This document shows positions 1 through 64,000 of a stretch of DNA of 64,000 nt, piece by piece. Every line of letters begins with the position of its first letter. Position 1 is the stretch's first letter. Made by a program: the position numbers and the translations under genes. The stretch lies in NCBI GenBank assembly GCA_030265395.1, contig JARFYF010000063.1, forward strand, positions 26,433,962 to 26,497,961, read 5' to 3'. This DNA is from Rhina ancylostomus. Lineage: Eukaryota. Under the pieces are notes generated by a model. The model saw only the letters and a list, made by a program, of their open reading frames with translations. It did not search any database and was not told the DNA's origin.

Positions 1-84
1 GCTGCCCCCAGAACACTCTACGCAAAAGATGCATTTCACAGTGTGTTTTGATGTACATGTGACTAATAAAGATATCTTATCTTA
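1..84 (+). mobile_element. V-SINE type-B 3' end
   Basis: gctgcccccagaacactctacgcaaaagatgcatttcac...aataaagatatcttatcttat. Confidence 0.85.
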
Positions 85-189
85 TAAAAAAAACTTTTGA
101 CTACTTTGAGAAAGTTTCTGGCGATAATAAAATCAAAAACAAATCAGTGTTGTTTAAATGATTCATAAATTTTGAATAGCCAAAACAAT

Positions 190-960
190 ATCATGGAGTA
201 ATACTGCACAGAAACAGGCTCTTTGGCCCAACACAACTGTACAAACCATTTAGACTAATCCCATTTGCCCATATTAGGACTGTATACTTTTATGCCTTAC
301 CTATTTAAAAGCCTCTTAGACATTGTAATTGTATCTGATTCCAGCACTTCCTCCCACAATGAGTTCCAGATATCAACCACCCTATGTTTAAAAATAAAAC
401 TTGCCTTCATATTTGAAACTCCTTTCTTCACCTTAAACCCATGCCCTTTTGCTTTTGATACCCCTACCATGGCAAAAAGCTTTTGGCCATCTATCCCATC
501 CATGCCTCTCATAATCTTATATGCTTCCATCAGGTTGCCCCTCAGTCTCCTTCCATCCACAGAAAACAAGCCCTATCTAATCTCCCCTCATAACTAAAGT
601 CCTCCAATCCAGGCCACATCCTGGTGAATCTCCTCTGCACTCTCTCCAGAGCAATCACATCCTTGTTATATTATGGTGACCAGAACTCCAAGGGTCACCT
701 GACGAGTATTTTGTGATGTTGTAACATAACTCTTATAAATTCTATGCCCCAATATATGAAGGCAAGCTTGCTGCATTCCTTCTTCACCAATCTATTGAGC
801 CATGTTGCCAAGGAACAATGGACTTGGACATCTCTGTTCATCAACATTCCTTAGTACCCATTTGCTGTATAGGTCCTATTTCACGTCTCAAAATGCCTCA
901 CCTCGCATTTTTTGGCATTAAATTCCATCTGTCAATTCTTCACCCAACTTTCCATCTGAT
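190..960 (-). mobile_element. CR1 (HER1-like) LINE 3' fragment
   Basis: ORF 297-569 RRLRGNLMEAYKIMRG..KAKGHGFKV..RVVDIWNSL is a CR1 ORF2 C-terminus, followed by the CR1 tail. Confidence 0.85.
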
Positions 961-2959
961 CTATTTCCTACTGTAGCCTATGAGAGGGTTCTTTGCTTTC
1001 TGGAACACAACTAACATACACAATTGCAGTCCACGATTAGAGTTTTGAGATAAACTATAAGTAACAATGAATTCACAGGAAAGCAAACCACTAGAAACAA
1101 TGAAATGGCTATAGTGGGTCAGCAGGAGTAGAATCAGCGGGGAGAAGCAACATGGAAGTGGACTGTAGGTGAAAGACATTGGAGATGAATTGAGTATATA
1201 AGATTATTGATGGCATAATAACTTGAAGATTATACTACGTTATGGTATAGAAGTGATTTGGATCTTCTTTACTCTTATTATTAGCAAATACAATCTAACA
1301 TCTGTGCCATCAAAGTAAATGTTTCCCCTTAGGACCATTGTTACATAAAAATGATAGCTGTCATCAGCTGTTTAAGCAGAACATAAACCACAGAATTAGC
1401 CAAATCTGTGCTTTATAGAATGCCAGACGTGAAACTGCAGCTTTTGTTCTTGACAGGAATATTGCTGTGCTGTAGTTTGTTTCTTTTATACTTCATTGGT
1501 TGAAAGGCTATGTTTATGCAACTGCATGCAATTACAGGCACTGGAAACTTAATTTGTTTTGTGATTACTGTCAAGTGTCTTGAGCACTGTTCATTGAACA
1601 AGCGTACTGAAGCATACAAGTACAAAACCATTACAATAACTCATGTGGGTTCCTCCATGTCAAGTTTCATTATACAGGCTACAGAGAGTCACAGAAACTC
1701 AGTAACCACTATCTTAAAAGAATAATTCAATTGCTTCATTGCTCTTAAATCAGTCAGTCAATTTCACTCATTAATTGTTTCAAATTGGTCAATACATCTT
1801 TATGATCCAAAAATTAAGATGAATCAATTCCAAGTACACCATTGGTCATTAACTATTTAATTATGAATTGAAGCAATTTTTGGTATTAATAAGACTATAA
1901 AAAATAAACTTTTATGTCCAAATTATTCATAAAATAAGGGTGGCCAAGTTGGGGAGAAAAGTTTATTAAATAAAACAGCTTATATGCAAACCCATTGCAC
2001 AAACTAATCCAGCATCCTCCAAAGCACGTCTCATTCAACTATTATCCCAGAACTATATCTAATTGGTGTAATTGTCTTAATATTACTTATTTCCTTGCAT
2101 GTTAAAATATCAACTAGAGATACAGTAGAAATGAAATTTGCCTTGAGAAGCAACACAGACAACCAGAAATCAGCTGGCCAATTATAATTGGTCCAATAAC
2201 TTCAATGGAAATAGAAAATCTGGCAGAGTGGTAAGCCACCCATTGGTTTACATCAATAATTTTGTACTGTTGCACAAGGCCAACATGAACCCAATGATCA
2301 GGTAGCTGAAGGCAATTGTCCAACAGAAAATAGATGCAAAGAAACCAAAAGCAAAAAATATGCAGATATTGAAAATGGGAAATAAAAATAGAAAACACTC
2401 AGCCAGTCAAGCAGGATCTGTGGAGGTGTTAACATTTCGAGTTGATATGATCTTTCATCAGATAACTATTTATCAATCTGAAACATTAACTTCCTAACCT
2501 GGAAACAAACAAGTTAAAAATATCCCAGTTACGTTATATTGGATAATGGACATCATGTTGACAGCTTTAGTCTAAATATATTTTACACATTAATTAGGTC
2601 TTCTGATAAAATCCCCTGATGTTTCACTTTCAGGTAAAAGTGGCAGCCTGTCTTTCAAACAGCAGGAAAAAAAATCATCATCCACTTAGGTTCTTGATTC
2701 ATCGTAATCCAAAAGTTTGGTTCAGCTGTCGCTGTGGCTGTTAATTACCTACAATAACTATATCGCAACTACAGTAAACTTCAAATCTGTGAATATTATT
2801 GTACAGATATAAAATCTACGCATTGTGGAACTGCCAGATCAAGCTATTCTAATTACACAAAATCAAAAGCAAAAAACTGAAAGTGCTAGAAATCTGAAAT
2901 ATTCAGCACAAGAATTTTTTTACTCCCACTGTTCTTTCAGCTCTGAGGGAAATTTAATT

Positions 2960-3350
2960 ACCTGAACTAATACCATTCTGACCAGCTTACCCAGTGGGAT
3001 TTTATCAAAACCTTGCCAAAGTCTATGCAGACAATATTAAGTGCACTGCTTTCATCAATCCTCCTCATTCCCTCAATCAATTTAGCTAGAAAACATCTTC
3101 CCTTAAGAAATGCATGTTGACCGTCCTCAATTAATCTGTGTCTTTCTATGTGAAGGTTTATCCTGTCCACCACTGAAGTTCAACTAATTGACCTGTATTT
3201 ATTCAGTTTAGTCTTTCCTCTCTTTTTAGACAACAATGCATTATTAGCAACTTTCCAATCCCCTTGCGTTGGTCTTATAGCCAAAGATATCAGAGTCTCT
3301 GTTATTTCTTCTCGTAGCAGCCGAGAAATATTTCATCTGGGCCTGGTGAT
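2960..3350 (-). mobile_element. CR1 LINE RT fragment
   Basis: QHAFLKGRCFLAKLIE..IVCIDFGK is a degenerate form of QHGF..GRSCLTNL..YLDFSKAFD. Confidence 0.75.
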
Positions 3351-5767
3351 TTACACTGGCACCTTGTGCAACAGTCAGAATACACTCGCAGGATCAAGAT
3401 AACTAAATGGAATAAGCACTAAAAGGGGTCAACATAGCATTTTGGTTTGAGGGATGGTGTGTTGGAAACCTGACGCAAGCCCCTGCCCTGACCAGTACCA
3501 TAACAAAAATGGGTGTGAACCATTTGCCCCTCCCCTCTTCCCAATTGCTGAGATGGGAACCTGGGTCCTGGGACCCTGACACACATCTGTGTCCTCCATT
3601 GGCATTCTTGNNNNNNNNNNNNNNNNNNNNNNNNNNNNNNNNNNNNNNNNNNNNNNNNNNNNNNNNNNNNNNNNNNNNNNNNNNNNNNNNNNNNNNNNNN
3701 NNNNNNNNNNGCATTCTTGTAGCAATGAATCACCAACAGTTTGGTGTGGAGAAGCTGCCTATGAGAGCTGGTGTTAGGCGAACCAGGAACAGCAATGCAG
3801 CCACTGAGCACTGATATGTGGAGCTCAGGCATGCTTCGTGGATGACATGGTAGATATTGCTGTGGATTGACAGCAGTGCCTTGATCCTATGGTCTCTCTC
3901 ATCACCAGATGGATGTAATGGAAGCTGCCCATCTTTGAACCTGTTAGCATAGAGAAATTCCTGGGAAAGCAGTCAAAGAAAGGGAGAGACAACAGCTTCC
4001 ATCAGATGGTGATGAAAGAAACCACAGTCAAAGTGATGGAAAGGGATATCATTTGCCAGCCTTACTTCAACAGCATTTCCTGTTTTCACAAGTTCTACCC
4101 CACAAGTACAGGAGCTGCAAACTAATGGGATCAACAATTTCACAAACAATTTTTCATTCTGTAAACAAAGGTTATAACTCCCAGATCCAAATGGTGAAAT
4201 TCCAACCCACAACCATCATGGGAGTGACAAAAGATAAAGCAAGGACCAGCTACAGAAAAGGGGCAAAAAAAATGGGGCTTTAACATCATAAACATTCCCA
4301 AAAAATGGTAAGGAATACATGAAGCTTCTCCCTGGTTTAAACTAAAGTTGTAAAATTCTGTTTTAACAATTTTCTTCCTGATAATCCATAGAAGATTACA
4401 TCCAGGAATTTACTGTTAATGCAAATGCAAAGAGAAAGGTTTATCTCACAGGCTAGCATTTAGAATTAGGTAGTGCTTATGATATTAAAGAAAACTTTTT
4501 TCCCGTTTTATTTAATCATTACCTTTTTTCTCCGTTCTATATCAACCAACAGCAAATATATTCAAATAAAAAAACATGATCCACAGCCACATATTGACAG
4601 TTTATACTATTTAATATGCTGAGCAAACACCAACATTTCTGAGAAAACCACTCCAAATATTAACCATTTTTTGAGTAGTTCTGAGTTTCCTTTTAGGTCT
4701 TGTTTTGCACGCCCACAGGTTAATGAAGCAGATATAATTAGTGAGAGGCATGTTAAAATCATAAGCCACTGAGAGTTACATCTGATTAAAGTACCTCCGT
4801 CAATAATTTACTGAGATTTGCCTCTTTGCAAATTAATCATTGGAGTCACGAAACATGTTCCCAACCAGCACAACTGAACAGCAAAACTAAAGCTGAACTC
4901 TCCAGCCTACTTTGTTTGGCAAAAAAAGTATAATGAAAATTATTGTTTATTCAATTCTGTGGTCTTTAAAATAGTTTAAGAGAATACTTGTCACAACTAT
5001 AAGCAGCTTTCACACAAACAAGCTTTCAGCATTGAAAGATTATCTTGCTCAATAAAGTAATGTTAATGTTAATAATTTGTCATAGGTCATATATGTTTTC
5101 ACTACTGAGACCTTGTAACATTATCGATGTTAGGAATGGGCTGGAATTTTCAGAGTATAGTTAAGTGCACAAATGTGTGGAATTTGTTGTGCCACTCTGA
5201 GCTGCTTGGCCTTAGTGTACAGAAAAGATTTGCTTTTGTACATTTTGGAACTCCAAGCAACCAATATAGATTTATTGTACCTTTAAAATATTCAAGTGAA
5301 AATATTCACAGCAATATTATCAACTCCTAAATAATTGGGTTTACACTTATATAATCACCCAGCCCCAGACCCAATTTGCTCTACTGAACTAATGAATGAT
5401 TTTTTTAAATAAGCAATTAATAATCAACTGTTACACTAGGCAACAGAATGCACAAAAAGACGAAATGAAAAAGAGGCTGCTCATCTCTCACAATCATTAT
5501 TTGTTTCAGCCAAAACCTGTACTCTGACTAAGTCTCTGAAAAATCCACACCAGAATAAGGACATGGTTTTCTAACATCCCTAGTGATATATCCATGAATG
5601 AATTACTGCAGTCTCATATTTCTTGTCTCTTTAAGGAAGGGAAAGCATGTCTCCACCCTCTCTCTCTTGTGCCCACCCTTCTTCGAGCTCAAAATAAGTA
5701 AATGTTCTTAATTTGATACAAAAAAAATCAGGAGGTTTGATAACTTAGCACAGAAGAGTTCAGAAGT

Positions 5768-5976
5768 CCTCCCCGTGTCTGCGTGGGTTTCTTCCGGGTG
5801 CTCTGGTTTCCTCCCACATTCCAAAGATGTACGGGTTAGGAAGTTGTGGGCATGCTATGTTGGCGCCAGAAGCGTGGTGACACTTGTGGGCTGCCCCCAG
5901 AAAAATCTACACAAAAAAGATGCATTTCACTGTGTGTTTCGATGTACATGTGACTAATAAAGAAATCTGATCTTAT
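5768..5976 (+). mobile_element. 5'-truncated V-SINE type-B
   Basis: V-domain core plus type-B tail. Further copies at about 6143-6280 and 6860-6998. Confidence 0.88.
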
Positions 5977-7679
5977 GTACATTTGTTCCTCTGAACGGCA
6001 GAACTACTGTCCTCTCTTTCTACTTTTAGAAATTGTTTTTTTTATCATTCTCATGTGGCTTTGATGCCATTCATTATACTACTGTGGAGGTGTGGTTACC
6101 AGATCAAGTGATTTTTGTGTATTTTCCGACTTATGGACAAAATCGGAAATTGTGGGCGTGCTATGTTGGTGCCAGAAGCGTGGCGACACTTGCGGGCTGC
6201 CCCCCAAACACTACGCAAAAAGATGCATTTCACTCTGTGTTTCGATGTACATGTGACGAATAAAGAGATCTTATCTTATCTAAAATCGGCATATGGATTT
6301 CTGTAAAAATGAAACCCATCCATTACCCAGGGATGAAGAGAGAGCATCATTTTATTGCTTTATTATCACTTTAGCATTTCTTTTCCCACTACTTGAGTTT
6401 GCACCACAATCTTTGCACCATTGTCTTGAAGAAGGGTCCTGACCCAAAACATTGACCGCCTGCTTTTCTCCACAGATGCTGCCTGGCCTACAGAGTTCCT
6501 CCAGCATCATCGTGTTTTTCATCTTTGCACCATTCTGCTGTTTTGCGTTTGTCATTGCATTTATTATTACTGTGTGTACTGTTTACTCCATAAACTTCAT
6601 CAAGCGGGTCTTGAACCAAAACAGAAGATGCAAATCTTTTTCTCTCTCTCTCCATATAAATTACTGTTCCCAATAATCTCTCTTCCTATTTTGGATTTTC
6701 ATTGTCTATAGTATTTTCCTTTGCTTAATGATACAAATTGCTTTCCCCTAGATGATGACNNNNNNNNNNNNNNNNNNNNNNNNNNNNNNNNNNNNNNNNN
6801 NNNNNNNNNNNNNNNNNNNNNNNNNNNNNNNNNNNNNNNNNNNNNNNNNNNNNNNNNNNTTAGGAAGTTGTGGGCATGCTATGTTGGCGCCAGAAGCGTG
6901 GCGACACTTGTGGGCTGCCCCCAGAACACACTATGCTAAAGGATGCATTTCATCTGTGTGTTTCGATGTACACGTGACTAATGAAGGTATCTTCTCTTAA
7001 GAAAAGAAATGTCCCCTGTTCTGAGCTGAAACACAATCTCACATCCCTGCATCTGACTCTTCTATCACTAAGAGATGATTTTAATATCATGCATTTATGA
7101 ATGAGGGTCAAGTTTCACCATATTTTACAAAAATATTTTCCTTAAAAGCTTAAGGCAAACAGAAGCAAAATGGAAGCAAAAAAAATCTAGAGACATAGTT
7201 AGACTGCTGCTTGTTGGAGATGGCTATTGACTGGCACTTGTGTGGCATAAATGTTCCTTGCCATATATTGGTTTAAACTTGAATATTAATTGAGCAAGAA
7301 GTTGTGACTGGAATTGAAAATACCATGTGATTAAAATGGATTAAAACAATCATAGATACACAAAATAGATTGTAATTCTAAACTAACACTCTGGTTATTG
7401 GAAGAAATTCCAAACATGTTTATTATCTGTTAATAAATCTAAGCAGTGATTTATCTGCCTTCAAGTGATTAAATAAACTGTTAACTGTGACTATGCATGT
7501 ACCATCGATCATGCATGGACTATTGGAAGCAGGCAGCTAACTAAGCTAATGCTAACATGATTATATTTAGTTAATATTACAGCTTTCATCAGTACTTTTT
7601 ATTTTAAAATGGTATTAATGTGATTCCAGAGATTTACCATATAAAATAGGCTGACAACACTGCAACATTAGAAGTCTAA

Positions 7680-7997
7680 TCTTTTAGGATAAGACATTAA
7701 TTCAAGCATTTGGCTGCCTCTCAGGTAGATGTAAGAAGTACCTTGATACCATTTGAAGACAAGTAGGCATTTCTCCAGGTGTGCAAACCAAAGTTTATCC
7801 TTCATCCTATATAATTACAACAGATTTTTGTATCATTTATCTCATGCTATTTGTGCAACTCTGCTCTGCATAAATTAACTTCTGTGTTTGCCTACATTAC
7901 AGAAAGTGACCACAATGGAAAAGTACCCCTCTGACAGAAAAGAACAGAGATCCTGAGGCTATGAAGGGCACTATTTAAAACGCAAGTTCTTTCTTTC
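7680..7997 (+). mobile_element. SacSINE1/DeuSINE-like old SINE, 3' two-thirds
   Basis: ctgcctctcaggtagatgtaagaagtaccttgataccatttgaagac core and ggcactatttaaaacgcaagttctttc tail. Another relic at about 37160-37335 (-). Confidence 0.65.
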
Positions 7998-10900
7998 TGT
8001 TAATCCATCATCATAAAATGGAACTGCTGTCCAAGGTCTGTTTCAATTCATGGTGCAGATTTAGCATAACATGATACCAAGGGGCCAGAGGGAATCGCAG
8101 TTCCTGACTTGAATTTGCAAAAGTGTAATAATGAGGGTAAGCCAGAAAATGCTTGTTTGTGTAAGTTCTGCCTAATGGTGAGCACATTTACTCCGATTGG
8201 TAGTGTGCTTCAAATTGGATACTCATGTAAAATGATGAAAAAATAAATTCAATAGATCAATAGAAGTACTAAAAGCAAAAGTTTATATAGACCCAAGTTC
8301 AAGCACAAAGAATATTTGCACATAAAACACCACTGAAAGATAAAGTGATAAACCTCATAACACATTAAAGGCTATGAAACTGATCATTTTCCAGTCTTTC
8401 CTATCAAGGAAAACTACGGACTTGCTGCTGACTGATATGAGAATGTTTCCACATGTAGGGCAATGTACACAAATGTGGTAGCTGATGGTATCTCCTGTAA
8501 ATAGAGAGCAAAGTTCAAACAAATGCGCAAGGCCTAATACACAGCAACTGTTGTACATGTGCCAAACCATGTATTCACTGGAGACTAGAACTATTTGGCA
8601 TCACTAAGTGTAATACAAAGGATCAACACCACTGGGACTTTAATTACACAGTAAATTATTTTCAAAACATTTTAGGATTCTTTTTCTAATAATATGTGGG
8701 TATGAGATAATCATTCTGAAGTCATAGCACATGGTCGGTGTGCTTAACTCCCAGAAAATAAAAGTTTAGGCTGAATTAATTTCATAGACTGGTTCTAATG
8801 CTCTTAGCCTTTGATGTTTACAGTTCAGACGATTGGATATATTAAAATTTACCAAGTTGAAAGCAAGAACTTTTGTTTATGCAGGAGTTAAGATATATGG
8901 AATAAATTACTGGGGGAGTCTACAGAAGCAATCAATATCAAAGACTTTAAGGGAGGTGCAGATTTCAGTTAAAATAAAGCTTGCAACACTTTCATTCATT
9001 CTAATATTTACACAGATTAACATCTTGCTTGAATTAAAAATTATGAGTAGTACTATTCCACCCAATGAATACATGGTCAACTATAAAGTGACCATTTGAG
9101 TCTGATCTATATTTCAATTTGAACTACAGCTACACTGGTCTCTGGACAGACCTCCATCTGGTGCAGTTATAGACAGTGCACTTCACAACAGAGATATTGA
9201 CTGTGAAGGAGCATAGTGTAATTTTGACAGAAAGATTTTATGCTAAAAGAGGTAAATTATTAGGCTGTACAGACTAAGTTTGTATTACCTTAAATACTAA
9301 TAATTAAATGTGACCATATAAATATACCTAACATTAAAAGTGATAATTGATAGTAACAATCAATCAACTTGTGTTTTGCCCAGAAATTAAACAATTATAG
9401 ATGCTTACCCCTTCATGCTGCAAGTCTTTACTAGGAACTGTTTTAAAAGTCAAATTTTAAGTTTAATCTCTTTTTATCTCTCTTAATCCAGTTTTCATCT
9501 CCCTTTCCTGATTACTTAACATTGAATTCACACTTTTCAGTTCTTGCTCTATTTACTTCCCAATCCTTAAAGCACTTTGGTCAAGGAGTTGCATTGCTGG
9601 ATTCATTATAGATCAAGGTCACAGATGTCTTATTGCCCTCACTGAACTGCTATCAGCTCATATTTGAAAACCTAACATGCATGTGCCTGGAATTTCAATT
9701 CTATAAAACTGCAATATTTCAGCATTATGAAATGGAAATCAATTTATTTCACAAGCCAAGTATGATAACTTACTTATTACATACCGATCTCCCTGGCCAG
9801 CAACATCCCACACCCCTTTAGTTGCTTTGAAGCCAATCCTCTCAACACCTGCTGATCTGCAGGCAGCCTCTGACCCCTCGATCTGTCGCCACACACAACT
9901 CTGCAATTTCCCCACCCACACCGCCAATTTCCCAACCACCCACCCCTGCAATCCCTTAGCCAACTCCCCTGTTTCCTCCCAGTTTCTGGGTCCCAGCTTC
10001 TCCTTCAGTTGCTGGCTTCAAATTATTCCCCATCTACCACAGACACTAGTCTCCCTGCTGGCCTCCCATCACTGCCCCCAACAGACCCCAACATATGGCT
10101 ACAACTGGTGTCTGACTCCGAGCTGTATCCCTCCCTCACCCACCCCCCAAACTCAAGGTAAGTCTCTAAATCATTGGGCCTCAGTTGCAGCATAAGGTCC
10201 ATACAATGGGTCAAAGCAGTTGCATCATTATAAGTCTGCCTAATGAGTGCACTAAAATTTCTAGGGAACTGTGGAGCTGAAATTCATTCTTAGCCATTGT
10301 GCTAAATTGCAGAATCTTAGAATGGTGACATAATGTAATGATCATAGGGCACTGACTGCTTCCAAAATTTAGTTTGACTGATTTCAATGAACCTGAATTT
10401 GGAAAGTGCAAACAACTTACAGCAGCTCCTGTATTACCTGTAAAGCATATACAACTGATATGAATTTCTCCACTGTAATCTCTCTTCAATTCTTAAGATT
10501 TTACAAACATTAAAGGAAAGGGCTTTCCTTTAAGTTACAATTCTACATTCTGGGACTTAACCCTTTTTAAATCAAAGCAAATCCCTACGGAAGTAATTTA
10601 AGTCCCAGCCCAGTAGTCTGTGTCTCTCCATGAGTACCTCTTTGTATATTTTCCTAGAATCTTTTTCACTTGTTTTGAGGCCTGTCAGTTGAGTGCTGGA
10701 TGTCGTTCAGTATTCTGTTCTCAATGCAACTCAGGGTCTCATTCTGCTCAGTTATTACTAATATCAGGGGCATAATGGAATATCTACAAACAAAGAGCAT
10801 TGTGTTGGGAATTAGTTGCAAAAGCCCTTTCTAGTGATTAGGATTTACAAGAACAATTGACCATTTTATTGCTACAGTCTTGGAAGAATGCTTCTATTGC

Positions 10901-13475
10901 TTAAAATCTCCAAGCTACTATGCATTAAAACATATTATAATGAGAAAAGGCATTTGAGTCATTGCAATGCCATTGCTCTGAACTGGCAAGAGTCTGACCC
11001 CAATTTGAGAAGCTTCATAAATCAAGCCATGTGAAGCCCAGTATCTGGGCAGCATCAGTAAACCTAATCTGGAGGTAGGGTCAAACTTTTTTTCTACATT
11101 CCAGTGACCTTTAACCTCACATCATAAAGGGAAAGCAGTTAAGCTCGCAACTGTATATGGCTAATTCTGTTTAACAGATTTTGGTCCTGAGGGAATTTTC
11201 TGTGGTGAGGATTATTTTAAATATAAGAATAAAAACACTCATTCAGAAAATTCAAGTTAAAAAAAAGGCCACACAGAAATTTTGTTTTACGTTTAAAGAA
11301 ATTAAACTTTTAGTCATTTTAATGACACTTTATTTCAGAATGACAACTCCCTTCAGAGGATTGTGATTTTTTTTTACACAGTTTAGTCCTTATATAATTC
11401 TAATAAATAATGTATGCATGTGACCTGCAAATCTATTTGTCAGTCAGGGTTAAAATTTGTGGTTTGGGTATAAATGAATGTAAATGATGTATGGAACATG
11501 ATCATTTATGCCATTTGTTCCTGCGATGTTTTACTCAGAAGACAGGAATTACGTATTTTCAGAATGCTTAGGTGCAAGCATATGGATGAGAGGTATCTAG
11601 AGCAACGGCATAAGACAAGCAAAAGGTAAGTTTGAAGCCAGTTATGTCAATTGGTTGGTCATGGCATTGTATGCTTTCAGGAGACTGGGTTTGTCAATTA
11701 TCAAAGGTAAACACAAAATGAAACTAGGAATTGAATGCTCTTTTTTGAATAAATAATAAATAAATAAAGGGAAAAGAGTTAAAGTAATGTTAGAATAATT
11801 GTTTCCTGAATTCAATTAGTGTTAGGGCAACTTTGTCTTGTTTGTTATACAGCAGATTAAAGTTCTTTTTCAACAGGCATATGGGATCACAGACATCATT
11901 TAGAAAGTGCCATTCCTCAAAGAAATTCTTTAAGCTTGCAATACAAAGACAGATCTGAACATGTGTATTGCTGGCAGTGAGGAATGTAAAATCTATTGCG
12001 GCTCAATGAACCTCAAAGATATGGAAAACAAAAGCAATTAGGACAGATGAGGTATCCCATCCTACAGGCGAAATGCGATATTACTCAGGGAAGTGTACCA
12101 TTTCTGATCACTTAGTACAAGTTTGAATGTAGCTGAATCTTTTCTTTTTATGTATTATATCCCAAGCCATGCAGTTCTAGAGACAGATTTTCATTTGAGA
12201 ACTATGAAGAGTTTGTGAATCCAGAACTGTCAGCAGCTTCTCAAAGTTCATTTTTGGTTTACTTTCCCCTCAGTAATACAAGTCCCTTCTGTGGCTAATG
12301 CATTCTTGTCCTCTGTAATTTATACTGTGTTTATCCTGGAACTCAACCAACATCTCCCTCTGCGACCTGTGCAGTCTATCTTATGTCTCTGTAGTATCTG
12401 TTTATTATGCTATTCACTGCTGATTAAATACTCAAAATTACTGTATCCTTTATGAGTTACTAATAACAATTAAAACCCAGAGAATAAGGGCATAGGATGA
12501 TTTGTGAAAGTTACAAAGTGTAGAGTATTATGTTGTTCACTGGCAGGTACAAAAATAGGATGTCCAAGAATCCCAGCACTTGGGATACACATAGCAACTT
12601 ATTGCCTCAATCTTACAACATATAAATTTGAACACAACAAAACACAACTCAAGGGCATGTAACCAAGGAGCTGTGCAACAGGAAATAAAACACAGCAAGG
12701 TGCTCTTCCTGAATGGCTGGCTTTTACTAGGTCCATACAAGGAAAACGATAATTAAATAAGGCTGCAGATACATAACAAAAATATTACATTGGAACTTGA
12801 AGTGGGAAGTACCAGTCATGCCTGACATTCACCTTCTGACTGATGCAGAAGAGAGTTTGTCATTCTCTGCCATCTCAGTTGGAAGTGGGAACAGAAGAGG
12901 ACCACATAAATCACATCCAATTGGGATAAATGTCAAATCACAGGTACCTTCAGCAAAAACCCACCAGGCACAAGTGAGGCCAGAAGTAAAGGTCGTTAAT
13001 ATGATGACCATGGGTATTCACAAGAAATGTCTTTATGCACAGGGAGGTTAGAACTCACAAGAAGTTGTTGATACAAGGGAAAGCTGGGAAAAATGCAAGG
13101 AGGAATAAGGAATTTGAGGGTAAATTGATGAAATTAGATCAAGTCAGGTAAGAGGAGGACCATGTGAAGCATAAATGCCAGCATGAATGAACACATTGAA
13201 GAGAATGACCAGTATATTTACAGTAAATATTTTTGTAAAACATTCCAGTGACACTCCTATCACTACCGATATGCCAACGATATGTGACCAGAATGATTTG
13301 TAACCCCCAGTCATCCAAAGCTACTCACTTGTGATCATAATAAGCCTGTGAAGTTATTGTTACCAAAAAAAATAGATTTGAACTACATTTAACCTTCAAC
13401 AAAATGGAGGCTTAAAGAAAGTTATATCCCTTGATACGGGCTATAGAAAGGCAAATGAAATATTAAGTCACTTAC

Positions 13476-13533
13476 TGCCAAATACAACATGGTGTATAAA
13501 GAGAAGGAGGCATGTCCTGAGAAGAATGACTTC
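13476..13533 (-). CDS. PLPP3: PLPP3 exon 4, 58 nt, contains the C2 motif SGH
   Basis: Acceptor ggtttgttttccag, donor gtaagt. Encodes (R)KSFFSGHASFSLYTMLYLA. Phase 2 start completes the Arg codon from exon 3. Too short for the ORF track. Confidence 0.96.
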
Positions 13534-13772
13534 CTGGAAAACAAACCAAAAGAATTCTTTAATCATCAGGCCCTTTTACACAATATGGGCTCACATAACA
13601 CAGCAAAATCTTTACATATCCAATGTTCAAATTACGTAGAGGGAAACCCACTCTAACAAAGGTGAATCTAGTTACATTAGTCTCACTGGAAATGCAATGC
13701 AAAAGGTGTATATTCCCTTTAGGGTTGCCTACATAGAATCAGCCTTTAGTAAGGAACTTTGAAATAGTATCA

Positions 13773-14420
13773 TTGAAGACAGTCCAAAGGAGATTCACCA
13801 CGCTAATTCCTGGGGTGAGAGGGTTGTCCTATCAAGAGACGCTAGACACTCTGCGTTTGTATTCCTTGGAGTTCAGAAGAATGAGAGTGATCTTATTCAA
13901 ANNNNNNNNNNNNNNNNNNNNNNNNNNNNNNNNNNNNNNNNNNNNNNNNNNNNNNNNNNNNNNNNNNNNNNNNNNNNNNNNNNNNNNNNNNNNNNNNNNN
14001 NTGATCTTATTCAAACATATAAGATCCTAAAGGGGTTTGACAGGATAGATGTTGAGATATTTCCACTAGTGGGAGAGTTATGAACAAGGGGACATAGATA
14101 CAAAATAAGGGGCTGGTCATTTAAAACTGAAGTGCGTAGAAATTCCTGTGGTAATTCTCTGCCTCTGAGGGTGGTAGAGGCTGGATAATTAGATGTATTT
14201 AAGGTGGAGATAGATACATTTTTAAAGGTGAATAGCCTCTGGCACGTTGGAACAATGTAGGTAAGTGATATCAATAAACCAGATCCATAACTGCAGGATA
14301 AGGATTGGTTCAGAAGAGGAGTTGAGGCCATCTTAGATCAGACACAATCATATTGAATTGTGGGATAAGATTTGAGGGCAAGTGGCCTACTCCTGCTCCT
14401 ATTTTCTTGTGTTCTTGTGT
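13773..14420 (+). mobile_element. CR1 LINE 3' fragment spanning a gap
   Basis: VQRRFTTLIPGVRGLSYQE..LYSLEFRRMR, then tail ggcctactcctgctcctattttcttgtgttctt. Confidence 0.85.
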
Positions 14421-14679
14421 TTAGATGTAATGGGAGACTATGTGAATATGGCTTTATAATACTGCAATATTCACTCATGAACCCACAATACACATGGTGA
14501 GTAGGCAGGTAAATCTCTGACATTTCCAAATATCTGTAGTGGATAAATTACCTGACTAAGATAGGATTCATTCTTGGTTGCTAAGGGAAGTAATGATAGA
14601 AGTTGAGGAGCTATTGGCCTTAATTTGCAACAGCTGTAGGTTTTGGGGCTGTGCCCAACAACTGAAACCCGCAAACATT

Positions 14680-16265
14680 ACATCATCAGACCAGTCAATC
14701 AAACCTCGGTAGCAGGGAAACACTTAGAAATGATATTCAAGGGCAAAATTATCAGTCATTTGGATAAGTGTAAACTGATTAGGAAAACCAGCATTGTTTG
14801 TAAAGGCAAATTCTGTTTGACTAACTTGATAGAGATTTTTAATGAGGTAATAGAGGTGGTTGATGAGCAAAATGTGGCTGATGTAGTGGATATGGACTTT
14901 CAAAAGCCATTTCATAAAGGACCACAAACCTGGTTTGTCATCAAGGTTAGGAAGTTGTGGGCATGCTAAGTTGGCGCTGGAAGCATGGCGACACTTGCGG
15001 GCTGCCCCCAGAACACTCTANNNNNNNNNNNNNNNNNNNNNNNNNNNNNNNNNNNNNNNNNNNNNNNNNNNNNNNNNNNNNNNNNNNNNNNNNNNNNNNN
15101 NNNNNNNNNNNNNNNNNNNNTGGCGCTGGAAGCATGGCGACACTTGCGGGCTGCCCCCAGAACACTCTATGCAAAGATGTATTTCACTGTGTGTTTTGAT
15201 GTACATGTGACTAATAAAGAAATCTTATCTTAAGCTTGAAACCCATGGAATAAAAGAGACCATAACAACATGAAGAGAAAATTGGCGAAGTGACAGAGAA
15301 CAGAGAAAAGTTGTGCACTATTGTTTCTCAGGGCAGAGGGAAGTATTCAGTACTGTTCCCTGGGAATCGGTACTAAGACCATTTCTTTCCTTAATATGTA
15401 TTAAGGACTTGGACACAACTTCCAAATTTGAGATGAAACAAAACTTGAAAGTATATTGAACTGTGTGGAGCATAGTTATAAGCTTTGAGAATAAAGAGAA
15501 TGGGCAGACACGTAGCAGATGGAATTTAATGTTGAGAAATGAAAAGTGTTATTTGTCAATGGGAAGAATGGGGATGAATGTGCAAAACTCACTGAAAGTG
15601 GTAAGGTGCGTTGAGAATGCAGATTTACAAAAAACGTACAGGGTTTTGCACTTTATTTTTTAACCGCATAGAATACAAGAGCAAGGAAGCCATGATGAGC
15701 TTTTTATAAAACATTGGTTTGGACACAGCTGGAGAATGGTGTCTGGTTCTGGGCACCACTTTTTTTATAAAAGATATGAGGGTCATAGAGCAGACGCAGA
15801 TGAGGCTTATTATAATAATCACATGGGGGAGGTTTTTTAGTTTCATGGATAGACTGGAGAAGTTGGTAATGTTCTCCTTGGAACATACAAGGTTATTAAG
15901 GGATGTGAAAGAGATAAGTGTCTACATAGAGCAGAAAGAGAGAAATTGTTCCTAATGGAGGATGGGTAATGAACCAGAGGGGACAGGATGATTTTTTGTT
16001 TGTACAAGAACCAAAAGTGACAAGAGGAGAAACTTCCTTTATGCAGTGAGTGTTTAGGATCTGGAAGGCACTGTCAGTGTTGAAGCAGATTCGGCTGTAG
16101 AGTTCAAAAAGGAACTGGATTAATACTTCAAAAGAAACAAAAATAAAGGCTAAGGGAAGATGGTGAGGAAGTGAGACTTGCCGAATTGACCTCGCATTTA
16201 GTTAGTATGAACTTGATTGCCTGAATAGCCTCCTTTAAACTGTAACCTTCTAGAGTTCTGTGATT
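14680..16265 (+). mobile_element. Degraded CR1 LINE interrupted by a SINE
   Basis: RPVNQTSVAGKHLE..KGKFCLTNLIE..VDMDFQKPF RT motifs. Homology resumes after the SINE at about 15232 and runs to a CR1 tail. Confidence 0.8.
14945..15231 (+). mobile_element. V-SINE type-B 3' half nested in CR1 RT (spans a gap)
   Basis: ggttaggaagttgtgggcatgc...aataaagaaatcttatctt splits the CR1 reading ..FVIK / LETHGIK. Confidence 0.85.
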
Positions 16266-17295
16266 CTATCCAATAATAAACAAGCACCTGATATCAAGGC
16301 AGGATGTGTCATGATGCTTTACAGGTTAAGGTGCTTCTTTTCCCCTAATTGAACTACATACATTGTAATCTTCTGTTCTTTCACATAATGGATGAAAATC
16401 TATGGGAAGCATGCCTGTGATCTGCTAACACTAGATTAAGCTGCCCTTTGAATGAGCTTGGTTTATTAAATCAGGAACTGAAACAGGATCATACATTTAC
16501 CACTTAGAATTGCAGAGAATGCTAAATACAGAAAAAAATCCCAACATATTTTATAAGAGTAAACAATGACAAAAAAGGGTGCAGCTCCAGCACAAAATAA
16601 AGGGTAGAGGCATAATCAAAAATGTAGTTAAAGAGATGGCCTCAAAGGGCATGAAGTTGAGAAGATTGGGGAAGAACTTCCTGTGTTCAGCACCTGGGCA
16701 GCTGAATGTACTGCCACCAAAAATGGGGTGAAAGGGGACACAGGACGCAGAAGAAGCAAAATGCAATGGAAAGGTGGCTTTGCCAATCAGGAGGAAAATG
16801 TACTACCAATCACAAAGGATTACAATGCTCAACAATTAAGTTGCACGACTTTCATTTAAAATCAATAGGAATTCAAATGTTAGTCAATGTAACACTGACC
16901 TGTGGCAATAACAGTGAACGTGAATTATAATCAGGAGACTCCACTGTTTCCTGTATTCAATGCAGTTTTATAGCATTTTAAAACTGTATAGTGTTCTTAT
17001 ACATAAAATTACATCACGACTTCTTTTAAAAACAGTGTCATAATTAATCTAAGCAATGTTTGGCAACTTTGGTAATCTGTTCAACTCTCCCATACTTCAT
17101 AAGCACAATTGGGCAAGATGTAAAACTGACAGTCAGTTCACTATCAGCTAATTTTGCTTTGTTAGCAAAGGCCAGTTTCACTCCCTGTATCTTTCAGTGG
17201 GGTGGGAGGTGGGGAAGGAAAGAAACATTTGGGGCAACATCATGGCAATGTTATTTATAGTTCTATTTCACATATCGTTAGGCAAAAGATCCTAC

Positions 17296-17576
17296 CTTGC
17301 TTCCTGAACCTTGCTTTCATTGCCTCTGCATTCAAAGTTCTCAATGTAACCCAGGGAACAGTTGATGGTTGAAAAATTTGGATTGCAAATATCTAAAAAG
17401 TGTGGCCTCAGGCGACCAACAGACACTTTTGCAATGTCAGTGAAGGACTGGCTTATAGCACAGCCAAAGATGAAGCAGCCAACTTGTCGATACAGAGCAG
17501 CTACATATGGGTTGCGGATAAAGGACTTGGAACGTTCCTTCATGTAATGGATTCGGTAGCATTCTCCTGATATTAT
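17296..17576 (-). CDS. PLPP3: PLPP3 exon 3, 281 nt, contains the C1 phosphatase motif
   Basis: Acceptor ttaacag, donor gtagga. Encodes [94 protein letters not shown], with the PAP2 motif KxxxxxxRP (KVSVGRLRP). Confidence 0.97.
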
Positions 17577-20500
17577 CTGTTAAGAAAAACACACAAAATT
17601 ATTACTGAGGTCATTTAGTTTTTCCTGTATATAAGCAATGCCTTGTATAACTGTAGGGGAGAATTATAATTAGCATTTTAGTGGCTGACAACTTGTTTAT
17701 GCAGATTGAGGAGGAAGAAAAGTATTTACTAGCCTGTCAGAACAAATATTTCCCAGAGCAGTTGAAAACAAGTTTGAAAGGAATAAAATATGAAGCAAGA
17801 GAAACTTATCAAATTCTCAGTTAGAAGCTAAAATGCTTATAGGAATACATAATTCCACAATTTAGTTGTGTACTTGAAACTACAGTACTGCCAAATTTTT
17901 CAGTATAGGTCCACACAAGTTGTCTCATGGAGAGAGGGGTGGGGAAGGTGTGTGTGTGTGTTTATTTGTTTGTGGATGCACAAGTACATATGCACTTGTG
18001 AGAGAGATAAAGAGAGAGAAAGAAAAAAAAGATAGTTAATGTTATAGAATGCACCATGAGGTTCATTGACATGGTTTTCAATCTGACATTTTTTTGTTCG
18101 ACAAAAAAGAAATGCGTATTTTTTTGCCAAGATTTACAAACTATGATCAGACTGTGGCATTGTGCCATTTTGTGCTGAAACTGCTGAAAATTCAATTTAG
18201 TCTCCAGGAACAAGAAAACAATACTCACAGTACTGCAAAAATAACCTTGATCTTGATTTTTTAAAAATATTACAAACATAAATCATGTAAAGTAGTGGCA
18301 CTGGAAGAGGATTTTTTTGAAAGATAACTTAAAATATGAACACCATACTAACACAAAGAAAGCACAAAGGGGAAATGAAGTGAAAATGGAAGGGCAACCT
18401 ATACTTTACATGTCATTCAGTAAAAAGAACTGACCACAAAAAAGTTATTTGCAAAGACTGAGTCATTCCTGCCTAGAAATTGGGTTCTGCCATTAAATCA
18501 GCACTAAAGGGTCATCAATTTTGGTCATGTTCAGCAATGTCAAGAGTCCAAAGTTTTGGACAAAAATCACGGTCAAGCTGCTCTTTGTATGTACTAGCAA
18601 TATTGTGCAACTGTTATACATCTTCTTTCTCTTAAAATCAGCTGAAAAATGGGCCTCTATTGACTAAGTAATGTCAGGAGGGGCTTCCAAACACTGAGGA
18701 GAACCATTAGTTTGATTATTTGGTCAGAAGATAAAACAGGAGCATACATTTACAACTAACAATTTTAGAGAACCTTTAAGATAGGAAAATTTTCCAAAAT
18801 ATTCCCAAGTTTCTGGGACAGGTCACCTGGCTGAGCTCTCAAACATAAATGCCGGCTGATGTGGCAACATATCAATGAACAGCAGAACTGATTGGAACGA
18901 TTCAAACAAGGAATACTGGGTACGATGGAATTTGGGAGGTTATAACGTTATTACGGAGAGACTGGATTGTTGATATGCTTGTCTAGAATGTCAGAAGAGT
19001 CAAGAGTATGTTTTTTTTAAGGAGAAAATTGATGATGAAGGAGAGTAGTTCAGTAGCTTGAGGGAAGTTAGTAAGCTAACAAGGAGGCAAATTTCAAAGA
19101 GAAAGAAGAAATATACATTAATATACACAAAGCAAACACAAGTGTGATTAATACCAGCTTCCAGATTAAGTTATTCTTCTCTAAAAATGTTTTCATAGAA
19201 ATTAAAAATAAATGACGTGGAGGAAGTAGTGTGTAGTTTACTGTGAGCTTTCTTTTAAGTTTCAAGCAGGAGTGCAACCCTTCCCTCCAGGAATGCAGCA
19301 GTTCATAACGTAATCAACAGCAGAGCTGGAATGTGACATCTGCACACCCGATCTCTCTATTTATGTTTTTGTTTCTGAAAGCAATCATCCATTGTCTGCA
19401 TATTAACAGATTCATCTAATCATTTTACCAGCTGTTTGGCTCAGCGTGTCAAATGGATTAGAGAAAAAGTACTGAGCTAATTCTGACTGTTAACATTGAC
19501 ATAGTTTGCCTACAAGGAGCATGTAGATTTTAAAATGTCAACAGCGATTGACAAGCTACCTTTAAACAAATCAAATCATCCAAAGAATTGCCATTAATCT
19601 AGGAGTTAATTTGATTGCCTAATTTGATATAGGCAAATCAAATTAATTCCTAAATTTTATATTTTCACTGCAGTAATTGGCCTAGTGAAGTAGTCAGAGT
19701 GCACTATCTAGATTCTGATTAGCTTGTTTGCTGTGCAGCTGAGTGACATGACAGCTAAATGAGTGGATTATATAAAACTATGGTCAAAGCTAATTTATAA
19801 CTTCAAAAGAACTATGGGCTTAGAAATAATAGTGCCCCCACACTTGGTAGCTAATCACTGTTGGACCTTTATTCTACAGAATCAAGGTCCTAATTCACTA
19901 AGAGGGTATTCACTTGCACTCTGGAATCTGGGAAGCAAATACAATACAAATGACATTGTCCTTTTAAATCCAGTTGCTGACTACCACATCATTTTCAGGT
20001 TTCTTGGCCAATTACCTGAACTGACAGGGTGCCAATCCACATGCAGTCGACTCCTATGTTTCAACTCCAGTATTTGAAGGGACATTCCAAAATGCAACGT
20101 ACCGACCTTGAGTTGGGAATTCAGCAAAAGAAATTGGCTCAAAGGCTGAACTTTCACTTGATATGAAGCTTTAAGTCTCTTGAAAAACTGTTGTTCTAGA
20201 ATGTCATGGAAGCTTAACCTCTGCCTGGAGGCCTTGTATGGTAGGGAAAATCTCCTGGATGCTGCCCTCTCCTGATCCTTTCTGTCTTATAGTGCTACAA
20301 ATCTGTGTGGATCAAACTCCTGCTACTCTGACTGATGCTGCCAATTAGGTTCCTAACTCTACTGATTCTGATACTGCTTCTACCAATGCTACTACTGCTG
20401 TTACTGTTCCCAGTCACCCAAGTCTTCACCCGAGGCTCCAAGTAACACAGTTTAATTGGCACTCATGCTAATCTGATACATCAGGGTTCCAAGATAATGA

Positions 20501-21851
20501 TCAAATATACAAATCTCCAAATTTGTCAAAATTTCCTTTTGGCATGAGTGCTGTGAAGAAAGCCTTTCACACAAGCAGGTAAGAAAGCAACTATGTGATA
20601 TCAATGCTTATTGGCATGTTTCACTGGTATTTCTGCAGCAACATCAATTACCATTATTTTCTTGCCAAATATTGCACATTTGCAGTATCCCTTTAAATAC
20701 TGGCAAGATTCAGGAAGTCCAAGAAACCTGAGGACTTACAATTAAATTGCAAAAGCCATATTAATGTTGCTGTAATTTACCAATTAGCATAGTGAAATTG
20801 AAAACACGCGTCTTTGAGGGGTTTGCTGACATACAGCCTAATACAACTGAGTCAGTGGGATTCCCAGCACACTGCCGGCTTAACAAATACAAGTTAGAGG
20901 ACTACAAAATGGAACTTAAAATTTGGTAAAAATGTTCACAATCCCACCCATTTTATAGCTTGGTAGTGGAGAAAAGCAGATAACTTTTCCAGGAATAAAA
21001 GTAAACTCCTCATCGAGATAGGAAATGTCACAATTAATTAACACTATACTGAAATCCATGTAAGATATCACAAAACATGGTCTGTAGTTGTGTAAAATAC
21101 TCAACACAATGTTGGAAATAGATTGCCAAATTGTGAGTTATGCCATAGTTTATACAATTAGCATATCTAGCTAAAATAAATTATTTGATATTAAGTGCTT
21201 CGGCAAAGCAAATCAAACTTTTCCAAATGGTTAAACTATGATCTTATGAGAAGGTAACATGAGGCAGTGATGTTGCCAAAGACTAGATTGGCAATACATT
21301 TATGTTCACATTGATACCCCCAAGGACCATCACTTAGTCTAATAGTGCTTACATGCAGTGATGTGAATATCTCCATTACTACTGATGCAGGAGCAAAACT
21401 CCAACCTTATACCAACATCCTACAAATTTGCTATGCCTGTTTCATTGTTTCAAACTATTAATTACTGCAAATCTGAATACTTACTTTTTGTTATTTTCAC
21501 ACAACTCACTGGCCTTATGAGATGGTGGCAGAAAAGAAGGTTAGGAGGTAGATTTTATTGGACTTTAAAGCCAATTAATTTCCATGGAAATCTTTGATAG
21601 CTAAGTCAAAATAATCAAGAAATAAAAGGGGAAACTGCTACCCAGTCTATCAGGCTGAATTAGAATTATTCTCCTATTGCTGCCAACTTCTTTCAAGTAT
21701 AGCAATCAGGGAATATTGAAATCAAGAATGCATTTGAATTACAAAGTGAATACATTGTACTTTTTGATCACAAGTCTCAGTCAGGTTAATATTGTTAATT
21801 TGGCAATGCTGTCAAAAAGCAAAACACTACACTACAAAGGTAACAGTAACA

Positions 21852-21889
21852 GGAAAGGCTGAAGATTGACGGAAAGGCTGAAGATTGAC
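21852..21889. repeat. 19-bp tandem duplication
   Basis: ggaaaggctgaagattgac occurs twice. Confidence 0.9.
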
Positions 21890-22159
21890 AGTAAGTCTGA
21901 AAGCATTTGTCAAGAAATGACAGTCTCAGATGTTACATTTTTAAACCTTTTCTTACAAACTCAAGTTATTGTAGATCCTCAATCCATAATACAACCTGAC
22001 TATTAAAGAATGCGAGGAAACAAAAACCTGACAGATCTCACAAAAATATCAACAGATCTGAAAGTTCAAGCTTAAGGGTTAAGAGCTAAGGTAATACCAG
22101 CAGCCAAATATACGAACCTAAAGAAACTTTGTTGACTAGTAGGAAAGTGAAGAACACAT

Positions 22160-23405
22160 AAGGCTGCTACAAAGGGATATAAAATCAGGTAAATAAATGG
22201 CCAAAGATTTAGCAAATGGAACACAATGTGAGGGAAAATATGAAATTGTCCATTTCAACAGCAAAAATAAAAGAATACATTATCTAAATGATAAGGAATT
22301 GCAGAGTTCTGAAATGCAGAAGGATCGCTATGTCCCGATGCACGATTCACAAAAGGCGAGTATGCAGGTATTCAAGGAAAGCTAACAGAATATTATCATT
22401 TATTGATAGGAGAATTAAATACAAAAGTAGAGAGATAGCGCTTCAGTTGTGTAGGAAATTGATGAGACCAATACTGTGTTGGAAGCAGCTCAGTTAACGT
22501 CCACTGGACCAATACCTGTAATGTCATATTGTCCTAGGTGGAAAGATTGGAAAGATTAGGGCTGTGTCTGCTGGAGTTGAAGATNNNNNNNNNNNNNNNN
22601 NNNNNNNNNNNNNNNNNNNNNNNNNNNNNNNNNNNNNNNNNNNNNNNNNNNNNNNNNNNNNNNNNNNNNNNNNNNNNNNNNNNNTGAAAGATAACTTGAT
22701 TGAAACACAAGATCTTGAGTAGTCTTGACAGAGTGGATGTGGAGAGGACATATCAATTTGTGGGAGAATCTAGAATAAGATATCACTATTTAAAAATAAA
22801 GGGTTGCTCATTTAACACAGAGATAAGGTGGTTCTTTCTCTCAGAGGGTCACGAGTCTTTGCAATTCTCTTTGATTGGATAGGGTGGGCTTATTTCCCCT
22901 GGATCAAAGGAAGCAGAGGGGTGAACTGATCTGATAGAAGTATATAAAATTATGAGAGGCATAAATGGGGTGGATAGTTAAAATCTTTTTCCTGTAGTCA
23001 AAATATCAAAATCTAAAGGACTTAGTTTTAAGGTGAAGGGAGGAAGTTTTAAAGGGGGTCTGAGGGATACATTTTTCCATATAGAAAGTGGTTGATATCT
23101 GGAATGCACTGCCAGAGGAGGTGGTGGAATCAAATACATTTATTACACTTAATGTGATTAGTGTAGATAGGCAAAAAGGTTGACATGGATGTGATGGGCC
23201 AAAGGGTCAGTTTCTGTGCTGTACTGCTCCATGATTCTAAATGGTGGAAACAGGGCCTTTGAACGTTTTAAGGCAGAGTAAGATTGTTGATGTCAGGAGA
23301 TGGAAGGTTACTAAGTATGATCTAGATTTGAGGTTGCAATCAGATCAACCGTGACCAATGGCAGAATAGGCAAGGGGCTGAATGGCCTTCTCCTTGTTCG
23401 TCTAT
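22160..23405 (+). mobile_element. CR1 LINE 3' fragment with a nested second CR1 3' end (about 22872-23240)
   Basis: RKANRILSFIDRRIKYKSRE and ESRIRYHYLKIKG blocks. A second leqrrlrg..wnalp block with its own tail is inserted before the outer tail. Confidence 0.8.
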
Positions 23406-24259
23406 TCTTATCTTTCAAGCTTTTGAGAGTGTTGATCAAAAGACAGAATATCAAAGCCACTGTCACAGATAGTACACATATAAATAAGGCACCTGTTTCA
23501 AAGATTGCTTCAGCCTCTGCAATGACAACTTAACACATCATTTTTACAAGAGTATTTGAGATTATGCAACATCAAACATTGGACAATCTTTTTAATTGCA
23601 TGTTTGACTTAGTATTTGAAAAAGATTTTTGTATGTCTTAAAACTTGAGGTAAATTGATTATACCCTTAAAGACAACTCTTAAATATATGTCTTTCAAAA
23701 TAGTGGCTCAGTTTCCTTTTTCAAAAAGGAAAAAGAAATTCACTCTGGGAAACATATCTTGTTAATACCCAACTATGATCTAAACTGGAGATCTAGTCTG
23801 AAGGATTTAAATCTCTTAAATAATAAACAGAAAACAGATAACAGCCAGACCATGATTTGTTCCACCTATAACATTTTTTTAAGTTCATATTTCTTCTTGG
23901 AGTATCTCAGCATCTGTGTTTTTTTTTTGGTCTTTGTGCATCTCTTTCACTGTGACAGACTTCAGCATCTAATATAAATCAGCCCAGTCACATTTTGGGC
24001 TGAAGCCCACTTATCTGGCAATCTTTAAAGTCAATTTAATGAAAATCAGATTTTCTCAGTTGAAACTGAATGCACAATCCAGAGAGCATTAAAACCTTAC
24101 CCTGACCATGTCATTTCTGTTGTTCTATTCCTCAGCCTCTGATTTATTGCTGGCTTTATTTTTTTAAATATACATATTCTTAATTTTATTAAAATGATAT
24201 TGAGAGATTTTGAAGAATATTGCACTGTATGAGGTTACACCTTATTTCTGAAATTGTAA

Positions 24260-24560
24260 GGACATCCGCTAAATCTGGAATCTTATGCATCTTGAAAACT
24301 CGATTTTCTACTATTGACAAACTTGCCTTCAGCCATATGGACCTTATACTCTGCAATTCTTTCTCTATATCTCACAGTTCTCCCCCCCTTTCTCTCCCCC
24401 TCCTCCTTTAAGACTCTTCTCAAATCCATGCTTTAGCCAAATTTTTAATCACCCTACCTAATGATTCACGTTGGCTCAGAGTTGACTACACATTTCGGAA
24501 GCACCTTGTCGTGTTTAGCTGCATTAAAAGTTCCACATACTGCAGTTTACTGTTACATTG
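24260..24560 (+). mobile_element. Old L2-like LINE 3' end
   Basis: gccttcagc..ctctgcaattct..tcctttaagactcttctcaaa..gaagcacctt pattern (AFS...LWNSLP...FK..LK). Another L2-like piece at about 36400-36590. Confidence 0.5.
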
Positions 24561-27498
24561 GGAAAGATAAAATTGGATTTTCCTAAAAAAAATCTTTTTG
24601 CTTCATGCTCTCCTAAAAACATCAATTCCTTACTTGAATCATATTTGAAGAACTTTGAGACTCCACGGGTATACTACCCAAATTACAGAATCATTGAAAG
24701 GTTACAGCAGAGAAGGAAGTCATTTGACCCATTGAGTGCTAGCTCTACATGCAGGAATAATACACCTGGCTCCACATCCACTTTTGAACACCATGATTGA
24801 ATCTGCCTCCATTATCCACTCTGGTAGTGCATTTCTCAAACTAACCACTCACTGCATAAAGATGTCTTCCTTTGTATCAGTTTTGGTTCTTTTGCCAATT
24901 AGCTTCTTTCTATATTATCTGGTTCTTGATCATTCTGCCAATGGAAAGTAGCTTCTCCCTGTCTAGATCCTACATGATTTTAAATTTACCGGATTCAAAT
25001 AGTGATTATCCATGTGTAACTGTAACAAGCTTTGGCTATTGTGATAATAAACACAATAACAAAGGCTGATCTTTAATATCATCTCACACACCTCACAAGG
25101 TTGTTGGCTTATAATCAGGAGGGGAAGAGCCTTAGTTTTCCTTTCCCTCAGACAAGGAACATGTAAACACCCTCCTGCAACAGCTTAAGTTACCCTAACA
25201 CAGCACAGACTTAACCAATCACACCCTCAGAGCAGCAAATTAAGGAAGAGTTTAGTGACCACCTATACAATTGGATTATGGTGATGTAGTAACAAATGGT
25301 CATTTCCCATCTCAAATGACCATTAACAATCATCATTTTCAGTTCTCATCCCCTTGGGATGACCAAAGGTTACACATAATGATCCAAAATTCTTATTTCT
25401 GCTGAAGATGAATGGGTGCTTTTACATCAGAGGAAGTTTTGGAGCACACCCAGTTCCCAACACAACTGGCTAGGAAACCTCAGTTGGCTTATCACGACAT
25501 TGGCAGCTCTATGCAGCAGCAGATACTTTGCAGCTGCTGCAGAGCAAATCCTGACAACCCAAAAGCAATATTGCTGATCGGATAGTTTTAAAATGATTCT
25601 TTTTATTTAAAATGCCTGACATAATCACTTTCTCCCCATTTATGAACAATACTCCACTCATGAACCATATTGTGTGTGTCTCCTCGGGGGCAATAATGGA
25701 GCAACATTTTTTAAGAAGCCATTGCCTGTTCCTTACCACAACAGCCTTCCTTGCAGGAAAATTCAATATATATTCAGGAACTATATAGACAAACTATTGA
25801 GAAAGTTTAAATTTTATTTACAGCGTAGTAACAGGCCCTTCCGGCCCAACGAGTCCACACCGCCCATTTTAAACCCCAAATTAACCTACCCGTACGTCTT
25901 TGGANNNNNNNNNNNNNNNNNNNNNNNNNNNNNNNNNNNNNATTCACAGTAGTTCTTTAAACATATTGGAGCTAGTCTTTCTTCCTAGCATTCATCACCT
26001 CGTCAATACATCGCTAATGAATCGAAATGGGTGTTCACTTCCAGAGTTTCCCCACAGAAATCATAGCATAATAACATTTCAATGCATGTGCCCAAAAATG
26101 GACTAGTACTTTAGAATGATGTATGAGTAATAGAAACATATTATACAACATACTTTCTGTCAATAACACCAAAGTATGCTCCTACTATTATCCATTATTA
26201 TAGTCTAACAGGGCAGGGGAATACTTAATGTGCTCTTCAGGGAACCAATCACTGGACAATTGATTTCATTCCCTCTGCCCCAATTTTTGAAAAAAACATA
26301 AAAAATAAATTCCTAGCCAGACAAGTAACACATTCTACAAGCTCGAAACGTTTGATCTCAAGATCCATCATCAATGCAAAACTTGATAGGCTAAGCTATG
26401 ATCTCTAACTACATGTCAATGGATTATGAGGAACAAATCGATAATCACATCTAACCGCAGATGAAACTTTCTGCTAGTGCAAATCAAGTAAATGAAGGAG
26501 CCAAACTGAGCACTGCTCAGCTCAAGCAGGTGGGAAAGTGATAGTGGGCTGACACTTTCTGCTGCTCCAAATTTGCCTCAAATTCAATTCATTGCCCTGA
26601 GCTGGGATGTATCCTGACTGCACATCAGATTCCCAGCAGGATTTTCACTGGCAATACAAAGGCAGTAATATACCAGCATGCAGAGAAGTAGTGAGTGCAC
26701 CAAATGTCAGTCAAGGTTTAATTCCAGTTTAAACTGAAACCAGAGCGATCACCAGGTAAATATTTGGTGCCAACTGAAGGGAAGGGAGATTGCCCCAAGC
26801 ACACTTGCCCAATAAGGGCAAAGAACGCATTTGACGATCAGAGCCTTCTGCCTCCTCTGTGAACTGAATTATATCCTCCAGCTAAAAAGTAGCAGAAAGG
26901 GATCAATAGTAGTTCAGGAAGAAAATGAGGAGAGGAGAAATAAAGGAAGACAATGCTGGAAACACGCAGCATCAATAGAGGGAGAAATAGAGTTAACATT
27001 TCAGGCTGATGAACTTCCATCAGAATGAGGGAAAAACCTTCATTAGTCCTATGAATGTATTACTTCACCAGATGAATTTTCCTTCATATTCTTGGTCAAC
27101 TTAAGGTTCATGGTAGGAAACATCCCCATTAATTTGATTTGTAAACGACACATTGAAATTATGTTGTCATAAGAAAATCAGATTTATTGCTTAAATACAT
27201 TTGTGTGCACAGATGTAGTTTGTGAAATAAGCAAATTAGTGGGTTGGGGGAAATTATGGATTGAACAAAGTAGGATCAAAACAGCAAAAGCTCTAATGGC
27301 AGGAAGAGTGAAGGAAAACCTGGTGGTTTGAGTATAGTTGGCCTTCAATTTTAAAAATGGAGTAATTATGGATGGTAAGAGAATTAACTTTGCACTGTAT
27401 AACAATGCTTTGTAAATGATTGTAAATGAATATGTGTGGTCTCATAATTAGAGTTATAATGGTTAACTGAGTGTTACATCTGTAATTTCAAAAGCACT

Positions 27499-27562
27499 CA
27501 TACATGTACACACGTGTGTGTATACATGTACACACGTGTGTGTATGTGCACACACCACACAC
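27499..27562. repeat. Purine/pyrimidine-alternating tandem repeat (22-bp unit, two copies)
   Basis: tacatgtacacacgtgtgtgta occurs twice, followed by (ca)n. Confidence 0.8.
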
Positions 27563-27719
27563 AAGTCATGTGATCTTAAGCACACATATCTATGCTTCAA
27601 ATGCCACCCAAGATCCCTGAACACTAACAGGGCAACCAGGAGCAAAGGAATCATGCACATTGTGGCCATAAATACCATAAATAATCAACAAGATTGAGTT
27701 GGACGGTCCATCCATTGAA

Positions 27720-28150
27720 TTACAAATATGTGCCACAGAAATAAGCCAATCGGCCCAACCAAACCATGCTAGCACTTGAGCTCCATCTTTCTTCATTTAA
27801 ATCAATCAGTATAATCCTCTATGCTCTACAACTTCATACACTTGTCCATCCTCCCCTTAAATGCATCCACAGTTTTTATTTCAGCCATTCCCTATGGCAG
27901 TGAGTTCCACATTTTCATCATTCTTTGGGCAAAGAAGTTTCTTCTGAATTCCATATTGGAAAAAAAATTCTCTGAGTTCATTCTATCAGAACCCCTTCAT
28001 TCTAACTACCTCCATTACGTTACCTTCAGCTTGCTTTTCTCAAAAGAAAAGAGAGCAAGTCTGTTCATCTTTTCCTGATAAATATACGCTTGCATGTCTG
28101 GTAGTCTGGTGTCATCTTAGTAAATCTTTCTCTGCACCCTCTCCAGCCCA
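27720..28150 (-). mobile_element. Old CR1 3' fragment
   Basis: ggcagtgagttccacattttcatcattctttgggcaaagaagtt is the reverse of the F.QR...WNSLP block. Confidence 0.65.
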
Positions 28151-30044
28151 TTGACATGCACCATAGGGACTGATAGGTCATCCCTTCTGATTATTATTTC
28201 TATTGGCTTCAACAGAAAAGGGGAAAAAAACATAAAAGATGCTGCTTATTACCCAAAAAATATCTTACTTCACATCTGTACTTCTAAATGGAGTCTCATG
28301 GAAATAAAAGTTGTGGTTCAGCTGAAGAGTCAGTAAAGTTTATGCTCTTGGAGTTTGAATTTTGCCTCCTGTTGGATGAAACCAGAATAGATTGATAGCT
28401 GTTAACGAGGACATGTATAATCCAGAGGCTCCATTCACAGCTGGAGCGAATTGTTTGATGGCTTTGCCAAAGAGTAGGAGAGCTTCAGAATATCCTGTCA
28501 TGGGCAAGTACAGTGATGTCAATTCCTGTAGTATTCCCCAAAGATGTGTTAAGTTCGACAGTATAACATTTAAATGGATAATAAGCCTGCACTTATGCAT
28601 GTTATATTGTCTGCACATGGTCTTTGCAATTTTCAAAACCTGAGAGATCTTACTAAGAGAATTATATCTCATCATCAGGCAACAGTTTACCCAAAAGACC
28701 ACAGGTGCGTGTATAGTCTACCCCTGTTTTAATTGGGAACATACAGGACCCTAATGAGGGCCAATAATTTACAGCAAGATCTCAAATGTCAGAGGAATTG
28801 GAACATAGTAATTCAGCACAGCTGGAATAAAACTGGAGTTTCAGTCTTAGAACTCAAAGGACCCATTTACAGCAGCGATATGTTTTTAATAAACTCTACA
28901 TAAACAAGTTATAGGTTTTTACGAATTGTAGTAAAGGCTTTTCACCTTCACAAAACATTTATCCTGTACCAGTTATGTAGTTTTTAAACAGCCTTCTTAT
29001 TCTACTTGACTGTCTCATTAACGTTTCTTAATTTTTGTGGATTCAACTTCAGTCTAAGATGTATATTCTCCATAGCAACCCTGAGGGCCTCCAAGGTCTC
29101 CATTATTTCTGGGTTTTCCAATAAAAACTGAAAGGATCAGCAGCTGCTTTCAGCAAAGCTCTTGTTGCTTCTTTAGAAGAAAGTTCAGAAGTAAACTTAC
29201 TGTATGTGTGTCTGTTACACTTCAACACAAATTGCACTTTGAATAATGTAATTTCAGATATAGTAGATCATATTTTGATTTATCATTGAGAGATTTGATG
29301 TATTTAGTTGTCAGGTTATTTTACACTAGTATCCAAGAGAACACAAAAAGATTCCACTGCACTTTTTCTGTAACTGTAACACTTTATTCTGCATTTTGTT
29401 ATTGCTTTTCCCTTGTACTACCTCAATGCACTGTTGTAATAAAATGATCTGTATGGAGGCATGCACCTTGGTACCAATGACCAATTCTATTGGCAGTTGC
29501 AAGGAACACCCACTGAGACAAACATTAACTGCTGCTGGAGGTTATCAATGGTGAAAGGTGCACTCCAGCCTGACTGAAACTCACTGGTCAAGGAGTGCGA
29601 GGAGCTGTCCACAATTGAATGTGACAGGCCGATACATTCCATAGTGCAGGACACATTGAAGATTGGTGCAAAGGATCTTCAGGGAAAGGACAATGTTTAA
29701 GGTCCTCCTGCCACCAACAGGTTACAAACTGCATACAACGTCTAGGGTTGTATGTGATAAATTAATGTCATGTAGGTGCAGTGGAAATCTTGCAAGTAAA
29801 TAGAATGATATATCTGGTACAGTCAGTGATTACCTTTGATGCATCATTTTATATATTGGCAAATTTTATGGATAAAGTATATTGTTGAGCAATAAATGGT
29901 TGTTTTTCCCCAGCAAAGTCTACAACCTGTAGGCAAATAAATTTAAAAGAGCCCGGTAAAGTAGCTCCCAAAAAAGTAATAGATTCATCCAAAAGAAACA
30001 GCTCCTTCGGCCCATCAAATCCATGCTGTCAGGGGTTGATTATG

Positions 30045-30268
30045 ATCTACCTTGTTGTGACCTTGCACCTTATTGCACTGCACTCTCTCTATAGCTGTAA
30101 CACTTTACTCTGTACTGTTATTATTTTTACCTGTACTACATCAATGCACTCTGTACTAACCCAATGTGAATGCACTGTGTAATGAATTGACCTGTACGAT
30201 CAGTGTGCAAGACAAGTTTTTCACTGTACCTTGGTACAAATGACAATAATAAACCAATACCAATACCA
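30045..30268 (+). mobile_element. Rex1-type LINE 3' tail
   Basis: Same tail as 46350-46566 (gaccttgcaccttattg...aataaaccaataccaatacc). Shorter copies at about 29360-29480 and 37069-37145. Confidence 0.75.
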
Positions 30269-30489
30269 GTCATCAGTTTTAATCAGGAGTTATGTGACTA
30301 GCAGCCATTAATACAAATGAGAACCAGTCTTCACAAAAACCTGTTCACGTGTAAATTACAAGTAGTAATCAAACCAACACCATTGTCTACAGACAGAGCC
30401 ATTTCTCAGTGCAGTTGTTAAAGAAGGCTTTTTCTCGGTGTTTGGATTCCCAACAAATGTGTTTGAAAATGCAGAGGTGTCTTGTCAGT

Positions 30490-30665
30490 TAAGGTTCTTC
30501 CCCTCCGCCATCAGATTTCTGAACAGTCCATGACCCCATGAACACTACCTCTTTTGCACTATTTATTTACTTTTGCAACTTATAGTAATCTTTATGTCTT
30601 ACAGTGTACTGCTGCCGCAGAACAACACATTTCATATGTGTCAGTGATAATAAACCTGATTCTGA
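30490..30665 (+). mobile_element. Rex1-type LINE 3' end, second subfamily
   Basis: ttcttcccctccgccatcagatttctgaac...gtcagtgataataaacctgattctga matches the reverse complement of 35030-35215. Confidence 0.7.
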
Positions 30666-33255
30666 CGTGCTTCCATTGTAAATAGAACCACTTGCCTACA
30701 CCCAAAATATTGACATAGATTATGTAATTGTAACAAATCAAACTGTATTTACTCACCTGCTGTTATCTTTATGCTTGAAGAATATAAAACCTTGATGTGC
30801 TTTGATATCCTTCCAAGAGATTCTGCCAGAATGCTTGATTGTCATGCTGAATTAAGGACAGGGGCTGGGTCCTGTGTAACAGTCCCTCAAACACTTGAAG
30901 TATATATTGTCCAAAGAGGCCACGTGAGTGGCATTAGTGATTTGTCTGTATTAACCTGATGACACTACAAGTATACATACCAGACTGTATACACTGGATG
31001 ACACTATGGATGTATGGAAAGCCATGCACTGTTTTATTTTGTATTTCTTCATTATATTTTTATGGATAAAGTTTTATTTTTAAAAAAAGACCTTTTACAT
31101 CTACATTCTGCGTGGTTCATTCAGAGGCCCAATACTGACCCATTAATACTCATCCAACATTAACCCATTTCTTTTACTCTCCCTGTGTTCTCATCAACTC
31201 TCCCAGGTTCTACTCAGTTTTTTTTTATTCCAAGATAAACTTTATTCATCATAAAAAACAAACTATATACAACAGTAAAACAGTTCAAACCTTTACATTC
31301 ATGTACGGATCAATCAATAGTGTTACCTTTTTATATATAAAAATAACAGCACCAATGTCACTCATGCGGCTCCCTGGGGTGATATCCCAATCCCATATTT
31401 ACAATATTTAAGGGGTTTCCTCACCTGACCCCACCCCTCCCTCTCCAGTGGCAGAAGAGCCTTAAACTCTAGTCCTTCCATTGAATCAATAAGCAGCAGC
31501 CTAATGTATGTTTTACGTGGAGAGCCAGTGAGATTGTGTCCACTGTAGACTTGTTGTGGCAGTTATTAATTTAACTGCTATTAAATTAACATTTTTGTAT
31601 ACAAGTTATACAGTTAGTTAACCACTTACATTTATTATACAGCTATAAATTTGGCCAAATGTATATTCACTCAATCTCTTGGTTTCTTCATTCACTGAAC
31701 TCTTCCCTGCAAGCTGCACTTGATAGCTCTGAAGTGTCTGCCCCAGGCACTGGTTATTCCAATGGATAACTTCCCTCTCTAAGCCTCGTACAGACCAGGT
31801 CTAACATCCTGTTCTGCAATTATCACCTCGACAGAAATGTCTTCGTTGGGCCGGAAGGGCCTGTTACCACGCTGTAAATAAAATTTAAATTTAACTTTAA
31901 ATTTAAATAATTCTGACGACATTGAAGAACATATTCTGAAACACCATTTTGTTAGTGCTTCCTATATGCTCTAAAATTGTTCATATAAGACGACATAGAA
32001 CCACAATAACTACAATAGTTAGAAGTTTACATTGTATTTGGTACATTACATGATGCCATGAACTAGGTTACAACGCTTATTACTTTTATGGCATCTTACA
32101 GCTCTCCATCTTTGTGCCATGGTTTTCACATTCCATTACATCCTGGCTTCCACACTGACTCTCAGTAGATTGCCAGACGTTTCCCCTTTTCTGTGAATCC
32201 CTTTTGAGTCAAGAAGCCCTCTCTTCTGGCTGCATAAATTTCTTTGCTGGCCTTTTCCCCAATCTTAAGATTATCTTTGCAGGTCCTTCTGTAATCAGTA
32301 ACTTCTACCCTAATACTTCACAGTCATCATGAGATAATTTTACTTCTCCATAGGCCGCCCCTTAGGATCAAGAACTTAATTCCTCTCTGTTTTTTTTTAG
32401 TTCTGTGGTCACATTGGCCTCCTGAGATGACTCAAGGCCTCAAGGTTCTCAGTACTATCCTGGGCCCATGTGTATTCTCACATTGAATAGTCAAGGGCTC
32501 AAGGTTCCCAGGAATCAGAGATAATGTTGCATTTCATCAAAGAGGTTTTATATACTGTTGGCCTGGAATCTTTTCCCATAACATAGCTTGGAATAAGCTT
32601 CAGGAGTCTGGTGCCAGGCAAGGAAATAACATGGTCTGACAAATGAGCTGACAGAGTGTAAACAGGAGTTGGGGATGTTGGTCTGGGAGAGGACACTGAC
32701 ATTGGTTCACTTATACTTGCAGTGTATTTGGAGGATTTTGTGGAGACAGAGTTGGTGGCAATTTTCCAGTGCCTTGAGGTGGTTGATGTATGTAATCTGA
32801 GTCTCAGAAGTGTATAGGACAGGGATCACTACTGCTTAGTAAACCATGATTTTTGTGACAGGTCTGAGGACTTGATCTTCAAATACCCTTTTCCTCAAAT
32901 GAACATAGTCTATGCTTGTGCATTGAAGATGGTGATGGTAAATGTCATAATTGATGCTTGCCTTCACTGAGAGATGACTCCTGCGATTTGGGAAGTTGTC
33001 CACATTTTCCATGTTCTTGCTTTAAACCTTTACTTTTGGAGGGCAGTGAGGTGCAGCAGGTGGAAGTCAATAGAGGACCTTTGTCTTGCGTGTGTTGAGT
33101 ATAAGACCTATTCTCTCATAAGCTTCAGAGAAAGCATCAACATGGCTTGGAGTTTGGCAAGCTTTCTCTACATACTGCAGTTCAACTACTTAAGTCTGGG
33201 TAACACTGTACTCACTGTAGGTTGAACTACTTCCCACCAGTTGTAAAGATTAGCT

Positions 33256-33628
33256 TGTGGCGACTTACCTTTCACGAACCGGCGCCCATGATCACGAGCG
33301 TCATCGGAGGCCCCGACACAAAATGGCGCGGGGCACTCCTTCTTTGGGGCTAGTGGAGCCCGCGCACGGGAAGGTCACGTGACCTGCACGTGACATCAGC
33401 GCGGGAATGGTGTTTATTAAAGGGGCAGCGCACCCCAGTTGTTCATTTGACTCTTGGACAGTGCACCCCAGTTGTTCATTTGACTCTTGGATTCCAAACA
33501 AGTGTCCCGTGTCTTTATTCAGTGTAGCTAGCCGCTACATTGGTAACCCCAACGGGCCCAAACATTTTTGGACCCACGATGTCTGAACAACAAGAGGTAC
33601 TGGCAGTAGCCCTTAAACTGCCCACCTT
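33256..33628 (+). mobile_element. Gypsy LTR retrotransposon 5' end (LTR 33256-33539, PBS, gag start), cut by a gap
   Basis: TGTGGCG...CGCTACA termini; PBS TGGTAACCCCAACG resembles the tRNA-Trp PBS TGGTGACCCCGACG; ATG at 33579 gives MSEQQEVLAVALKLPT, a Gypsy gag-like start; CpG-rich. Confidence 0.85.
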
Positions 33629-34824
33629 NNNNNNNNNNNNNNNNNNNNNNNNNNNNNNNNNNNNNNNNNNNNNNNNNNNNNNNNNNNNNNNNNNNNNNNN
33701 NNNNNNNNNNNNNNNNNNNNNNNNNNNNCTTACAGACAACACCCAAGGTCAGGATCAAACCTGGGTCACTGGAATTCTGAGACGGCAGCATTGCCTGCAA
33801 TAAGTTGGCAATTATGCTGTCTCTGGACTCCAATGATGTTGGCTAAAACCATTGTTGAAGGATTTGAATTAATACCAAAATACCCCAATGTTGATGTTAG
33901 AGGTCATTCAGGTAACATGAAACCTGTCTGCTTTGGTTTGTGGGGGGGGGGGGGAGGTGGTAACTTCATTGGATCTAAATACTGTTTGAAATTCCTTCAT
34001 GCATTAGTTTAACACTAGAAAGAGTTCATGTAAGCTAAAACACTAGACAAAGGAATTAAAATGTAATGTGTTATCCTATATACTACTAATGCTGTTGGAG
34101 ATGGATAATGCTGGTTCATTCACCTGGCATCTTGATTCCATCATGTGGATGAGATATACAGTCTGAGTGCACTACATTGGTTAAGTACCTCAGACTAAAC
34201 AGCCTGCTATTTCAGAATGCATTTTATGATCTGGTGCACAGCCACAAGATAAACTCATGTGTGGGTTATCAAAGGGTCGAGAACTATCAAGGCATTCCAG
34301 ACCCAAGACGACCATTTTTCACACAGGCAGAATTCCCATTTAAAATGTATGGAACAGGATCAAGATGAACATTGTTACCAGTCCAAAATTTGTTTAAAAT
34401 TTGGATGATACCATATTAAAAATCATGTATTAATAACTATCATTTTTTGTATTGCTTTGTTCACTAACAATCTTGACTTTTACCTTCTCTTTATTATTAT
34501 GGAGGATGGAACCAGCATGTACTCATTCAGAATAATTCTTGGCCACAAAGAATCACTCATGTGGTCTTCAGCACAAGCAAATCCCTCAAATTCTGTTGGA
34601 AGAGGCCACAGGAATAGATCAAATTCTGTATCACAGGGCAAGAGGTAAAATGTAAAGGAGGCCAAGACATACCCAAGCAAATTTGTCGTGCATTAGCAAA
34701 ATTCTGAGTAATACACCTGCATTAATCCACCTTTGCAAGTGAGGNNNNNNATTGAAACCATTATGAGACAAAACCATTAAAAAAACATAATTATATGGTA
34801 GCAAGAACATCCCTTTAATTGCTT

Positions 34825-34910
34825 TCAGGATCCCAGATGCTCCATCCTTGGCTCTCTCTCATTTTCATTAAAATGAGAGAGAGCCAAGGATGGAGCATCT
34901 GGGATACTGA
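34825..34910. repeat. Perfect 36-bp inverted repeat with 4-nt spacer
   Basis: atcccagatgctccatccttggctctctctcatttt (34830-34865), catt, then its exact reverse complement (34870-34905). Confidence 0.95.
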
Positions 34911-35029
34911 TTAAAATGTTGACTGTCATTTGACACATAATGTCAGTTTACACATGTACATTGTCCATACCCAAGTTCTACCACACAACCAACTTCCTTG
35001 GCCCTACCACTATCTCTAAATTATCAAAA

Positions 35030-36205
35030 TTAGAATCAGATTTATATCACTGACTTATATGTTGTGAAATTTGTTGTTTTGCAGCAGCAGTACAGCGCAA
35101 AGGCATAAAAATTACTCTAAATTACAAAATAAATAAATAATGCCAAAGAAATAGGGACAACGAGATAGTGTTCATGGACCATTCAGAAATCTGATACTGG
35201 AGGGGAAGAAGCTGTTCCTAAAAGATTGGGCATGGGCCTTCAGGCTCCTGTACCACCTCCCCGATGGTAGTAATGAGAAGAGGGTATGTCCTGGATGGCG
35301 AGGGTCCTTAGTGGTGGATACCCCACCTTCTTTGAGGTACCGCCTCTGGAAGATGTTCTCAATGGTGGGGTATATTGTGCCCGTGATGGAGCTGGCTGTG
35401 TCCATAACCCCCTGCAGTCTCTTGCAATCCTGTACAGTGGAGGCTCCATACCAGGTTGTGATGCAACCAGCCAGAATGCTCTCCATCGTACATCTATAGA
35501 AATTTGCAAGAGTCTTTGGTGACATACCAAATCTCCTCAATATCCTAATGAAGTAGAGCCGCTGACATGCCTTCTTTGTGATTGCATCAATGTGTTGGGC
35601 CCGGGCTAGATCCTCCGAGACGTTGACACCCAGGAACTTGAAGCTGCTCACCCTTTCTATCACTGACCCCTCAATGAGGACTGGTGTGTGTTTTCCCGAC
35701 TTCCCCTTCCTGAAGTCCACAATCATTTCCTTGATCTTGCTGACATTGAGTGCGAGATTGTTGTGACACCACTCAAACAGCCAAACTATCTCTCTCCCGT
35801 ATGCCTCATTGTCGCCATCTGAGATTTTACCAACAACAGCAGTATCAACTGTGAATTTATAGATGGTGTTTGAGCTGTGCTTAGACACACAGTCATGAGC
35901 GTAGGGATAGCAGATCAGTGGGCTAAGTACACGTCTGTAATGCCTATGTTGATTGTCAGTGAGGAGGAGATGTTATTACTGGTCTGCAACTGACTGTGGT
36001 CTCCCGATAAGGAAGTCAAGGATCCAGTTGCAGAGAGAGATACAGAGGCCCAAGTTTTGAAGCTTGGTGATTAATGCTGAGGGGATGATGCTGTTGAACG
36101 CCAAGCTGTAATCGATAAACAGCAGCCTGACATATGTTTTGTTGTTGTCTAGATGCTCCAAAGCTGAGTGGAGAGCCACTGAGATTGCATCTGCTGTAAA
36201 CCTGC
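35030..36205 (-). mobile_element. Rex1/Babar-type LINE, 3' part of RT ORF plus tail (degraded)
   Basis: ORFs 35976-36254 ([35 protein letters not shown]) and 35172-35888 (KFTVDT, FKFLGV, KKACQRLYF, FYRCTMESIL, NSFFPSSIR) are typical Rex1 RT and C-terminal blocks. Confidence 0.9.
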
Positions 36206-38224
36206 CGTGCCAAATGCTTGTTTGAGATCCAGTATTGGATGTGTTGAGATTCACTCCAACTTAACATTGGGAAGACTAAGGCCAACATCTTTGGTTCCCT
36301 GCCAAAAGCTCTATTGCTTACTCATAAATGTTCACAACCTTGGGAAATATGCCAAGTCAAATGGCGTATTTGACCCTGAAAGAAGCCCATGACCATATAT
36401 CTATAAAATCATTAAGACTTCCTATTTCCATCTCTCTGATACGGCCCAACTCCATCCTGCTCCAGCTTGTCTGTTGCTGAAACCGTGTTATCTCAAGTCT
36501 CGAATTTAACAATACATTCCTGGCTACCCTCCCACAGTCTGTTCTCCAGGAAATTTAGGTCACTGAAACTCTGCGTTGTTTCTGTCTTAACCAANNNNNN
36601 NNNNNNNNNNNNNNNNNNNNNNNNNNNNNNNNNNNNNNNNNNNNNNNNNNNNNNNNNNNNNNNNNNNNNNNNNNNNNNNNNNNNNNNNNNNNNNNNNNNN
36701 NNNNNNNNNNNNNNNNNNNNNNNNNNNNNNNNNNNNNNNNNNNNNNNNNNNNNNNNNNNNNNNNNNNNNNNNNNNNNNNNNNNNNNNNNNNNNNNNNNNN
36801 NNNNNNNNNNNNNNNNNNNNNNNNNNNNNNNNNNNNNNNNNNNNNNNNNNNNNNNNNNNNNNNNNNNNNNNNNNNNNNNNNNNNNNNNNNNNNNNNNNNN
36901 NNNNNNNNNNNNNNNNNNNNNNNNNNNNNNNNNNNNNNNNNNNNNNNNNNNNNNNNNNNNNNNNNNNNNNNNNNNNNNNNNNNNNNNNNNNNNNNNNNNN
37001 NNNNNNNNNNNNNNNNNNNNNNNNNNNNNNNNNNNNNNNNNNNNNNNNNNNNNNNNNNNNNNNNNNNNTTGACCTGTACGATCAGTTTGTAAGACAAGCT
37101 TTTCACTGTACCTCAGTACAAGTGACAATAATAAACCAATACCAACATCTCCATAAGAAACAGATTAAGGGATAAATACTAGTACACTGTCAATAACCTC
37201 CTTGCTCTTCTTCAGAACAATATTATGGGGCGTCTTATATCCACAAAAGCAGATATTTCTCGCTGCTCAAATCTCTGGAGTTGAGCCCACAACTTCAGAA
37301 TCACAGGTGACATTCTAACCAAATGAGCCACACCTGAACAAAGGTGCCTCATAAATTCAGCTATAGATGTTGTTGAGTCACAATATTAAGAAGCAAATAT
37401 CCAATAAGAAGGTTCAGTTATGTAGAATGTTGGGTTCACTCACAGAATTCTAATTTATGTAATTTTGTCAGGATTGTGCTCGTTAAATGAAGATGCCAAT
37501 TGGTCAGATTGAAACAATTATCTGCTTTGAATAAATGCCGAGGACTCCTGGGTCTGGCACAGTACAAAACGGATATAAATGGACCAGTTTTATAAGAGCA
37601 CTTGTACTGTGAAATATACTGTTCACTGTTTCCCATACCAGACATCCTTGTGGCTTCTCTGAATGAGATTGACAGTATACTGACAACATGTGCCAATTCT
37701 GTATATGGTCAGTCTCGTGCTGCTAATCCCTGCCCATTAAAAATCAAGCTGAGAGCTCACGAATCAATTTCTGATGAACTTCTCTCAGAAACATAAAATA
37801 CAGAGGGGAAGTAAATCAGAGAGAGGAAGCAGTCCCAGAGGATTTAGAAATACAATCAATGGCTAAAGCTAGAAAAAAAACAAATGAGGATAGTGAAGTG
37901 GTGTAACGAGAACTTTCTGTTAAGGCGCTCTCTGTTTTCAATATGTTTCTTTCCCTGTGCATTGTTATATCTGGCAGATGCATCTCATTAGCCATCAATC
38001 ATTTCTGAATTAGAGATACAACTCTGGAAACAAGCAAATTATTGTAGAAACTTTGAACTTTCCTTTTGAGGCTTTGAGGTGGATGGATGCTTAGTGCATT
38101 TGCATTAATTGATGGAACCATCTAAGCTGTTAAACAGGCCTGATGAGGGTCATCAAAACTCTGTTTTTATCTCACCATGAATGTTACCTGGCTTGGTGAG
38201 TATTTTCATCATTTTATATTCACA

Positions 38225-39362
38225 GTCATAAGCTCTGAAACAGGCCCTTCGGCCCAACTGGTCCACGCCGACCAAGATTCCCATCTAAGCTAGTTTCGTT
38301 TGCCTGCTTTTAGCCCATATCCCTCTAAACCTTTCCTATCCACGTAACTGTCCGAATGCCTTTTAAATGTTAATATACCTGCCTGAACAACTTCCTCTGG
38401 CAGCTTATTCCATATGCTGACCATTCTCTGGGTGAAAAAGTTGCCCCCAAGTTCCTATTAAATCTCTCCCATCTCAACTAAAACCTGTGCCCTCTAGTTC
38501 TTGATTCCCCAACCCTGGGAAAAAGACTGTGTGCATTCACCTTAGCTATGCCCATCATAATTTGATATACCTCTATAAGATCACCCCTCATTCCTCTACG
38601 CTCCAATGAAAAAAGTCCCAACCTGCTCAACCTCTCTCCATAACTCAGTCCCTCAAATCCTGGCATCACCTTCGTAAATCTCTGCACTCTTTCCAGCTGA
38701 CTGGCATCTTTCCTATAGCAGGGTGACCAAAACTGAACACAATATTCCAAGTGTGCCCTCTCCAACATCTTCTACTACTGCAACATAAGACCCCAACTTC
38801 TATACTCATTGCCTTGATTGATGAAGGCAAGCATGCCAAAAGCTTTCTTCACCACCCAGTCTACCTGCAACGCCACATTTAGGGAACCATATATTTGTAC
38901 TCCTAGGACCCTCTGTTCTACAACATTCCCCAGGGCCCTACCATTCACTGTGAAGGTCCTACCCTCATTCGTCTTCCCAAACTGCAACACCTCACACTTA
39001 CCTGAATTAAACTCCTTGTTCAACTCCTCTGTAAATCCTGGTAACCACCTTCACCGTCAATGACACTACCTACTTTAGTGTCATCTGCAAACTTATCAAC
39101 CATGCCTTGTACATTCTCATCCAATCACTGATCTGGATGACAAATAGCAATGGGCCTAGCACCAACCCCTGGGGAACACCGCTAGTCACAGGCGTCCAGT
39201 CTGAAAAATAACCTTCCACCATCACCCTCTGCTTCCTACCATCAAGCCAATTCCATATCCAGTTAGCTAGCTCTCCCTGGATCCCATGCAATCTAACTTT
39301 CCATAGCAGCCTGCCATTGGAACCTTATCAAAGGCTTACTGAAGTCCCTATGGACCACGTCT
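38225..39362 (-). mobile_element. CR1 (HER1-like) LINE, 1.1 kb of ORF2 3' half
   Basis: ORFs with VTSGVPQGLVLGPLLF, FNSGKCEVLQFG, LEYCVQFWSP and ESRTRGHRF; tail gggccgaagggcctgtttc. Confidence 0.93.
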
Positions 39363-40534
39363 CAGAGATTTCATCGCATTAGTCCAGACTAACTCTGCAT
39401 TTACATCCAAAGTTGAAAGGCTAATGCACAACCCGCAATGTCACCTAATCTACCATTTGACAGTAATTGTGGTAAATGGATCACAGAAGACTTAATCTCT
39501 AGCTTTTATCTTAAAATATTCCTTGACAGCTACACCATTTGCCCACTATCCATACTGCAGACTGCCCATGACCCATAAGGCAAGTGAAAGAATACAAGCA
39601 ACAAAATAATTCTTGTGCTGCATGCTATAAAAGAATATTTCATCCTTGCAGAAATAGATGGGTGGAGACAAGAAATTACCTCTGAACTATTTCAGTCCCT
39701 AATGCCTTGCTCTCAGACACGCATTCTAAACAGAAATTGAAACTACCCTGGAGGCTGAGGCACAATGGTACCACCACAACTGGAACACTGTCGACTGGAA
39801 GAATCACTAAGCCTTTTACAGAATCTGCACGATCCAAAACAGACACTTTACCAAAGCTTAAAAGTAACTAAGTTTTCTCACGTCAAGCCCTTTTGGTTAT
39901 CCCAGGCCTTCCGAAGTTGTTGCATTTTTATTAAAATGTTCTTTATTTATTTTCTTCATCATAACATTTTTGTCCTCTTTAGTATGATTGGTTAACCTAG
40001 TATTTGTGAATCCTGAGGGCCTCAACAGAGAATAAACTGAAAATGAGCACTGTCTTGTAGTGTCACCATAAGCAACCCTACATAATCCTAACAAGAACAG
40101 CCAATTCACATAGCGGTGGTGTTGCTATAGATACCAAAAATGCAGCAGACTCACCAGAAATAGCTACTTTTGAAATATTGCCACTGAAGTAGAGATATTT
40201 CTGGCACTGACTTCAAGGTGAGTAACTTTGGAGCTAGTCACTTTTATTTAATTAGATTTTAGATGAGGTTTTTGCCTAGCAAGCATGTTCAAACAAAAAA
40301 AGTCTTTTCTTAAAGATGGAAGTAGAATTATTTAATGAAAAAATAGAATGGAATCATTAAAGTGTCATATTAATCCCAGCAGTATTTCCAAGTTCTCACA
40401 ACTAAAATAAGGGAGTACTTCATTGAGCTAGAAGAGGTATGGCCAAGGAGAAGGCAATCTTTCACAGAAGATTTTGCTTTATGAACACACTTACTAAGAA
40501 TCCTTTAGTGTAAAACAGATTCAGTCCTTGCGCT

Positions 40535-40875
40535 ATTCATAGCACAGAAACAGGCCCTTCGGCCCACCACATCCATACCAACTATCAAGTACCTATCTAT
40601 ACTAATCCCATTTACCAACACTTGGTCCATAGCCTACCATGCCTTGGTGATTCAAGTGCTCGTCCAGATGCTGCTTAAACATTGTGAGAGTACCTGTCCC
40701 CAGCACCCCCTCAAACAGAGCTTCCTAGATTGTAACCACCCCTCTGGGCGAAAAAATTCTTCCTCAGATCTATTTTAACCCTCTTATGCCTCACCTTAAA
40801 CCTATGACCTCTGGTCGTAGGCACCTATACCTTGGGAAAAAGTTTCTTACTATCTACCCTATCTATGACTCTCAG
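40535..40875 (-). mobile_element. CR1 3' end
   Basis: agcacagaaacaggcccttcggccca tail plus accttaaacctatgacctctgg (reverse of RGHRFKV). Confidence 0.85.
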
Positions 40876-41911
40876 AAAGAGATTGAAGAACAATGCTATT
40901 GAAGGTCATTCTCTGACTAGATTTATTCTTTGCTGGCTTTTTATGGTAGGATGTCCGAGTGTTACTTTTCAATGAGCCACACAGTTCCTATTTTATCTCC
41001 TTAATCACCTACTTAAGCAAACTGCTGATGCATCCTAGAGGGAGCTCTCTGGTTCAGGGTTTCCTCACAGTTTTTCTTTTCATTTTGTGCAGTTCCATCC
41101 TGTGCATTTCTGTTATTTCCTCTGCCTCCTGCCTCAGTTCTGCATGACAACTTAACTAAAACAATGATAATGAACCCGATGAAAGGGGTCGATGTCAAAA
41201 GGTTGGGACCATAAATAATTTCCTGTTCAAAAATTCAGGAAGGCTGGTTGAAGAATGCTCTCCCAGCAAAGAGTGAAAATGGACATTTCTAATTGTCCCA
41301 ATCAAAGCTTCATTACAATACTTGTGGATTTTCAAATCCTAGAAGCACACCTAATACCCAATTTGGCTTCATGACACAAGCATAACTTCAGCCAAGGTTT
41401 ACTTCTGGGGTACCTGGGGCAATTTCTGGTCAGCTGGTTTTACTTTCATTGCCCTGATATTTACAAGCCTCCTTTATTTTGGAGACAGGCGCACTTTCAG
41501 GCTTCCGTCACACTAATGAGCCTAAAAGTCATACTTGATATAAAAAAAGTTTCAAGTATTCTACTGGTGTCATCACAAGCACTCTTTTGAGATGGGTCTC
41601 CCAATCTTTATTTTAAAAACAGCAGAAACACTAGATTATCTGGCTTTCTGTTTCCATTTGCCACAAGTACACCATTATTACCCTATAAAGAATGTAGAAT
41701 ATCAGATCCTCTGTATTTATTGAGGTTACTAGAAATTTTTGATTAAATTTACACATTTGCTTTTTGCTGACTTGCTTACTTTGTTTACCTCTGATTGTAA
41801 TGCTTATTGGTTTTGAAATGTTCTAATTAAAGAAATAATCTTTGCTAAGGAATTCTGCAAATAGCAGACAAAAAGGCACAATTGATTTGATCAAATTGAT
41901 TGGAAACTTAC

Positions 41912-42069
41912 AGAGAGGATGGTGATTAGAATACCAGCAGCACAAAGCACAGCATCACTGATTGTTTCTCCATTCTTATAAGGATACTTGATGCTTTCGT
42001 CATTGCAGTAAAATCCACGCTTATAAGGTTTGATGGTGCTAGTTTCGATAACCAGGAAAGGGAGGCCAG
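41912..42069 (-). CDS. PLPP3: PLPP3 canonical exon 2 (2B), 158 nt
   Basis: Acceptor ...cctttccattag, donor gtaagt. Translation (A)[52 protein letters not shown] closely matches the recalled mammalian PLPP3 segment. Phase 1 start, phase 0 end, in frame with exon 3. Confidence 0.97.
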
Positions 42070-43268
42070 CTAATGGAAAGGACGACAACAGATACAGACA
42101 AAGCAAGGGTAAGTAACATAGACAACAAATAGCTTAGGAGCATAACTGCTTCAACAAAGTAAAATGTGGCATTAGAGGACAAATAGTATAAATATTCTCT
42201 CCACTCTTCCATACCATACGGTGCAATGATGAAATTATAAACCCTGTGTGAACACAAGTGTGGAATTCAGGTGGTAGAATTTATCAGAATTACTTGCAAA
42301 AATGTTTTTGTTGGATGTTGGGAAAGTCAGACCTTCTTTAAACAGATTTCAAAAAAATTCACTTTTAATTAAGTATTTGAATATGGATCTCTTATTCATA
42401 TCAACAGAGAAAATTCTGTTCAGGTTCTATTATGATGAGCTTGTCACTCATTTTGTTGGGGTTTAAGTATCCTGGCTAACAGCAATAAATACTAAATGAT
42501 TCCATATCTATTATCATGTGATTGGTATTACTATTACTCCCATAGATCTACAAGGTGTATCAGCATACGAGTTGTTCTAACTATTGGGTTAATCATCCAA
42601 TTCCTTCATTATTCTTTGAAATACATCTGTTACTCTTTTTTAACTTCCACTCTTCATTTTTTCCCCACCTCCTCTTGTTTTTTGGCATTGCTTTTTTATT
42701 AGCTATTTTGCTGCTTTTCTCCTCGGCTCCACTTGCTTTTGTAAAGTTCTGCGTAATGTCATACATATGGCAGGAAAGAACACTGCCCTTTCATCTCTGG
42801 GACCTAAGTTCAACCCAGATACAAAGAATGATAAGCTTCCCATCATCCCTGCCGTCCCTCTCCCTCACACTAAGACCAGCGAACAAAGCAATTTGGTCTC
42901 AGCTAAGTCCAAAAGTCAGGGCCAGTGCACAAAGGTTTTAAAAATATTTTACTGGTGCAGTAACCAGCGTTGTTCTGAAATCAAGGCTTGCTTATTTTTA
43001 GTCTGAGAATGATCTTTTGCTGGAAAAGTTGAAATATGTTTTTGATTTCCTGGGAGTATTAGTAAAACTATAAGAACATAAGTTAATGAGAGTATAATGG
43101 CTTACAACTTTAGGCTTCCATGTCATCTTCATGCTGCTCATTTAGAAGAACTTCTAAGATGTGCAGAGCACAGTCCACGTGGAAAAGTGAACTGCCAAGA
43201 ATCAGAGACCCCATCAGGAAAAGAAATACTGTCAGGAAATGCCGCATTTTACTTTGTCTTGGCTTGGC

Positions 43269-43274
43269 CATGCA
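43269..43274 (-). promoter_or_regulatory. Candidate RBFOX intronic splicing enhancer UGCAUG
   Basis: Minus strand reads gtaagtttatatctgctggTGCATGgcc; the motif is at intron positions +20 to +25 after the exon 2A donor. Confidence 0.45.
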
Positions 43275-43293
43275 CCAGCAGATATAAACTTAC

Positions 43294-43448
43294 ACAAGAA
43301 ATTGGCAGTAGTGTTCCCACTACTAAGAGCAGGAGACTGGATACCACACTTTTCTTATTGCTGTACTTGATGCTGTCATCATCGCAGTAAAACCCTCTTT
43401 GATAAGGAGAGATGCCTGCAACATTTATAATTGCAGTTGGAAGAATAA
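43294..43448 (-). CDS. PLPP3: Alternative, probably mutually exclusive, PLPP3 exon 2A, 155 nt
   Basis: Acceptor tttctttattcattcag, donor gtaagt. Open frame (V)ILPTAIINVAGISPYQRGFYCDDDSIKYSNKKSVVSSLLLLVVGTLLPISC shares the PY.RGFYC.D.SIKY motif and phases 1/0 with exon 2B. Confidence 0.9.
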
Positions 43449-43689
43449 CTGAATGAATAAAGAAATAAATGTAAATATTACTAAACTGCTGATCAGATTT
43501 CCAACTGAGAAAGAAATGTATTCAGGTTGGATTTGCAACTACCACATGATTTTTTTTTAAAGCTGTAATATTAAACCATGTAAGCTAAACAGTGAAATTT
43601 CATTCCTGGCAAATCACATTATTTTTGACCTTATAGTGAAGAAACAAAAATACAGACCCATCAGCGGCAGAAATTTTACATATACAGGG

Positions 43690-44480
43690 CACAAGTCGAG
43701 GACTGATTAAGGATAGTCAGTACAGCTTTGTGAGTGGGAAATTGTGTCTCACAAATTTGATTAAGTTTTTCTGAAGAGGTGACCGAGAGGTTTAACGAGG
43801 ACAGCATGACGGACGTTGTTCACATGGACTTTAGCAAAGCTTTTCACAAGATCCCGCATGGTAGGCTCGTCCAGAAGTTTGGTTACACATGGGATCCAGA
43901 GTGAGCTAGCCAATTGGATACAAGACAATGGTGAGACCGCAGTTGGAATATTGTATGTGGTACTGATTTCCAAGCTATATGAAAAATGTCATTAAGCTGG
44001 AAAGGGTGCAGAAAAGATTCACAAGAATGTTAGCTGGGCTGGAGGGTTTAAGTTATAAGGATGGACTGGATAGGCTGGGATCCCTGCAGGGATTTTTCCC
44101 CTGCAGGGTAGGAGGCTGAGGGGTGACATTATAGAAGTATATAAAATCATGAGGGCCATAGATAAGGTGAATGGTCATGGCCTTTTTCCCCCAAGGCAGG
44201 GGAATATAAAACTAGAGGGCATAGATTTAAGGTGAGAGGGTAGGAGTTGAAAGGGGACATGAGGGGCAACTTTTTCCACACAGAAGGTGGTGGGGATGTG
44301 GTATGAACTACAGGAGGAAGTGGTAGAGACGGGTACAAATACAATGTTTAAAAAGGTACTTAGACAGGTACATGGATAAGAAAGGTTTAGAGGGATATGG
44401 GCCAAATGGGGCAAACTCAGATAGGCAACTTGGTTGGCATGGACATGTTGGGCCACGCTGTACAACTCGATGACTCTGTG
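43690..44480 (+). mobile_element. Internally deleted CR1 LINE
   Basis: RT block (cagctttgtg..gtctcacaaatttgatt..atggactttagcaaagctttt) jumps near 43923 to the C-terminal block (gaaagggtgcagaaaagattcac..actagagggcatagatttaagg) and tail. Confidence 0.88.
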
Positions 44481-44854
44481 ACAAGATCTTCGATAGGATA
44501 ATGAAATCCTGAGAATTAATAATTGTAGTGTCACCCTATACCAATAACTACAGTGTAGTACAGTCCCACAAGTCACAAAGGCTCTTCCCTAGAAAGGATT
44601 GCATGATGGAGCTGATCCTTTTAAAGAAACATTCCTGTTATGTATTCTTAGTTCATCTCACATTACTAATCATGTCAGAGGACTGACCAACCTAATTCTG
44701 ACAAGGAGTTGCCNNNNNNNNNNCAAATAATTGTTTTTTTAATTAATAGAAATTAATTTTAATCTTTTTGGGTTTTGGAAGATTTATATGATATGATTTT
44801 AGGCACACTTTTGTGAACTTAATTAAACTGCATCTTATCAATTAAAAGAAACAA

Positions 44855-45310
44855 ACTTATATTTATACACTATCTTTCACAACCAGAGAACATTTCAAAG
44901 TGCTTTATAGTTAATTAAATAGTTTTGAAGTGTTGCAATATAAGTAAAGGAGCATCTAATATAAGCACAACAAGCCTTCACAAACACCAATATGATTATG
45001 ACCATTTAATCAGTCTTCATGATGTTCATTACAAGATAAATATTTGTTAGAACTCAACAGATAATTCTCCTTTTCTGTTTCAAGATAATATCATGGGATG
45101 TCTCACATCCAACTGAGTGAGCAGAGGGCCACAGTTGATTTTTTTCATCCCAAAGACAGCTCCTCCTTCAGTAATGAAACCTCCCGCCCCCACCTGTTCT
45201 GCACTGGAGCATCAAGCTACAATTTTTTTCTGCTCAGACTTCAGAACTGGGACTTGAACACAACCCTCTGACTCAGAAGAAAGAATACTAACAACTGAGC
45301 CAGAGCTACC
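44855..45310 (-). mobile_element. SacSINE1/DeuSINE-like old SINE
   Basis: Reverse strand shows a tRNA-like head (ggctcagttg..ctgagtcaga..gttcaagtcccag), a Deu-like core (ggatgtgagacatcccatgatattat..gaaac..ggagaatt) and an L2-like tail. Matched to a recalled consensus. Confidence 0.7.
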
Positions 45311-46004
45311 ACCAAGGTAAATATTAACAGGAGTTCCTGTGTCTGATTATCTAAAGTTAATTAAAAGCTCTACAAATCAGAATGAAATTCTACAGGTCAT
45401 CACGCTGAGATTATAGATTTTCTATACATTGACACCAATGGTGAAGATATGGAGGATTATCTTACTCTCCTTCTAACCTAATTAACAGCTTTCAGACTTT
45501 CCTCAAATTCCAAAGCCAACTCTCTAACTATGCTTCAGCTTTTCAATTGAACAATACAGTTTTATTGTTTCTTTGTAGGAAATTGCTTAGTCATGGAACT
45601 GCTAAAGTACACCTCATCAACCAAAGATTAAATTTCAAGAAAATTAATTCAAGTAATGCTGCTTCTCTACAGTAACCAAATCTCCTGAGTAATCAGAAAC
45701 ATTGAACTGATTATTCATGTTTTGGACCTTTTACGTTTATGTTCTTGATATCAACTTGGTGTGGGTTAACAATTTGTGCAAAAAGTTGTGAAAGATGTCA
45801 AATAACATAGCCAACAGGATGGGGATTGTGTGGCAGATGCAACGAGACACAGAGTATTTAATTTTTTTTTAAAGTAAGAGTAAAGATACTTTTTAAGTGT
45901 TCATGCCTTAAATGGAATGAGCAAGTAGGAAGGGCAATACAGATATGCATGATTTTATATTTGTAGGGAAATAGAAATAGCCGAGAAATACAAACATACT
46001 ATTG

Positions 46005-46566
46005 ATTTTGACGAAGCTCACCAGCGCTTCTACTTCCTCAGGAGGCTAAAGAAATTTGGCATGTCACCTTTGACACACACCAACTTTTACTGATGCACCA
46101 TAGAAAGCATCCTATCTGGATGCATCACAGCTTGGTATGGCAACTGCTCTGCCCGGGTCTGCAAGAAACTGCAGAGAGTGGTGGACACACCCCAGCACAT
46201 CACAGAAACCAGCCTCCCCTCCATGGACTCTGTCCATACCTCTTGCTGCCTTGGTGAAGCAGCCAGCATAATCAAAAACCCCACCCACCCGGGTCATTCT
46301 CTCTTCTCTCCTCTCCTCAGTTCCCTAGTACGATAAAATGGACTCCTAACTTCACAGTCTACCTCGTTATGACCTTGCACCTTATTGTCTACCTGCACTG
46401 CACTTCCTCTGTAGCTGTGACACTTTGCTCTATATTCTGTTATTGTTTTTACCCTGTACTACCTCAATGCACTGTGTAATGCACTGATCTGTATGAACAG
46501 TATGCAAGACAAGATTTTCACTGTACCTCGTTACAACTGATAATAATAAACCAATACCAATACCAA
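46005..46566 (+). mobile_element. Rex1/Babar-type LINE 3' fragment
   Basis: cagcgcttctacttcctcaggaggctaaagaaatttggc (QRFYFLRRLKKFG), followed by a tail ending tttcactgtacctc...aataaaccaataccaatacc. Confidence 0.85.
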
Positions 46567-47394
46567 ATGAACAAGGGGAGAATAGTAAGCTTAGGCAAGA
46601 GGACAGGTTTGTTGAATGCTTTTGAATAGCTAATTATAGGAAGTTATGAAATCAGTGCTAAAGGCACTTCGTAATTTATTAGAAATGAATGAGGAATAGG
46701 GATTTACAATTATGAAGAGTTTAAACATTACAGTGTTTTCACCAGAGCTGAAAAGATTGACAAATAATCTTGTGGCGGTCTTTATGACTTTGATAGGTCT
46801 TGATAAGGTAGTTTGTGGGATATTGATTCGATTGATCAGTATAATAATAATAAAAGGGTATATATTTATCAAAAAAATGACTAAAAGACAAGAAAACAAA
46901 GCCTAAGTAAATGACTTGTGTAAAGAACGTGATGAGCCTATTTCTGTTTTTGACTCATAGGTTGGGAAATTGCAAACTTCATCATAAAAATTTACCCATT
47001 GTTCGGCTTTGCTAAGAACAAGCACTTTTAAGCTTTTTTGCACCATAGCTAATTAACACTGTGCTTGATTTACAATTTTGCTCTGATTATTAAGACAGAT
47101 AAATTTATACTGGCAAACACTAACAAATTATCTTGGCAAAAAGACCACAACAATCAATTACTGCCTGCCATTGGTGTCAGTGCTTGCATCAGTCCTTTTT
47201 AACTTGTGTGTCTACACAATAAACACACCTCACCCTGAATCCAGGAAATTCATCAATACTGATGATTTTGCACTACTCATGCAAGCATTAATGCTCAGGA
47301 AAGCAACTCGGATGCTCACGAGCAATTTGAACTTACTGAAAAGTTATTTCTAGATCTGCCATCACCAACCCAAACAGAATAAGACAATAGAGTC

Positions 47395-47716
47395 AAGAGT
47401 CAGAGTTATACAGCAAGGAACCATGCCCTTTGACCTAACTTGTCCATGCCAACCAAGGTGCCTACCTGAGCTAATCCCACTTGCCTGTGTTTGGCCGATA
47501 TCCCTCTAAACCTTCCCTATTCATGTACTGGTCCAAATATCTTTTAAACGTTGTAACTGTGCTTGCCTCTATGACTTCCTCTGGCAGCTCATTCCATATA
47601 CCCACCATTCTTTGTGTGAAAAACTTGCCTCTCAGATCCCCTATAAGTCTTTCCCCTGTCACCTTAAATCTATGCCCTCTAGTTTTAGACTCCCCTACTC
47701 TGGGAAAAAGACTGTG
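47395..47716 (-). mobile_element. CR1 3' end
   Basis: HSLFPRVGESKTRGHRFKV..FFTQRMVGIWNELP in ORF 47471-47875. Confidence 0.9.
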
Positions 47717-48739
47717 AGAATTCACATGAAGAAACTGGGCCTTCTCTCCTTGGAATCTGAAAGGAAATCTGATAAAAGCATTTAAAATCATGAAGACTAT
47801 AGAATAGTAGAGAGAAACTGCTCCCACTGTTGTGGGATATAGAATTGGGCAATATAGAATGAAAGTGATTGGCACAAGTGGTTAGGCCATTGAACCCAAT
47901 ACATCCATGCCAGTTCTATTCCAGCTAGCCCCAATCCACTCTTCTCTTCTCTCCCAATAGCCCTGCATTATTCCCTTTCAGGTATTTATCCAGTTCCCTT
48001 TTGAATGCCACAATTAGATCTGCCTCAACTACTCCACAGCCAATTTGCATTCCAGATCCCAATTAAATTCTGCACAAAAATAAATCCTCATATCACCTGT
48101 GGTGCTTTTGCCAGTCACTTGTTCTCTTATCCTGGGGGACAAGTGCCAGAACACTCTGCCCCTGTATACTCTGAAGCAGAATCTATCTCTGGCCATGCAG
48201 CCACCACACAAAGATCAAATAAACACAGATAAATGGTTACTGGTGTGGCACCACATGGCTCTATCTGCCATTCACTGTGATTTTATCATCCTTCATGAAC
48301 TGGCAAAACCAAAATCCCATTACAAAGGCTTGTCAAAACCATCACAAATGCACTTAAAATCTTGCTGGCCATTATAGGAAACAGCAGCCCATATCTGTGC
48401 TCCGGACAGATGGTGGGAGCATGTCCAATGCAGGAAACAAATATCTCATCACTGACTCCACATTGGGAGCCCCTGGATCAACCTCCCTTGAAGAGAGTGG
48501 ACAGCCCTCAATAGAATCCACACAGGTCATGGATGACGTAGCCCATGCTACACAAGGGAAAGATGCTGGACGATTCAAAACGCAATTGTGACCACAAATC
48601 CCAAACCACAGAACACACATAAACCTGCCCATCAACATTTGTTGCAGAAGGCACCTCATTTCTCCACATGGTATCTTAGAGGCCATTGACTGGATTCACA
48701 GACTGAACATCAAAATGTGAGGCTTTTCATGCTTTATGA

Positions 48740-50020
48740 AAGAGTGACTGGCAAGAATAGCTAATGTTATCCCTTTGTTCAAAAGGGGCAGTAGGGATAA
48801 GCCAGGAACCTAAAGGCTAATGAGCCTTCCATCCATGGTAGGGAAGTTGTTGGGAGTAAATTCTCAGGGACAGGATTTATGTTCACTTTGAAAGGCAGGG
48901 CCTTATTAGGAAGAGTCAGCAGATTTTACATTAACTTTAGTAAGGCTTTTAACATGGTCCCACATGATAGGCTGGTCCAGTAGGTTAAGACACAAGGGAT
49001 CTGAGGCATGTTGGCTAACTGGATCCAAAACTTACTGGGTACTAGGAGGCAGAGGGTACTGGTGGACAGGTGTTTTTTTGACTGGAACCTTTGTTGTTTG
49101 TAATGTATAGAAATGACTTGGATGAGAATTTAGGTGGCCTGATTAGCAAGTTTGCAGAAGACACAAAATTGATAGTGTTGTAGATAATGAGAAAGGTTAT
49201 TTAAATTTGCAGTGGGACATAGGTCTCCTAGAAAGTTAGGGCAAGGCGATGGCAGGTGGAATTTAATCAAGGCGAGTGTGAGGTAATGCACTTTGGGAAG
49301 TTAAATTCTGTCAGGACATATAAAGTAAATGGCAGAGGCCTTAGGTTGTTGAAATACAGAGACCTTGGGATGCAAGTTCATAGCCCCCTGAAAATGGAGA
49401 CATGCATGGATAGGGTAACAAAGGCGGCATTTGGTATGCTTGCCTTCATCGGCCAAGGCACTGAGTATAAGAGTTGGAACATTACGTTACAGCTGGAGAA
49501 AGCATTGATTAGAATGCACTTAGAGTATTGTGTACAGTCTGGTCATCACACCACAGGAAGGATGGTGTAACAGTAGAAAGAATGCAGAAGAGATTCACCG
49601 GGATGTTACCTGGAATGAAGGGCGGTAGTTATAAGGAGAGATTGGATAGGCTGGGTTTATTCTCACAGGAGGCTGAGTGGTGACCTTATGTAACTTTGTA
49701 AGATTATGAGAGGCATAGATAGGATGGATAGTCAGCCTTTTTCCCAAAGCAGCAGAGTCCAGAACTAGAGGGTGCAGGTTTAGGGTGAGAGGGGAGAATC
49801 TTAAAGGAAAAGTTCTTCCACACAGAGAATAGTGGTTATTTGGAATGAGCTGCCAGAGGAAGTAGTGGAGGCACATATAACCTTTGNNNNNNNNNNNNNN
49901 NNNNNNNNNNNNNNNNNNNNNGGATACAAGCCTAATGCAGGCAAATGGGATTAGCAGAGATAGGCATCACGGTTAGCATGAATGAGCTGAGCAAGGGCCA
50001 ATTTCTGAACTATACAATTG
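48740..50020 (+). mobile_element. Degraded CR1 LINE ORF2
   Basis: gactggcaagaatagctaatgttatccctttgttcaaaaagggg, aagtttgcagaagacac (KFAEDT), MEFNQGECEVMHFG and HLEYCVQ blocks. Confidence 0.88.
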
Positions 50021-50332
50021 AATGATCGATCAATTTATAAAATTAGATAAAGGTTAGCAATCTGAAAACAAAACGTTTTGATATTCCATTACCTCAACAA
50101 ATTCACCCTTAAAATCTTCCCAAGAACACAATTTTTATGTAACCTTTACCGTTGTTGAACTCCTGAACTCTTTAACCACGGTTGTTTAAATTTTAACCAT
50201 GCTCCACAATTCAGATGTAAAGATTCTTTGAACAATGATTAAAAAGCATATAAATTTCTATCTGAAAAACCTGTAACCTAAAAAGAACAGCTTGATTACA
50301 CGTAGGTCATGTTTTGTCTTTTAAATATGTTG

Positions 50333-50480
50333 TAGGGAGCATGACCTTGCACCTGGAATTGCCTGTTAGCTGACCTTGGCTTGTTCTATGGATCACCTTT
50401 ATGTTTGTTTCCGAAGTCTAAATGGCTAACAATCGATAAACAACTTCAAGGCAATTCCAATTGCAAGGTCATGCTCCCTA
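50333..50480. mobile_element. MITE-like element with about 32-bp terminal inverted repeats
   Basis: TAgggagcatgaccttgcacctggaattgcct ... aggcaattccaattgcaaggtcatgctcccTA. Confidence 0.7.
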
Positions 50481-50961
50481 TAAAAGCAAGTCAGCACCTT
50501 GGGAATAACATCTGAATGTTAAAATTAATGTATAGTCCATTTTACCCCCCACTCTGAGCCTTTTATGAATCCTTCAATGCTTATCTACTTATGAAGCACA
50601 GATCGTTCTAAAAACGTCTATTTTAATCTTTATTATAGCTTATTCCACGGAATTGGGGTGCTACAGCTGAATTATAAAATAATTGAAAAGCAAAGAAGTC
50701 ACAGTAGGTTCAAACTCTAGGGCAATATTTTGGCTGGTCCAGAAGACAATTTTCTAATTTATGCAGTAGTGATGGGACAGTAGTTTCAGCAGAGAGCACA
50801 AGATAAACAATGTCAGAGTAGTCCTTCATTCAGAGAAGAAGGAATTTTTTTTACTCATGCTCAATCAATTACAGGATGTATAAATCACAAGCACAGCCAG
50901 GATTAATTGGCTATCCCAGAGCGCCCCTGAGGTGGTGATGGTAAGCTGTCATTTTGTCAAA

Positions 50962-51150
50962 TGGATTTCCATAGGAGGCATCTTCATGTTCCCATCTAAA
51001 TCATGCAGCATTCTGGAAACTGGAATACTACCAAGTCAAAATCTGAGAGTCCCTCCAACAATTCAATAATGGTAATCTAGAAACAGTGATAGGTTTCCAG
51101 AATGCTGTACAATTTAGATGGGAATTGGGAGATGCCTCTATGGGAATCCA
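50962..51150. mobile_element. MITE-like element with about 58-bp imperfect inverted arms
   Basis: ggatttccataggaggcatct..ttcccatctaaat..cagcattctggaaac pairs with gtttccagaatgctg..atttagatgggaa..agatgcctctatgggaatcc. Confidence 0.7.
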
Positions 51151-52005
51151 GCTCTTGTCCTTCTAAAAGAAAATAAAAGTCAAGGGTACGTGAATAACTG
51201 TTAAAGCAGCCATAGCTATTTGCTTTAAATGGTACACACTATGTGTACTCAATGGTGCTCAATCAAAGGAACTACCTAAGCTTGGATAATGTCAAGTTGA
51301 TGGAGCCATACTCATTCAAGCATATGGTGAGTATTCCATCCACTCCAGATTTGTGTCCTGTAAGCTGGTGAAAGGTTTTGTGAAGCCAGGAGGTATGTCG
51401 TTGGTTATGTATTTTTCCCAAAAATATACTATGTTCATAATCTATACAGTAAATATAATGTCATTATCTGCATTTACTGTACCAAGCAATTCAATACATT
51501 CCTTTACAATATCACTCATATTTTATTTAATATGCAGTTTCTGGCTTAGTCTGCAGCCATAGTATTTAGCTGTTTGTACAGTTAAGCTTCTGGTTAATGG
51601 TGACTCCCTGTATGTTGGTGGTGGGGAATTCAATTATGGTAAAGCTACTGAACACATGCTCTCGTTTTGAAGTTGATCACTGCCTTTCTCGTGTGGTGTG
51701 AATATTATTTGTCACTTATCATCTCTTGCCTAGCAATTTCAATGGAACTGAAGTTGCAAATGGAAATAAATTCTGTGTAATTACCAGTGGTTATATCAAC
51801 TTTTTTGAAGGAAGAATAGTTCGAGTTTATGATGGAGGGAAAATCATTGATGGTCAGACTTGGCCGCCCGGAACACAATCCTGAACACCTCCCACATCAA
51901 CTTTTGGAGTAAGATGATTGGCATCCAAAACCCACAATCACCCTCCCCCGTATTGGACATGACCCCAGCCAGCGGAGATGTTTATTCAAACACCCAATAA
52001 CTTCA

Positions 52006-52138
52006 TCAGTCCTTATGCAGGGTTTCGACCAGAAACATTGACAATTTCTTTCCCCCTCCACAGATGCTGCTCGACCTGCTGAGTTCCTCCAGCAGATTGG
52101 TTGTTGCTCCAGATTCCAGTATCAGCAGTCTCTTGCGT
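52006..52138 (+). mobile_element. Short Penelope-like terminal-repeat element with 14-bp target site duplication
   Basis: Flanked by acccaataacttca at 51992-52005 and 52139-52152; body gatgctgctcgacctgctgagttcctccagca. Related copies at about 2340-2465 (-), 6422-6520, 26940-27025 (-), 38138-38215, 53685-53755 and 56690-56770. Confidence 0.7.
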
Positions 52139-55100
52139 ACCCAATAACTTCAGTTTTTCCTTGAAGCCACACTTGAACCATTGTTGCCTTCATGTCAAAG
52201 GCTGTCACTATGACATCCCTGCTAGAATTCAGCTGTTGTGAACATGTTTGGCCCTAGATTGTAATGAGGTCTGGAACCAAATGGTTCTGACAGAATCCAT
52301 TGGGAATTTTGGTGAGCAGGTTGTTGTTGAGAACGTGTCACTTGATATCACTGTTGATAATGTATTTGATTTATTTGCTAATGGAATGGTCATTGGTTTG
52401 ATAAGTCTTGACCTGCTTTTCACGGGCAGGATATACCAGGGCAGCTTTTCCTACTGCTGTAGCCTGGTTTAACTTTCAACTTGGTCATACCTTGTCATAT
52501 GACTGCCCCATGATCATAAGACAGGACTCTCTGACCTACTCCCCCTCCCCCACACCAGTGTTTACAGGAGCAACTGCTGGCACATACCAGCACCTAGCAT
52601 CAGCAAGTTGACAACTTCCTGGCAAGTCAATGCTGCTTGGTACTTTGCTGTGGCACTGATCTATCATGGAGATAATATCCAAGCAGAATCTCATGGCCTT
52701 TGCATCAGTGGACACCCTCTGTAATCAGCAATCTAGGCAGCCCCAATATAAGTCAGTGCATCTGGACCGTTGAATGGCAAGGAGGCCTTTGATTCAGTGA
52801 GAACTCTGGAAGTTTGGGGTCTCTGGTTTGGGAAAATACAAAGAGAAACAGCAATTATACACCAAAAAATTCCTAAAAGTAAACACACTTGCCTTATGGG
52901 TTTGTGTTAAGGGCAGTAGCATACAGCACTCACATTCATTCCAGGATTATGCAGAACTGATTGATCTAAATTCAGGTCACTGAACCTAGGGAACTATATC
53001 AATATTTGTATTTTTATAATTAGCCTCAGCACTCCTGCACTTCAGAGAGAGAAAAATTAGGCAGTTCTCTTTTTTTTTTGGCCACCATCCAATAGTCCCT
53101 ATTAGAAATTGTGCTCGAGGACACTAGGTTGGGAAAGACTAGCGTTCAGCCTCACACGGGCAAAGAGGCCACACAGAATCATCGTTTAGCCACAGTCATA
53201 ACATCTGGGGTACTTGGGGGCTGATGACTGTTGTGGAAGTATATCTCTGCCATATATTCAGTAGAAGAAAAATCAGGAATTTGTAAGTCTCAGAAACCTT
53301 TAGGATCTGGAAACCCATAAATGAAGTTGATTCACTCTTAAATTCAAAAAGACTGGAAAATAGTTTCCCCTCCTTTCTTTCATAAATTAGGTATGAAATG
53401 GGTGGGAGTGGTTATGGGGACAGGATTCAACTTGATGATATTACCAGTAAAGTAGTAATGGGCTCCAGTTGCCTTACTGGAAGAACCATGATAATGCTTG
53501 TTTTGGTTTTGCTTTTCTTGAGAACCATTATGCTAATTCAGGAATTATTTCCATATTTATGACAGCTAGCACACAAATACTTAATAATCAGTGCATAATA
53601 AGACCAGTAACATGGTCTTAAGCATACACGACCGATTTCTGTATTATACCGGATTCACCATCCAGCTAACTGTGATGGGCAAAGGAACTGAAACGTTGAC
53701 TCTGCTTCTCTTTCCACAGATGCCCAGTGTTTTCAGCATGTTCCATTTTTATTTCACTTCATATTATTTATAATTAATGAAATCATAGTAACAAATGAAC
53801 AAGTTCTTTGGAGTATGGGGAGCTTGAATCCAACTAGCCTAGGAATGTTTATTACTTACCCTAAAGTAAAACAATCACCCCAGTCTCCAAAATTTAGACT
53901 TATTCCCATCTGAGAGATTTGGACACAGGATGAAAGTTTGCTTAGGTTATATGTTACTATCCAAATTTCAATACTATTAAAACTCTTCAATCGTGGACTG
54001 TGGGTTACATTTAATTTTTCAGTCAGCTACAATAATTCCCCTATTTATGGGATAGATAACAAGTAAAATCCCCAGCAGTGTGTTCAGAAGCTCTTGGTTT
54101 TCTTTCAGTAAAAAGAATTTTGATTCCAATTATCTTTATAATGGCTTAGTAATATTAAGCCACTGTTCCCAACATCCCAGAATATGCCCTTCAGGAAAAA
54201 CACTCACAATTTCATTGCTAGAAATGAATCCTTTTACTGCTTTGCTCTCAATAAAAAGAACTTTCCCCCAATAATGTCTTCTCCCACCTACTAATCGAAG
54301 ACCCAACCCTAACCATAGGATAAAATCAAAAGTACCAATTGCTACTCCTCCCAAGTCATAAAAAAGAAAGTGGTGGAACAGTGCAGGTAAGATCACAGCT
54401 TCAGTTTTTATTTCCACTAATGGAAATTCATTGAAGTTCTTTTATCTAAGCCTAGGCTTTCATATAAGAAATAGAAGTAAATGTGAAATTGCCCTTCTCT
54501 TTGAATAAACAGTCTTTTGGCATGTGACATGCATGAGAAAAATTTCCGGACAGCCTGTTTAAAAATTTAGACTTTCCAGTCCAAAACCATACAGGTGGCA
54601 ACCCAACAACAGGTTGTAGCCACAAAACCCTGGCAACTACAGTTCAGGTAATTTTGCTTGCTTTAAATTTATTAGTGAAAGGAATATTCTCAATGCCCAC
54701 ATGAGTGACAGGTCATTGGTCATGCTGCTAACTTAAGTTCACTCAGTGGTTAGACAAAAGGGCTTCCATTTGCACAGACCTGTGCTCATTTCAAGGACTG
54801 TTTTGATTTAAGGGGGAAGGAAAGGAGTAGTTTTCAAATCTTTTTAGTTAGTTTGATCAATTTGTAATGTTAAAGGGGGAAAAAAAAAATCAAAGGCCTC
54901 ACAAAGAAGTAAGTATTGTGTCAGGATTCTTTGAACTATTACTCCCTCAGACTTTAGTACTTGAGAACACTTTAGAAAAACAGGGGATTGGCTTTCCAGG
55001 GCTGCCTGAGGGAGCGCAGAGGACAGTTTGTGCTGAGCTTGCACTCATGTGGTGAGCATAACTGAAGTGGCCTGTGTCTACCTCTTAGTTTTAGATCCAG

Positions 55101-57002
55101 GCTTTTACCTTAGGAAAAAAATAAATACATTTCAACTTTGTACTTCTCCTTTAAAAGAAATCTGATGTTTCAAAACAAATATTACCCATGCATGAAAGAG
55201 TCACTGAGAACATTAAAGCCAACCTAATTACCTCCTGCTCACTACAGTACCACATTTAGCTAAAGNNNNNNNNNNNNNNNNNNNNNGGGCAGAGGAGGAT
55301 AGGGGTTGTTGTTGGGCCAGTGCGCGGGGGACTGCACAAACAATGAGAAAGACTCTGGACCAAGAAATTCAAGGGCCATTTTCCAGCAGTTCTATTTGGA
55401 AAGGTGCCTTCTTGGGCTCTTCAGCTCAAATCCACCAGTAATTGTAGGGTCAGTTGTAAAGCATGAAATATGGACTGGGGAGGAAAGCACCTGTGTCACT
55501 CCGAGTTTATCCCCAGTTCTTCCATCACTGTGAGCTTACACTCTAGTTCCTGCGTCACTCTGAGCTTCGCCCATCCCAGTTCCTGCACCACTGTGAACTT
55601 ATCCATAATTCCTGCCCATTCAGGACAGCTGGATAATTTGGCACCCAACTGGCATGAAAGAGTTGCCAAGGCACACCCCCTGGTGTGCTTCCAAAAACAT
55701 CACACCAATGGCCTACTTCTCACTACAGTGTAACCATGTCCTCTTTGCAGAAGTGAAGTAGTCATTATTCACCCCCAAAGTTGACATTCTTTAGAGCCCA
55801 AGGCCAGTTGCCTGACCTGGGAACCAGAGTGAGCCCACACACTCCTTGAGACCAGTAATCCTTGAGACTGGGCCTGAATGAGCCCATAATGTAGAAGATC
55901 CTTTCCCCTGGTTTCACTCCCAGGAACTGGCATGAGACCAGCAAGAGCCCAGAAATAGTCCTAAGAAAATTTATTATCTCCAACTGGTAGTCTCTTTGGT
56001 CATAAATGATGCCAATCCATGATTCTCTCACAACATTAACATTCTGTTAACTTCTGTAAGAAATTAATTTAGTTTTTGAACCTAAACATCAGTCAGAACA
56101 ACTACTGGCCAGATGACCATTTTACACAATTGTTCAAAGTTAAAAAATTAGATCCTTACATAATTTCAAGTAATGGCATTACTCTGGAAGTATTTCAACA
56201 TATTAAAACACTAAATTAATTTTAAAAAGTGAAATAATTATAATTGCTGTTGTCCAATACAGCCCTCATAGGGCAGTTAACAAACGTTTCTGCTATGTGG
56301 AGGGTCCCTGTTCTCAAGTGACTTACTTTGGTTTGGAAGGAAGGAAAAACACAAATTTTTTAACCTTTTTACAGCTGCAGTAAATCTCATGTATTTAGTT
56401 TACCAAAAGTGTTAACCCTCTCATAGCTGCAATCCTGTTTTGCCACCAAGCCTACTGTCAATTATTTCTTCATTTCCTCTGATAATCTTGGCAAAAAGGG
56501 AATAATCAGCAGCTTAAAAAAAACCTTCACTACATTCTTCAAATATATCAAGTTTGTGCACATTTTATTCCCGAGTTCTAATTCTGCAGATAGATTTACA
56601 GTGAATAATTTAATTAATGTAGAACAGATTACTTCAGTAAATTACTTTAGTAAGTTTTGCTCTAAGGACCATAAAGAATAACGGCAGTAGATCTGACAAA
56701 AAATATCATTAACCTTATCCCTACAGATGCTGCCTGACCTGCTGAGTACTTCCACCATTTGCTGTTCTTATTTACAAGAAAGCCAGTGGGTGAACCATTG
56801 TAAGCCTTAATAAATCCTGGATTAAATTATGTTACTGTGTACACACAGAAACCTAAAACCAGCAAAGACAGAGCCAACTCCAGGTATATAAATACATAAA
56901 AATTCAGCTGGAACAACGTAAGTGTATCATATTATAAGGGTCTGCACTGAAAAATACTTAACACAGGCTGCAATTTGCATAGGTTCTCACTGACCTTTTA
57001 AA

Positions 57003-57245
57003 ACTTTATTTATACAACATGGCAACAGGCCCTTCCGACCTAACAAGCCAGCGCCACCCAATTACACCCATGATAACCTACTAACCCATAGGTCTTTGGA
57101 ATGTGGGAGGAAACCAGAGCACCCAGAGGAAACCCACGCAATCATGGGGAGAATGTAGAAACTCCTTTCTGACAGTGGAGGGAATTGAACCCCTATCGCT
57201 GGCGCTGTAATAGTGTTATGCTAACCGCTGTGCTACAATGCCACC
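57003..57245 (-). mobile_element. Full-length HE1-like V-SINE, type-A (CR1-derived) tail
   Basis: ggaattgaaccc (reverse B box), tgtgggaggaaaccagagcacccagaggaaacccac (reverse V core), tail aacaggcccttccgacc. Confidence 0.88.
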
Positions 57246-58540
57246 ACAACCTGATATGTGATGCAAGCCTTTTCAAATGTTGCTTCAAATGATATTACTG
57301 CATAGTTGTGGATTAGGAATTTTCCTTCTTTTCGGGGAGTGGGGCAGGAGTTAAGCAGATTCAAGTACACACTTTAAAAAAAAATAAAGCTACTGTGTAA
57401 AAGGTACACTTCTGTTAATTTCCCATGCTAAGCTTTAATGACTTTTTTTTCTGAAATCGTCAGATATAATTGGTGGTGTGAATATCTCACACTCTTCCAA
57501 GGTGCAATTACTCTAATTTCAGTTTGCAACAGCTGCTTGCAGATGTTTGCCAAAGTGGACCAGCATAATAAGTCACCATCAAGTTTGGTGAGTATTCATA
57601 ATTTTTTTTTACACAGAAATATTTACAGTGTGGAAAGGATTTACATTTGAACGTTGTACTTTAAAACATGGAGGCCTTTGGTGTATAACATCCATGCTGA
57701 AACAAGACTGCATGGGGGACAGATGTCAATTTCCTGCAAAGCCATGGGTAGAAAGGCTGACATGCATGGCTCCCTTTTATTTTATAGTTGATTGTGACAG
57801 GGATGCCCTCGAATTAAAGAATAATGACCAACAAGTTTATCCCAGTCAGTAGTGCTCAAAGTGAAATATAATATTTTTATATTTCATATTTCCATACAAC
57901 TCAGAAGGAGGCCATTGAACCCACCCAGCTTCTACTAGCTATAAAAGCAATCCCATCAAGACCACTAGCCATGTATCATCCTGCAATCTATTCTCTCATA
58001 CATGACCATTAACACCCTCAGTTCTCCCACCAGCCAACTTTATTAGGGGCAATTTACTGTAGACAATTACCCAAACAACTCCTACTTCTTCGGTGCACAT
58101 AAGAAAACTCATACGGTCAAAGGGAGAATGTACAAACCACATAAAGACAACACCAGAGGTCAGAATCGAACACGTGTTGCTAGAGCTATGAGACAGGTGT
58201 AGCGCAATGGCTGCACATCCTCCTCTGCTTCGATATTTGGTTCCATTAAAGTCAAAGGAACACAAGTTCAGAAGCAGAGTAGAATGGGGATGAATTTCTA
58301 GTTAACTTGACTTGCCTTATGGAAGGCCTCAGCACCATCAGGAACGAATTAAATGGTTAATTCACCTCTGGGCTCTAAAACAACTGGCCCAGATGGGGAC
58401 CAGTGTTGCAGATGGCCTTCACCATCTTGTTCCTAATTTAAGATTTGTGTTATTTGCAAAACACATATTCGCACTATAGTATTGCAATAATGTCATTAAT
58501 CATGCAATGCACATTGACCAATTTAAAACTTTACCTTATA

Positions 58541-58785
58541 AACTTTATTTATTCAGCACAGTAACAGGCGATTCTGACGCAACAAGCCCGTGTTGTTCAA
58601 TTACACCTATGTTAACCTACTAATCCATACGTTTTTGGAACATGGGAGGAAACCAGAGCACCCGGAGGACACCCATGCAGTCACGGGGAGAACGTACAAA
58701 CTGTTTACTGACAGCAGCGGGAATTGAAGCCCGATCACTGGCACTGTAATAGAGTTACACTAACCGCTACGATACCATGCTGCCC
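58541..58785 (-). mobile_element. Full-length HE1-like V-SINE, type-A tail
   Basis: Same layout as 57003-57245. Partial copies at about 25815-25903 (-), 31844-31905 (+) and an older one at about 57900-58200 (-). Confidence 0.88.
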
Positions 58786-58855
58786 GTATATTTCATTCCC
58801 TCAGTGTTTCATGCCCTCTGTGGTTTCCATATGTCAGTATGCCATTCACATACTG

Positions 58856-59160
58856 GGGCAGGCACGGTAGTGTAGAGGTTAGCGTAACGCTATTACAACA
58901 GCGCCAGCGACCCGGGTTCAATTCCAGCCATGGTCTGTAAGGAGTTTGTACATTCTCCCCATGTCTAGGTGGGTTTCCTCTGAATGCTCCGGTTTCCTCC
59001 CACATTCCAAAGACGTACAGGTTAGGAAGTTGTGGGCATGCTACGTTGGCAGCGGAAGCATAGCGACACTTGCGGGCTGCCCCCAGTACACTCTACGCAA
59101 AGATGCATTTCACTGTGTGTTTTGATGTACATGTGACTAATAAAGATGCTATCCTACCTT
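58856..59160 (+). mobile_element. Full-length tRNA-derived V-SINE, type-B tail
   Basis: A box (ggtagtgtagaggtt), B box GGGTTCAATTCC, V-domain core gtgggtttcctc..gctccggtttcctcccacattccaaagac, tail gatgcatttcactgtgtg..gtacatgtgactaataaag. Confidence 0.9.
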
Positions 59161-61524
59161 ACGTAGATGACCATGATATACTTTTCCAAACAACAGTATG
59201 CACACAATGGCACATAACTGCATTTACCAGGTGAGTTCCATGCGAAATTCTGCTGCAAATGTTATAAACACACTATAGCACATGATATAACTTCTAACCT
59301 AGAGCTCTAAACTTGTTACTGGGAGCAATGCCAACTTTACATAGAACCAGAAAATCTCTGCCACCTATCCTAACAATCAGATTTAACATTTCATTCAAAT
59401 GAAAACATTCTGACATAGTAGTGCTCCTTCACCACCACGACTGCCTGCATCAGTATTAGGAAAATACTCATTAGAGATGCAAAATTACAGTAAAAATACT
59501 AGGGATGAATTTTGTTTCCACCAGTAGCAAGAAGTGAATAACAACCTGGCTGCTTATTTAACAGCCCTTGCAATCTTCTTTTTTCTATTAAAGTCTCTGG
59601 AAAAGAAAAGCAACTGATCTGTTAGAAGAGCAATCAATTTTTTATTGTCCATTCTGCACTACCATCAAAGATCAATTTCACCCCCAGTAATCCTGACATT
59701 TGGGTTTAATTTTGTCAGGTAGTATTTCCCATCACTGGAAAATAAAGATAGAGGCCAGTGTGATCATTAGCCACAGAAAATAAGCTGACATTTGTAAAAT
59801 GCAAATGAAGTTGATTTAATGACAGAGACATACGTTAAATGGAGACATAACCTATATTAAACTGGTAGCGTTTATTATCATTGTTTAACTGACTGACTTC
59901 AAAAGAAGAGAGAACTTATTTGATAATTTGAAGCAGTGCAAAATGATTCAGACATGGAACGCATNNNNNNNNNNNNNNNNNNNNNNNNNNNNNNNNNNNN
60001 NNNNNNNNNNNNNNNNNCATAAATTCTGTTACATAAGATAAATATGCAAAAGTCTCTTTGACTTTAAGATTTGCCAGCTGCAAAAATACTATACAGATGA
60101 GTCCCTGTAACTGAAGAGCTGCTTGGAGACCTGGGGAGTTTTTCTGATATCCATTATGACCACTCTGTGCAGCATGTCATTTCAGAGTGCACTAATTGCT
60201 TTTAAATTAAAAGCCATCATATGACAAGCAGTGGAATGGCAGCAGCAGTAAAAAGGTTCAGTAATAGCTCACATCAAACTGTGAGGTCTTAAAACTGAAA
60301 CAGAATTCAGAATAAATGAAGGCTGATTTAACTCCCGTGCATGCACAAGGCTAAAGCAAGGCAGTTGAATGTCTGTGTGCAGCACTGGGCGGACTCTAAT
60401 AACCAGGCCACAATTGTGCGGCCTTCCAATTTCCCAGTGAATAAATAGGCTTGTTGAACAACTGAAAAAAATGAGATGAAAGAAATAAACAACCAGATTT
60501 TCAAAAATAATCACAAATTAATTGTAACTATATAGCCACAGTTAAACAACAGAGTATCAATATTTTTGACTGATGTCAAATATTCCAAAGGAAAACACTT
60601 TGCTTTTATAATCTCAAATGATGTATTTAAAATCCACACCTATGTGTTCAAATATGTCTCCTGGCTTACCCCTCTCTGCAATCTCCTTCAATCTTATATC
60701 CTCTTGGGCACTGCCCCACCATAGACAACCTTGTGGCCTTTTATCAACAGATATCCCCAAGAGGAAAGAGGGGTTATTCTTTAAATTTTGTCATGTTGGA
60801 CACATAGATGGTGACTACTCCCCTATCAGTTCAGACCTACAGCAGAGAGATTTGGGCCAGAATAGGTACATCTAGTAAGTAAAAATTTTTGATTTTATAG
60901 TTTCTTGTAAGCCAGGTCTCCTTTCGTTCCTCAATTACTGCTTCTTCCCACAACCACCTCACTGCTCTCCCTGAAAATGTCAGGAAGCTCCACAACTCAT
61001 CACCTTATCCCACTCCCTGTCCAAGTAATGGCTGGGGGTTCCAAAAGGTTCCAGGATGCAGTATTCTGCCAGTGACTTACAGCACTTGCTTCAAGGTTCA
61101 GGCAGGATTCAGAAAAAATATACTTAACATGACCCAGTCCATGGACTGCAAATGGTTTGTCCAACCCCAGCGTCATTGCTTAACAACAAGAAGAAATGAT
61201 CTCTACAATCTCCAAAATTCTTTCTCCAAACAATTAAGCTTACAATTAGCTGAGCACCTATTTGTTGTCTGACAATCAGATCTGGCAGGGAAAGAGTTCT
61301 ACCTCTGTGCTGTAATACAATTGCTTGAATTTTGCAGTCAGTGGCAAAATAACCACACTTAAAGGGGCAGTTAATCCAAGCAGATGATTTCAATAATTGG
61401 TGACAAATTGTTTCCTTTCCTGGGGCTAGAAGGAACAGGATTACAGTGAGAGACAGGTGCTTCAGGTTTGTCCTATGTACCATCAATGCTGTAGCCATGC
61501 TTTAGCAGCCATCTCAGTGGCCGA

Positions 61525-61813
61525 AGATAAGATATCTTTATTAGTCACGTGTACATTAAAACACACAGTGAATTGCATCTTTTGCATAGAGTGTTCTGGG
61601 GGCAGCCTGCAAGTGTCACCATGCTTCCAATGCCAACATAGCACGTCCACAACTTCCTAACCAGTACATCTTTGGAATGTGGGAGGAAACTGGAACGTCC
61701 AGAGGAAACCTATACAGATACGGGGAGAATGTACAAACTACTTACAGACAGCAGTTGGAATTGAACCCAGGTTGCTGGCGCTGTAATAATGTTATGCTGA
61801 CCATTACACTTCC
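61525..61813 (-). mobile_element. Full-length V-SINE, type-B tail
   Basis: Reverse complement of the 58856-59160 family. Confidence 0.88.
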
Positions 61814-64000
61814 TACACTATCTAACTGGCGAATTGCAGCAAGCTGCGAATTTGGGATGTATACCTTGCACCAGGACGTGTTAATCAGGTTTGTGCTTTA
61901 AGACGCTTCAAGCTTCCCCTTGAGCCCAATGGGCAGAAAGAAGGGTCTCCACTTATAGGCCAACATTTAATCCTAGATATCTGCTAACTTTCCAAAAGCA
62001 ACATCACTGGAGATTTGCAAACCTTTATAATAAATAAATAAATAAATCTTACTGCAAGATTCTGATCCCTTAAGTTCTGTGCAATGCATCGTTGTGTATG
62101 CAAAAGCAATTGAAAACATTAAAATTTTACAAAGTAAATTTAAAGCCAAACTTGTCGAGAATTGACTGCTCATTTCTGTAAAGGAATTGGAACATGGGAA
62201 AAAGCTGCACATAACAAGGGATTAGTAGCTCGAATGCAACAGAAAAAAGCCAGACTATGCTTTGCTCTTTATAGCCCAATTATATACCGATAAGATATGC
62301 ACCATTCAGGTTTCAACCCAGTGCAATGATAAACTTACTATGAATAAGGACAATTTCCACTTCAAATCCTTTTACAAAAAAAGACTGGCAATGTGTGAAC
62401 AAAATACTAAAAGGGGTCACAGCAGCCTGAAGGGGAATAGAGCCTTTTTAAAAAAAAGATCATTGTGCTGGGATTTACAAAGAATCCACTGTTCTTCCTG
62501 CCCACTCAGCTGAGTTTCCAATGCCAGCCTACATTGTACCATTCACCATGGCGCTGGCCGGGTGCTCTGTGGTATGCCTGCCTCAAATCTCTGCTGGGTG
62601 TAGGAGATAAGTTTCTTCTCAACAACAACCTTCTTTGTTTGTGCAAAATAATTAAAAAGGAAAAAAAACAAAGTGGAATAGAAGACAAAATTTTACTGAA
62701 TGTAGCCTCACACACACAGCACATTTGGAATTAAGGCTAGCATTCCAAAAAAAGAGTTGTATTCATCAGATAAACTCTGCCCTCAGCAACATGATATATA
62801 AAAATAAAGGAAAAATATTATGTAAGAATACATTTAACTTATACATTCTCCATTAAACCTGCAGTATTTATTTTGCAGAAATGAATGGAAAGAGAGAATA
62901 TCTTTGTCTCTCACTAGGACATTCTGTTTCAGCAGCATCATCTCAATGTAATAAAATGCTTAACTTATAAGCCCAGAACAGTTGTGTCCCGAAGTTCAGT
63001 TGGTTCAATAGAACAGTATTATTAAGCCTGATCTTAAAAACCCTGAGGGGGCTAATTTGATAGTCCCACCCCAAAATGGGCAGCCACGATCAAGATGTAT
63101 GATTAACTCTCACCCGTTTAGTCGAATGTAGGCAGCATGCCAGTTTTGAGTTGTTTGCTCATTTCCATGATTGTAGCATCCAGCCAGCATTACTATGCTT
63201 TTAACTAGATGGACACATCAGCAGGGGACCAATATCTTGAGTGGCTACCAAGAAAAGCAGTTTAAATTGGCCTATGCCTCTTAAAGGGGAGGTGCAGTGT
63301 GAGTGGAGCAAGTGCTTGCAGGCACTTAACTACTAGCTTCAGCTGATTTGGGAAATTGTGAGCAATAGCACAACATGGGAAAGAGTGGGCTCTACTGGAG
63401 CCTTGAAAGAGGCAGCAAATGTCTTGTAGCTACAAGACAATAGGAGTATCTCCAGGCAAATACTCAGAAAATAGCAGAAACTGATAACCCAGAAGTCAAG
63501 ATCCAAGGACCTCCATACAAAGTAAATCAGTAGTCTCAATAATCATGCACAAGAGGTTGAATGCACTGAATCCAACAGCAAACGACACACCCTACCACAT
63601 AGGCAATTGGCTCAATTCACCACATCCTCATCACTAACCTACCAACAATCTCTTTTGACATACCTATGGCCCAGCACACCTTCATGCACTCAGCAAATCA
63701 GACAACCACACACTCCACATCTCTCATACAACACATTCTGCCAGCTGAATAACTGTGATGACCACATCACCAAAAAGGTTGCACAGTGCTTGCTTCTTTT
63801 GAGGTGGTGTTCACTTTTGCACTGTAACCAAGAGAATGTTAGGATGCTGTTGTTCAGGGGAGAATTGGGAACTGTGCCAGCGCCGAGCCCATCACAGAAA
63901 CTCATACAGAAAGGGCTGCCTGGCTTCCGTCTTCCTTTACTCTTCTCCTTTCTGCTCCTTTTCCTCCAATCCTCATTATGTAGCTAATACCAAGTGCCTT

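Follow-up and report, generated by a model that had tools for sequence, protein, structure and literature searches.

The window analysed here is a stretch of 64,000 nucleotides from Rhina ancylostomus (assembly GCA_030265395.1, contig JARFYF010000063.1, positions 26,433,962 to 26,497,961), and it carries exons 2 to 4 of PLPP3, all on the minus strand. Exon 2 is present in two versions, exon 2A at 43294..43448 (155 nt) and exon 2B at 41912..42069 (158 nt), which are separated by an A-B intron of 1224 nt (42070..43293); exon 3 (17296..17576, 281 nt, starting in phase 0, with loose read ends) carries catalytic motif C1, and exon 4 (13476..13533, 58 nt) carries motif C2. Exon 1 lies outside the window at C63:26523208-26523336, 45.8 kb upstream of 2A, and exons 5 and 6 are also beyond it. 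Exon 2A has an AG acceptor after a pyrimidine tract, a GTAAGT donor and an open frame; its placement was based on splice sites, reads, RefSeq isoform X2 and a model, and that of 2B on splice sites, reads and alignment to the human PLPP3 chain 25qp_A. Exon 2B is the canonical exon, the one in human PLPP3. The gene tree identified the gene as PLPP3, with its constitutive exons grouping at 99/96 with PLPP3 of chimaera, loach and frog, and the alignment showed that the catalytic columns of motifs C1-C3 were invariant in the constitutive exons.

Exons 2A and 2B are homologous, lie in tandem and have equal entry and exit phases (phase 1 to 0), with 22/51 residues identical. Exon 2A codes for the outer part of TM1, extracellular loop 1 and the outer part of TM2, and it is an alpha-2-like, ancestral-type copy. 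No third exon-2 copy or other A exon was found in the window or in the 30 kb up to exon 1, and the best non-exon score in the exon-2 scans of this genome was 10.5 bits, against 40-108 bits for true exons. The PLPP3 introns also hold LINE-like repeat fragments of the reverse-transcriptase type at 35175-36260 (minus), 38481-39324 (minus) and 43690-44200, which were recognised from their translation and from multi-copy read pile-ups.

RNA evidence was taken from three raw-read runs and one contig set at a likeness threshold of 95%, and between one fifth and one quarter of every raw run was covered. The reads differed from the window at fixed positions and therefore derive from a different individual or a closely related species. 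Nine reads (run X9) joined exon 1 to 2A and four (run X8) joined 2A to exon 3, and in run X6 a 214-nt contig followed the path exon 1-2A-exon 3 at a depth of 16.7, compared with 64.1 for a 217-nt contig through 2B. For 2B, junctions with exon 1 had 3, 6 and 15 reads and junctions with exon 3 had 8, 5 and 19 reads, and no 2A-2B joint was seen among the junctions of the four RNA runs, all of which gave low counts. Because both exons run from phase 1 to phase 0, joint use or joint skipping gives an early stop, at codon 142 with both exons and at codon 89 with neither, and such transcripts would presumably be removed by nonsense-mediated decay. Exons 2A and 2B are a spliced, homologous, mutually exclusive pair of PLPP3. 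The RefSeq "isoform X2" models also included 2A in 11/11 shark and ray matches at 84-88% identity, with 88% for that of Rhinoraja longicauda. Part of exon 2A (43364-43407, 44 nt) is 91% identical to exon A of PLPP1, so PLPP1 reads cross-map on 2A at 90%, which is a trap for expression counts; since PLPP1 exon A reads did map onto 2A at 90%, only the 95% mapping was used.

The supplement of PMC8373072 places the human PLPP1 alpha-2 exon at chr5:55490960-55491114 (155 nt) and the alpha-1 exon at 55475299-55475450 (152 nt), and PMC5740500 gives the alpha-2 exon as frame 1-0 and 155 nt. The bat gene model P0165 has the order A then B. This agrees with alpha-2 lying upstream of alpha-1 in human PLPP1, which follows if that gene is on the minus strand, as we take it to be. 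The human alpha-2 peptide that the earlier note had given matched the PMC8373072 supplement letter for letter, and by comparison with the published peptide it aligned to 2A without gaps, as that note had said. The motifs listed there as common to 2A and alpha-2 were all present, but most of them turned out to be ancestral and to occur in invertebrates too. A count by eye on the printed peptide gave 23/51 identical residues between human alpha-2 and 2A, barely above the 22/51 between 2A and 2B; the alpha-2 exons of bat and rodent also gave 22/51, and the mammalian alpha-2 exon sits on a long branch in the exon tree.

This genome has four PLPP1-3 genes, and its PLPP1 (C52) has two exon-2 copies, an upstream one of 155 nt and a downstream one of 152 nt. 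Non-mammalian upstream exons of PLPP1 show the likeness to 2A more clearly than the mammalian ones. The upstream copy was identical to 2A at 27/51 positions (E 3.2e-11, compared with 7.4e-6 against 2B), the PLPP1 upstream exons of chimaera and coelacanth at 29/51 and 27/51, and the downstream copy at 19/50. The A exon is upstream and 155 nt long in PLPP3 and PLPP1 of this genome, in human PLPP1 and in two fish PLPP3 contigs. A comparison of the introns around the PLPP3 and PLPP1 exons gave no conserved flanks beyond the exons themselves. We also considered that 2A could be a recent shark- and ray-specific copy or a silent pseudo-exon with a chance likeness to alpha-2, a reading for which the only support is the low identity to the human exon. 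It was refuted by the splicing of 2A in RNA and by the presence of A exons in teleosts and frogs, to which the chimaera A exon and the 84-88% identity across 11 sharks and rays can be added, and we give it next to no credence.

Vertebrate-only exon trees split the A exons from the B exons with support of 95/90 (33 rows), 98/98 (46 rows) and 97/96, and the split had 95/83 after the TM2 motif of the PLPP1/2 B exons was set in register; a PLPP2 row (P0305) was left out of the exon trees, and 11 redundant rows were dropped from the outgroup tree. In these trees 2A grouped with the PLPP1 alpha-2-type exons and did not cluster with PLPP3 2B, and the A exon was the upstream one in both PLPP1 and PLPP3. 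A four-taxon site count gave 16 sites for the A|B split vs 5 and 8. With invertebrate outgroups, the B exons formed one clade (98/98, 96/97, 95/93), and the A exons formed an unresolved grade at the root and no clade, with a crinoid nested with PLPP3 A. The inner shape of the B clade repeated the gene tree, ((PLPP1,PLPP2),(PLPP3,PLPP3-like)), in which PLPP3 and PLPP3-like grouped at 98/93 and PLPP1 and PLPP2 at 99/97, with the cyclostome genes unplaced between both lineages.

The A profile outscored the B profile in 53/70 invertebrate segments (8/78 invertebrate-like proteins had been dropped from this comparison for non-canonical spacing), so the shared A motifs are mostly ancestral. The columns that mark the B exons were a Phe after the TM1 proline (21/22 B exons, 0/24 A exons, 2/42 invertebrate-like proteins) and an Asp or Glu before TM2 (22/22 B exons; Ser at that column in 24/24 A exons), with Asp at this acidic column also in 18/70 invertebrates. 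At the level of sequence, the two genes are tied together by the fact that the B exons of PLPP1/2/3 and of lampreys form a single clade, not by the A motifs. The earlier note had inferred that the exon duplicated before the PLPP1/PLPP3 split; the trees and the upstream order speak for this, and it is likely right, for another reason than the one given there.

AU tests rejected neither the gene-wise nor the crossed split (p 0.055-0.26), because 51 columns are too few. For the gene-wise split the p values were 0.128, 0.11 and 0.26 (0.083 and 0.185 with outgroups), which would suit two independent tandem duplications, one per lineage, after the split of PLPP1 and PLPP3 and before 2R, with convergent downstream copies. 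Such a history would also fit the largely ancestral likeness among the A exons, and exons have often been duplicated convergently in this class, with fly wunen entered as "different region, convergent"; but it needs two gains, and order and derived residues would have to agree between them, it had the lower likelihood in all tests, by 3.4 to 17.4 log units, and the B exons were a supported clade in every tree. We regard it as unlikely.

Some counts do stand against a single origin. This genome's 2B scored 66 bits on the PLPP1-A profile vs 65 bits on the PLPP1/2-B profile, and PLPP3 B exons in general scored about equally on both; PLPP3 2B was identical to PLPP1 A at 25/51 positions and to PLPP1 B at 25/50. 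The longer TM1 spacing is common to the A exons and the B exons on the PLPP3 side, and the shorter spacing of the PLPP1/2 B exons is found in 37/46 invertebrates having the proline there, so the single-origin explanation needs a reversal. These counts would be accounted for by an old duplication followed, in the PLPP3 lineage, by a renewed copying of the upstream exon into the downstream place, or by its partial conversion of the downstream one, so that PLPP3 2B is not a true alpha-1 ortholog, and a clade of all longer-spacing exons was not rejected by the AU test (p 0.073). The same tree was 11.6 log units worse, and the Phe and the Asp/Glu common to all B exons would need convergence, so that we find this reading unlikely too, by a hair more than the two duplications. 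An insertion is common to the B exons of PLPP3 and PLPP3-like, and a shorter TM1 end to those of PLPP1 and PLPP2; as the A exons of both genes have neither B indel, the duplication is older than the PLPP1/PLPP2 and PLPP3/PLPP3-like splits on any reading.

Thus, the exon pair is very probably older than the split of PLPP1 and PLPP3, and we consider one shared origin of the pair, before the two genes separated, to be probable as well. In the favoured history, exon 2 would have been duplicated in tandem once, on the vertebrate stem, and PLPP3 would have parted from PLPP1/2 only afterwards, in a gene duplication that was likely 1R, so that 2A would be the likely ortholog of the PLPP1 alpha-2 exon and 2B that of alpha-1. 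The upstream copy (A) would have stayed near the invertebrate state, and the downstream copy (B) would have gained the Phe after the TM1 proline and the acidic residue before TM2. Both exons would then have been kept in PLPP1 and in fish and frog PLPP3, and only B in PLPP2, PLPP3-like and, probably, amniote PLPP3. The first round of genome duplication is placed before cyclostomes branched off, about 527 Ma, with 2R confined to gnathostomes (PMC10972751). We infer that PLPP1 and PLPP3 are a 1R pair and that the genes on C57 and C65 are the small-chromosome copies; this timing comes from the tree shape and the contig sizes (139 and 141 Mb vs 20 and 34 Mb), not from synteny.

A profile search for A exons gave 148 matches, of which 120 were listed, and its 90% clusters can mask isoforms. 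The matches listed included A exons of PLPP1 over a range from sharks to birds, and A exons of PLPP3 in sharks, rays, four teleosts and six frogs; cluster look-ups added PLPP3 A in pipefishes and in the chimaera Callorhinchus milii (NP_001279689.1, P0121), and further isoform X2 models with the A exon were XP_078264584.1, XP_055043185.1 and XP_075142568.1. Two fish-like contigs, L092 and L093, have PLPP3 A (155 nt) followed by B (158 nt). No A exon of reptile, bird or mammal PLPP3, or of any PLPP2, was among the matches listed, in contrast to the many reptile and bird A exons of PLPP1. Human PPAP2B/PLPP3 does not appear in the PMC8373072 and PMC5740500 supplements, which do list PPAP2A. Amniote PLPP3 appears to have lost the A exon.

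In this genome, PLPP2 (C57) has a single exon 2 of the B type after an intron 1 of about 58 kb (about 2.3 kb of it N), and the same holds for PLPP3-like (C65), whose intron 1 is about 51 kb, including about 7.6 kb of N; a scan of 100 kb over each of the two genes found no A exon. The earlier note had proposed that the exon was later lost from mammalian PLPP3. Such a loss fits these results, but limiting it to mammals was too narrow, as the exon was not seen in bird or reptile PLPP3 among the matches listed and is missing from PLPP2 and PLPP3-like of this genome. The PLPP3-like gene (G000:C65:4778285-4856835; L002, L008, L021) is a fourth PLPP1-3 gene and the sister of PLPP3, with relatives in teleosts and one monitor lizard; we know of no human counterpart. 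One further contig (L094) has an amniote-like B exon with less than 500 nt upstream, so it is silent on the loss. Some divergent marsupial and rodent "PLPP2/3-like" proteins (P0175, P0197, P0205, P0221) have altered catalytic motifs and are possibly inactive. The viral and prokaryote collections yielded nothing relevant, and the ESM Atlas gave PAP2 clusters only.

In cyclostomes, PLPP3-type B exons occur in three lamprey proteins and an A-type exon in the hagfish protein P0150, and no cyclostome gene with both exon types was found among the protein sequences, the only material covered for this group. Sea lamprey P0280 and P0291/P0293 have two different B-type exon-2 sequences before a near-identical body, and their accession numbers are adjacent; they would be either tandem genes or products of a lamprey-specific duplicated B exon. 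The N-terminally cut hagfish protein P0171 has a partial exon 2 with a B-like Asp-Thr start and an A-like Gly...Pro end, and it was unplaced in the gene tree.

The switch swaps the outer part of TM1, loop 1 and the outer part of TM2, and leaves the catalytic motifs in the later exons untouched. The model of the A isoform folded as a normal PLPP (mean pLDDT 79.5; 79-89 over the exon), with helices at 24-52 and 80-104, and it matched human LPP1 (9l0i) with a TM-score of 0.96 by target and an rmsd of 1.4. For human PLPP1, the lipid-chain tunnel is described as lined by F24, T28, Y56, I64, I68 and L106, with loop-1 residues making subunit contacts (PMC13745504), and for human PLPP3, F51 and I93 are described as lining the cleft, with a disulfide and tetramer contacts in loop 1 (PMC13500480). 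A residue count on the alpha-1/alpha-2 sequence placed 5/6 of the PLPP1 tunnel residues (F24, T28, Y56, I64, I68) in exon 2. PLPP1 F24 and PLPP3 F51 are the same position, that of the B-specific Phe, and the A exons have Leu or Met there in PLPP1 and Ala, Ser, Thr or Val in PLPP3. The loop-1 proline (PLPP1 P48, a subunit contact), which the other exons retain, was replaced in 11/11 aligned PLPP3 A exons and kept in L093. The F51A mutant of human PLPP3 is reported to release phosphate from PA unchanged (PMC13500480). This lack of effect on PA hydrolysis argues against a large functional effect. The form named LPP1a is, we assume, the alpha-2 form of human PLPP1. According to a review, LPP1a hydrolyses S1P and FTY720-phosphate better than LPP1 (PMC7564803). 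The switch would retune the lipid-chain cleft and the subunit contacts, with the preference moved towards sphingoid phosphates in the way described for human LPP1a.

The A-B intron carries a predicted closing stem, whose 5' arm lies at 43238..43257 (minus strand, +37 to +56 after the 2A donor) and whose 3' arm lies at 42154..42173 (minus strand, -104 to -85 before the 2B acceptor). The two arms form a 20-nt inverted repeat with 19/20 Watson-Crick pairs and a pair probability of 0.91-0.98 in the folded intron. Its score was reached by 0/500 shuffles, by 6/3000 random real window pairs and by 1/1054 real 1224-nt windows, this one possibly the A-B intron itself. The arms are no common repeat, as the genome gave six matches at no more than one mismatch and the two exact ones were the arms themselves. 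A TGCATG hexamer at 43269..43274 (minus strand), 20 nt after the 2A donor, is presumably an RBFOX-type motif, and it was not conserved in the two fish introns. A motif scan gave a candidate 2B branch site at 42133..42137 (minus strand, branch A at -65) and a second candidate with its A at -41 (window position 42110, minus strand).

The A-B introns of the two fish contigs are 351 and 401 nt long, with whole-intron fold z values of -3.3 and -1.7. The intron of L093 was closed alike, by +20..+36 with -132..-116 (0/500 shuffles; region 253-269), and that of L092 by +13..+24 with -137..-126, with one pair broken and 13/500 shuffles reaching the best score (region 327-338), so a closing stem was predicted in 3/3 PLPP3 A-B introns examined. 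A six-letter core is alike in all three predicted stems, whose ray and fish arms may be homologous. Of the 39 predicted pairs common to the two fish, three had changed on one side, and there was no double compensatory change. At the ends of the 24.7-kb PLPP1 intron there was neither a closing stem nor an RBFOX-type motif by exon A. A search for a competing third arm at no more than five mismatches gave weak matches only, and a 10-bp match downstream of 2B was at chance level.

Once the stem has formed, 50, 56 and 56 unpaired nt would lie between the 2A donor and the best branch-like site in the three introns, or 80 nt with the other ray candidate. The stem would thereby leave the donor some 50-56 nt away from the candidate branch site of 2B, too near for easy joining. 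PMC5740500 gives the steric limit as under 50 nt and frameshift with decay as the common mechanism. The distances found are at or above this limit, and they weigh against a steric model. We lean towards the stem being functional; that it acts by steric block is a tentative suggestion, which we hold with clearly less conviction.

Put together, the switch may be a pre-1R invention, more than about 527 million years old, between an ancestral wide-cleft form active on sphingoid phosphates and a derived Phe-gated form, with the pair kept by the large-chromosome ohnologs, lost by the small-chromosome ones and lost later from amniote PLPP3, and with a stem in fish PLPP3 that has sterically blocked joining since the split of sharks and bony fishes. 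As a whole, this chain is speculative and we think it doubtful.

The human pair is on record as event 163 of Martinez-Gomez 2021 (PMC8373072) and as the PPAP2A row of Abascal 2015 (PMC4494069). In both tables the event is assigned to jawed vertebrates (PMC8373072 writes Gnathostomata and sets no flag for gene duplication), and for human neither marks it as shared with a paralog; the rows themselves give no tree, no cyclostome exons, no PLPP2 or PLPP3-like losses and no splicing mechanism. One line of the Abascal 2015 supplement already notes the pair in fish PPAP2B, and the main text does not mention the gene (PMC4494069). The sharing of the exon pair with PLPP3 has thus been on record since 2015, and the core of our finding was known. 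RefSeq PLPP3 isoform X2 models of sharks, rays, teleosts and frogs have the same exon, by automatic annotation only. We found no publication on the PLPP3 A isoform, the pre-split origin or the stem, with most subscription journals outside our coverage; new with respect to the literature found are the A-B intron stem, in this genome and two fish contigs, and the Phe swap in the acyl cleft.

If the dating is right, the human alpha-1/alpha-2 switch did not originate in "jawed vertebrates" but earlier, ahead of the divergence of PLPP1 and PLPP3. In fish and frogs, PLPP3 comes in a second form that human PLPP3 lacks and whose lipid cleft and subunit surface differ. This matters for zebrafish and frog work on LPA/S1P signalling, in which exon-2 reagents may reach just one of the two forms. 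With recent cryo-EM structures the consequences of the swap have become testable, and in fish the intron is short enough (350-400 nt) for an easy minigene assay of whether RNA folding keeps exons apart sterically in a vertebrate. Events of this class are familiar and PLPP3 was already known to share the pair, so the surprise is modest. The value lies mostly in the dating, the loss pattern and the stem.

Several known systems resemble the predicted PLPP3 stem. Muh in 2002 reportedly described an intronic stem in FGFR2 IIIb/IIIc, and Yue in 2013 is said to have described steric hindrance and RNA structure at Dscam exon 17. For ATE1, RNA-structure control of mutually exclusive exons is reported through the elements R1-R5. 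In all three, as in PLPP3, two elements pair inside the intron between the exons, but the PLPP3 stem is a predicted one and has no competing third element at no more than five mismatches. As for the exons, the human PLPP1 (PPAP2A) pair is like the PLPP3 pair in having the same place in the gene, the same phases and an upstream exon of 155 nt. Exon pairs kept across ohnologs are listed for the JNK genes MAPK8/9/10, AMPA receptors, MEF2 and CACNA1C/D/F/S (PMC4494069), and they are like the PLPP pair in that an ancestral pair came through the early duplications with losses from some paralogs. Unlike in these families, just one of the human PLPP paralogs still has both exons, and a comparison restricted to human genes therefore conceals how old the pair is.
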